From positions 55,244,001 to 55,308,000 of the forward strand of contig NC_086097.1 in NCBI RefSeq assembly GCF_963921235.1: DNA of 64,000 nt, written 5' to 3'. The notes under the pieces were generated by a model. It made no database searches, was not told where the DNA came from, and saw only the letters and a program-made list of their open reading frames with translations. Both the position numbers and the translations under genes were made by a program. This document shows positions 1-64,000 of this stretch, piece after piece. The DNA is from Mobula hypostoma (Eukaryota). Numbering within the stretch: position 1 is the first letter of the stretch; each line of letters opens with the position of its first letter.

Positions 1-851
1 ATCTTCAGAAGTTTTCTGATGACTCTGCCATAGTTGGATGCATCAGCAAGGGAGATAAGGCTGAGTACAGGGCTACGGTAGGAAACTTTGTCACATGGTG
101 TGAGCAGAATTATCTGCAGCTTAATGTGAAAAAGACTAAGGAGCTGAGGAGAGCTAAGGAACCGGTGACCCCTGTTTCCATCTAGGGGGTCAGTGTGGAC
201 ATGGTGGAGGATTACAAATACCTGGGGATACGAATTGACAATAAACTGGACTGGTCAATGAACACTGCGACTGTCTACAGGAAGGGTCAGAGCCGTCTCT
301 ATTTCCTGAGGAGACTGAGGTCCTTTAACATCTGTCGGACGATGCTGAGGATGTTCTACGAGTCTGTAGTGGCCAGTGCGATCATGATTGTTGTTGTGTG
401 CTGGGGCAGCAGGCTGAGGGTAGCAGACACCAACAGAATCAACAAACTCATTCGTAAGGCCAGTGATGTTGTGGGGATGGAACTGGACTCTCTGACGGTG
501 GTGTCTGAAAAGAGGATGCTGTCCAAGTTGCATGCCATTTTGGACAATGTCTCCCATCCAGTACATAATGTACTGGGTGGGCACAGGAGTACATTCAGCC
601 AGAGGCTCATTCCACCGAGATGCAACACAGAGCGTCATAGGAAGTCATTCCTGCCTGTGGCCATCAAACTTTACAACTCCTCCCTTGGAGGGTCAGACAG
701 CCTGAGCCAATAGGCTGGTCCTGAACTTATTTCCTGGCATAATTTTCATATTACTATTTAATTATTTATGGTTTTATTACTATTTAATTATTTATGGTGC
801 AACTGTAACGAAAACCGATTTCCCCTGGGATTAATAAAGTATGACTATGAC
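1..851 (+). mobile_element. 3' part of a Rex1/Babar-type LINE (RT C-terminus and 3' UTR)
   Basis: LQKFSDDSAIVGCI at the window start; ORF 195-713 has YKYLGIRIDNKLDW and QSRLYFLRRL; ends AATAAAGT-ATGACT-ATGAC short-repeat tail. Confidence 0.85.
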
Positions 852-944
852 ATTGACTTTTAAAAGACAGGTACATAGATAGAAATGGCTTCGAGAGAGA
901 TAGGCCAAACACAGGCAAATGGGATTAGCAGTTGGGTAACTTGG

Positions 945-1469
945 TGTATGGGGTGTCTAGGGAGGGGTAGCTCCTCTGGTGGGGGGGCCTGCCGTGCCCT
1001 TTTTCAGGGCTGCTCATCCACCTTTGGTCCCCACCTGGCGCTCAACTCTCACCTGTGGCTCCAAATAGCTGTAACACGCACAGTAGCCACACCCCAGTAA
1101 ACTGTCTCAGCAGACGGGCCAAACCAGGTGAGGGTGGCCAGCGGGTCTTCGACCTTCGGTGAGGTAGGGGGTTTGTGTGTCCCAGCGTGTGAAATCTGGC
1201 CCTGGCAGATTGAGCAGAGGAGACCGATTAATGGTCGAACGGTCAAGAAGGCAGGCCAGCAGGCGTTTGTGGAGCGCTAAGAGCATGACAAGGCACTTAA
1301 ACGTCCTGGTCATCCACGGCAAGAGGTGGTGATCTCTTTAAACTCACCTGGCAGAAGGCAAAGGCAAACCACTGCTGTAGCCTGCCAAGTACATGATTTC
1401 CCAATATGGCAAAGCGGCGTGGAGGGAAATCGTCCACCAACTGGAAATTCCAGATGCGACCTAACAATG
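945..1469 (+). mobile_element. ~525 bp non-coding retroposon with an RTE-type 3' motif, inserted in a CR1 3'-end fragment
   Basis: Flanked by AACTTGG at 938-944 and 1470-1476, splitting a CR1 tail (~855-944 and 1477-1535); contains GAAGGCAAAGGCAAACCAC, resembling RTE-associated SINE 3' parts. Confidence 0.55.
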
Positions 1470-2039
1470 AACTTGGCAGACATGGACAAGTTGGGCTGTA
1501 GGGTCTGTTTCTGCACTGTATAGTTCCATGATTGTATTATTAAAGTCTGTAGCAATAGGAAGAAAAAAGTTATTTCCTAATAAGTAGAATTTGACAATCC
1601 TTTTACAGGATTTAGTTCAAGTTTATTGTCATTCAACCATACACACGTATGCAGCCAAATGAAACATCGTTCCTCTGGGGCCATGGTGCGAGTAGTCACA
1701 GTTTATATAATTATGATGTAGCACAACCCAGCACATACAATCGCAAGCGAAATACCCAGAGCTGAAAGAAGGTGTCAGATCACAGTAAATGGGTAAAAAT
1801 TGCAGGAGGGGAATTAACTAATTAATTTTTTGCTAAATGAAGTAAATACATTAATATACTGTATGTATGTTTGACTGTGCTTCTGTTAAATGCTTCCTTA
1901 ACCTAGCTAAGGTTTAGCTTGTTAAAACTTTTGTATTCTCTGTTCCTAACTTGATAGGGAAAATCTGATGAAGTTCCCAGTATTATTTGCATTTTAGAAC
2001 ATTGTGTTTGAAGTGGTTAGGTTCCTGTTTTTAAAAAAA

Positions 2040-3483
2040 ATCTGTAAAGTGAAGATGTTTTCTAAAATAAATGAAAAGTTTCTAAATATCAAAAAAAAGT
2101 ATAAAGAGAAGTGAACAGTAAAAAAACTATAATCAATATTTCATGTGACCAACCTTTGCCTTTAAAACTGCATCAATTCTCTTAGATACACTGTTGTGCA
2201 TTTTTATAGGAACATCGCCTGGTAGGTTGTTCCAAGCAGCTTGAAGTACTTACTGCAGTTTTTCTACAGGTTGTCTCACTTGTTTCTGTAAACCAGGTAA
2301 TCCGAGACAGCTTCAATGACGTTGAGAACAGGGCTCTGTGGAGGCCATGCCACTCATTGCAGAACTCCTTGTTCTTCTTTACACTGAAAGTAGTTCTTTG
2401 ACCTACCGTGTGTTTGGAATCATTGTCTTGCTGCAGAATGAAGCTGGGACTGATCAGACATCTCTCTGATGCTATTGAGTGATGGATGAGAATCTGCTTG
2501 TACTTCAGCATTGAGGACTCCATTAACTCTGATCAGATCATCAAGTCCATTTGCAGAACTGCAGCCCCAGACTTGTAAGGAACCTCTGCATGCTTCAGTG
2601 TTCGCTGCAGACACTCATCCATGTAGAGCACGCCAGCTGTCTACAGACATACTGCTTCCTGTTTGAACCAAAATTTCAAATTTTGAGCGTCAATATATAG
2701 CATTTGCTGCCATTGTTCCATCCTTCTGCATGTGCGTAGGTGAGCCTTCTGGTTTTGTTTCCACTTTGGAATGGCTTCCTGGCAGTAACTTTTCCGTGAA
2801 GATCACTTCTGTCAAGACTTCTCTGGACTGTAGAGTGGTGTACTTGGGTTCCAGTGGTTTCTGTGAGTTCAGAGCTGATAGCAATGCTGGACTACTTCCA
2901 ATTTAGAAAGGATGTCAGTTTGATGAATCTGTCATCTGCTGAACTCAGTTTCCATGGCTGACCACTTCGATTCTGGTCCTCAAATTTGTCAGTTTCCTTG
3001 TGCTTTTTCAGAAGAGCTTGGACAGCTCATCTTGAAACTCCTGTCTGCTGTGAAATTTCTGCTTGGTGAGACCTTGCTGATGCAGGATAACCACCTTGTG
3101 TCTTGTTGCTATGCTCACTCTTGCCATGGTGTAAGAATTGATGATTTGAAGGTTAAACTGTGACATCTGCTGCACTATCACCTTTTAGTTTAGTGTCCTT
3201 TGCTCAGTTTGATTCCTTCTACACCCATTTCTATTTCAGTTCATTCAACTCATCATGTCATTGATCATCAGCACCTGTTTAAATGTGCGCTGGGCTATAT
3301 ATTGCAGCTACAGGGTAATCAAATTATTATTTGAAGAGTTGTCTGTTGAGTAGTACAAAAAATTCTCTAACAATTAATTTTCTAAAATTTGCTCTTTTCT
3401 GTTGACACATTAATGAGAAGACAAAAAAATATACATCTAAAACAATTTATATAGAAAATCTAGGGTGCCTAAAACTTGCACAG
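2040..3483 (-). mobile_element. Degraded Tc1-family transposon
   Basis: Minus-strand ORF fragments GSLQVWGC and FILQQDNDSKHT; TIR remnant GGGTGCCTAAAACTTGCACAG at ~3463-3483; left TIR not recognisable. Confidence 0.8.
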
Positions 3484-3757
3484 AAATGTGCACAAATTAT
3501 TAAAACATGGATCAGCCAAATTTAGTTGAGTTTTATTTTCCCTGCCCCCCCACCCCCACCCACTGCAGTCTGTATACCAACGGATTAGTGTACAGAACTA
3601 CTCATTAAGTGATAGAAGGTGAGGTACCAAAAAACAGTGCTTGGCCACCAACAGCAATGCCCCTTGTGAAGAGAACAATGCTTTTGGTAGAGCGGAGAAT
3701 GACTGACAAATGGTACCAGATTAACTAAACAAACTTCTACCTTGTTTTTACTTGCAG

Positions 3758-3841
3758 CTTAAAACTCAATTAAGCGAAACATCAATAAAGCTGAAGATTG
3801 AACAGAATGAGGCACAGGAAGTTGTATCCAACCTAAATGAG
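3758..3841 (+). CDS. KTN1: Kinectin internal exon (LKTQLSETSIKLKIEQNEAQEVVSNLNE)
   Basis: ttgtttttacttgcAG acceptor, GAG|gtaaaa donor, 84 nt phase 0; resembles mammalian kinectin LKAQLNETLTKLRTEQNERQKVAGDLHK (recalled sequence). Confidence 0.88.
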
Positions 3842-3952
3842 GTAAAATGTAGTGTATGATATTAAATACTTTGTAGGAAAAAGCATAAATTTATTTAAGC
3901 AATTTAGATGTTACTTAAATATTTTTCATATCTTTTTATGTTGTTTGCCGTA

Positions 3953-4783
3953 CAATGGTTTCCGATTAATTGGGCCATCACTTAATTAGGGCAGCCGCTT
4001 ATTTGGGACAACTCTCAAAGAGCAAAAACTAATCGCGAATATAGCCGTGATTCCCTTTGTTTATTTGGGATACTGTGCCTCTTAATTGGTGCAGGACACT
4101 GTTGCTGAACAGATTCTAACTCGTGTCAGGCGTGTACACTTGTGTGGTCGTTAGACACTACATCTTAGAGCGAACAATTTTTAAATAGCATCAGTTGCAT
4201 GTGCTTGTGTTTAAAAAGCAGTGATTTTTCGCACTGATAGTTGGCAGGAAATAAGCAGCAAGATAATTCAGAACTGTTTTGCTCACTGCAGTTTTAAGCA
4301 TTCAGGCTCGGAGATGCTATAAATGGCCAGGGGTGAAAATGAAACTATTTCACTGCTTCAAGCTATGAGCAATGAAGAATATGAAGGTATCGGCAATCAT
4401 TTTGAATGTTACAATGAAAATGAAGATTTGGAGGATACAATCGTCAATAGCATTGTATGAAGGCAGTCCATTATCTGCACTAGGTGTCTGCACTGATTTT
4501 GTTCATTTACAGTTAATCAAAAGAACATGGCAGCATAAACTGGATAAATTCCTCCATTGATAACTATTAGGAACCAATACAGTTTTATAGTATGTAGAGA
4601 TGTTAGTGTTCTAATTTGTTTTGTATTTCATGTAAATACCTAATTTCTTACTCAGTTAAATGTTAGTTTCTTTTTTAATACTTTTTAAAAACTATTTCTA
4701 TAAACTTCGGCTAATTGGAGCAACCACTTAATTTGGCCAAAATGTACTGGTCCCAATGTGTTCCAGTTAACCGGAATCCACTG
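3953..4783. mobile_element. Tigger/pogo-type MITE
   Basis: TA|CAATGGTTTCCGATTAATTGG ... CCAGTTAACCGGAATCCACTG|TA imperfect TIRs, TA TSD, no transposase ORF. Confidence 0.8.
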
Positions 4784-5113
4784 TATTTGGTATATGTTCA
4801 GATATTCCTAAATTGTATATTCTTTAGCGTAAACTAAGCAAAAGAAAAAGTAAAATCGAGGTATCTGGAGTAAGAGATTTTAAATGCAGAGCTTGTCTTA
4901 AACTTTGATTTGATAAGTCTTAAGTAGTTAAGTTCTGCTTTCCAGTAAGAAAAGTATCTGGAATCACTGGAGGTGAGACAAAAGAGAAAGTACAGTAATA
5001 GCAATAGCACTGATCTTAAACCTATTGAGGCAGGTCAACAGGATTGATGTTGTCTTCCTGTATAAAGAAAAAAGCTGACATTTAATTAGATGGAGGCTGT
5101 CTAGCAACCTTTA

Positions 5114-5675
5114 CAACACACTGGAGGAACTCAGCAGGTCGGGCAGCATCCGTGGAAAAGATGGGTCGACGTTTCGGGCTGGAACCTTTTGTCAGGACTG
5201 TAGAGGGAAGGGGCAGAGGCCCTATAAAGAAGGTGAGGGGAGGGTGAGAAGGAGAAGGCTGGTAGGTTCCAGGTGAAAAACCAGTAAGGGGAAAGATAAA
5301 GGGGTGGGGGAGGGGAAGCAGGGAGGTGATAGGCAGGAAAGGTGAAGATGGAATAGGGGAAAACACAATGGGTAGTAGAAGGAGGCGGAACCATGAGGGA
5401 GGTGATAGGCAGCTGGGGGAGGGGGCAGAGTGACATAGGGATAGGGGAAGGGAGGGGGAGGGAATTACCAGAAATTGGAGAGTTCTATGTTCATACAAAG
5501 GGGCTGGAGACTACCTAGACGGTATATGAGGTGTTGCTCCTCCAACCTGAGTTTAGCCTCATCGTGGCAGTAGAGGAGGCCATGTATGGACATATCTGAA
5601 TGGGAGTGGGAAGCAGAGTTGAATTGGGTGGCTACAGGGAGATCCTGTCTGTTGTGGCGGACAGAGCGGAGGTGC
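5114..5675 (-). mobile_element. Penelope-like element 3' fragment (end of GIY-YIG domain plus pseudo-LTR with mutated hammerhead)
   Basis: Closely matches 27767-28330; minus strand CAGTC-CTGACAA-...-GAAACGTC-GAC at ~5164-5200. Confidence 0.85.
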
Positions 5676-6297
5676 TAACTTTTAATATGGTAGTATAATT
5701 AAGTTATTGGCTAACATTTAGAGGCTAAGACCATTGATTCAAAGATGTTTGTATTTGATAGTGACATGAATGGTTCAGAAATTTAAAATGTAGCAACTGT
5801 AATAGTCATTGTAAAACATCTGGATGTTGTTGAAGGCCAGTTGTTTGTCTTTCAAAGAGAAAAAAATACTGTCCTTTCCCCATATATGTCATTCCAAATC
5901 CACTAAAGTGGTTGATTCTTAACTGCCTTCTCAATTCAGGCCATTTTGGGATAAACAAGTACTGGCTTTGTCAGCATCTTGCATAAATAATATTTGTATT
6001 TTTAAAAAAAAAAGAAATATCTACTCTTAAGGGGGATTAGAGAATAGAGCTTGCAAAGAGCTCCCTTGTCAGGGAGTATGGAAGGCAGAGTTGAGGATTG
6101 ATGTAATCATTTGTGGTTTTTTTTTAATCTTGCATTCTAGCAGAATTGTTGGTTCGGTCTTGAGGAACTGCTACAAAACTGGTGCATGATATGTGTAACG
6201 GCAGATTTAATCTCAGCTGTTGAATATTCACATTCTATAAATTTTTTTCTTTAAGTATTTTCATATTGAAAATTTTGAAATGTTTTTATTTTTACAG

Positions 6298-6381
6298 GCT
6301 CAAGAATATTTGAACATTATTCAAGCAGAAATAGCAAGAACTATAAAAGATGGGATCGTTGAAAATAATGAAGTTTCAGAA
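6298..6381 (+). CDS. KTN1: Kinectin internal exon (AQEYLNIIQAEIARTIKDGIVENNEVSE)
   Basis: tttttacAG acceptor, GAA|gtaagt donor, 84 nt in frame; resembles kinectin AQQSLELIQSKIVKAAGDTTVIENSDVS. Confidence 0.88.
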
Positions 6382-7609
6382 GTAAGTGTGTATGAATCTT
6401 GGTGAGTAAAATTACATTAACTTATGTTCCAAATAATTACATAACTGAATACAAGCTAAATAGCTCCACGCCCCATGTCATGTTGACAAGTAGCTCTAAA
6501 AAAGTCAATTACCATCTAAAATGGAGTGAGTCCTTGAGAGTCATCTATCATGAACTGCTGTGTCCTGGAAATTGCAGCTGTTAAAATCACCAATCAAATG
6601 CTTGCTGGTTCTCAAAGGAAAATTGAATGTTTGTGAATTTCTGAAATTCACAAATATTCAAAACTATTAGAAGTGAAAAAGAAAAATGTTGATTTTTTTC
6701 TGGATTGGGGGGATAAAAAAGAACTAAAAATTAAGATCAAATAAAAAAGGAAATTACCTGAATCTCTGTAACTGTTCCTTTCCATTTCAATGAATGAGCT
6801 TGGCAAGTCAAATCTGGTGCAGAGTCAGTGCAGATTTTTCAGCAAAAATATTTAGAAATATTTTAATCTTCTCCATCATACCCACTCTCCACCAAGTCTT
6901 CACAAGAAGTCCAGTAGATGAATGAATTTATATCAGGAGTGATGAACGACTGGCAGGAAGCTTCAGAATTGCAGTTTCACTTGGAGCTATTACATTTGTA
7001 CAATATCGAGATTTACCTTTTTATTTGCTCTGCGTCTTGTAATAGCCATTCTGCTAAGCTTGTGTTGGACCAAGGCTGTAAGAAAAGAACTGATTTCAGA
7101 ATTGAGAGAGAGAGAAAGCAATCCTGCATTGAGAAGGTGCAAACATGTAGCTTCTTTGTGTGTGGATTAAACATTATTCCTTTAAAAAAGTGCCAGGGAA
7201 ATTGATTTTTTTTTCCCCTCTGTCATCACATCTACTTGCTACTATCTTCAACACTCCCAATTCAACATAATTCCCTTTAATAGTGAAAATAATTATGGCT
7301 ATCTTGGCGTTCCAGATCCCATTGCAGACCTCTGCTTCAAATCCACATGTGACTCCAGATGTTCTAATTCTCGCATTGGGTCTGGCTGTGGTCCAGACAT
7401 CCTATCTCTGGCCACATACCTCTTTCACTCTTAACCACAATTCACATTTGGCCAACTAATCAGTAAGTCAGATGCCAATCCATCGGGATTTCCCAACAAT
7501 CGGATGTTTTAAATCAGAATTTCGTTTCCAGAAGATTAACCGTACAAAACAGCAAACTTGCTGTAAATTCATGATTGAATAAGTTTTCACTCATTCTAAC
7601 ATTTTTCAG

Positions 7610-7750
7610 GAACAGTTAGATAACAAGAAGAAAACAATGGATCTTGATCAGAATATAATTCACCTGCAGCAGCTACTGAAAGCTTTGATTCATCAGTTCT
7701 CAAAAAGAAGGGAAAACTCTCAAAATGTTATTTTCCAGTTTGAACAAAAG
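7610..7750 (+). CDS. KTN1: Kinectin penultimate coding exon (EQLDNKKKTMDLDQNIIHLQQLLKALIHQFSKRRENSQNVIFQFEQK)
   Basis: Branch-like CTAAC plus tttttcAG, AAG|gtacat donor, 141 nt open frame; LQQLL motif as in kinectin SLNQTVTQLQQLLQAVNQQLTK. Confidence 0.87.
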
Positions 7751-8064
7751 GTACATAGTAAATATTGAATTCCTTCTGCATTCTGGTTTACGTGTTCTAA
7801 TTTAACGTTTGCACTTCATAGTTAATATTTTCTTTATTGTCAATCAAATTTCCTTTTAGTTGTGAGAGGAGGCAAAGTCGTAAAGGAAGAGAAAACTGAA
7901 TGAAGAATTGAATAAAGTAATATCTGCATTTGAGCTTAAGTTGGCTTGATTTGAAAAATGTAACTGTAAATTGGAATAGATGACTTTTTAATGTTTTTTT
8001 TAAAAGATTCAACTTCAAAAAGTAGCCATTATTAATGACATTGACAATTGACTGCCTATATACA

Positions 8065-8535
8065 TAGTCATGGAGTTGTACAGCATAGAAATAAGCCCTT
8101 CAACCCAATGCCGGCCATCTTGTCCATCTCTAAAAATCCCACTTTCTTGCCTTAATTCCATATCCAAGTATCATTCAAGTACCTGTCCAAATTCCACTTA
8201 AATGTTGTTACACTTACTGCCTCCTCCATCACCTCTGGCAGCTCATTCCAAAATATCCCCATGTGTGGGGGGTGGCGGGGGGGGGCGCGGTCACCCCTTG
8301 GGCCTCCTTTAAATCTTCTCCATTCCATCCTAAACTTTAAACATCTGCCTTCTAGTTTTAGATATCACCGTTTTTGACAAGCTGACTCTAGCATTCCACA
8401 TCATCCATACCTCTCATAATTTCATATCCTGCTATCTCTCAAACTACTTTGCTCCAGAGAAAGCAGACACAGCCTATCCAATCTCTCCTCATAACCTAGA
8501 GCCCTCCTAACCAAGCAACATGCTTGTGAATCTTT
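8065..8535 (-). mobile_element. Degraded CR1 LINE 3' fragment
   Basis: Reverse complement of the CR1 3' end seen elsewhere in the window (CACCTCTGGCAGCTCATTCCA etc.). Confidence 0.65.
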
Positions 8536-9848
8536 GGTTGATTATTATGTAATTGAAGTTGAAATGAAACAATTATTGCATGGAAATAAAGTTGCTAAAA
8601 GTTTTGTTAGCAATGATTATGGGAAGGAGGTGTGCAAATTGAGGTATCATGATTTCTACATTACAATGAATACTGCACTTCAGAAATACTTCATTGATTT
8701 TTAGGAACTTCGTGATATTCTAACAGAAATAAAAAGTGCTGTAGATGCAAGTCTTTTTTATTATGTTTCATGATTTTTAATACCCCTCTATTTTACAATC
8801 AGCTGCTATCCCTCGACTTCCAAAAAAAAAGTTGCATTGTTCACAGCAATACCACTGAAACAATGTTCTACCGTATCCACTCTATGGATATTCCTTCAAA
8901 TTGTTTGACTGTTTACCTAACAGATGCAGTATTGGTTCCTTGAAAATCCCTTTGCTATGAAGACCGTCGTATAAGTACTCTGCACACTTTTTGCTGTAGC
9001 CCATTTAGCTATTGATTCCACATGCCATGGTTTTTGCCTCAGTGAATTTTGAGCTATCTTATCAAAGACTTTAGTATTTGGAGATTTCATTTTGCTCAAT
9101 TGTATCTTAACTGCCATTGTATCAAATGCTGCACAGATTCAGACTTCGCAGCTTTTGAAAATGGAGCAGATTTGGTTCATATAGGGAGTTATTTATGAAA
9201 GTATGGCATTTGCTGTTACCTGGTAAGGGCTCAAATGCAAACTCATTTCATCCTCCAGCACATTGAGGGAATAAACAATGTCTCTTTAGAATTGCAGATT
9301 GCATGACTGACAATGGAACAGATGTAATCTGATGCTGTACCCTTACAGTCCTTGATTGTTGGAGCAGACTGTTGGCTAGTTCCAAAATCCCATGCAACCT
9401 TCACTATGGTTGAGATTCTAACTAAACTCTGAAATGTGTAAATGAATGGAGGGTTACACTCAGTGAGGATGGAGAGGACACAGATTTTACCATTGTGGAG
9501 CAATACGCAAGATGACGGAGGAACAGACAGCATGTATGGAGGGTAATGGACTTTGGATGTTTTGGGTTGTGACCCTTAATCTGGATTTGGCCTACTGTCC
9601 ATTCCTCTCTATGGGTGCTGCATGACCCACTGGGTTCCTGCAACACATGGGTTCCTCCAGCTTCCCCAATCTGCTGTCACACATTTACCTTTTTGAATTA
9701 GGTTGTCATTTTGTTTGGAAATTTTAAGTGTGGTCATATGTTCTTCAAGTGTAGGATTATTTTAGGACACAATCCTTTATTATTTTGTTTCAAATTAGTG
9801 ATTTTGTTACAACATTCTCAGTAACTATTGTTTGTATTTACTTTTTAG

Positions 9849-9884
9849 GCAACTGGAGCCCAGGAGGAGGGAGCTGCTTTTTGA
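9849..9884 (+). CDS. KTN1: Kinectin terminal coding exon (ATGAQEEGAAF*)
   Basis: tttgtatttactttttAG acceptor, phase 0 continuation, TGA at 9882-9884, followed by AT-rich repeat-free UTR-like sequence. Confidence 0.75.
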   Translation, partial: ATGAQEEGAAF

Positions 9885-10760
9885 AGATGGTGCTGTGGTT
9901 TGCACCATAATTTGCCAAATTAAAGCCTTATTTATGTTTCCTCCCTCCCTTTCTTAATTGTCAGACACTGAATAGAGCTTTTGTGTTTTTTTTTAATATT
10001 GAATTAAACTACTGATTTGACAATATTGTAGGCAGCTTGAGAGTTTTTAGTTTTATAATATGCAGTATCCAATCTGTACATTCCTAAATTCAAATAAATT
10101 GTTTAATTTTTTTTTTGCTAAATGGCTACATTAACTACCAGCAAGTAATATAATTTGGGCAAAGGAGGGACTAAAACAACAAATCTAGCGGCTCACTTGC
10201 TTTTTGGTTTAAGTTTAAATTTTCAGGGTTAGCTGATTCTAATTTTCTGCCTCACTGCACTCCAGGTTTTGTCACTAGCTTAGAAATTCTGAATAATTTT
10301 GTAAAAGTGACACTCAATAAAGGGATTCTTGTTTTTCAGTCATTAGACAGAAGCTTCATTCAGTAAAGCACTACTGTATTTCCTATATGTGGCCAGATGA
10401 AATGTTAATGTTGACAGCAGTGTGCCAGTTGTTTTCTCTAGATGTTACTTGGGGGTTGAATAGTAACATTCTGTAGTCAGTTATTGATGACATGGTACAA
10501 ACTGGCTTTTCTGTTAAGTGGGCTAAAATTATAATTGACCCGTGGTGTATTGGCTACAAATCCAAGCTGCTAGTTTAAGATTAAAAGAATGGTTTATAGA
10601 AAACAGTTCAAATTAATGCTGCTTTGATATTCAACTTTAATGTAGAAATGAAACTCTTTACATTTAAAGACCTGCCAACTTTTTTAGAAAACGTTCTGGA
10701 CTGTTATACAACTCCCATGTACAAACGAGGAATAAAAAAAAATCTTGTTTGCCTCTTGTT
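9885..10760 (+). other. KTN1: Putative KTN1 3' UTR with alternative poly(A) signals
   Basis: AATAAA at 10093, 10316 and 10731; the last is followed by a T/GT-rich downstream tract; no TE insertions in this span. Confidence 0.55.
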
Positions 10761-12302
10761 TTTCTATGAAATGTTTGCTTATTTCTTTAGTGATTAAGGA
10801 AGGTAACAGGTTCTCTAATTGTATAGTGGACTTGGAAACTCCGTTCAGATTACACAAGGTAAAGTGCAGTAGGTTCCTTGGATTTTGATAATATTGGTAG
10901 CCTGGATTTTATTAGCAGTAGCATCCAACAGTGTAGCCTAAATTAAGTGAAAATATATATTGGTAACTCTAAATGTGGACCTTCAACTATTAATTTTAAT
11001 TTCATCCAGAAGTCCCCCAAAAATTATGTCGAATATTCCTGATCTGTGATGCTTTGTAGATGAGATGTATTGCAAGTTTAATGTTTCCAGTTGTTCATAG
11101 ACGCTCAAGTGACTGAAGTGTGGAATGCTGCTGTACTTGTTGAAATGGATCTGTGCCTCAGCTAAAGTCATTGCCATAGATGTTTAGTTGATGGCTGTCT
11201 GATCTATCTTTTTCATTGAGAAAGAATCTGAATTTTCAGCAAGGCATTGAAGGGGAAAAAAACTTCAGAAAATAACTTGTTTGTGTTGGTATTTTTCCTT
11301 TTCAAGTCTTCCTGTTTCCCATTGAACTATTTAATCACAAAACACATTGGGTAAAGTGAAAAATGCACATTCTGTTTATTAGTCCCAAAATTAAGTTCTG
11401 TAGTGCAGCATGTTTTGTAGCGGGTAGAAAATGAGAAAATGTTATAGTGTTGAAGTGGTGTTCTATATGGAATTTTAGAAATTGGATGATAATTTACTGA
11501 AGGAATATCAAATATTGATTACTAATTCACAGAAGGAGACATCAGCATAAGCGTTCATTGTGCTATTCTGATTCCATTTTTAATCATTACAAGACTTAAA
11601 AATCAAATGACCATAGCAGTTGAACGCTGAGGCTGTTAAATGTCATGTTGCCAGTCTTGTATTGTCTGAATTATGCTGCCAAAAGTGTTCAGCCCTTTAA
11701 ACTAAAGTAACTCTCAGGCTTGTGCCTTTACACTTTGAAATATAGATTATAGTAGTTGCACATGAATTGAGAAATTAAGGGTAGCAGGCCATTGGTGGTG
11801 TTCCATGCAATAAGACCATGACCATAAGGATCACTTTTCCTGCAGAAATCCTATATGTTGATTCTCATACTGACAGATTCAGAAGATTAAATCTAAATCA
11901 ATTTCTAATTCAGAATTGATCTTCAAACCTGTAAGCATTACACTATAGAGACCACAGAGTACATAACTGGATTCTTCCTTGAATTAGTTCTGGAGCAGAA
12001 AAGTTTCATTGACTACCTGGGGATTAAATATTAAATGTCTTTAAATAACCTGGCATTTTAAAATTCCAAAACTGATCTGCAGGTATCATAGCAAGCAAAT
12101 TACTGAATACCAGAAGTGATACATCAACCTTACCATTCCCATATCTGCTGGACTTCCAAGTGCAGAGATTATCTGTAACAAGTGTGGATTCAAGGACATC
12201 ACCAAATCCATGTGGTCTATCTTTGTAATATTGCTGGACACAGTAAAATTATTATTTTAATTGTAAACTGAATGACCCTATTCATAAAAGGGCTTAGTTG
12301 TA

Positions 12303-12470
12303 ACACACACAAAATGCTGGAGGAACTCAGCAGGCCAGGCAGCATCTATGGGGAAAAAAGTACTTCTGAGGGTACTTTTGTCCATAAATGCTGCCTGGCC
12401 TGCTAAGATCCACCAGCATTGTGTGTGTGTGTTGCTTGGATTTTCAGCATCTGCAGATATTCTCTTATTT
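12303..12470. mobile_element. 168 bp fold-back mini-element derived from the PLE terminus
   Basis: Inverted arms ~12303-12364 and ~12371-12432, one-sided tail to 12470, degenerate TSD GGGCTTAGTTGTA / GGACTTAGTAGTA. Confidence 0.75.
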
Positions 12471-12769
12471 GGACTTAGTAGTATAACACTGTCATGGTTA
12501 AATTATGAGGGAGGATGTAGGCTCAAGGTATCGACAGAATTTGGGTGGAGTTTAAAAACAGCAAGAAAATGTAGGCAGTGAAAGGATTAGTATAATAAAC
12601 CACTTAAAACAGTAGCCACACTTTAGGAAAGGATGTCAATTCAAAAATTGTTAGATTATGTATAAATACCAGAAAATCAGAAAATTGTCATTGAGATACC
12701 TTCTTTCAAATTGGAAGTGTGACAAAAAGTGAGTGACTATAGCTGGTTAGCCTTGTATTTTTCAAAAAT

Positions 12770-14050
12770 GTTACAGAATCAATTACTAAGGAATTATCAG
12801 TACATTTGGAAAATAATCTAACCAGAATCAGCAAAGCTTCATGAAGGGAAAATGGTGTCTGACAATTTGAGTTTTTAAATCCTGACTAAAGTGGATTGAT
12901 GGGAACTAGCTGATGTATTTGGATTTTCAGAAGACAGCAAGGCCTTCATTAAGAAAATATTAAGTTATTAGAGCCCAAGATGTTGGAGGATTGGCATGGT
13001 TCAAGGATTAACTAGCAGGCAGGAAGCAGTGAGTAGAAATAAGGTCATTTTCATATTAGCGGTTTTGGTCTAGTGTGGTGCAGACAGAAAACTATGGATG
13101 CTACAGTGGTTTGCTTTCTTCAAATCTATTGTAAATGTATAATAGCCAAATTTGTGGATTGCCCTAAATTGGGTGTGAAAAAAAGTTGAGACGGGAAGAC
13201 AAGTCATTTACATAAAAATTTATAAGTTAGATGGGCGACCAAATGTTGGCAAAGGGAATAAAATATGAAATCCTTCATTTTGGAAGGAAGAACAAAAGTG
13301 CTATTTAAATGGAGGGAAATTGCATATTTAGTGCTCATGCACACACCACGAAACCAGTGCAAGAGCAGCAGGTAGGAATGAACGCTGATGGAATGGGTTG
13401 GAATATAAAAGATAAGTCTTACAGGAACCATGCAAGGCATGAGTGAGGTCACATTTAGAATGATGTGAATAATTCTGGTTTCTAAGAAAAGAGATTATTT
13501 ATTTGAAGCTGGATGATGCTGGTTAAAGTGATTGTCCTACAAGGAAAGGTTAAACCATTTGGGACTCATTAAAGTTTGGAAGAATCAAAGACAGTCTTAT
13601 TGAAAGATTGATGACTAGATGATAAACGCTGAGAGGAAGCACAAGATTGCAGATGCTGAACCTGGAGCAAAATATAAATTGCTGGAAAAACTGAGTCAAG
13701 TAACATCTTTGGAGGCAAAATCGATGTCAATGTTTTGGATCAATATCTTGACAGGAATACAGTGCCAGAATGTTTCCTCTCGTGAAAAATATCTGCAATC
13801 AGGAGAGCATGATTTAAGAATAAAGCGTTCCAATCTAAGATTGATTTTCTTCTAAGGGTTTTGAATCTTTAACACTTCTTGCCACAAAGAACTGTAGGAG
13901 CAGAGTCTTCAGGCATATTTATTACATTTCTAATCAGTAAAAGAATCGAGAGTAATGAGGAAATTGGTCTGATTAGAAAAGCTGTCGAATGGCAGTGTTA
14001 TCTAGAGGGGCTGGTTGGTTTATTCTTGTTCCGACTACTAATGGTTTTAA
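12770..14050 (+). mobile_element. Highly degraded CR1 LINE with a PLE-terminus remnant at ~13635-13760
   Basis: Remnants of the QHGF.KGKSCLTNL and VYLDFQKAF coding motifs and of the CR1 3' end. Confidence 0.6.
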
Positions 14051-15054
14051 TTTCCTCAAGGGTATCCAGAGGACTTTCTCAATGATTCCAATATAAACAC
14101 TAACACACTAACTGAATATTTAAATTTAGTTAACTCAAAGATAAAAAGCTATTTGATCATAAGAATAAATTGCTGGTTGAAAAATAAACATCTGGTGTGT
14201 TAACATCCTTTAAGGAAGGTAATCTGCTGTCCCTGGCTGCTCTGGGCCTTGGGCTTAAAGAGAAGTGTTGACTTTTAATATCTCTCCGTCTGAACTCACC
14301 TAACAAGCAGTTCGTTTTAGGGTTATGTGGCATGTATCCTTTGAAAAATAAATGTAAAAGATGACTTGGGACACAGAAAGAGAAAATGTTTGTAAGGAAA
14401 CAAAAAAATTGTGCTTGCTAATGTGTTTTTATGTTACCATTTAGACCTCTTAATAGTTTAATAATAGACATTAAAATCTCTTATTCTGTTTTCAATTAAC
14501 TTTAATTGATGTCCTGAATAGTGATGTCATGACCAATGTAATTTGCAAAATAATGTTACACGTGTTGTATCTTTAATATTGTTGCTTCCTTTTGTTTCTA
14601 CACATGCATACCAAAACCATTTTTACCCTAATGCATTTTCTAATTTTAGTAGATGTGGAGTATTTCTTGATAAAGAAGTGTTTGCAGAGAATGGATGCAT
14701 TAGTTCTTGTCATCCAAAATCACTAATTTGGAAAGGAATTCCAGCAAGTACACTTCCTATTGTCATCAGATACGGAAAGGAAAAAATAGAATCTTATTAG
14801 GCAGTCAACAACAGTTGCTGGGAAATAGTGGAATCATTGAAGGAAGTGATACAGAGGAGGTTATACAATTGAGTAGAGTCAGCATAGTTTGATGAAAGGG
14901 AACTCATATTTATCAACTTATTGAAGATATTTGAAACTAACAGGATGGATATATGGGATCCAATGGATACACTTTTTGGATTCACAAAAGCCATTTGATA
15001 TATAGAAAGTGAACTCTAGTGGAGTTGATTAAAATACTATTTTGATTAGTATTA

Positions 15055-15940
15055 TACACAGTGGCCACTTTAGGCACACCTGCTTGTTAATGCAATTATC
15101 TAATCAGTCAATTATGTAGCAGCACCTTCATGCATAAAAGCATGTAGAAATGGTCAAGAGGTTCAGTTGATGTTCAGATCAAATATCAGAATGGGGAAGA
15201 AATGTGATCTGAGTGACTTTGACTGTGGAATGACTGTTGGTGCCAGACTGGGTGGTTTGAACATCTCAGAGACTGCTGATCTGCTGGAGCCCCTCCTCTT
15301 TCCCTTTCTCCCAAGGTTGACTCTCCTATCAGATTCCTTCTTCTCTAGTCCTTTACCTTTTCTACCACTCACCTCCTAGCTTCTTACTTCATAACCTCCC
15401 CCATACACACGCCTTTACCAATCACCACTAGCTTGTACTCCTTCCCTTCTCCCAACGTTATTCTGACTTTTGTTCTTCCTTTTCAGTACTGATGGAGGGT
15501 CTCAGCCCAAAATGTTGACTGTTTATTCACGTCCCTAGATGCTGACTGGCCTGCTGAGATCCTCCAGCATTTTGTGTGTGTTGCTCTGGATTTCCAGCAT
15601 CTGCAAAATCTCTTGTCTTTATGATTTCTTGGATTTTTCATGCAAAATTGTCTCCAGAGATAACAGGGAATGGTGTGAAAAACAAAAAAAACTGGCAGTT
15701 CTGTTGGTGAAAGTGCTCTGCTAATGAGAAAGGTCAGAGGAGGATGGCCAGACTGGTTCAAGCTTGATGCGAAGGTGACAGTAACTTAGTCATGTGTTAC
15801 AACAGTGGTGTGTCTGTGTGTCTGTCTGAACTCTCAACATGTTGAAGCTTGAAGTTGATGGGTGCTAAGAGAAGACCGTGAATGTACTCTTAACGGTCAC
15901 TTTACCATGTACAACATGTACCTAATATAGTGACTGTATA
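15055..15940 (+). mobile_element. Non-autonomous Tc1 derivative interrupted by a PLE 3' fragment (~15290-15620)
   Basis: CAGTGGCCACTTT TIR-like start; MGKKCDLSDFDCGMTVGARLGGLNISETADLL is a Tc1 paired-like N-terminus; degenerate hammerhead at ~15484-15521. Confidence 0.75.
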
Positions 15941-15952
15941 TTCACTATGTAT

Positions 15953-16725
15953 TAGAATCAGGTTTAATACCACTGGCACGCATTGTGAAATTTGTTTGCA
16001 GTAGTAGTACATTATATACATTTCTTATTATATAGTTTATGTATTGTAAACAATTAAATTTAGTGCAGAAAATAATGAGGTAGTGTGCATGAGTTCAGTG
16101 TCCATTCAGAAAACCGATGGTGGAAGGGAAGAAGCTGTCCCTAAAATGTTGAGTGTGTCTTCAGGATCCTGTACTACCACCTTGATGGTAGTAGTGAGAA
16201 GGGGGCATGCCCTGGGTAAAGCAAGTGCTTAATGATTTGTGGCCAACTTTTTGAGGCATCACCTTTTGAAGGTGTCCTCAGTGCTGGGGAGGCTAGTGCC
16301 CATGATGGAGCTGGCTGAGTTCGCAGCTTTCTGCAGCTTTTTTCAATCCTGTGCAGTGGCTTCTCTATACCAGACGGTAGTGCAACCATTTAGAATGCTC
16401 TCCACAGTGCATCTGTAGAAATTTGCCAGTCTTTGGTGATGTACCAAGTCTCCTAAAACTTCTAATGAAATATCATCACTGTCATGCCTTCTTTATAATT
16501 GCATCAATATGTTGGGCTGAGGATATGTTGAGATGTCCTCGGAGATATTGACACCCAAGAAATTGAAACTGCTTATCTTTTCCACTGATGATCCCTCAGT
16601 GAGGTCTGGTGTGCATTTCCTCACCTCCCCTTCCTGAAGTCCATGATCAATTCCTTAGTCTTACTGACGTTTGAGTGCAAGGTTGTTGTTGCAGCACCAC
16701 TCAACTAGCTGATCTATCTCACTCA
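15953..16725 (-). mobile_element. Rex1-type LINE 3' fragment
   Basis: AGAATCAGGTTTAAT tail (reverse orientation); ORF remnant ...HLLYPGHAPFSLLPS. Confidence 0.75.
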
Positions 16726-17184
16726 TGGGTGGCAAAAGTAGTTCCATGTGAAGTTGGAGAGACTATCAGATGTGCAGTAGGAGTGGTAACGTTTGCATGC
16801 GATTAATTCCTATAAAACAAAACCTAATGGCATAAATGGCTGTGATGCTTCACTCACCAATGTGCTCAACATCTTTTACTTATGCTTTGAAAGGGGGAAT
16901 AAGACTAGAACTGTGTGAATCTCCACTGCATCTGGTGACCCTGTGATTTGTCTTGGGAGGCTGGTGTCAGAGGATCCTTCAAGAGACATCAGGCCCTGGT
17001 GGTGGACATGGTAGGATACTGGAAACCCATGCTGAACAACTGGTTGGAGTGTTCAAAGACATCCTTAATCTTTCACTGCTGCAGTAGGAGGCTCTCCCTT
17101 ACTTCAAAAGAGCATCAATCATACCAGTGCCCATGCTTCAATGACTACTGCCTAGCAACTGTCATCTACTGTGAAGTACTTTGA

Positions 17185-20100
17185 ATTGAATTGACTTTCT
17201 TACATCCTTTGCATACATGAGGAGTAAAAATCTTCACGTTATGTCTTCGTCTAAATGTGTAATCATAGTAGTTTAATAAATAGAACAGTCAATGCAACAT
17301 AAACACGCTGATTTGAATGTATTTTTATCAGTCTAATGGTCTGGTGGAAGAAGTTGTCCTGCAGGTGGATGTTTGAAAGCAAAGGACAGTACCATTATCA
17401 TCGAAAAAAATGAGATTATGAACAGATGGACTGAGTATATTCAGTAATTGTTTGAAGACAATCGAGGCCAAAAACCAGAAATTAAGAAGAACATTGAAGA
17501 TCCAAGTATTATAAAATCTGAAGTTCTTAATGCAATAAATAAGATGAAGAAAGGAAAGGCAGTAGGTCCTGATGAATTAGTAATAGAACAAATTATCGCC
17601 CTTGAAGATTATGAAATTGAAAAACTTACAGATTTAATCAATGACATTTATGAGACAAATAATATCAAAAGAGATGAAAAAATCAGTATTTATCACTCTT
17701 TGTAAGAAACCTGGAGCAATAGAATGTGAATTATGTAGGACCATAAGTTTAATGAGTCATATCACCAAGATACTTCTAAGAATTTTGACAAGAGCTAAAA
17801 GTAAGATACAAGCTGAAATAGGTAAAGAACAATGTGTTTTTGTGAAAGACAAAGGTACAAGAAATGTGATATTGATCTTAAGGATACTATCAGAACGAGC
17901 TATTCAAGTGCAAAAAGATTTGTTCGTTTTATTGACTACACAGAAGTATTTGATAAAGTGAAGCACAATAAATTATTTGAAATATTACAGGAAACTCTAG
18001 ATCTAGATTCAAAAGACCTCTGCCTAATCAGAAATCTGTACTGGGAATAAACTGCCACTGTAAGAACAGATGGAGAAGTGAGTCAGTTTGCTAAAATCAA
18101 GAGAGGCATTAGACAAGGGTGTGTTTTCTCCCCTGATTTGTTTAATAAACAAATATTACAAAATTACAATATTACAAAAAATAAGAGACATCTTGGGAAT
18201 CAAAGTTGGCGGTGAAAACATCAATAGTTTTAGATGTGCAGATGACAATGTGTTATTTGCAAGTATGGAGGAAGAACTACAAAACTTAATGGATATAGTT
18301 GTTGCAGGAAGTGGAAAATGGGTCTATGTATCAATTGCAAAAAGACAATGTATGGTGATATCCAAAAAGAAGGAGAATCCTATCTGCAGGCTGAGAATAA
18401 ACGAAGACATAAAACAAGTACAGAACTTTTGCTACTTAAGAAGCTGGGTGACATCAGATGGCAGGTGTGACATGGACATCAAAAGAAGAATAGGGATGGC
18501 AAAAGACACCTTTAGGAGAATGAAGAGTATACTGACCAACACTAAACTAGGCATGCCAACCCGCCTCAGAGCACAGAAATGTTACCTTTATCCAGTTACG
18601 TTATTTGGCTCAGAATACTGGACAACGTCTAGTAACACGAGGAAACAAACTGAAGCAGCAGAGATGTGATTTTTGAGGAGGATGCAAAGAATATCATGGA
18701 TGAAACGAATATCTAATGAGGATGTCATGAACAGAGCAAGCACAAAAAGAGAAATAATGTATGAGATCATGAAAAGGCAACGTAACTTCATTGGACATGT
18801 GATCAGGAAAGAGGAGTTAGAATGCACGGTAATTATGGGAAAGATTGAAGGGAAGAAAGCAAGAGGAAGGCAAAGACAAATGATGATGGAGACAGCAGCC
18901 AGAGAACTGGAAATGAATACCAATGAATTGATCCACTTGACTCAAAACAGGAAGTGTGGGCCATGGCAGTCAAAGCTCAAACTGGGCACGGCACCTGATG
19001 ATGAATATTATTGTTTCCTGGATGGTAGCAGCTGGAATAGATTGTGGTTGGAGTGACTCGGGTCCCCAATGATCCTATGGGCCCTTTTTACACACCTGTA
19101 AATGTCCTGAATCATGGGAAGTTCACATCCACAGATGCGCTGGGCTGTCCACACCACTCTCTGTGGAGTCCTGCGATTAAGGGAGGTACATTTCCCATAC
19201 CAGGCAGTGATGCAGCCAGTCAGGATGCTCTCAATTGTGCCCCTGTTTAAAGTTCTTAGGATTTGGGGGTCCATACCAACTTCTTCAACCGTCTGAGGTG
19301 AAAGAGGCACAGACCACATGAGGTCCTCGGTGATGTGGATGCTGAGGAACTTAAAGCTGTTTACCCTCTCAACCCCAGATCTATTGATATCAATAGGAGT
19401 TAGCCTGTCTCCATTCCTCCTGTAATCCACAAACAGTTCCTTTGTTTTTGTGACATCGAGGGAGGGGTTGTTTTCTTGACACCATGTTAGAGAGATGATT
19501 TTTTCCCTATAGGTCACCTCATTATTGTTTGAGATAAGGCCAATCAATGTAGTGTCATCAGCAAATTTAGTTAGCAGATTAGAGCTGTGGGTGGCGATAC
19601 AGTCATGGGTATACAGGGAGTAAAGGAGGGGACTCGGTACACACCCCTGAAGGGCTCCTGTATTGAGAATCAGAGGGGTGATGCTGGTGATCTGACCGGA
19701 AATCCAGGATCCTGCTGCATAAGGCAGGGTAAAGGCTGAGGTCTCTGAGCTGCCTGTCGAGTCTGGTGTTGAATGCTGATCTGTAGTCCAAGAACAGCAT
19801 TCTCACTTGAGCATCCTTCTTCTCCTGATGTGTAAGGACGGTGTGTAGAGCTGAAGCTATTGCGTCATCTGTCGATCGGTTGTGTCGGTATGCGAATTGT
19901 AGGGGGTCCAGTGTGGGTGGTAGCATGCTGCAGATGTAATCCTTGACCAGCCTCTCAAAGCATTTGCTTATTATTGAGATGAGTGTAACAGGACACCAGT
20001 CGTCAGGCATGTTACCTTGGTCTTTTTTGGTATAGTGACAATGGTGGATAATTTGAAGCAGCAAGGCTCTCTGCACTGGGAGAGGGAGAGATTAAAAATG

Positions 20101-20351
20101 TCTGTAAACACACCTGCCAGTTGTGCTGCGCACATCCTGAGTACTCGCCCTGGAATGCCGTCAGGTCCTGCAGCCTTGTGACTGTCCACTCGTTGGAAAC
20201 ATCTGCGTACCTCAGCCTCAGAGATGACCAGGCTGCGGGTTGTAGTGGTGGCTTTGCTTGGAAGCTCAGAGTTAGCGACATCAAACCGAGCTTAAAAGTG
20301 ATTGAGCTCATCTGGGAGAGAGGCCGCAATGTTGGTGGCACCATGACGTTC
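17185..20351 (-). mobile_element. Rex1-type LINE (RT fragments) split by an RTE insertion and nested in another Rex1-type LINE
   Basis: ORFs [44 protein letters not shown]; (TTCAA)n-type tail at 17185; 23-bp near-duplication at 17162-17184 and 20352-20374. Confidence 0.8.
17365..19005 (+). mobile_element. RTE-clade LINE, 5' truncated and frameshifted
   Basis: GKAVGPDE, RTISLMSHITKILLRIL, FIDYTEVFDKVKH, RCADD, GKIEGKKARGRQR; (TGA)n tail. Confidence 0.88.
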
Positions 20352-21240
20352 TCATCTACTGTGGAGTGCTTTGAGAGGTTGGTCATGGGTAGAATTAACT
20401 GCAGCCTGAGCAAGGACCTGGACCATTTGCCTGCTGCACAATAGGTCTACATGGGTCTATACATAGATCTATAATAGGTCTATAAATTCACCAATGACAC
20501 CTCTTGTTGGCAGAATCTCAGATGGCGACAAGGAGACAATTGAGTGGTGTCGCAACAACAATCTCGCACACAGCATCAGCAGAACCAGGGAACTGTTTGT
20601 GGATTTCAGGAAGGGGAAGTTCGAATAACACACACCAGTCCTCATTGAGGAGTCAGCAGTGGAAATGACGAACAGCTTTAGATTCCTGGGCGTCAACAGC
20701 ACAGAGGATCTATCCTGGGCTCAACAAGTTGATACAATCATGAAGAAGAAATGCCAGTGGTGATAATTCATTAGGGAGTTTGCGGAGATTTGGTATGTCA
20801 CTGCAGACTCGAGCAAATTTGTACAGATGTATGGGGGAGAGCTTTATGACTGTTTACATGGCTGCCTAGTATGGAGGCTCCAATGCATAGGATCAAAAGA
20901 AGCATCCTCAGCCAGCTCCACCACGTGCACAAAGCTGCCCTATTATAAAGGTTATCTTCGAAAGGAGGTGACCTCCATCATTAAGGATCCTCACCATCTG
21001 GGTCATAACCCCTTTTCATTACTAGCACCAGGAAGGAGATATAGGAGCCTCAAGACCCATATCTGAGGTTTACAAACGGTTCATCCCCTCTGCCATTAGG
21101 TTTCTGAATGACCCATGAACACTACCTTGCTATTCTTCTTTCCACTTCTTGTTTATTATAACTTAAAATAAATGTTTTGACTGGCACTATTGCTGCCATA
21201 AAACAACAAATTTCATGAAATATGGCAAAGATAATATATC
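20352..21240 (+). mobile_element. Degraded Rex1-type LINE (5' piece at ~17095-17184)
   Basis: ECFERLVM and IIKDPHHLGH...GRRYRSL motifs. Confidence 0.7.
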
Positions 21241-21866
21241 TAATTAGATTATGAAGACACGTAGTCCTCTTTTATTGTTATTTAGTAATGCATGCATTAA
21301 GAAATGATACAATAGTTCCTCTGGTGTGATATCACAAAACACAGGACAGACCAAGACTGAAAAACTGACAAAACCACATAATTATAACATATAGTTACAA
21401 AAGTGCAACAACACCATAACTTGATGAAGAAGTCCATGAGCACAGTAAAAGTTCAAAGTCTCTCAAATCTCCCACATCTCACGCAGACGGGAGAAGGAAG
21501 AAAAACTCTCCCTGTCACGCTGACCACAGTCTGACTCTGAGTCATCCGAAAACTTCGAGCTCTGATCAACTCTCCGATACCGAGTACTGAGCGCCATCTC
21601 TGTCCGAACAATTCGACCTCAGTCTCGGTCGCCAACGGCAAGTAAAGCCGGTGATTTTGAGGCCTACCCTCCGAAAGATTCCCGACCACACAGTAACAAC
21701 AGCAGTGAACGAGCGTTTCAGAAATTTCTCTAGATGTTCCTCTGTGCTTTCACGTCCACTCTCCATCAAATCAGAATTGTCCATGGCCCCTATTTAACAG
21801 ATACAACATCATTTTTCACCGAAGGGCTGCGCTGGCGCAGGTGCACTGCTCTCTCTCCTCCCGCCT
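21241..21866 (-). mobile_element. Short non-autonomous retroposon with a Rex1-like 3' tail
   Basis: CpG-rich 5' part beginning GGCGGGAGGAGAGAG on minus; AATAAAAGAGGAC...(TAATC)n tail; no ORF. Confidence 0.55.
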
Positions 21867-22074
21867 TACTATAAATACAGACGTATCAAAGTAAAGGATA
21901 AACAATTTTCACATTGGTGGACTACAACTGCTGGATACATTGGGAAAAATTGCTCGGACCTTGGCTACTTACAACAACATATTAATGATTAAAAGGGACC
22001 CAAATGAAAGGTATCCCTGTTTTTTTGAGGAAATGTCATAGATGGGAAAGAAGGAAATGGTGCCTTCAGAGGTG

Positions 22075-22370
22075 TACGGTAATATCCTGATAATCAGATG
22101 CTTGGGATTTTGGTGCAGAACTGGCAGGTTTTCTGCCCATTGGGGATTATTGCTGAAGATACCCCAAACACAGTTTTAATTTACTTTTTTTTAGATCTTA
22201 CAAGTATTATAAATTTTCAATGAGCCAGGTAAGTTCAAAGAGAACCAGGGCCCCAATAATTGGAAATGGATAACAGGAGTTAAGGTTAAGGGGAATGCAG
22301 TAAATGTCACTTGGTGAATGACCCAAATTTCAGGATCATCAGACAGCAGATTATTAGAGTTTTACTATGT
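22075..22370. mobile_element. Possible degenerate MITE inside CR1 remnants (~21950-23060)
   Basis: TACGGTAATATCCTGATAATC ... GATTATTAGAGTTTTTACTATGTA imperfect inverted ends. Confidence 0.4.
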
Positions 22371-23255
22371 ACATGTTGGATGAGTGGATAAAAAAAACTG
22401 GTAGCTAATATATATCATGTGAGAAGAAAAGTTGAGTGCCGGTAAAATAGTATAAGATTAATAAATCTTTGTTCAGGGAAATCTGGATATCTTTGAACAA
22501 GATAGATAGAAATAGCTTGCAGGCGCAGCAAGTAACCAAGGTACCTAATGGGATGATAGTATGGAGAGCAAGTCTTGCTACAGCTCTGCAAGGTTTTGCT
22601 GAGACCACAGTTGACTTACAGTCTGCACTTTTGTCATCTTATTTAAGGTCTTTTAGAAGTGGTGCAACAAAGGTTCACAATATTGATTCCTGTGATAAGA
22701 AGGTTGACTGATGAGAGGAGATTGAGCAGCATGGGCCCAAACAGTATGGAGTTTGGAAGAAAAAGAGACACTTTCATTGCAACCTGAGAATATGAGCAGG
22801 CTTCACAAGGTGCATGCAGTAAGTTAGATATTATCAACAAGGGAGCCTAAAATCTAGTGTATATATCTCTGCATCTCAGACTGAGATGTGGAGGAATTTC
22901 TTTAAGGTTAATAAACCTTTGGAATTCTCTACTCAATAAAGATGTGGGTGTGGAGCAAATTTAAGGCTGAATGAGAACTTTTAAACATGGGGGAATTGAG
23001 TGCAGGGAAATTGAACTCCATCTAAATGGAAAGAGATCAGATGAAGTATGATCTTATTAAATATCACAGCGGTTCATGTTTTACTTAATATTGTGTTACT
23101 GTGTTATGAAACACATTTTTGCAATGCAAAAGATTGTTCAGAAGGATATGTTACATAAAAAAGTTCAAATTATCAAAATGACATTTACCAGAATGGTGAT
23201 GTACAAGAGTAAGGAAATGCTTCTGCAACAGGGCTTTGAGATTATATTTGGATAC

Positions 23256-23662
23256 AGTTGTTGCGTGAATGAAATCACTGGGGAGAGAGAGAGAGTTAGG
23301 TAGATACAAAGCAGCTTCTTTATTGGACAAAACCAGGTACAGCAAGCATTATACTGAGATGCTTTCGGGGGAAAGGTCTGCTGGCCTAACGTGGGGCTCA
23401 ATATTTATTTGCGAAACACAAAGGACAATTCTATATTTACAAGTATAGACAATGCTTTCTTTTGAAGCTACGTACAAACTTCACACCTTCTGATTCGTAT
23501 CCATCCCACAGGCACCAGCAGCATCCCTGGACTGGGATTCACAGCTTTTAGGAAGTGCATTGTTACAAACTAAATCCACGATACATTGTCAAGGAACGGA
23601 AGACTGGTGGCCAAAGCCATTTGCTAAATGTAAATGACCTAAACCCAAAAATCACTCTAGCA
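23256..23662 (-). mobile_element. Solo LTR
   Basis: 5-bp TSD GATAC (23251-23255 and 23663-23667); ...CA end; AATAAA on minus; homologous to 46994-47954. Confidence 0.75.
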
Positions 23663-23991
23663 GATACTACAGTTAATGTGAAGAATTCATCACTACCAGT
23701 GGTTAAATTTGTTGAGGTGTCCCTGCACTCAGCAATAGTTTGAATGTTTCAGATGAGGTGAAAGGGTTTGCACCTGAATGCACTCCTTGCATGGTTTAAC
23801 TTGTCTGTGAAAGTATCCAGCTTTTCCTGTCTATGGACCAAATCACTTGTCTGTACTCCTCAGGTGCCACTAAGAATTGTAATTAATGGTCTCCCAGATT
23901 CTCTCGAAAAGGGAACCATCAGTAACTAATCAACACACATAAAAGTTGCTGGTGAACGCAGCAGGCCAGGCAGCATCTATAGGAAGAGGCG

Positions 23992-24029
23992 CAGTCGACG
24001 TTTCAGGCCGAGACCCTTCGTCAGGACTA
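23992..24029 (-). ncRNA. Minimal type I hammerhead ribozyme motif
   Basis: Mirror copy of 24823-24860 with intact CUGACGA and GAAACGUC core. Confidence 0.75.
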
Positions 24030-24822
24030 ACTGAAGGAAGAGTGAGTAAGGGATTTGAAAGCTGGAGGGGGAGGGGGAGATGCAAAATGATAGGAGAAGA
24101 CAGGAGGGGGAGGGATAGAGCCGAGAGCTGGACAGGTGATAGGCAAAAGGGGATACGAGAGGATCATGGGACAGGAGGCCTAGGGAGAAAGACGGGGGGG
24201 GGTGACCCAGAGGATGGGCAAGAGGTATATTCAGAGGGACAGAGGGAGAAAAAGGAGAGTGAGAGAAAGAATGTGTGCATAAAAAGGAGTAACAGCTGGG
24301 GTACGAGGGGGAGGTGGGGCCTAGCAGAAGTTAGAGAAGTCAATGTTCACGCCATCAGGTTGGAGGCTACCCAGACGGAATATAAGGTGTTGTTCCTCCA
24401 ACCTGAGTGTGGCTTCATCTCCACAGCAGAGGAGGCCGTGGACAGACACGTCAGAATGGGAACACCTTATATTCCGTCTGGGTAGCCTCCAACCTGATGG
24501 CGTGAACATTGACTTCTCTAACTTCTGCTAGGCCCCACCTCCCCCTCGTACCCCAGCTGTTACTCCTTTTTATGCACACATTCTTTCTCTCACTCTCCTT
24601 TTTCTCCCTCTGTCCCTCTGAATATACCTCTTGCCCATCCTCTGGGTCACCCCCCCCCGTCTTTCTCCCTAGGCCTCCTGTCCCATGATCCTCTCGTATC
24701 CCCTTTTGCCTATCACCTGTCCAGCTCTCGGCGCTATCCCTCCCCCTCCTGTCTTCTCCTATCATTTTGCATCTCCCCCTCCCCCTCCAGCTTTCAAATC
24801 CCTTACTCACTCTTCCTTCAGT

Positions 24823-24860
24823 TAGTCCTGACGAAGGGTCTCGGCCTGAAACGTCGACTG
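24823..24860 (+). ncRNA. Minimal type I hammerhead ribozyme motif
   Basis: Stem I AGUC/GACU, core CUGACGA (24828-24834), GC-rich stem II, GAAACGUC (24848-24855) with collapsed palindromic stem III; predicted cleavage after C24855. Confidence 0.78.
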
Positions 24861-25764
24861 CGCCTCTTCCTATAGATGCTGCCTGGCCTGCTGCGTTCAC
24901 CAGCAACTTTTATGTGTGTTGCTTAAATTTCCAGCATCTGCAGAATTCCTGTTGTTTACATCAGTAACTAATGTTTATCTTGATGTTTCAGGTGTTTATA
25001 TATCCAACTTGCCCGCTTCTCATCCTTCAATCCCATTTAAAGGGTCTTTAGCCTAGAGAGATCATATACTGTCTTCTCAACTTTTATATTAAGCCTTTTT
25101 TTTAAATTTCTGTGTGAGAAATTGAGATTCTGTTTCGTCAGGTCTGAATATCAACCCTAAATGTAGGGCAAATTTACCCATCATTTTTGCCCTTCTGTCT
25201 CAACACAAGGTGGCACTGCTGCTCCTCCAGACTTGGCTCATGAACGAGCTGAAGTAAAGATTTTATCCAATTGTTCATATCTCTCTGATTCTCTTCTCAT
25301 CTTGTCCCTTTCTCATGTATCCAATCTAAGGCATTTCTGTGTCATCACTGAAGAAATTGCATATCGAAATTTAATTTTGTTATTCAAGTGATGTCAAAGA
25401 TTTGACGCAGCCTGAGTTAAAAACCTGTGGATCTAAGAAAGAATATATGGGTTTCAGTCAGACCACTGCAGTCTGAAAAATCCACATCTAGTTATTTTTG
25501 CCTGGGCTGGCCCCACAATGGTATATTGTGATAAAGTTGACCCCTAGTAAAAATCAGGAGAACATGAAAATAGCTCAAAATCAGGAGTTTTTAATCAATA
25601 CAGATTTGGGCACACTCCAGCTTGTGGGATTAAAACACTCTAGTTATGCTATAATATTGGTGAGGGTATCAGTAAATGCACCTGGAGCCACAGCCACCTT
25701 ATGGGGAGTGAGACAAAACTTATAAAGCCAGTGAAGAAGTTTTTTTTTACATTCAGAGGATGAT

Positions 25765-26585
25765 TAACATAGACCAGCACAGGAATGGCCCACCATGTAT
25801 GTGCCGGCCACAGTGGTGATCTAATCACATCTGTCTGCATTCAGTCCATATCTGCCTATTCCCTCCTGCCTGTTCCTGTGTCTGTCTGTAAGTCTCAAAG
25901 ATTACCATATCTGTATGAATCAGGTGTGCGTGTGTATGTTTGTGTTTGAGGGGGCGGTGGGGGAAGAAAAAGCTTGAATCTTATTTGTCCTTTAACCTTG
26001 CATCTCTTACCTATGCCTCCTAGTATTTGACATTTCCACTCTGGGGGGAAAAGACTCTGTCTACTTAATGCCTCTCCTGATTTTATATAATCCTATTATG
26101 TTGACTCTCAGCCACCAGCACTTGTTGGACAAACTTGGATTATTTTTGCACCTCTTAGCTAAGGCACTCCAATCCAGTCAACATCCTGGTGAACCTCATC
26201 TGCACCCTCTCCAAAACCTTCACATACTTGGTTCAATATGGCCACCAGAACTGCAAACAATATCCAAATGTGGTTTTAAAGAACTGCAACATGAATTCCT
26301 GACTTTTATATTCCAATGTCCAAACTGATAAAGACAAGTATGCCATCCCGTATTTACTTGAGTTATCATTTCCAGGGCGCTATGAACCTGCGTCCCCAGA
26401 TCCCTCTGTACAATAATACTCCTGAGTGCCCTGCCACTTACTCTTGCATTTGACCTCCCAAACTGCAACACCTCACAACTGAACAGATCTAACTCCCATC
26501 TGCGATTTCTCTACCCAAACTTCCAATTGATTTATATCCTGCCGTAGCATTTGACAACTTCCCTCACTATCCTCAGCCGCACCGA
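25765..26585 (-). mobile_element. Degraded CR1 LINE, continuing at ~27600-27715 and ~30337-31870 across younger insertions
   Basis: ORF remnants VQRDLGTQVH, PHLDIVCSS, QQGFVLG, MDFSKAFGKAPH. Confidence 0.7.
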
Positions 26586-26589
26586 TTTT

Positions 26590-26890
26590 TGTGTTGTCTG
26601 ATAGCGTAGCAGGACTTTACAGCACTATCACCGATCAGGGTTCAATTCCCACTGCTATCTGTAAGGAGGGTGTTCATTCTCCCCGGGACCACGAGTTTTC
26701 TCAGGGTGTTTGGGTTTCCTCGCATTTTCCCAAGACATATGGATTAGGGTTAGTAAGCTGTGGGCACACTATGTTGTGGTTGGAAGCATGGTGACACTTG
26801 CAGGCTGCCCTCAGCACAATCTTCAAACTCTGTTGGTTGTGACCTTTTTCACTGCTTCAATGTACTAATGTACATATGACAAATAAAAAA
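26590..26890 (+). mobile_element. tRNA-derived SINE (V-SINE/HE1-like)
   Basis: B-box GGGTTCAATTCCC; central GGGTGTTTGGGTTTCCTCGCAT...CCCAAGAC domain; AATAAA tail resuming at ~27578 after a CR1 insert. Confidence 0.65.
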
Positions 26891-27577
26891 GACCTTGGAA
26901 GTTGTAGGGATGACTTGCAGCAGACTGAAACACTTGAGCATATAAACATTAAGGAAGAGGATGTGCTGGAGATTTTGGAAGGTACTAAGGTAGATAAGTG
27001 CCTGGGACCAGACAAGATATACCCCATGCTACTGTGAGAAGCGAGGGAGGAGATTGCTGAGCCTCTGGCAATGATCTTTGCATCAGCGATAGGGGATGGA
27101 AGAAGTACTGGAGGATTAGAAGGTTGCAAATGTTGTTCCCTTGTTCAAGAAAGGGAGTAGAGATAACCCAGGAAATTATAGACCGGTGAGCTTTACCTCA
27201 ATGGTGGGCAAGTTGTTGGAGAAGATCCTGAGAGGCAGGATTTAAGAGCATTTGGAGAGACATAATCTGACTAGGGGTAGTCAGCATGGCTCTTCCAGGG
27301 CTGAAATGACTAACAGAAGGGGTCATAGTTTTAAGGGGCTTGGAAGTAGGGACAAGGGGGATGTCAGAGGTAATTTTTTCCACACAGAGAGTGGTGGGTG
27401 CATGAAAGAGGTGGATACAATAGGGTCTTTTAAGAGACTCTTAGATAGGTACATGGAGCTTAGAAAAATAGAGGGCTATGCGGTTGAGAAATCCTAGGCA
27501 GTTTCTAGAGTAGGTTACCTGGCGGCACAACATTGTGGGCCAAAGGGCCTGTATCGTGCTGTAGATTTCTATGTTCT
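26891..27577 (+). mobile_element. Internally deleted CR1 LINE
   Basis: KCLGPDKIYP / ANVVPLFKKG / PGNYRPVSLT joined directly to the RGHSFK 3' end; TTTCTATGTTCT tail. Confidence 0.8.
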
Positions 27578-27729
27578 AATAAAGCTGATCTCTCCTATTT
27601 CTTAATCAGATGACCTACATTTTCACCCAAATCATTAATGTGAGGTCCTAGCACCGAACCTTGCAGAACACCACTGGTCACAGGCCTCCATATGCATAAT
27701 CTTCTAACACCAAGTCACTTTTGTATCCA

Positions 27730-30322
27730 GAATATAAAATAATCTGCAGATGCTGGGGTCAAAGCAACACTCACAACACGCTGGAGGAACTCAGCAGATC
27801 GGGCAGCATCCGTGGAAAAGATCGGTCGACATTTTGGGCCGGAACCCTTCATCAGGACTGTAGGAGGAAGGGGCAGAGGCCCTATAAAAAATGTGGGGGG
27901 AGGGTGGGAAGGAGAAAGCTGGTAGGTTCCAGGTGAAAAACCAGTAAGGGGAAAGATAAGGGGGTGGGGGAGGGGAAGCAGGGAGGGGATAGGCAGGAAA
28001 GGTGAAGAAGGAACAGGGGAAAACTCAATCGGTAGTAGAAGGAGGCGGAACCATGAGTGAGGTGATAGGCAGCTGGGGGAGGGGGCAGAGTGACATAGGG
28101 ATAGAGGAAGGGAGGGGGAGGGAGTTACCGGAAGTTGGAGAATTCTATGTTCATATCAAGGGGCTGGAGACTACCTAGAGGGTATATGAGGTGTTGCTCC
28201 TCCAACCTGAGTTTAGCCTCATCATGGCAGTAGAGGAGGCCATGTATGGACATATCTGAATGGGAGTGGGAAGCAGAGTTGAAGTGGGTGGCAACCGGGA
28301 GATCCTGTCTGTTGTGGCGGATGGAGCGGAGGTGTTCGACGAAGCGGTCCCCCAATCTACGTCGGGTTTCACCGATGTAGAGGAGGCCGCACCGGGAGCA
28401 CCGGATGCAATAGATGATCCCAACAGACTCACGAGTGAAGTGTTGCCTCACTTGGAAGGACTGTTTGGGGCCCTGAATGGTGGCAAGAGAGGAGGTGTAG
28501 GGACAGGTGTAGCACTTGCGCTTACAGGGATAAGTGCCAGGTGGGAGATCCGTGGGGAGGGACCAATCCCTGCGGAAAGCAGAGGGGGTGGAGAGGGAAA
28601 GATGTGCTTAGTGGTGGGGTACTGTTGAAGGTGGCGGAAGTTGTGGAGGATAATGTGCTGGATCCGGAGGCTGGTGGGGTGGTAGGTGAGGACAAGGGGA
28701 ACTCTGTCCCTGTTGTGGTGGTGGGAGGATGGGGTGAGAGCCGAAATGTGGGAAATGGAGGAGATGCATGTGAGGGCATCATTGATGATAGCAGAAGGGA
28801 AACCACGATCCTTAAAGAAAGAGGACACTTGAGATGTCCTGGAATGGAAAACTTCATCCTTGGAGCAGATGTGGCGGAGACGGAAGAACTGGGAATAGGG
28901 AATGGCATTTTTGCATGTGGTGGGGTGGGTAGAGGTATAGTTGAGGTAGTTATGAGAGTCAGTGGGCTTGTAGAAGATGTCAGTGGACAGTCTGTCTCCA
29001 GAGATGGAGACCGAGAGATCGAGAAAGGGGAGAGAAGTGTCCGAGATAGACCAAGTGAGTTTGAGGGCTGGGTGGAAGTTTGAAGTAAAGTCGATGAAAT
29101 TGACGAGCTCAGCATGGGTGCAGGAAGCAGCACCAATGTAATCGTCAATGTACCGAAGGAAAAGTTGGGGAGCAGTACCAGAATAGGTTTGGAGCACAGA
29201 CTGTTCCACATAACCAACAAAGAGGCAGGCATAGCTAAAGCCCATGCGAGTTCCCGTAGCTACACCCTTAGTCTGAAGAAAGTGGGAAGAGCCAAAAGAG
29301 AAGTTATTGAGTGTGAGAACCAGTTCCGCCAACCGGAGGAGGGTAGTGGTGGTGGGGAACTGGTGAGGTCTATTATCCAGAAAGTAGCGGAAGGCTTTGA
29401 GGCCTTCTTGATGAGGAATGGAGGTGCATAGGGATTGGACATCCATAGTGAAAATGAAGTGGTTGGGACCAGGGAACTGGAAGTTATTGAAGAGGTGGAG
29501 GGCATGGGATGTATCCCGGATGTAGGTGGGGAGTGACTGAACTATGGGTGACAAAATGGAGTCAAGTTTGAAAAAATGGAGTCCTGTCCCTACAACTCCT
29601 CTCTTGCCACCATTCAGGGCCCCAAACAGTCCTTCCAAGTGAGGCAACACTTCCCTTGTGAGTCTGTTGGGGTCATCTATTGCGCCCGGTGCTCCTGGTG
29701 CGGCCTCCTCTACATCGGTGACACCCGACGTAGATTGGGGGACCGCTTCGTCGAGCACCTCCGCTCTGTCTGCCACAGCAGACAGGATCTCCCAGTAGCC
29801 ACCCACTTCAACTCTGCTTCCCACTCCCATTCAGATATGTCCATACATGGCCTCCTCTACTGCCATGATGAGGCTAAACTCAGGTTGGAGGAGCAACACC
29901 TCATATACCCTCTAGGTAGTCTCCAGCCCCTTGGTATGAACATAGAATTCTCCAACTTCCGGTAATTCCCTCCCCCTCCCTTCCTCTATCCCTATGTCAC
30001 TCTGCCCCCTCCCCCAGCTGCCTATCACCTCCCTCACGGTTCCGCCTCCCTCTACTACCCATTGAGTTTTCCCCTATTCCTTCTTCACCTTTCCTGCCTA
30101 TCACCTCCCTGCTTCCTCTCCCCCACCCCTTTATCTTTCCCATTACTGGTTTTTCACCTGGAACCTACCAGCCTTCTCCTTCCCATCCTCCCCCCACCTC
30201 TTTATAGGGCCTCTGCCCCTTCCCTCTGCAGTCCTGACGAAGGGTTCTGGCCCAAAACGTTGACCGATTTTTTCCACGGATGCTGCCCGACCTGCTGAGT
30301 TCCTCCAGCGTGTTATGAGTGT
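27730..30322 (-). mobile_element. Penelope-like element: 5'-truncated RT+GIY-YIG copy (minus) with an inverted duplicate of its 3' ~740 bp (plus)
   Basis: Arms ~27767-28507 and 29583-30322; 37-bp tail 27730-27766; TSD (GT)CACTTTTGTATCCA at 27716-27729 and 30323-30336. Confidence 0.93.
28125..29575 (-). pseudogene. PLE reverse transcriptase plus GIY-YIG endonuclease (5' truncated, frame broken in the linker)
   Basis: TMDVQSLCTSIPH, QTKGVATGTRMG, FLRYIDD, LPFLDLSV, FYKPTDSHNYL; GIIYCIRCSRCGLLYIGETRRRLGDRFVEH. Confidence 0.9.
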
Positions 30323-33300
30323 CACTTTTGTATCCAACTTACCCACACACTTAATCTTACTAGCCTAACATGAGGGGCCTTGCCAAATGCTTTACTAAAG
30401 TCCATGTGAACAACTTTCTTTGTCACTTCCTCAAGTACAATCTTAAATTTGTTAGACTGGACGTCCCCCAGCACAAAGCCCTGCTGATTCTCCTCAATCA
30501 GTCCATGTTTTTCCAAATGCCATTAAATCCCTGGTAAGCTTCACCACCCTATAATATCCTTGTTTGTCTTTATTGATCATAAAGTAACAATCATACTTTG
30601 GCTATTCTTCAGTCTTCTGGCACCTTACCTGAAGATGATTCTCTGTCAAGGCCCCAGCAACTTTCTCTCTTGCCTCTCTTTGTATCCCGGGATATTCCAT
30701 GAGGCCCTGGGTGCTTAAACACCTTAACATTTATCAAAGCACACCCCTCCTCCTCAACATTGACATTCCCTGGAATATCAGCCTACCCCTCCCTAATTTC
30801 ACAGAGAAGGACATGCTCGGTGAATACTGATGTGAAAAGCTGTACACCCACACCTTACCTGTGTCCTCTGGCTCCTTGCATAAATTCCATTCTTTGTCCT
30901 TGAGTGGACACACCCTTTCCCTCTTGCTCTTAAGATAAGTAGAAATTGGGTTTGAGTTCTCGTTAATCTTACTTGCCAAAGACATTTCATGCTCTCCCCC
31001 TTATCCTTTCTGATTTAGAAGACCACAAGGCATAGGAGCAGAATTAGGCCATTTGACCTATCAAGTCTGCTCCGCCATTCAATCGTGGTTGATTTAATTT
31101 CCTTCTCAACCCCATTCTCTTGCCTTCTCCCTGTAACCTTTGACACCCTTACTAATCAAGAACCTATCAAACTCAGCTTTAAAATAGCCAATGGCTTCAC
31201 CGCCACAGCCATCTGACGTAGCAACGTATTCTACAGATTCATCACCTTACTGGCTAAAGAAATTCCCCCTTGCCTCTGGTTTAAAGGCATATCCTTCTAT
31301 TCTATTCTGCGGCTGTGCCCTCTAGCCCTAGACTTTCCCATTATTGGAAACATTCTCTCCATATCCAGAGCCTTCAAACGCTCCATATTATTTAGGTTCT
31401 TCCTTTGTATTCCACAATTTCATAACCTTTGTATACGCATCCTTTTTCTTTTCCACTCAGCTTACAACATCTCTTGACTTCTGAGGTTCGTAAGGTTCCT
31501 AGTCTTTCACCCACGCGGGAAGATGCTGGTCTTGAACTCTAACCAGATGGCCTTTAAAAATCACCCACATGTCAGATGGGAAATCACCCTTCGACAGCCT
31601 CTGCTAAACCATTTCCCCTAGCTCCTGTCCAATATTGTTTTCTCATTGCACCTGTGCGTACATGGGCTTTAACTAACCTTCCCCCAATTTAGCCCTTTCA
31701 CCCAAGGACCCGTCTTATCCATAACTATCACAAAACTTACAGAATTATGATCCCAAAATGCTCTCCCAGTGAAACTGTAATCACCTGGCCTGGCCTATTC
31801 CACAATGAAGAGTTTAGTTATGCACCCGCCTTAGTTCGCCTACCTATATATATTTTCAAGAAATAGTTTGAAGATCTTGTTTGTCTCTGCAAACAACATG
31901 TGATGTAGACCAAGAGTTAAACTTGAATTCGAGTCCGATGTATTTTTGTTACCTCAGGGCAGTTAGGTCATATGAAGTTAGATGACAGGTCAGTCACAAA
32001 TCCATTGCAATGCTTGATGAGAGACCAGATAATACACTTCTGCTGCTACGCTCCTATATCCTTACTGTGAAATCAGCTGTCATTTCCGGGATTTGTGTCT
32101 TAATTAAAGTGCCCTCCCCCTTCGATCTTGAAAGTAGGATTTATTCAGATGGTGAGAAATAAATATTGCCAGATCTTCCCAGAACATTTTATGACATATC
32201 CTTGAATTTAGCAATTGGCCTTTACCATCTCCATTTTGCCTTTTGAATTTCAATCCCTGTAGTTTAGTAATAGCAATTTAGAAATAGCTACTTCCAGTGT
32301 AGTTGCACCTATTTACCAACCCAAAAACGTTGTAGGGATGCACATCAAATCCAAACGACTGATATGGCATTTTAGTGTGTCTTAAAGTAAGTTTCAGTGA
32401 ACATAGGGAAAACGCTGATGACTGCTTGAAAAATAACTTGTTTGGTATGAAGACAACAAAATCAGTCAGTTGAAAAGCAAGGTTCTACACACTGGGAATT
32501 AAAAGTTCTTTTTCTGAGGGGTATTAGTTGAGAGAATATTTTATTCTGGAGCCATAGGACCTTTTGCCTCCAGCAGTATTTGCTTTCTGTTTCATGAAGG
32601 AATTTCATAGCATGTAGAAATATCCCGTCACCCAGCTTGATGAAACTTTACTTCTGCAGTCTAATGCACCATAAAAATCTAGAAAAGTGCTGGTGACTGG
32701 GGTCTGTCATGAACTCCAGAACTATATGTAAAATAATTTAAAATAGAATTTGTTAAAATTAAACAAGACTGTACAGTGAGTAAGGAGCAGGCATCTGTCA
32801 TGCTAACATGGCAGAAAATGGGGGATGTCCCTTTAAATCTGCATCTGGAAATGAAAGAAGGAACAATTGCTGATGTCAATTTGCAAGCATTTGATCACAT
32901 TGACAGCAGGCGCAGGGGGAAACCTGGGGTAATTTCTCTGCCACTAATATTTTAAAATGCCTGATTTATTCGTTACTATTCTCCTTGTAAAAGAAAATAT
33001 TTGTTTCATTTGACTATTACAACAGTACAAGGAGATTCATGTGTAATCATTCTGATGCAAGGATTGAAAAGTGTCAATGCAGTCATGGATCAGGTGAAAC
33101 TGTTCACCACAAAATGGCTTTAAGGAAATATAATAATATAAATAGATGTAATAGTTTTTAAAACTATGGTTTCACTATTCATGATGGAGCAGTGTTGAAA
33201 GACAGGCCATTTTCCCGAAATTTTTCCTTATTGAAGACTTCTGCCAGTTTTTTACAAAAGTATTTTGGCTATATAAACCAGTTCAACGTTCACATGATAA

Positions 33301-33704
33301 GTGTTTGCATCTGAAAATTGTCTTGCTGGAGAAGGTGATTTATGTAGCAACTGGTGTTAGTCCCTAAGCAAATCACTGATCAGACTTGAACAGAATAGTA
33401 CCCAGTTTTTTTAACATGAGTTTGAAATGTTCCTATAGCAACTAGTTACTAAGTTAAAGGTGTGTGTTTCTAAGCAGCAAGAGTCACAAGGTCTACCATG
33501 AGTTCCTTAATTTAGTGCCATGCATGAAATGGGATTAACTGTAAAACTTAATTTTTAATGTATTTTCTACTAATGCATAATTAGGATGTGATAGATGGCC
33601 TAAAAATATTAATATCGTTTTCTTCAACCATCCAGCACAATAAAGTAAATTTCATTTATTTAAGTCTTTGAGTACTGGAGATCAATTTATCACATCAATG
33701 GTGA

Positions 33705-34310
33705 ATCAGAATCAGGTTTATTGTCACTGACATGTTGTGAGATGTGTTCCGTTGCGTCAGCAGCACAATTCAATAGATAAAACATAATGAGAAATATTAA
33801 AAATAAATAGTGCAAAAAGACAGTAGTGTTAACGGACTGTTCAGAAATCTGATAATGGAGGGGAAGAAGCTGTACCTAAAACAATGCATATGTGCCTTCA
33901 GGCTCCTGTACCTCCTACCTACTGGTAGTAATGAGAAGAGGGCACATACAGGGTAGTGGGGGTGCTTAATAATGGATGCTGTCGCTTTGAGACATCATCT
34001 TTAGAGAAATCCTCAATGGTGGGGAGGCTAGTGCCCATGATGGAGCTGCCTGTGCTTACCCCACTCTGCAGCCTTTATCCATCCTGTGCATTACCACCTC
34101 CTGTGATTACTCCCCCCACCGCCCCGCAGCCTTTATCCATCCTGTGCATTGGCACTTCTGTCCCAAAAGGTGATGCAAACAGCTAGAATGTTCTTCGCAG
34201 CAAATCTGCAGAAATTTGTTTGAGTCTTTAGTGACATACCAAGTCTCCTCAAGCTCCGAAAGAAATGTAGCAAGCAGCTGGAACGTCTTATTTGTAATTG
34301 CATCACTGTG
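33705..34310 (-). mobile_element. Rex1-type LINE 3' fragment
   Basis: GAATCAGAATCAGGTTTATT tail; homologous to 15953-16725. Confidence 0.7.
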
Positions 34311-36060
34311 TCAGTGGGAAATTAGAGGGACTCTGAAAGACAGGATTTATTTGCATTTGGAAAGACAAGGAGTGACTGGGGACAGTCAGCATGGCTTCGT
34401 GTGTGAGAAATCCCAAGAGTTTTACTGGAGACCAAGAGAATTGACAGGCAGGATAGTAGACCTTGTTTACCTGGATTTTAACAAGGCCTTTGACCAGGTA
34501 CTGCATGCTGGACTAATCAGGAAGGTTAGGACACATGGCATCTAGGATGATCTAGCCATCTGGATATACAATTAGGTTGATGGTGAGGTGAAGACGATGC
34601 TAATGAAGCGTTGTTTTTTCAGATTGGAGATGAGTTGATCTGTTAACCAGTCCAGTAACGCAGAGACCCATGCTGGGTCCACATAATAATAATTTGGATG
34701 AGAATGTCGCAGGAATAATTAGTAAGTTTACAGATGGCCCCAAATTTGATGGTGTTCTAAATTGGTGAAGAACATTGTTTAAAGTCACAACAGAATATTG
34801 ATCCTCAAGGAAATGGAATTTAACTCAGACAAGTGTGAAGTGATGCTTTTTGGGAAGTTAAACCAGTGCAGTTCATAAACAGTGAATGGCAGGGCCCTGG
34901 GAAGTGTTGTGGAACAGAGAGACCAAGGGTATAAGTACATTCAAGTCAAGTCACTTTTTATTGTCATTTCGACCATAACTGCTGGTACAGTACACAGTAA
35001 AAATGAGACAATGTTTTTCAGGACCATGGTGCTACATGAAACAACACAAAAACTACACTGATCTACGTAAAACAACACAAAAACTACACTAGACTACAGA
35101 TCTACCCAGGACTGCATAAGGTACACAGAACAGTGCAGGTATTACGATAAATAATAAACAAGACAATAGGCACAGTAGAGGGCAGTAGGTTGGTAGTCCG
35201 ATGGCTTGGGGGGAAAACTGTTACATAAATAAACAGCTGAATGGCCATGTCTGGGATCACGTCCATTTCTGTACTCCTGCCGAGTATTTCATTGGAGTCG
35301 GATGTAGTCCAATTCAATGTCCATTGGAGAGCAGAGTGGACGGGAGAGTCAGCCGGCTAGGGCTTGCTTTTTTCCTGGCACGGACTCCTGCCCGCTCGCC
35401 TCACTTCCGCTTCCTCGCACACCACTTACGACGTCCCCACCTCCGGCCACTGGCATCAGGTGACTCGGGGGACTGCGAGAACATTGTGGCAAAACAGTGG
35501 ACAGGGTGGTGACGGCAGCTTATGGTGCACTTGCCATCATTAGCCAAGAACAGGAGTTGGGATGTCATGTGACAGCTGTACAAAACATTAGTTAGACTGC
35601 ATTTAGAGCATTCACTAGTCACTGAGTGACAGGAAAAAAACGTGATTAATGTGTAGCAGTTGAAGAAAAATTTGCAAGCATTTAACCTGGATTGAAGGGC
35701 TTACCTAGTGAGATTGATCTGTTTCCCCCAGCAGTGAAGGAAGCTAAGAGGTACATGAAATATGAGAAGCTTATACAGCGTAGATAGACCAGTGATCTGT
35801 TTAAGACTAGACAGCACTGCTGTGTGAGGAGGTTTAAAGGGGACCCAAGGAGCAGGGTCTTCACATGAATAATTGGCATTTGGAGGTAGTGGACACACAA
35901 ACAGTAACTGCATTTAAGAGGCATCTCGAACGGTACTTGAATGAACAAGGCCCAGAGGGATATGCAAGTGGAATTTGTACAGCCGGCTATGATAGTCATC
36001 AGAGATGCAGTGGCTCAAAGAGCCTTTCATAAAGCTTGTACAGCTTGGACTCTATAACTG
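34311..36060 (+). mobile_element. Degraded CR1 LINE interrupted by a minus-strand non-autonomous retroposon (~34941-35485)
   Basis: DSQHGFVCEKS, VDLVYLDFNKAFDQV; the insert has a (TTGAC)n-type tail and a CpG-rich 5' part. Confidence 0.7.
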
Positions 36061-36289
36061 ACACCAAAAAACTTGATCTAAAAATATGATTATATTTATT
36101 CAAATATCTAAACCTGATTTTTGCTGGCTCATTTTAAAAACTCTTTCAAGTTGCTTCCAAACAAAATAACCCAATTAGTGCAATGACTGAACATGGGAAC
36201 AAAAACAGCTAAAAGTTAACCCTGTTATGTATCAATATAACAACAATGTTTAATATTTAATACTTGATGAACTGCTCTGACAATATTAC

Positions 36290-37722
36290 GTGACCCCCAC
36301 ATGCTTCACTATCATCCCTGTACCAAAGAACTCTACACTTTCAAAACTAAACAACTCCCGCCCAGGAGCACTGACGCCAATCATCATGAAGTGCTTTGAA
36401 CAGCTGGTAATAGCACACATCAAAATCTCCATTCCTGCCACATTGGACTCTCACCAATAGAACTGCTTACTGATAGAACTGATCTACGACAGATGCCATA
36501 GAATCTATCATGCACCTAGCCCTCACACACCTGGAAAACAAGGATACTTATATCAAAATGTTGTTTCTGGATTTCACTTTGGCATTCAACACTATTGTCC
36601 CACAGACCTTGACAAATTCCTATTTCTCAGTCTAAATATGCCGCTGGGTGTTGGACTTTCTAATCAACAGACCTCAGATAGTCAGGATGCACATCCACAT
36701 CTCCCTGTCCTCAAACCAGGTGCCCCCCAGGGCTATGTGCTGAGCCCACTGCTGTACGCTCTGCTCACACATGACTGCACGGCCAAACACCCAAGTAATC
36801 ACATTGTATAGCTCGCTGATGACACGGCAATGGTGGGGCTCATCATCAACACTAATGAACCAGCCTACAGAGAGGAGGTGGAAGAGCATGAGGCCTGGTG
36901 CCAGGTAAATAACTTCCACAATATCGACAGGACAAAGGAGGTGGTTATTGACTGCAGGAGAACTCGCAACACTCACACCCTTCTTTACATTGGCAGCACA
37001 GCAGTGGAAACTATGAGCAGTGTCAAACGCCTAGGAGTGCACATCTCACACAACCTCTTAAGGTCACAGAACACATCCTACACAGTCAGGAAAGCTCACC
37101 AATGCTTCTACTTTCTGAGGAGGCTGAAGAGAGCTGGAGTGTGCACATCTTTCTACAGATGCACAGTAGAGAGCATCCTGACCAATTGCATCACTACACG
37201 GCACGGAAACTGCACTGCGGTGGATCAGAATACTCTTCAACATGTAGTCAAAACTGCCCAATACATCACTGGTACTGGTCTACCCAGCATCAAGGACATA
37301 TGTACAGAAAGGTGCTGGTACAGGACCAGTAACATCATGAAGGATCCCACCCACCCTGCTCATGGACTGTTTGTCCCACTGCCATCGGGGAGGAGGCTAC
37401 ATAGCATTCACGTCAGAATCACCAGACCCAAGAACAGTCAATTTCCCCAAGCAGTAAGGCTGATCAATATCTCTACCCACCAACCCACCCCTCCATACCT
37501 CATCATTTCCTGTCAGAGTCACCTTATATACATGCACTCCTGTGCCCAGTGTCACTTTACGAACATATAATCAATGTATTTATATTTATTGTGTTATTTT
37601 TATTACTGTGTTTTTGTGTTGTATTTTTATCATTGTGTTTTTGCTGCATTGGATCTGGAGTAATAATTATTTCATCTCCTTTACACTTGTATACTGGAAA
37701 TGACATTAAACAATCTTGAATG
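36290..37722 (+). mobile_element. Rex1-type LINE, 5' truncated
   Basis: PQGYVLSPLLY, LADDT, ORF 36830-37570 with YFLRRLKRAG and KDPTHPAHGLF; ATTAAACAATCTTGAAT tail. Confidence 0.85.
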
Positions 37723-38745
37723 TTAAGCATCATGAAATGTGAACAGACAGTAAGATTTTAGTATTCCTCAGCCTGCAAGTTGGTGTCTGTTGTGGGACTA
37801 AGCACTGATGTTGTACCATGCTTATAGTAAGTTAAGGTTTGAAGAAAGTGAGCTGATCTTTGTGGGGAACTTAGATCATGGGTGATGATCCCAACTGGGC
37901 AAAATGCACTGAAACAGGATCAGGGATTACACTATAACCCAATTTATTATCCAAGCATGTTGGAGATGTGTGAAGCCATAATTTCCTTAGGCCTTTGCAA
38001 CGAAGTTGCTTATTCCAAAAGAGAGCTGTGTCATAATTATCCGCTGCATAATGACTAAACAGATAGTGATGGAAGGAGTACCTCACATGAAAGTGATATG
38101 CAGGGAGATTTATGAAATCCTGCAAATGTATCTCATTGTTTCTTATGTGAAATCACAGCAGCAGAGGTCACCTAAGTATTCCAGTCAATGAACCTCAATT
38201 TCTCTATTTTCTAAATAAAGATAAATACTTCCAGGGTGCCTGCAAGAAATGCTGTCCTTAACTCAAACACAAAAACTAAAAATTGTTATTTGCGTAGTGA
38301 CTGAGCTCTGGTTTATCCACCTCTTAGCAACCTCTTGGTTACTTCATTGCCATCTGTTGAATATTTTGTAACTTGGGTGTTTGACATGATTTTATAATGT
38401 GGTCAGTGAAATGAAAAGGGATTTTAATCATTGGTAACTGACTCTGTCTTCCAAACTTGAGTCAGCATTGAGACTGAACAAGCATCACCTCCATGAGTGA
38501 AAGCGATGTTGGTAATTGTTTTTGATCTATGAGCAGCTCTAAGCACTCCACTGGATGCCCAGCGTTAGCATTACAATTTGGTTTTCTAAATCCATAAATG
38601 TATAGAGCAGTACAAACTTTAACAGAAGAAATCCGATTCATTATGTTTTTTACCATTTGCTTGTTGGAACACATCAAAGCCAAACCCCGCAGTTCAGTTG
38701 ATTACCTGAAGTTCTGTATTTTGTTTTCAGAGTCCCATCTTCTCT

Positions 38746-40190
38746 ACTTCTTAAAAAAGGAGGGAGAGAGAAACCGGGGAATTATAGGCCGGTTAGCCTA
38801 ACGTCGGTGGTGGGGAAACTGCTGGAGTCAGTTATCAAGGATGTGATAACAGCACATTTGGAAAGCGGTGAAATGATCGGACAAAGTCAGCATGGATTTG
38901 TGAAAGGAAAATCATGTCTGACGAATCTCATAGAATTTTTTGAGGATGTAACTAGTAGAGTGGATAGGGGAGAACCAGTGGATGTGGTATATTTGGATTT
39001 TCAAAAGGCTTTTGACAAGGTCCCACATAGGAGATTAGTGTGCAAACTTAAAGCACACGGTATTGGGGGTAAGGTATTGGTGTGGGTGGAGAATTGGTTA
39101 GCAGACAGGAAGCAAAGAGTGGGAATAAACGGGACCTTTTCAGAATGGCAGGCGGTGACTAGTGGGGTACCGCAAGGCTCAGTGCTGGGACCCCAGTTGT
39201 TTACAATATATATTAATGACTTGGATGAGGGAATTAAATGCGGCATCTCCAAGTTTGCGGATGACACGAAGCTGGGTGGCAGTGTTAGCAGTGAGGAGGA
39301 TGCTAAGAGGATGCAGGGTGACTTGGATAGGTTGGGTGAGTGGGCAAACTCATGGCAGATGCAATTTAATGTGGATAAATGTGAAGTTATCCACTTTGGT
39401 GGCAAAAATAGGAAAACAGATTATTATCTGAATGGTGGCCGATTAGGAAAAGGGGAGGTGCAACGAGACCTGGGTGTCATTATACACCAGTCATTGAAAG
39501 TGGGCATGCAGGTACAGCAGGCGGTGAAAAAGGCGAACGGTATGCTGGCATTTATAGCGAGAGGATTCGAGTACAGGAGCAGGGAGGTACTACTGCAGTT
39601 TGTACAAGGCCTTGGTGAGACCACACCTGGAGTATTGTGTGCAGTTTTGGTCCCCTAATCTGAGGAAAGACATCTTTGCCATAGAGGGAGTACAAAGAAG
39701 GTTCACCAGATTGATTCCTGGGATGGCAGGTCTTTCATATGAAGAAAGACTGGATGAACTGGGCTTGTACTCGTTGGAATTTAGAAGATTGAGGGGGGAT
39801 CTGATTGAAACGTATAAGATCCTAAAGGGATTGGACAGGCTAGATGCAGGAAGATTGTTCCCGATGTTGGGGAGGTCTAGAACGAGGGGTCACAGTTTGA
39901 GGATAGAGGGGAAGCCTTTTAGGACCGAGGTTAGGAAAAACTTCTTCACACAGAGAGTGGTGAATCTGTGGAATTCTCTGCCACAGCAAACTGTTGAGGC
40001 CAGTTCATTAGCTATGTTTAAAAGGAAGTTAGATATGGCCCTTGTGGCTACAGGGGTCAGGGGGTATGGAGGGAAGGCTGGGTTCTGAGTTGGATGATCA
40101 GCCATGATCATAATAAATGGCGGTGCAGGCTCGAAGGGCCGAATGGCCTACTCCTGCACCTATTTTCTATGTTTCTATGTTTCTATGTTT
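38746..40190 (+). mobile_element. Young 5'-truncated CR1 LINE; ORF2 RT broken by one frameshift at ~39600
   Basis: QHGFVKGKSCLTNL, YLDFQKAFDKVPH, SGVPQGSVLGP, KFADD, RPHLEYCVQFWSP, RTRGHSL; (TTTCTATG)3 tail. Confidence 0.95.
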
Positions 40191-41299
40191 CTGCTTTCAA
40201 CCATCTCTCAATTCATTTCATAAACATTTTATAAACTTTATATGAATCCCCAATCACTTTCTCAAATTCTCCATAATCTTAAAACATTCAAAATGCCCTC
40301 ATAACTTTCCCAGTTGCATGTTAGTACAACCCCTTTAAATTGAGTTCCTTATTAAAACTGGATACTGTTTCAAATCCTTCCTTTGCTATCACTAATTAAA
40401 ATCGTTTGATATTCCCTTTCAAGCTGTAATGTTAAACACTCAGCATTACAAATAAGGGGAGTATCCTTTTGCCATGTATAATTAATGTACTGGCTTAGGG
40501 AACTGTACAAGTAGCCATAAAATCTTTGTTAGGAAATGTGTCAGCGTTTTACAAGCGACATGATGAACTTTTAATCGATTTCACGATCTTACACAAATAG
40601 GGATCAGGGAAACGTTTTGAGTGTGGATTTTTTTCATGACATCTGGCTATTAATTATACATTAGTCTGGATTTTACGAAATATGAGGAGTACAATATAAA
40701 ACGCTCGAGCCTGCAAAATTATGTGGCTTTATTTCCTCCGTTGAAAATATTTGCTGCACCAATAAAAGTACCCCGGGGATATCAGCAAACATAAGCAACA
40801 CCACAATATAATGCCTGCTTGAAAGTGATCCAGTGAAGCCACGGTGAATCGGTCCCTCATGTGGGCGAGTGATTTGCACAGTAAAATACTGACTTTATTG
40901 TGATTTGCACATCATTCGATCAGTGAAAATAAGTTGCTGTGTACTGGATACAAGTATGGTACTTGTATCATTTTCCTTATTTCCTTCAGGTTTACATATA
41001 TTAACTATCGGCTTTTAAAATATAACATTTTTTTCGTGAGTGATATTAGAGTAAGGAAATCGATAGCAACTCTTCAAAAAAAAACGAAGGTACAGAAAGA
41101 GCAAAGGCTAGAGACCAAGTCACGCTCATAACCACCCCATTTCACGGCCGTTTTAACTCTTGTGGGGTCCAAAAATGTATTTAACTTTTATGGGTGGCTA
41201 AGCTTGAGGTCCATCGTAAACACAAAAGATCCTGCAGACGCTGGGAATCTTGAACGGCACACGCAAAATGTTGAAGGCCCCCCACTCCCTCAGGTAGAA

Positions 41300-41560
41300 G
41301 ACCTAATTATTTTTAAAAGCCTCGGAATCACGTAAATATAGTTGAACAGTTTCTTCCCCTCTGCCATCCGATTCCTGGATGGGCATTGAACGTATGACTT
41401 GTTTATTTTAATTTTCACTACTAATTTAATTTAACTATTTCATATGCACTATATTTACTGTAATTCATTTTTTCTCTATTACTGTATTATGTATCGCATT
41501 GTTCAGTTGCCACAAAGACAAATTTCACGACATAAGCCGGTGATATTATACCTGATTCTG
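41300..41560 (+). mobile_element. Rex1-type LINE 3' end fragment
   Basis: AACAGTTTCTTCCCCTCTGCCATC and ACCTGATTCTGA tail. Confidence 0.65.
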
Positions 41561-41639
41561 AAATAATTGAAACATGGTTTAATAAACTTTAATGTCATTG
41601 TTAAAATAAAGGAGGGAAAAAGAGCTACCCACACTTTCC

Positions 41640-41861
41640 TTGACATTTCGGGCTGGTGATCGGACCCATTGGAATGAATGGAGAGCCCTGAACCTACCTG
41701 CCGTGACCCATGGAGAGACAGCAGGACGTCAACGCACCTGGAGCTGATCCCCACGTGATCCCGACTCTCGCTCAGCAATGCGCAGGCGCAGATGTCGGGG
41801 AGTGCTGATTTGCAGACCCGAGCATGAACCAATCCGCGTGAAAAAGGAGCAGTTGGGACGT
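41640..41861. promoter_or_regulatory. CpG-rich promoter-like element
   Basis: E-box CACGTG 41752-41757, NRF1-type TGCGCAGGCGCA 41779-41790, CCAAT 41829-41833, retained CpGs in non-repeat sequence. Confidence 0.55.
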
Positions 41862-42090
41862 TGTGGTAAACCATGTATATATGTTGTAACTGGGTTACCT
41901 GTCTGGACACGCCCCTCTGCTGACTGCCCCTGTGGCTCCTCCCACAGAGTCCTGTATAAAGGTGTTCGCCTTGCCCCTCCCCCTCAGTCCGGGGGCAGAC
42001 ACTCACTGTGGAGGTCGTATTGTACAGCGAATAAAAGCCTTTCAGTATTTTATCAAACCTCAGTCTTTTGGAGTAATTGAAGGTGCTTCA
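41862..42090 (+). repeat. 5' LTR
   Basis: TGTGG...TTCA; TATAAA 41955-41960; AATAAA 42030-42035; 3 substitutions versus the 3' LTR. Confidence 0.96.
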
Positions 42091-42116
42091 ATTTTATTCA
42101 CTGTACGTTTTAAAAC

Positions 42117-43460
42117 ATGGAACAGTCTCTGAGACCAGAAAAATTAGACCTCGATCCGCACATGCCTGATGCTGGAAATGCTTTCGAACTCTGGCTGGCC
42201 TGCTTCAAGGCGTATCTAGAGGAGATTAAAGCGACCGACCCCGTAGTGAAGCGCAGAGTTCTACTCTCCAGGGTCAGTCCATGGGTTTATTCGCTGATCA
42301 GAGACCAGCCGAACTACGACGGCGCGATGAACGCACTCAAAAGACAATACCTGCGGCCGATAAACAGCGTCTATGCTCGGCACCGTTTAGCGACACGGCA
42401 ACAACGCCCCGGGGAATCGAGTGCTGAGTTCGTCCAGGCCCTACGGACGCTCGTGCGAGCCTGCAATTGCCAGGAGCTGACGGCGGCGCAGCATGCAGAA
42501 CTCCTAGTGAGAGACGCCTTCGTCACCGGGACCAGGTCAGTGTACGTGCGCCAGCGGCTGCTGGAAAAAGCCGATCTTACCCTAAATTTGGCGATGGAGC
42601 TGGCTGATACGTTGGAGGCCGCTCTGCATAACTCCGAGGCTCTCCAGGCACGCGATCCCCCGATGGCCTTGTGGGCGCTGCAGACCCCGCAACCTGCCGG
42701 CAAATCGACCTCGGCTGCAGCCAGTCGTGAGTCCGTGAAGTGCTACTTCTGCGGACTAGAGAAGCACCCCCGGAAACGCTGCCCGGCCCGACAAGCTACC
42801 TGCTCCAGCTGCGGAAAGAAGGGCCACTTCGCCAAGATCTGTAAGTCAAAACCGCGAGTGGGATCGAGCAGCGCCACGTGCGAGACGTGGAGGTCGCCAT
42901 CTTCCCTGCACACTGCTACCACGTGCGAGACATGGGGGCTGCCATCTTCCCTGCACGCCACCACCACGTGCGAGACATGGGGGCGGTCATCTTGGTCGGC
43001 GCCACCTCCCACCGCCTACGACCAACGGGTGCTCAGGGGGCACCCCACCACGCTGGACCAAGACAGTGACCCCACCCTGGCTTCCGTGACCCTCGACCAA
43101 AGCGCTCCCCACCAGCTCGCAAGGTCAATGATGGACATCCTGGTGGAGGGGCGCAGGACAAGCTGCCTGTTTGACACAGGCAGCGCGGAGAGTTTTATCC
43201 ACCCGGACACGGTGCAGCATTGCAGACTCGTGATATGGCCGGTAAGTCAGAGGGTCACCGTGGCTTCCAAGTTGCATACAACAGACATCCGGGGGGGTTG
43301 TGTCGCAACACTAGTGGTGCAGGGCACAGAATATCGGGACTTTACGTTACTGGTCTTGCCTCAACTGTGTGCCCCTGTGCTATTGGGGTTGGACTTCCAG
43401 AGCCACCTGAAAAGCGTGACAATGAAGTATGATGGGCCCCTCCCGCCAATACTGTCATAA
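42117..43460 (+). CDS. Gypsy Gag (two zinc knuckles) plus aspartic protease
   Basis: CYFCGLEKHPRKRC, CSSCGKKGHFAKIC, LFDTGS, LLGLDF; the frame shifts near 43450. Confidence 0.9.
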   Translation: MEQSLRPEKLDLDPHMPDAGNAFELWLACFKAYLEEIKATDPVVKRRVLLSRVSPWVYSLIRDQPNYDGAMNALKRQYLRPINSVYARHRLATRQQRPGESSAEFVQALRTLVRACNCQELTAAQHAELLVRDAFVTGTRSVYVRQRLLEKADLTLNLAMELADTLEAALHNSEALQARDPPMALWALQTPQPAGKSTSAAASRESVKCYFCGLEKHPRKRCPARQATCSSCGKKGHFAKICKSKPRVGSSSATCETWRSPSSLHTATTCETWGLPSSLHATTTCETWGRSSWSAPPPTAYDQRVLRGHPTTLDQDSDPTLASVTLDQSAPHQLARSMMDILVEGRRTSCLFDTGSAESFIHPDTVQHCRLVIWPVSQRVTVASKLHTTDIRGGCVATLVVQGTEYRDFTLLVLPQLCAPVLLGLDFQSHLKSVTMKYDGPLPPILS

Positions 43461-43480
43461 ATCCCCTGTTTTGTAGAGAT

Positions 43481-45904
43481 ATGTCACATACCCCGCTACT
43501 GACCACACACACACACCGACCCGTGCATCCCACCCAACATCATGCCAACTGCCACACTACTGACACCACTTGTGGCCTCTCCACCCTCAGGATCCCTCCC
43601 CCACCGCTGTTCACCAATCTGACCCCCGATTGTAAACCTGTGGCAACTAAAAGCAGGAGGTACAGCGCAGGGGACAGAGCTTTCATTAAGTCGGAGGTGC
43701 AGCAGCTGCTCAGGGAGGGGGTCATTGAGGCAAGCACAAGTCCTTGGAGGGCGCAGGTGGTCGTTGTTCGGAACGGGGAGAAGAATAGGATGGTCGTGGA
43801 CTATAGCCAGACCATCAATAGGTTCACGCAGCTCGACGCGTACCCTCTACCCCGCATCGCAGATATGGTCAATCAGATAGCACAGTACAAGGTGTACTTG
43901 ACCATAGACCTAAAATCTGCTTACCATCAGCTCCCCATCCACCTGGAGGACCGCTCTTACACTGCCTTCGAGGCGGACGGCAGGCTTTATCAATTCCTGC
44001 GTGTCCCCTTTGGTGACACGAATGGTGTATCTGTCTTCCAGAGGGCAATGGACTGGATGGTGGACCAGTGCCAACTGAAGGCCATGTTCCCATATCTGGA
44101 TAACATCACCATCTGCGGTCACGACCAGCAGGGTCACGACAACAACCTCCAAAAATTTCTCCAAGCGGCCAAGTCTTTCAACCTCACCTATAACAAGGAC
44201 AAGTGTGTATTTGGGACCACCCGACTTGCTATCCCTGGGTGTGTCGTGGAGAATGGAGTCATTGGCCCTGACCCCGACAGTATGCGGCCCCTGTTGGAAC
44301 TCCCTCTTCCCAACACCCTCAGAGCCCTCAAAAGGTGCCTGGGCTTCTTTTCATATTACGCCCAATGAGTCTCTAACTATGCAGACAAGGCCCGTCCCCT
44401 GGTCAAGTCCGCCACTTTCCCCCTCTCTGCTGAGGCCCACGCGGCCTTCAACCGCATAAAAGGGGACATTGCCAAAGCAGCAATGCATGCGGTGGATGAG
44501 GCCATTCCCTTCCAAGTAGAGAGTGACGCCTCCGACTTTGCGCTGGCTGCTACCCTCAACCAGGCAGGAAGACCAGTGGCGTTCTTCTCCCGTACCCTTC
44601 AAGGCCCTGAAATTCGGCACTCTGCGGTAGAGAAAGAGGCCCAGGCCATAGTGGAAGCTGTAAGGCACTGGAGGCACTATCTTGCCGTCAAAAGGTTCAC
44701 CCTGCTAACTGACCAGCGCTCAGTCGCATTCATGTTTAATAATCAGCAGCGGAGCAAATTCAAAAATGATAAAATTCTAAGGTGGAGAATCGAACTCTCC
44801 ACCTACAACTATGACATCATGTACAGGCCTGGGAAGCTCAACGAGCCCTCCGATGCCCTATCCCGGGGAACATGCGCCAGCGCGCAGATCGACCGGCTAT
44901 ACGCCTTACATGTAGACCTTTGCCACCCGGGAGTCACCCGGCTTTTCCACTTCGTGAAAGCCCGGAACCTGCCTTACTCCCTTGAGGAGATCAGGATGAT
45001 GACCAGGGACTGCCAAGTCTGCGCAGAGTGCAAACCGCACTTCTACCGACCTGAAAAGGCACAACTCATCAAGGCCACCCGCCCCTTTGAGCGACTGAGT
45101 GTTGACTTTAAGGGCCCCCTTCCCTCCACCGACCGCAATGTGTACTTTCTTAACGTAATTGACGAGTACTCGCGGTTCCCCTTCGCCATCCCCTGCCCCG
45201 ACACCACTACCGCGTCAGTTATAAAAGCCCTGCACAAGCTTTTCACTCTGTTCGGATACCCATGCTATATCCACAGTGACAGAGGGTCCTTGTTTATGAG
45301 TGACGAGCTGCGCCAATACCTACTGGCTAGGGGAATTGCAACCAGTAGGACCACGAGCTATAATCCCCGGGGGAATGGACAGGTGGTGAATGAGAATGGC
45401 ACGGTGTGGAAAGCCACACTCTTAGACCTCAGGTCAAAGGGACTGCCGGTCTCCTGCTGGCAGGAGGTCCTTCCCGAGGCACTCCACTCCATCCGCTCCC
45501 TGTTATGCACAGCCACCAATGCCACCCCTCATGAGCGGCTCTTTTCTTTTCCCAGAAAATCGACCACTGGAACCACCCTACCATCTTGGCTGATGTCCCT
45601 GGGACCAGTGCTGCTCCGGAAACATGCGAGGAGCAATAAATACTCCGCGATAGTTGAGAGGGTTCACTTACTTCATGCGAACCCTCAGTATGCCTATGTG
45701 GTTTTACCTGATGGGCGGGAGGACACGGTCTCCATCCGCGACCTGGCGCCCGCAGGAGCTCTGGGCCCCTACCCTGAACACTCCGTGGTGACTATTGACC
45801 CCGTACCCACCAATGTATGTACCTACGACACACCCTATACAGACACCATACGACACTCCCATACCAGGCACGACGCACACGCACAAGGGATTACCGATGC
45901 CTAA
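43481..45904 (+). pseudogene. Gypsy Pol: RT, RNase H, integrase; in-frame TGA at 44366-44368
   Basis: SPWRAQVVVV, RMVVDY, IDLKSAYHQL, YLDN; VESDASD, EKEAQAIV, TDQRS; H-H-C-C (LHVDLCHPG...CQVC), SVDFKG, HSDRG; both ORFs are in the same frame. Confidence 0.92.
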
Positions 45905-46076
45905 CATGCTGGTACCTCAAGTCAGGCCGGAGCCAGCACAACCGCCATCGCCGGTGCTACGTCGATCACAGCGACGGACTCGACCGCCTGATAGACTTGA
46001 CCTGTAAATATACTTGTTTTAAATATTGTCAGTCACTTCACCCCGCGGGACTCTTTTTTAAAAAAGGAGGGGTGAA

Positions 46077-46305
46077 TGTGGTAAACCATGTATATATGTT
46101 GTAACTGGGTTACCTGTCTGGACATGCCCCTCTGCTGACTGCCCCTGTGGCTCCTCCCACAGAGTCCTGTATAAAGGTGTTCGCCTTGCCCCTCCCCCTC
46201 AGTCCGGGGGCAGACACTCACTATGGAGGTCGTATTGTACAGCGAATAAAAGCCTTTCAGTATTTTACCAAACCTCAGTCTTTTGGAGTAATTGAAGGTG
46301 CTTCA
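46077..46305 (+). repeat. 3' LTR
   Basis: Direct repeat of 41862-42090, preceded by the polypurine tract. Confidence 0.96.
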
Positions 46306-46993
46306 GATGTGAAACTTGTTCCAACTTGTAAAGTAATGTTCTCCTTGTCTGTACTAATACGCAGTGCTTCCGTTTCACAAATGACTGACCCAGTTTGTAT
46401 ACCAGAAGGCAAAAGAAGTTACACTGTGCTATTTTGAAAGGCCAGTAGGAGGAAGATCTGACTCTTTCATTCTTCCCTCACCTTGGCCTTCACCGTCGGA
46501 ATAGTAGCAAATAGAACAAACATGATGAGAAGTGAGCTGATAAACTGAAGTGCGAGTTAAAATTTAGGTGGAACTAATAGATGAGTTGTTTATGTTTAAT
46601 TCTTACTCAGGACTTTATTTCAGAAACAGGTTATTCATACTGTATGACAATAAGATTAAAATTCATCTGGAGGAAAGGAATAAAGTTATGTTGAGGAGTG
46701 CCACATGTGCTAATACTCACCGAATTCGGTGTTTTAGAACATCCAGCAAGAAATCAAATGAGCTGCTGTTTTACATCGACCTAAATTTGTCAGTTCCATT
46801 GACTGCATTTATTCCAGCGAAGTCAGTACATTTAACATGGAGAATTTTGTTGGAACACATCCGTTGCATGCTCTATGCTCTCTCTTATTAACTGCTTTTA
46901 ATTAGTGTAGCTGTCTTTTTTCATAGGCAGAAAATTTGAGTGTACTTATGTCAGAATATACCAATATAAACTACTGACGTGAATTTTTTGGGG

Positions 46994-47954
46994 TGTAGTA
47001 GCGTGGATGAAATCACCGGAGAGACAGAGTCGCTGGTAGATACAAAACAGCTTCTTTATTCGACACAACAAGGTACAGCAGACATCTTAACGGACGGAGA
47101 CGCTTTCCGCAGAAAGGTCTGCTAGCTTCTTCTTCTTTGAGTTTTTACGGCAGTTGGCATCCACATTGTTGCATTACTGCCATCTTCAGGATTTATCGTC
47201 CTTCATTGTCCATTCACTTTAAAGCCGTCTTTCCAGTCCCGTCACCCTTAAATAACTAAACAACCATTTCCTCCCCGATCACTCTCCCCACATTCCAATA
47301 AACCTTTAACACTGTTCTCTACCAGTCCTATTTTGCGTAATTGTTGTAACATTCGTTGCCTTTCCTGTGCAAATTTCCGGCATGAAATAAGGAAATGCTC
47401 TAGTGTTTCAGTCTCCTGACATAGATCGCAAAAACCTGTTGGATGCTTATTTATGATGGCCAGAGTGCCATTAAGGTTGCCGTGCCCAGTTCTCAGTCTA
47501 CTTATAATCCAATTCCCAGACTACTTATAAATGTGGGCTCGATATTTATATGCTAAATACAAAGGCAATCGCTACTTAAAAAGTTATAGACAATGCTTCC
47601 TATTGAAGCTCATACAAAATCTCACACCATCCTTTCTTCCCGACGCCAACATGTCTCGGTTGGTATCCACAGCCTTTAGGAATGTAGGTTAAGTCTACGA
47701 TACATTTATTTGGCATATCCCGTGCTAACATAGAAGACAATTAATATTTATAATGTCTAAGTGATACTGCCTTCGAAACTACAGTATCAGGTCAAACTAC
47801 AGCGCCAGAAACATCTGGTATTCACACCTTTTAGGAAGCCCATTGTGGTGGACTCAATCCACAGTCCTTTGTCAAACCGTTAAAATAGAAGTCTGGTGGC
47901 CAAAGTCATTTAAGTGTTAACAGATCATCTACCTAAAAGAAATCCACTCTAACA
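46994..47954 (-). mobile_element. Solo LTR (same family as 23256-23662) containing a LINE insert
   Basis: TGTAGTAGCGTGGAT ... ATCCACTCTAACA termini; colinear similarity to 23256-23662; TSD imperfect. Confidence 0.7.
47126..47525 (-). mobile_element. 3' end of a Nimb/I-clade LINE
   Basis: Minus strand encodes SRLRTGHGNLNGTLAIINKHPTGFCDLCQETETLEHFLISC (C-terminal CCHC); GGCAGTAATGCAAC 3' motif and (GAA)n tail. Confidence 0.8.
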
Positions 47955-48466
47955 GTGGGCAAAAATAACTTTCAGAGCTGATTGATTTTGAATTTAGACT
48001 TTTGAGGAAGTTGGTCTCTTTATCTAATGTTGTTTGGTTTAACTTCAAATAAATTTTGTGAATTATTTAGTTGCAAGTATAATGTTCTTCAGTTTGGCTC
48101 AGCAGGACGATAGAATAAAAACTGCCTATTTTGGCTGGGGTAAAGTGAAAATTTAAGAAACATTATGAGAATTTAATTAAATGGAAAAAATGCAGACTTT
48201 CAAATTGGAACTAAAACAATAAGCAGTAGGACAGTTGTGTGTAGAAGTAAGAATTTTTTAAATAATTCTGAGGGGCTGGAAAAGGGTACTAGGAATGGAG
48301 TAAGGTATCAGGTTTGAAAACTAGCAGTCTGGTTCAGCATAACTGATTTTTTATCATTTAACATTATTATCCAATAGTGGGTTGACAGAATTTGCCTCAA
48401 ATTGGATGTTAAGGCAACATTGTTAAGCTTTTAATAGCTAATTACTCCATCATCCTTTCCTCATTT

Positions 48467-48565
48467 GCCCAGTCCTGATGAAGGGTTTCAGCCTAAAACG
48501 TCGACTGTACCTCTTCCTAGAGATGCTGCCCGGCCTGCTGCGTTCACCAGAAACTTTGATGTGTG
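48467..48565 (+). mobile_element. 99-bp PLE terminal insertion consisting of a hammerhead motif plus downstream terminus
   Basis: 15-bp TSD ATCCTTTCCTCATTT at 48452-48466 and 48566-48580; CAGTC-CTGATGA-...-AAAACGTC-GACTG. Confidence 0.85.
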
Positions 48566-48622
48566 ATCCTTTCCTCATTTAATCTTTTCAGGATTGTATA
48601 TTAAAGAATGCCTCCTATTTTA

Positions 48623-48968
48623 GGTGTATAAGATGATGAGAGGCATTGATTGTGTGGATAGTCAGAAGCTTCTTCCCAGGCCCGAAATGGCTAGCACGAG
48701 AGGGCACAGTTTTAAAGTGCTTGGAAGTAGATACAAAGGAGATGTCAGGGGTAATTTTTTTTGCGTAGAGACTGGTGAGTGCTTGGTGGAGGCGGATATA
48801 ATAGAGTCTTTTAAGAGACTCATGAATAGGTACATGGAGCTTAGGAAAATAGAGGGCTATGGGTAACCCTAGGTAATTTCTAAAGTAAGTACAGGTATAT
48901 GTTTGGCACAGCGTTATGGACCAAAGGGCCTGTATTGTGCTGTAGGTTTTCTCTGCTCTATGTTTCTA
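48623..48968 (+). mobile_element. CR1 LINE 3' fragment
   Basis: YKMMRGID...STRGHSFK; same subfamily as ~27290-27577. Confidence 0.85.
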
Positions 48969-49087
48969 TTACGGATTCCATTTTAAAAATATGCTCAAAG
49001 AATCAGTTTGGTTATTTTTGATAACTGAAGAGGGAAAACAAGTTACAAAAAGGAAGCAGCAAAAACATTCAAGATGATTGTTACTTA

Positions 49088-50643
49088 CTGTGCCTTTAGA
49101 AATTATTCACCCTCCCCCCCAGAAGTTTTCATGTTTTACAACACTGAATCACAAGTGGACTTAATTTAGTTTTTTGGACACTGATCAACAGAAAAAGGCT
49201 CTTTCATGTCAAAGTGAAAATACATCTCTACAAAGTGATCGATGTTAATTAGAACTATAAGACACAAAATAATTGATTGCATAAATATTCCCTTGAATAT
49301 GACACACCAAATTATCACTGGTCCAGCCAATTGATTGTAGAATTCACGTCATTAGCTACATAGAGACCTGGGTGCAGTGTAAGGGTTCCAATTGATCATA
49401 GTAAAAATACACCTGTATCTGGAAGGTCCAACTGCTGGTGAGTCAGTATCCTGGCAAAAACTATAGCATGGAGACTTCAAGCAACTGCTTGAAAAGGTTA
49501 TTGGAAAGCACAAGTCAGGAGATGGATACAAGAAAATTTCAAGCAAGAAATGGAAAGAATATGGTGCAGCTGTAAATCTGCCTAGAGCAGGCCGTCCTCA
49601 AAAACTGAGTGACCGTGCAAGAAGGGGACTAGTGAGGGAGGCTACCAAGAGACCTATGACAACTCTGGAAGAGTCACAAGCTTCAGCGGTGGTGATGGGA
49701 GAGACTGCACTTACGACAACTGTTGCCTGGGTGCTTCACCAGTTACAACTTTATGGGAGAGTGGCAAAGAGAAAGACACTGTTGAAAAAAACTTCATTGA
49801 AATCTCGGCTAGAGTTTGCCGGAAGACGTGAAGGTGACTCTGAAGTCAGCTGGAAGAAGGTTCTATGGTCTGATGAAACGAAAATTGAGCTTTCTGGCCA
49901 TCATATTAAGCGCTATGTTTCAGGTAAGCCAAACACCACACATCATCAAAAACATACCATCCCAACTGTGAAGCATGGTGGTGGCTGCATTATACTGTGG
50001 AGATGCTTCACTGCAGCAGGCCCTGGAAGGCTTGTGAAGGTAGAAGGTAAAATGGTTGCAGCAAAATACAGGGAAATCTTGAAGCAAAACATGACGCAGT
50101 CTGCAAGAGAACTGCAACTCTGGAGGAGATTTGTTTTCCAGCAAGACAATGACCCTGAGCGTAAAAGCCAAAGCTACACAGGAATGGCTGAAAAACAATA
50201 AAGTCAATGTCCTGGGATGGCCAAGTCAGAGTCCAGACCTCAATACAACTGACAACGTGCGAATGGACTTCAAAAGGTCCCCGTGCAATCAGACAGAACT
50301 TGAGCATTTTTGTAAAGAAGAATGGGAAAAATTGCTGTGTCCGGATGTGCAAAGCTGATAAGAGACCTATCCACACAGATTCAAGGCTGTAATTGCTGCC
50401 AAAGGTACATCTAATAAATACTGACTTGAAGGGGAGGGGATACTTATGCAATCAATTAGTTTTGTTTTATATTTGTAATTAATTTAGATCACTTTGTAGA
50501 GATCTGTTTTTGCTTTGACACAAAAGGGTCTTTTTCTGTTGATCAGTGTCAAAAAAAAAGCCAAATTAAATCACTGTGATTCAGTGTTGTAAAACAACAA
50601 AACAAGAAAACCGAAGGGGGGTGAATTCTTTTTACAAGCACTG
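49088..50643 (+). mobile_element. Tc1 transposon with ~200-bp TIRs and a defective transposase
   Basis: TA-flanked; inverted repeats ~49088-49295 and ~50435-50643; WSDETK, VKHGGG, FQQDNDP, WPSQSPDLN. Confidence 0.92.
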
Positions 50644-50724
50644 TATATTCAGATTGTCAACTCTTGGAAGTTCTAAAACAATTTGTAATATTATGGAAAA
50701 AAAGGTACAGTCTTGGCGATAAAA

Positions 50725-51082
50725 TTTGGATTCTGGGAAACCTGTAAATGATTCTCCATGCTCGAGATATTTTAAAGGAAGGGTAGAAAGGCATCATTTG
50801 TGTGAGCAGCATAGGCAGTTTTGTCCTGTGAAATGCACATATTTCACTATTAATGCCTATTAATTCAAAACAATAAGGTAAATGGCTTTAGGGTGTGCAA
50901 TCATTGGGAATTTTGAGAAATTTGTAGAAGATTCTTCATTGCCCAGATATTTTACAGAACGTTAGGAACACATCATTTGAGTGACCAGAACAGGCAGTTT
51001 TGTCCTATGAATTTGATACATTCACTATTAATGTTCACTAATGCAAGGCAATGAGGTGAATGGTTTTAGTGCATTGCATTCC
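50725..51082. repeat. Diverged tandem duplication, period ~179 bp
   Basis: CATCATTTG...AGGCAGTTTTGTCCT...TTCACTATTAATG recurs at 50792 and 50971. Confidence 0.75.
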
Positions 51083-51693
51083 CTGCTCCAAAGCTGCAGT
51101 AAAGTAAACCAAGACATTTGATATCTTTTCATTTCTTGGAGTTATGTTTTGCTTCTATATATGCACATATGACTGGATGAAGCCTGCTCACAGAACAAAA
51201 CAAAATCATTGGCAACACAGTCATACTTTCATTCTATGTGCTCGTGAAGGTCCATTAGATTAGTTCATAGTAGATTTATATAGCCTCATCCAAAGATGTG
51301 ACAGGGTTTAACTAATTGAGACTGACTAAGAACTCTTGTATATAGAGGTATTTATTTGAGGGACAACATTATTGATATTTTAGGGGCATTTAATAGTCAA
51401 AGATTTCACACAACATAGAATTCAGGACATTTAAATATTTGTTTGGCAATGGAGTAATTTGCAAACAAACTTCACTGACAACTAAAATGGATAATTTCCA
51501 CGTTTCCAACTAAAAAGAAACAATTACAAGGAAAAAAAGTGAAACATGAAGGTATGCTAGTCAAAATATAAAAGAGAATGCCAAAAGCTGTTTCAGGTAC
51601 AGTGCATAAACAGTAAAAGGACACTGGACTGCTGAAAAATGATGCTGGGGAAGTAGTAACTGGGAACAAAGAAATAGTGGACAAATTGAATTA

Positions 51694-52943
51694 CAGTGGT
51701 GCTAGAAAGTTTATGAACCCTGTAACATTTTCTCTACTTCTGTTTAAGTATGACCTAAAATGTGATCAGATATGCACACGCAAGTCCTAAAACAAGATAA
51801 AGAGAACCTTTGTATGTGAACCTTTGCTTTCGTTAACTGGTGTGGCCCCCTTGTTACAGCAATAACTTCAATCAAACGTTTCCAGTAACTGTTGATCAGT
51901 TCTGCATGTTGGCTTGGGGGAATTTTAGGCCTTTCCTTGGTACAAAACTGCTTCAACTCTGGGATGTTGGTGGGCTTCCTTTCATGAACTGCTTGCTTCA
52001 GGTCCTTCCACAATTTTTTTATACGATTAAGGCCAGGACTTTCACTCGACCATTCCAAAACATGAATTTTCTTCTTTTTAAACCATTCTGTTGTTGATAT
52101 GCATTTCTGCCAAAAAGTTCAACTTTTGTCTCATCTGTCCACAGAACATTGTCCCAGAAACATTGTGGAACAACCAGGTAGTCTTTTGCAAACTTGAGAC
52201 GTGCAGCAATGTTTTTTTTTTTGGAGAGCCATGGTTTCCTCCATGGTGTCCTTCCATGAGCACCATTCTTGTTCAGTGTTTTTGTTAATATAGTGGACAC
52301 ATGAACAGAGACTTCAGCAAGATCTAGAGATCTCTGCAGGTCCTTTTCTATTCCCCTTGAATTCTTTTTCACCTCCTTCAGCATTGTACGTTGTGCTGTT
52401 GGTGTGGTCTTTGCAGGATGCCCACTCCTGGGGAGAGTAGCAACAGTACTGAGTATCCTCCAACTGTAGACAAATTCTTACTGCGGACTGATGTACACTC
52501 AGGTATTTTTGCAGTTTTTTCCAGCTTCATGCACCTCTACAACTCTTCTTCTAAGATCCTCTGAAAGTTGTTTTACACATAAATATATCTTTCTTGAGAA
52601 GAGCAGGCTCTGTCAGTAACCTGACTTTGTATGCTTTTTTTAAATAGGACAGGGCACCTCTACAACTCACATCTCGAATCTCATCTCATTAATTGGAACA
52701 CTTGACTCCAAATAGCTTTTGTAGAAGACATTACCCCAGAGGTTCACATATATTTTCCAACAAATACATGTAATTTTGGATCACTTTTCTCAAAAAATAA
52801 ATGAACAGTTTTTTGTGTTATCTATTTAATTGAGTTCTCTATCTAACTTTAGGACTTGTGTGAAGATCTAATCACATTTTAGGTCATATTTATGCAGAAA
52901 TAGAGAAAATTATACAGGGTTCACAAACTTTCTAGCACCACTA
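51694..52943 (-). mobile_element. Tc1 transposon, internally deleted, inserted in a CR1
   Basis: TIRs CAGTGGTGCTAGAAAGTTT / AAACTTTCTAGCACCACT with TA TSD; WTDETKVELFG, WSSESPGLNRIKKLW. Confidence 0.9.
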
Positions 52944-52944
52944 T

Positions 52945-54555
52945 AAATGTTTTGCTTCAGATTTCGCTGTAGAAAACACCAGCAGTTTGGCAGAAATTCA
53001 GGTGTCAGGGCAGAAGTGAGTGTAGTCACTATTACTGAGGAGTCATATCTGGGGAAACTGAAAGGTCTGAAGGTAGATAAGTCACCTGGATCAGATGGAC
53101 TACACCCCAGGGTTCTGAAAGAGGTAGCTGAAGAGATTGTGGAAGCAGTAGTAGTAGTAGTAGTGATCTTTCAAGAATCACTAGATTCTGGAATGGTTTC
53201 AGAGGACTGAGAAAACATAAATGCTACTCCTTGAGAACGGAGGGAGGCAAAAGACAGGGAATTAGGGGCCAGTTAACCTAACCTTCATGGTTAGTTAGAT
53301 GTTGGAGTCTATTATTAAGGATGAGGTTTTGGGGTATTTAGAGGCACATGAATAAAATAGGAAAAAAATGACATGGTTTCCTTAAAGGGAAATTTTGCCT
53401 GACAAATCAGTTGGAATTCATCAAGGAAATAACAGGCAAGTTTGACAAAGGGGAGTCAGTGGATGTTGTTTACTTGGATCTTCAGAAGGCCTTTGACAAG
53501 GTGCCACACAAGACTGCTTAACAAGATGAGTGTCTCACAGGAAAGGTACTAGCATGGACAGAAGTTTGGCTGACTGGCATGAGGCAAAGAATGGGAATAA
53601 AGGGGTGCTTTAATGGATGGCTTCTGGTGACTAGTCAAGTTCCGCAGAGGTCAGTGTTGGCGCCGCTACTTTTCACGTTAGATGTTAATGATCTAGATGA
53701 CAGAATTGATCAAATAGATGATACAAAGATAGATAGATAGATAGGCAGGTAATGTTGAGGAAGCAGGTTGTCTGCAGAAGAATATAGACATATTGGGAGA
53801 ATGGGTGAAGAAGTGGCAGATGGAATACAGTGTAAGGAAGTGTATAGTCTTGTACTTTGGTGGAAGCATAGCATATTTCCTAAATGGAGAGCAAAGGGAT
53901 TTGGAAGTCCTAGTGCAGGATTCCCTAAAGGTTAACTTGTAGGTTGAGTTAACTTAGGTTAACTAAGGAAGGCAAATGCAATGATACCATTCATTTTGAG
54001 TGTGCTAGAATATAAAAGCAAGGATGTATTACTGAGGCTTTTTCAAGGCATTGGTCAGAACACAGTATTAGAGTATTAGGAACGGTTTGAGGTCCCATAT
54101 CATTGGATGGAATGATCCTAGAAATGAAAGGGTTAATGCACAAGGAGCATTTGAAAACTCTGGTCTTGTACTTCTAGAGTTTAGTAGAATGAAGGGGGAA
54201 TCTCATTGAAACCTGTTGAATATTGACTTGGAGAGGATGTTTCCATTGGTGGGAGAGCCTAGGGCTAGAGGATACAGCCTCAGAATACATTAATAGCCCT
54301 TTAGAACAGAGATTAGGAGGAATTCATTTAGCTGGAGAGTGTGAATCTGTAGAATTCATTGCCACAGGTGGCTCTGGGAGCCAAGTCACTGGGTCTTTTT
54401 AAAGAGGAGCTTGATAGGTTCTTGATCAGCAATGGTGTCAAAAGTTACAGTGAGAAGGCAGGAGAATGGGATTGAGATTGGGATTGATAAATCAACCCCA
54501 GTCTGGGAGCCAACTCAGTGGATCAATGGCCCAATTTTCCTCCCATGTCTTATTG
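52945..54555 (+). mobile_element. Degraded CR1 LINE (5' piece at ~51500-51692)
   Basis: KSPGSDGLHPRVLKE and VDVVYLDLQKAFDKVPH remnants; CR1 3' end. Confidence 0.85.
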
Positions 54556-55074
54556 TCGTGTATGGTAAATCATGATCTTTAACATATTGCAATGTTATTG
54601 ATGCATGACAACATTAAAAATTATTTCAAATAAACATGCTAATTGTTCCTAAATATGGTAAACAGATAAAATTTTATCCTGCAGTATGTAATTCTTTGAA
54701 GATCAGCAGCAAAGTGATTCTTGGTTGGCCCGGTGCTCTGTGCTGGCATATGCAGCGACTTTTCTCATCTGTTTTGGATCTCGGAATTGTAAGTGTGCTG
54801 TTACAACCAGATACCATGGGAAAAGCCTTTGGCTCTGGTCCCCTTGTGGGGACACATAAAAGCTTTGAATTATTTCTTCGCGTTAATTTATTTTTTTAGT
54901 AATGGACATTGGGCAGTTCTTCTTTTAATCCATCTAAATAATCCTAGCCTGAGCTGAAATAAATAAAAAATGCTGGAAATAGTCATCAGATAAATTAGCA
55001 CCAATAAAGAGCCATTTTAGATTGATGAACCGTCATCAGAATTTTGAACGGCAGAATATATACAGCAATCTGTT

Positions 55075-55502
55075 GACTATATTTCATTAGGAATTTAAGG
55101 AAACTTGGTATGTCACCAAAGATTCTTGTAAATTTCTAAGGTCATATCCTGGAGAGCATTGTAACTGGTTGCATCACCGTCTGGTCTGGAGGGGCCACTG
55201 CACAGGATCGGAAGAAGCTGCAGAAAGTTGTCAACTCAGCCAGCTCCATCATGGGCACTGGCCTCCCCAGCAACAGCAAAAAGGCAGCATCCATCTTTAA
55301 GAACCCCCATCACTCGGGGCATGGCGTCTTCTCATTGCTACCGTCGAGGAGGAGGTACAGGAACCTGAAGCCACGCACTCAGTGTTTTGGGAACAGTGTC
55401 TTCCCCTCCGCCATCAGATTGCTGAATGGACATTGAACCCAAGTACACTACCTCATTAATTTATTATCTTTTGCTCTCTTTTTTCACTATTTAATTTTGC
55501 AC

Positions 55503-55536
<34 letters not shown>

Positions 55537-55665
55537 CATACACTCATATGCACATACTGTATATATTTGTTATTGTAATTCATAGTTTTTTAAATTATGT
55601 ATTGCGATGAACTGCTGAAACAACATTATTCACAGCATATGCCAATGTTATTAAACCTGATTCTG
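55075..55665 (+). mobile_element. Rex1-type LINE 3' fragment with a (TG)n microsatellite at ~55503-55527
   Basis: KNPHHSGHGVFSLLPSRRRYR; ATTAAACCTGATTCTG tail. Confidence 0.8.
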
Positions 55666-55983
55666 GTTAAAATCAATGGTAGGAAAAGTAGTAGAATCTT
55701 GATTAAAGAGAATGTATAAGTATAATAAATTGAGAATGGATCTCAAAACAACATTTTAACAATTAGTCTCAAAGAATACTTTGAAGAGGTAAGAGGGAGA
55801 GAGCAGTTAAGAGTAATGGAGTAGTTGGCTTTTATTTTCCATGTTTATGATGGGATTGTGCTTTGGTAACATGTCATACATAACAATTAATGAGCATGTA
55901 GAGAGAGGGGAATGATAAAAGTATGGATTGCTATCTGGTTACAAAACGGAATGGCGTGTAAGAGTAAAAAGTTCCTTTTCAGA

Positions 55984-56325
55984 CAACACACATCAAAGTC
56001 GCTGGTGAACACAGCAGGCCAGGCAGCATCTCTAGGAAGAGGTACAGTCGACGTTTCGGGCCGAGACCCTTCGTCAGGACTAACTGAAGGAAGAGTGAGT
56101 AAGAGATTTGAAAGTGGGAGAGGGAGGGGGAGATCCAAAATGATAGGAGAATACAGGAGGGGGAGGGATGGAGCCAGAGCTGGACAGGTGATTGGCAAAG
56201 GGGATACGAGAGGATCATGGGACAGGAGGTCCGGGGAGAAAGAAAGGGGGAGGGGGGAAGCCCAGAGGATGGGCAAGGAGTATAGTGGGGGGGACAGAGG
56301 GAGAAAAAGGACAGAGAGAAAAAGA

Positions 56326-56366
<41 letters not shown>

Positions 56367-56920
56367 ATAAATAAATAATGGATGGGGTATGAGGGGGAGG
56401 TGGGGCATTAACGGAAGTTAGAGAACTCAATGTTCATGCCATCAGGTTGGAGGCTACCCAGACGGAATATAAGGTGTTGTTTCTCCAACCTGAGTGTGGC
56501 TTCATCTTGACAGTAGAGGAGGCCGTGGATAGACATGTCAGAATGGGAATGGGACATGGAATTAAAATGTGTTGCCACTGGGAGATCCTGCTTTCTCTGG
56601 CAGATAGAGCGTAGGTGTTCAGCGAAACGGTCTCCCAGTCTGCGTCGGGTCTCGCCAATATATAGAAGGCTGCATCGGGAGCACCGGACGCAGTATATCA
56701 CCCCAGCCGACTCACAGGTGAAGTGTCGCCTCACCTGGAAGGACTGTCTGGGGCCCTGAATGGTAGTGAGGGAGGAAGTGTAAGGGCATATGTAGCACTT
56801 GTTCTGCTTACAAGGATAAGTGCTGGGAGGGAGATCGGTGGGGAGGGATGGGGGGGACGAATGGACAAGGGAGTCACATAGGGAGCGATCCCTGTGGAAA
56901 GCAGAGGTGGGGAGGGAAAC
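55984..56920 (-). mobile_element. Penelope-like element 3' fragment with GIY-YIG ORF (56408-56734) and (TA)n tract
   Basis: GVIYCVRCSRCSLLYIGETRRRLGDRFAEH; TSD TCCTTTTCAGA at 55973-55983 and 56921-56931. Confidence 0.9.
56045..56082 (-). ncRNA. Minimal type I hammerhead ribozyme motif (best-preserved copy)
   Basis: Minus strand: UAGUC CUGACGA AGGGUCUCGGCCC GAAACGUC GACUG. Confidence 0.8.
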
Positions 56921-58217
56921 TCCTTTTCAGAGTTTCAAATGGAGGAAGTGGTACCTCATAGCATCATTGCTGCGACTGTGCATTCATAATTTTTACTAAT
57001 GAATGCGATTTTTGCAGTCAAAATCAACTTTTCTAAATTTGTGTATGACACAATTAGTGGTTGTCAGTTGTGATGAGGACTGGAACAGGCATGTTATTGG
57101 CAAATAAATGTTAACACATTAAATTTTAGTGAGAATTTAAAAAGAACTTAAAGAGATCTCTGATTACAAATACACAAATAATGATAAGTTGTAATACAGT
57201 TCAACTGGACCATAAATGTAAAGCAAACACTACTTTATTTCTAGAGAGAACTGGAAACTTTGCTGAACTGTTAATAAACCTTTAAGATTGTGCATGGAGT
57301 AGTATGTAGAGTTCTTATTACTAAAAGTGAAAAATGAGGCAGGTTCTCCAATATTTTCTTGAATAGGTATGGCTGAGCTGTTATTTGATTAGAATCTTTA
57401 AAACCACAAGAGGCTGAAAAAGTAGATACAAAATGTGTGCTTCCATTTATAGAGGACAGCAACCAAATAGAAGGCTCAGGCAAGATGTCTTTGCTCCTAC
57501 TGCTGGAATTGTGGAACTTGTATCTGTGGGGAGAGATGGTACAGTATAACTGAATGTAAGGGGAGCCTTACATGCATTTATACTGTACAGCCAAGTGGCA
57601 CTTAATTAAAAAGAGAGAAATGCCCTAATACAGAATTAAGCTGTGCATCTTATACCATTAAATATAATCCAAATATTATTTTCAGAAAATTGTTAATTGG
57701 GTCATAATATCACTAACCATCTTAAAAATAACCCTTTAGTGCTTTGGATGAATTTATAAATTAGTTATTCTATATTGATACTGTCAACTTAGCTCTTTTT
57801 CAGAATGGTGTATGATTGCTGGAATAACTATTTTGAAATGAATATCATAATTTGTCACTCCATCATGATTATAGATCATTTGTTAAGATTGATCCGATCT
57901 AAGTTCCCTCAAGTGTAACCCAAAGCATCTGTTAAAAATGCATTAAATCAAATGATGGACTAGAACAGCCAACAAATTCTTTAATAATTCATAATTTCTC
58001 ACTATAAAAGATTTAATACTACATGCAGAATTGATTAGTGTGTAAACAAAATGACAAGCTGATGATCCATCTTGAATCAGCTGTAGAAAATATCAGGCTA
58101 CATTGGGCTCGTGACAACATAAAACAATTAAACTAACACTGGCCTGCAATTTCCTGGAATGAGAAGTATATTTGACCTGGAGCACCATAGCAATGAGAAT
58201 TTGTACTTCTAGGTTGC

Positions 58218-58956
58218 TGTACGATAAGGATATGCCCCAAGACATTTGATAGCTACCAACAGGCAAAACTTACACACACATGTGAGGGGATCCAGGAGTG
58301 CCCCTATTAGCTGTTTGAAGAGAGACAGAGACAGACATTCATCATTGATGGTTTGTTTGGAAAGGAGAGAGAGAGAGACGAAGATCAACAGTTGGACTGT
58401 CACTTTAAGGCATTGGAAGTAACTTTGGGTTTTTAATGAGTTGGAGTTGGAGACAGCACCGAGCAGCTCGTAAGTTGCTATGGTGACCGAAGGTGGTGTT
58501 ATTTAATGGACACTCAATATTATGATTTTCAGCAGGTTGTTGATATTTCTTCAAGGACTTGTTGCCTGCTTGTGCATTTCTTCACAGACAAAGGAAGGAG
58601 GGACTCTTTGCATGGCAGGTGATGCTCAGCCTGGTGAAATAAATGGGAGGTCAGATGATACAGACCTCAGACACATGATCTGGACACTGAATGAGCATTG
58701 TTGTGCCCGCAGAGAAAGTGGGTTTTGGAGGATCGATCAAGCGGATCCATCCAAATTGCTATTCCAACGTAGGAGAAGGGGTTGACTGGTGGGGAGTTGT
58801 CTGTGTGTCCACCCTCGCCGGGGTGATAGCTCCACCACAGGAAAACCGGTCCCCCTGGTTAAAGTCACAGTCGGTGACTTGTAAAGGATTTCGGAGGACA
58901 ACGAGAAGATCGACGGCATCAGCTCACCTGAGAACTCAACTAACTAACTAACTCTC

Positions 58957-58996
<40 letters not shown>

Positions 58997-59273
58997 ACTA
59001 CTCAACTAAATACCACGAACTGAACTGAACTTTACTCAACATCGTAAGACTGTATCTTTTTACCCCTAGACTTAAAAAAACTTGGTTTTTCATATATATA
59101 TATATTCCATACTGACTTTTATATATATTCATTGCTAACCTGTTTGATTTATCTACATTTAGATTACTGTATTGCATAGTTACTAATAAATATTATTAGT
59201 TTATAGCAATACGGGACTCCAAAGTGGTTTCTATTTCTGCTGGTTCTTTATCCCCGTCACGGGGTACGTGACA
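58218..59273 (+). mobile_element. Probable ~1 kb solo LTR
   Basis: TGTACG...CGTGACA ends, (CT)n tract, AATAAA at ~59185 near the 3' end; no matching TSD found and left boundary uncertain. Confidence 0.5.
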
Positions 59274-60546
59274 CACAAAACACTGGAGGAACTCAGTATT
59301 GATGGAGGAGAATAAACTGTTGCTAATTTCAAGTGAGACCCTACATAAGTAACCTTAACCTTACCTCCACAATACCCCTTAACACTATCATAGCCTTGTC
59401 TTTGATTCTGTCTATTTTAACACTAAGGTCTTGAATGTCTACATTGCATAGTATAATTTTCATGTATCATTTATATATATAATCTATATTCGGTATAGTT
59501 CTCTGTCCCTATGTGCCTACGACACTGCTGCAGACAAGATTTTTATACTGTACATCACCATACTCGTGCTCGTGACAATAAACTGGACTTGGTATCCCCT
59601 GTAAATCTTGTTCCCTTATCCTAAGTGTATGGCCTCTATTTTTATCTACCTCTGAGTGAAGCGTTTCCTACAGACTATTCCTCAAAGAAAAACATGATGA
59701 GAAACAGATTATCTGATCCTTCATCAGGTTGCTGATTGTGGGAATTGTGGGAACTTGCATTATAAAAGTGAATACCACTCAAAACACTGATACCTTGAGG
59801 CTACGAAAGCAGCAATTTAAACTCAAAGCCTTTCAAATGGCATGGCATTAACTTAAGTTGTTCTGTTTCATTGAATCAGGCTGCGATCAGGTTAGTTTTC
59901 ATTTTTAAAACTATTTTGTCCAATTTGAATTTCTGTGAACCGGTGTTCAATTTTCGTCTTTCCCAATGATCATATTACTAAAGTAGATTTTCCTCCAGTG
60001 ATGAATAAAGGACACTATTCATTCTCAAAAATGTGCTTTCCCACAGACTATGGGCTAATGCAGTGAAACATATGGTCACCTTAAATCTATTTGAATATTG
60101 AGTCTTCTGTAGGGGTCTTGGATCTAGGTTAACAAATCTGAAAATGGCAAACCGCCAAGCAACTAAATTGAAGAATCTGTGCCTGAAGCAAGCAATGCTT
60201 GAGGGGGGAATTGGAGGTTAGAACGTTGAATTAAATGTGAAATGATGTACAGTAGAGAGTGCAAATACAGAAAAAAGATACAAATGAGTGATAAATGAGA
60301 CAAAGAAAAAGTTTGTTTTATTTTATCTCCAACCGTAATTGAATATGAAACTCCATGGTTACAAAAGCAAAATTTCAGTGCATGCGGAACACTTTGGCAG
60401 TAATTAAGATTTATCGCGCTATTAAAAATTTACTCACCTGTAAGCTTCAGAGATGGTAACTATTTTCACCAGACACCTCAAGGTACTGGAGAGGCATCAT
60501 CAATCCTGAGTCTTCAAAATCCTATAACTCATTGCAACAAAGTATG

Positions 60547-60784
60547 TGTGGTAAACCATATATATATATGTTGTAACTGGGTTAACTGTCTGGACACACC
60601 CCTCTGCTGACTGCCCCTGTGGCTCCTCCCACAGTGCCCTGAATAAAGGCGATTGCGCCATTGCTCCTCCTCCCTCAGTCCAGGGGCAGATACTCAGCAT
60701 GCTGGAGGTCACATTTTACTGCTAATAAAAGCCTTTCAGTATTTACTCTACTTCCAGTCTTTTGGAGTTATTGATGGTGCATCA
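60547..60784 (+). mobile_element. Solo LTR related to the Gypsy element at 41862-46305
   Basis: TGTGGTAAACCAT...GGTGCATCA, colinear with those LTRs; TSD GTATG/ATATG. Confidence 0.92.
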
Positions 60785-60853
60785 ATATGTTTATCTCCTG
60801 ACCAATATCTCCTGACCAATATCCCAAGTAATTATGCTTGACTAGCTCAGATG

Positions 60854-61297
60854 AGAAAGACTGGATCGACTAGGCTTATACTCGTTGGAATTTAGAAGAT
60901 TGAGGGGGGTATCTTATTGAAACGTATAAAATCCTAAAGGGATTGGACAGGCTAGATGCAGGAAGATTGTTCCCGATGTTGGGGAAGTCCAGAACGAGGG
61001 GTTACAGTTTGAGGATAAAGGGGAAGCCTTTTAGGACCGAGATGAGGAAAAACTTCTTCACACAGAGAGTGGTGAATCTGTGGAATTCTCTGCCACAGGA
61101 AACAGTTGAGGCCAGTTCATTGGCTATATTTAAGAGGGAGTTAGATATGGCCCTTGTGGCTAAAGGGATCAGGGGGTATGGAGGGAAGGCTGGTACAGGG
61201 TTCTGAGTTGGATAATCAGCCATGATCATACTGAACGGCGGTGCAGGCTCGAAGGGCCAAATGGCCTACTCCTGCACCTATTTTCTATGTTTCTATG
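60854..61297 (+). mobile_element. CR1 LINE 3' fragment, same young family as 38746-40190
   Basis: High identity to ~39745-40180; TTTCTATG tail. Confidence 0.92.
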
Positions 61298-61469
61298 AGT
61301 GGGCCACATTGTTGGCATAATTGACACCAGACTCCCCAACCTGATGCTTTGTCAAGAAATGATCAGGACATCTGAAACGCTTCACAGATGTTCTCAGAAA
61401 CCCCTTGATTGAAGAAATTGTTATATATCAATCTGGGAATCCCAGTCCCCAGACTCCTCAAAACAGGGC

Positions 61470-62065
61470 AATGAGGCCACTCTCAGGTTCAAAGAGCAAC
61501 ACCTCATATCTTGTCAGGGTAGTCTCCAACCTGATACGAACATTGATTTCTCTAACCTCCAGTAATTCTTTCCCCCTCCCCCTCCTCCCTTTTCCCTTCT
61601 ACCCTTCTCCCTTCCCCCACTTCTCCCTCACTCTCTCCTTTTTCCCCTCACCCCCTCCTTTCCCCGTCCCCTCTTCCCCTCCTCTTTTTCACCCATTTCC
61701 CCCTTCCATTGAGTACCCTCTTCTCCTCACCTGCCTATCACCTCCCCAGTGACCCTCTTCCTTTTCTTTCACCCATGGTCCACTCTCCTATCCTATCAGA
61801 TTCCATTTTCTTCCCTTTTCCACCTTATCACCTCCCAGCTTCTCACTTCATCCCCCCTTCTTCACCCCCCCCAAAACTGTCTTCACCTACCACCTTCCAG
61901 CTTGTACTGCTTCCCCTTCCCCCATTCCCCTGCGCTGTCTTAATCTGGCTTCTTCCCCCTCCTTTCCAGTACTGATGAAGAGTCTCGGCCTGAAACGTCA
62001 GCTGCTTATCCCTGTCCATCGATGCTGCCTGACCTGCAGAGTTCCTCCAGCATTTTGCATGTCTT
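61470..62065 (+). mobile_element. Degraded PLE 3' fragment with hammerhead core
   Basis: CTGATGA 61972-61978 and GAAACGTC 61992-61999; pyrimidine-rich pseudo-LTR. Confidence 0.75.
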
Positions 62066-63026
62066 ACAAAGAACAACAGAAATGGGACTGAGCTTCCTGA
62101 ACCTATCTGTCAAGGGAATGTAGAAGACCAACAAAAGCAATAGCGGGAATGTCCTTCCTTCCATACTACCCACTCTCTCAGCCCAGCAAGCACTCCACGA
62201 CACACCAGTGGCAAAGTTTGTGTATTCTTCATCCCTATCTTAGAACCGACAGAACTGGAAAGAAGCACTTCTCAACCCGAAAGAGAAGATATGCAGAAGT
62301 TACAAGAGGAGTGATGAGGAGTAAACCATAGTTTCCAGATTGGTGAAGAATGTCTGCAAGTTCAGCTTCTAAAATGGAAATTTTGGTGCTGATGGTCAGA
62401 GGCAATGGGAGCAGCCGGCTAGAGCCAGAGGGAGACGTTAGTCTGCTGCCATGAGTTGAAAGATTTTGAAAACTCAGGGTTGATGGTACCTAATGCTTTA
62501 AGGTATCTGCTAAAGATGGTTCTTGTTTCTGAAGCTTACAAGTGAGTGTATTTTTTAATAGCACGATAACTCTAAAGCTATGGTCCCTTTCAATAATTCC
62601 AGGTATAATCCCAAGCATCTCATATTTTGAAATAACATGGTAAGACCTTATTTCATGGCTGAAGCTTTCATTCACTGGTAGTGTCCTAGTTGCAGTGTTC
62701 ATAGACTGTTGTTCACATTTTCACACGTCATGTTTTTGACTTTGTTACTGTGAAGTTTCACTCACAGTCTCTAGCAACCCTAAAACATTTTTTTTTCAGA
62801 TCCTGTTAAAACAGTTACTTAATACGCAAGTGAAACAGCTTTTACCACAAAAACAATCCTCCTCATGAACTATTAACATTATCGAGCCTGCAAAGAGACA
62901 AAACAAACTTGAATTTGTAAGGCGTTGGAAACTACAATCAAAAATAGAAAATAGAAAACTGATGAAGGAGCATCAAAGCCATTCATTTCACTGGAAAATC
63001 TACTAAGGGATGCTAAGACTATACTA

Positions 63027-64000
63027 TCATAGGACATAGGAGCAGAATTAGGATAACTGCCTTATCAAGTCTGCTCCACCACTTGATCATGGCTGATTGA
63101 TTTTCCCTTTCAACCCCATTCTTCTACCTTCTCCCTGTAATCTTAGATGCCCGCACTAATCAAGAACCTATCAATCTGTACTTTAATTATACCCATTAAC
63201 GGCCTCCACAGCTGATCATGTTCACCTCTCTCCTCATCTCTAGAAAATCCTCCTCATCCCTATTCCAAATAGAGGTCCCTCTGTTCTGAGGTTGTGCCCT
63301 CTTGTCCTCGACTCCTCTTCTATAGGAAACATTCTCTCCACGTCCATTCTATCTTGGCCTTTCAATATTGGATAGGTTTCAATGAGATCCCCTCATCATT
63401 CTTCTAAACCCCAGTGAGTACGGGCCCAGAGCCATCAAATGCTCCTCAAATGTTAACCATTTCATTCCTGTAATCATTCTCATGAATCTCCTCTGGACCC
63501 TCTTCAATGTCAGCATATCTTTTCTTAGATAAGGGGCTCAAAGCTGCTCACAATACAAAACACAAGTTTGGTCTGACCAGTGCCTTATATAGCCTCCTTG
63601 GTTTTATATTCCAGTCCTGTTGAAATTAATGCTACCATTGAATTTGCCTTCCTTACCACTGACACAACCTGCAAGATAAGCTTTTGGGAATCTTGCCATA
63701 GGACTCCCAAGTCCCTTTGCATTGCTGATTTTTTGAATTTTCTCCCCCTTTGGAAAATAGTCTATGCCTTTATTCCACATTCCATCTGCCATTTATTTCC
63801 AATTCTCCTAATCTGTCTAAGTCCTTCTTCAAACTCTCTGCCTCCTCGACACTACCTGCACCTGCAAGAATTGCAGACTTGGCCACAAAGCCATCAATTC
63901 AGTCATCCAGATCATTAATGTGTAATGTGAAAAGATGTGGTCCCAACACCGACCCCTGTGGAACACCACTAGTCACTGGCAGTCAACCAGAAAAGTTCCC
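63027..64000 (-). mobile_element. CR1 LINE fragment running off the window
   Basis: CATAGGACATAGGAGCAGAATTAGG tail (reverse orientation); minus strand VTSGVPQGSVLGP at the window end. Confidence 0.85.

Follow-up and report, generated by a model that had tools for sequence, protein, structure and literature searches.

How does a Ty3/gypsy retrotransposon start reverse transcription when the sequence behind its 5' LTR offers no tRNA-type primer-binding site? The question is raised by an element of 4.4 kb with 229-nt LTRs at positions 41862-46305 of the window, by which we mean the whole stretch of 64,000 nucleotides of Mobula hypostoma DNA that was analysed. The place at which a primer would be expected to anneal is complementary to a segment of the element's own LTR. 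The best reading of this arrangement appears to be self-priming of the kind described for the fission-yeast element Tf1, which would be new in the animal-wide lineage to which the ray element belongs and would be distinguished by a tie between the primer and the poly(A) hexamer. The parts of the element are as follows.

41857..41861, + strand: left target-site duplication GACGT, agreeing with GATGT (46306-46310) at 4/5 positions
41862..42090, + strand: 5' LTR, 229 nt, TGTGG...GCTTCA, with TG..CA ends, delimited against the 3' LTR
41955..41960, + strand: TATAAA box; AATAAA stands at the equivalent place in subfamily B
41984..41990, + strand: initiator-like TCAGTCC, with the A at 41986 as the RNA start predicted from reading the sequence; subfamily B has this motif too
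42022..42036, + strand: left arm, the proposed self-primer GTACAGCGAATAAAA, with AATAAA at 42030-42035; based on sequence, copies and covariation
42037..42090, + strand: hairpin loop, made up of the remaining R and U5, with a conserved GCC first; partly self-paired in the predicted fold
42091, + strand: spacer base A, between the terminal CA of the LTR and the primer site
42092..42106, + strand: proposed primer-binding site (right arm) TTTTATTCACTGTAC, one base off the usual sequence of the family, within a CpG
42117..43460, + strand: ORF for gag (CCHC zinc knuckle) and aspartic protease (Pfam PF13975, PF13650)
43481..44368, + strand: reverse transcriptase ORF (PF00078), in a frame different from that of gag-protease, with an in-frame stop at 44366-44368
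44483..45904, + strand: ORF for RNase H and integrase (PF17917, PF17919, PF00665), without chromodomain; frame change near the C-terminus
46060..46076, + strand: polypurine tract AAAAAAGGAGGGGTGAA
46077..46305, + strand: 3' LTR, in which the arm is preserved intact (46237-46251)
46306..46310, + strand: right target-site duplication GATGT

The LTR pair with TG..CA ends, the target-site duplication, the polypurine tract and the order gag-PR-RT-RNase H-IN of the Pfam matches over the three ORFs identify the element as a member of Ty3/gypsy; a Pfam search of the window gag for Retrotrans_gag gave no match. The 5' and 3' LTRs agree at 226 of 229 positions, the differences being at 41910, 42008 and 42053, and the single mismatch between the two target-site duplications is a C-to-T transition at a CpG. 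The borders of the 5' LTR agree with the loose ends of DNA contigs, which are located at 41861/2 and 42090. The contigs, from four sequencing runs, are DNA-like, with loose ends at LTR borders and many different flanks, and they reveal neither the start nor the end of a transcript. Judging from its reading frames, the window copy is dead, because the frame is broken between protease and reverse transcriptase, the latter ends at the in-frame stop at 44366-44368 and the frame changes again near the C-terminus of the integrase.

No TGG directly follows the 5' LTR in the window copy, in agreement with the initial annotation, which had noted the lack of a TGG-type site there. The sequence in this place, TTTTATTCACTGTAC (42092-42106), agrees at 14 of 15 positions with the reverse complement of GTACAGCGAATAAAA (42022-42036), and the gag ATG at 42117 lies 10 nt past the site; both observations stand exactly as first made. 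The arm had also been placed ~60-75 nt downstream of the TATA box and said to include AATAAA, which is accurate as well, since it lies 62-76 nt downstream with AATAAA at 42030-42035. When the 20 nt behind the LTR were shuffled 3000 times, none of the shuffled sequences reached 14/15 and the maximum of 13 occurred once, and the analytic expectation for a match of this quality is 5.5e-5.

A search of the genome (3.48 Gb, 200 contigs) showed that the family of the window element, family A, is abundant and young, with 609 first-look candidates and 97-100% identity for the 40 that were scored. Of 30 family A copies taken from this genome, 26 match perfectly at 15/15, with TTTTATTCGCTGTAC as the site, while three (the window copy included) carry one private mismatch and one carries two. 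The mismatched base is A in the window copy and G in the perfect copies. As 26 of the 30 copies carry the G and match at 15/15, the mismatch in the window is attributable to CpG decay, which is how it had originally been explained.

A second subfamily, B, is represented in the window by a solo LTR.

60547..60784, + strand: solo LTR of subfamily B, 85% identical, with arm TTACTGCTAATAAAA at 60716-60730 and flanks GTATG and ATATG

The subfamily B arm, TTACTGCTAATAAAA, differs from that of family A at three positions (1, 5 and 8). Thirty genomic LTRs of subfamily B were sampled, four of which (L038, L051, L053 and L056) have an internal part behind them. All four of these full-length copies carry A followed by TTTTATTAGCAGTAA, the exact complement of the B arm, with the same 15-nt borders as in family A. 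The sites of 4/4 copies thus match all three changes in the arm, which makes three compensatory double changes within a single genome. A search of the same genome for other families with the pattern AATAAAGCC..CAATTTATT gave 11 matches, compared with 2 for the reversed control, and all were single-copy and background-like.

Related elements are found far beyond the rays. Among the best 120 protein homologues, the nearest are from the stingrays Hypanus sabinus and Hemitrygon akajei (77-87% identity), and those at 54-65% identity include proteins of Seison (a rotifer relative), a cephalopod, a crinoid, cnidarians, insects and a nematode. Metagenome contigs were scanned with an alignment of 18 pol homologues, which yielded 79 loci that are 39-63% identical to the stingray query protein. 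Too little sequence is present upstream of pol in 33 of these loci, leaving 46 usable. In 28 of the 46, a direct hairpin search detected an inverted repeat without mismatches, 11-19 nt long, at the junction of LTR and gag. In a further locus (L076) the duplex is split between both ends of a circularly permuted contig, and in two more (L114 and L127) it is present with two mismatches. A TGG following ACAA in L076 was considered as a tRNA-type site and rejected, as it lies within the loop and the contig carries both arms.

The other 15 usable loci were uninformative, and no locus has a demonstrable tRNA-type site. In nine (L068, L072, L077, L086, L103, L105, L107, L122 and L129) the upstream stretch holds no site and either lacks a gag start or is too short before gag; in four (L102, L120, L130 and L134) the junction was inferred from match offsets to lie outside the contig; L097 has matches on both strands, and in L104 the matches are far apart. 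LTR calls obtained by self-BLAST for L061, L064, L068, L125 and L139 turned out to be assembly-end repeats or non-LTRs, and the direct hairpin search was used instead.

For the analysis of covariation we assembled 18 distinct families, namely 16 from the metagenomes together with the ray families A and B, excluding L139 and degenerate copies. The 16 metagenome families are 39-61% identical in pol to the stingray query, and each has a duplex of 12-19 bp in the same place as in the ray, written in other letters. Both arms of the 18 families align without gaps. The 12 inner (loop-side) pairs form in 18/18 families, and 17 of the 19 pairs tested in this alignment have changes on both sides. Paired cells make up 87% of the alignment, compared with 61.5 +/- 1.8% after shuffling (0/500 shuffles reach the observed value) and with 33-44% when the partner strand is moved out of register by 1-3 columns. 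The longest exact match between an arm and its cognate site is 12-19 nt, while the 306 non-cognate pairs give 9 nt at most.

The framework in which these changing letters are set is constant. The left arm always lies inside the LTR and ends in ..TAAA or ..TAAAA followed by GCC or ACC, so that the 3' end of the arm in RNA (..UAAA) and the [G/A]CC behind it are invariant across families. The right arm begins with TTTA or TTTTA and is separated from the LTR by a single spacer base, which among the 24 of 30 rows that reach the LTR-proximal end of the site is A in 22, G in one and T in one. The loop measures 36-69 nt across families (87 in L139), and the gag ATG is situated -1 to 30 nt past the site. 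The initial annotation had made its proposal dependent on whether the complementarity is conserved and covaries among relatives, and it does both, in three compensatory changes in subfamily B and in 16 further families with unrelated stems. The pairing, at this position, is a real, statistically highly significant and lineage-wide feature that is both conserved and covarying.

With this evidence, a chance inverted repeat can be rejected as the origin of the arm/site match; the shuffles of the window sequence and the expectation given above, together with the recurrence of the same arrangement in 18 families, leave it a negligible probability. A different account would have the site bind a host tRNA or tRNA fragment, with the match to the LTR being incidental. 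A search with Rfam gave 60 tRNA matches, and for comparison with the site 16 short stretches from the Lys-UUU, Cys-GCA and Thr-CGU genes were used; over these three host isotypes, which are the scope of the comparison, the complement of the site was matched over 6 nt at most, and none supports a tRNA primer. ARAGORN detected no tRNA genes in the window. None of 30 sites begins with TGG, and the site differs between A, B and the 16 further families while matching the LTR of its own family in each, for which reasons we regard a host tRNA primer as effectively excluded and give it very little weight. A match to a host tRNA or tRNA fragment had been named at the outset as a result that would overturn the proposal, and the three observations (a TGG start in 0/30 sites, family-specific sites, a match of <=6 nt among three isotypes) point the other way.

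Folding of the RNA is in line with the comparative evidence. The stretch from the predicted RNA start to gag has a predicted free energy of -51.6 kcal/mol (z = -4.85), and 0/200 shuffles were as low. Its minimum-energy structure contains the 15-bp stem, which is extended by pairing of the start of the loop with its end. In most families a small hairpin of the form [G/A]CCU..AGG[C/U] follows directly behind the arm, with ACC always paired with GGU; tested family by family against shuffles, this small hairpin is in clear excess in none.

We consider Tf1-like self-priming, in an animal-wide lineage without a tRNA primer site, to be the probable meaning of these observations, and would put its probability at about 0.8. 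The reading is suggested by the location of the right arm, at the point where minus-strand synthesis must begin, and by the fact that the only matching RNA seen is a segment of the element's own LTR. A tRNA-independent primer of this kind had been proposed from the window copy, and the covarying arm/site match and the lack of a tRNA explanation now support it, with the priming step argued by analogy with Tf1.

The following course of events may be envisaged. A segment of 12-19 nt of the 5' LTR (window 42022-36) would fold onto the sequence one base past the LTR, and the RNase H of the element, or another nuclease, would cleave the duplex at its loop-side end, which in the window copy means between AAUAAAA and GCC. 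Minus-strand DNA would be primed from the 3'-OH so exposed, and this minus strong-stop DNA would copy the spacer, U5 and whatever of R lies behind the cut, ~55 nt in total. Strand transfer to the 3' end of the RNA could then take place via the stretch from the hexamer to the poly(A) site, which is estimated at ~15-25 nt. Synthesis of plus-strand strong-stop DNA would copy the primer into DNA and so rewrite the site in each cycle; if the retroviral scheme applies, a site rewritten each time from the LTR arm would stay perfectly matched to it through several changes. What is observed is the pairing; the cut, the priming and the geometry of strand transfer are inferred, as is the poly(A)-signal masking discussed below.

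The position of the poly(A) signal suggests that the duplex may do more than supply a primer. In 12 of 18 families the arm has a canonical AATAAA or ATTAAA at its 3' end, and in the predicted fold of the window family the hexamer lies within the stem in the 5' leader. The loop at 42037..42090 is likely to hold the poly(A) site and the U/GU-rich stretch GTCTTTTGG, the positions of both being deduced from the sequence. Because the right arm is outside the LTR, the stem can form in the 5' leader alone. In families with the hexamer in the arm, the duplex would therefore conceal the signal there, while the copy at the 3' end of the RNA, which no partner follows, would stay accessible. Such masking is plausible as a second function of the duplex in those families, but it is not the universal reason for the pairing, since six of the 18 arms have no canonical hexamer and three of these six families have one in the loop. 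The early suggestion that the duplex silences the poly(A) site of the 5' LTR can accordingly be retained for the 12 families with a hexamer in the arm, and not as a general rule for the lineage.

The same association could be read differently, with the hairpin acting only in a structural or regulatory capacity (5' poly(A) masking, packaging, dimerisation or control of translation near the gag start) and some other RNA serving as primer. Such a role would fit the presence of the hexamer within the stem in those 12 families and the fact that the stem adjoins or overlaps the gag ATG in several; moreover, covariation demonstrates pairing, not priming, and selection for a purely structural hairpin would also produce it. 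We nevertheless think this unlikely, given that the right arm is exactly at the annealing position of a primer, one base past the LTR, in every family, that no alternative primer site was seen among the 30 sites, none of which starts with TGG, and that six of 18 families keep the duplex with no canonical hexamer in the arm. The perfect matches despite multiple changes also fit the rewriting in each cycle that would be expected from retroviral plus-strand strong-stop synthesis. Another question is which copy of the arm would prime, as self-priming might use the arm in the 3' R of the same RNA or one from a second packaged RNA in trans. The arm of the 3' LTR is identical (46237-46251), and a primer supplied in trans would leave the 5' R of the template intact and would be compatible with transcription starting upstream of the arm (41986). 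The sequence does not distinguish between copies of the arm, and the literature passages on which we draw contain no precedent for the use of another copy. An arm in the 3' R would furthermore be paired with the new cDNA after transfer, and would be exposed to RNase H before plus-strand copying; on these mechanistic grounds a primer from the 3' R copy, one of the two sources initially entertained, seems unlikely, and we regard the use of any other arm copy as quite improbable.

Self-priming from the 5' arm, which we prefer, leads to the question of how this arm relates to the 5' end of the RNA. From the TATA box (41955) and the initiator-like motif, the RNA of the ray element is predicted to start 36 nt upstream of the arm, the A at 41986 being 31 nt past the first T of that box. 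The first base of the arm is a pyrimidine in 12 of 18 families. Neither the predicted upstream start nor the pyrimidines at the start of the arm fit well with a primer formed by the extreme 5' end of the RNA. On the other side, a primer with a 5' tail would be expected to give plus-strand strong-stop DNA a non-matching 3' flap, hindering the second strand transfer, and the sharp 15-nt border common to A and B is also in keeping with a primer that begins at that border. A scan of the 18 families for TATA-like motifs upstream of the arm found no consistent position, and the families other than those of the ray are TATA-less.

We put forward only tentatively, as a possibility on the doubtful side, a more specific version for this animal-wide Gypsy lineage. 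The self-primer would be an internal piece of R cut right behind the hexamer, and one duplex would do three jobs: supplying the primer, setting a minimal R (from hexamer to poly(A) site) for the first transfer, and hiding the 5' poly(A) signal only. If the primer is indeed internal, its processing would differ from that in Tf1, with either a second cut or a tolerated 5' tail. A primer 3' end tied to the hexamer would, if true, provide one solution both to the place of priming and to the ignoring of the 5' poly(A) signal.

A site behind the 5' LTR that is complementary to the element's own LTR-derived RNA is likewise described, in the cited passages, for Tf1 and Tf2 of Schizosaccharomyces pombe and Tj1 of S. 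japonicus, self-priming Ty3/gypsy elements that have been studied by experiment (PMC7175516, PMC4600332, PMC5341516). According to the relevant part of PMC7175516, it is the first 11 bases of Tf1 that anneal to the PBS, with RNase H cleaving between bases 11 and 12. As in Tf1 so described, the hairpin in the ray-type lineage would join primer and site and would need a loop-side cut to provide a 3'-OH. The duplex is longer in the ray-type lineage (12-19 nt vs. 11 nt), and the Tf1 primer, as portrayed in these passages, consists of the first bases of the mRNA, whereas the RNA of the ray element is predicted to start 36 nt upstream of the arm. The ray-type lineage further differs from Tf1 in an integrase without chromodomain, in much shorter LTRs (152-229 nt in complete pairs) and in its animal hosts. 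To our knowledge, the Tf1 primer holds no poly(A) hexamer, unlike the arm of 12 of the 18 families studied here.

Within the passages available from PMC6317226, PMC4600332 and PMC7175516, self-priming is presented as established for Tf1 and Tf2 and as predicted for Tf1/sushi chromoviruses, plant Tcn1 and TAR copia elements, and one statement calls it "implicated from fungi to vertebrates" (PMC4600332). The vertebrate group of Tf1/sushi elements (sushi-ichi) is likewise said there to have no tRNA site and to self-prime (PMC6317226, PMC4600332). Tf1/sushi elements are chromoviruses, in contrast to the ray-type lineage, for which Pfam detects no chromodomain in the RNase H-integrase ORF of the window and the precomputed Pfam lists of the best 120 homologues contain none. 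The plant Tcn1 chromoviruses and TAR copia elements resemble the ray-type lineage in a lineage-wide site complementary to their own LTR (PMC6317226, in the part cited); they belong to other superfamilies or clades and to other hosts, and the cited passages make no link to the poly(A) hexamer.

The lineage, which has no chromodomain, is probably Mag-like. The Mag lineage comprises A, B and C clades, and the C-clade, which includes SURL, is characterized as very widespread in the portion of PMC6238403 consulted. The ray-type lineage shares with Mag a wide distribution in animals, including vertebrates, and short LTRs; the likeness is drawn from LTR length and termini, not from phylogeny. In the tables cited, the Mag C training set has a mean LTR of 174 nt and termini TGTNATRT...AYANAACA (PMC3601003 Tables 1, 3). 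LTR pairs of the present lineage measure 152-229 nt, start with TGTGGTA, TGTTGTG or TGATGTG and end in ...ACA or ...TCA, which is similar, not identical. For mosquito Mag elements, tRNA-Leu or tRNA-Ser primer sites are given in the cited section of PMC3286476, in contrast to the 0/30 sites with a TGG start in the ray-type lineage. The literature surveyed contains no description of self-priming in Mag-like or other chromodomain-less animal Gypsy elements, nor of a primer ending in the hexamer; older primary papers may bear on priority.

With respect to the poly(A) signal, the ray element may be compared with HIV-1, in which the hexamer lies in a stem and has to be passed over at the 5' R but recognized at the 3' R. 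The poly(A) hairpin of HIV-1 lies within R and is therefore present at both ends of the RNA, and its primer is tRNA-Lys3. In the ray element, by contrast, the partner strand is outside the LTR, the stem can form at the 5' end only, and the stem is at the same time the proposed primer site.

Experimental knowledge of self-priming comes from fission-yeast elements, and its predicted range has so far covered the Tf1/sushi chromoviruses and a few plant groups. If the present reading is correct, a widespread lineage of animal Gypsy elements without chromodomain, possibly the very abundant C-clade of Mag, dispenses with tRNA, and this would provide an independent case for deciding whether hairpin priming is ancestral or repeatedly derived. 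Host defence by 3' tRNA fragments that silence at primer sites would then be powerless against this lineage, and LTR annotation pipelines that demand a tRNA-type site would miss or misjudge such elements. The match between arm and site is itself a simple marker of the lineage, and it defines the U5 boundary exactly.

Immediately 3' of the left arm, the LTR segment that is the candidate self-primer, most families carry a small hairpin of the form [G/A]CCU(A)...(U)AGG[C/U], located at 42037-42084 of the window in the ray element and at the equivalent place in the related elements on metagenome contigs (L061-L135). Within it, ACC is always matched with GGU, whereas for GCC the partner is either GGU or GGC. 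These bases serve in the ray element to close a longer stem, which spans the loop. In no single family did the small hairpin reach significance. Tf1 and retroviruses possess a U5-IR stem of their own, of which the hairpin behind the left arm could be the counterpart; alternatively, it could be related to the poly(A) site.

In the relative L139 the sequence CACAATTTAACCAACTT, comprising the U5 end and the primer site, is present twice (L139:129-255), and both copies are complementary to the single left arm of this element. The doubling may reflect a junction duplication or an assembly effect. The metagenome contig L076 is a circularly permuted element: it breaks off within its 3' LTR, partway through the left arm, and its start carries on with the loop and the right arm (the primer site). 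Collapsed LTR assemblies of this kind can conceal the hairpin from simple scans.

The element's own family (A) seems to be present mainly as solo LTRs, since in DNA-like contigs from four public runs the LTR bins (41862-42090) were about 3-20 times deeper than the internal bins (42138-46076), and loose contig ends with many different flanks lay at both LTR borders. The window also holds a copy of a second LTR subfamily (B):

60547-60784, solo LTR of subfamily B, 85% identity to the element's own LTR

The flanks of this solo LTR, GTATG and ATATG, are alike at 4/5 positions. A first look at the genome gave 2078 candidates for subfamily B versus 609 for family A. At the promoter position (window 41955-41960), family A has TATAAAGG, and comparison with L038, a subfamily B copy with an internal part, shows AATAAAGG at the same place. 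The AATAAA hexamer thus occurs twice in B LTRs, at the promoter position and again within the arm.

Elsewhere in the assembly holding the window (G000), dozens of near-identical tRNA genes are densely clustered at about 4.02-4.33 Mb of contig C90; the members retrieved from this cluster are Lys-UUU.
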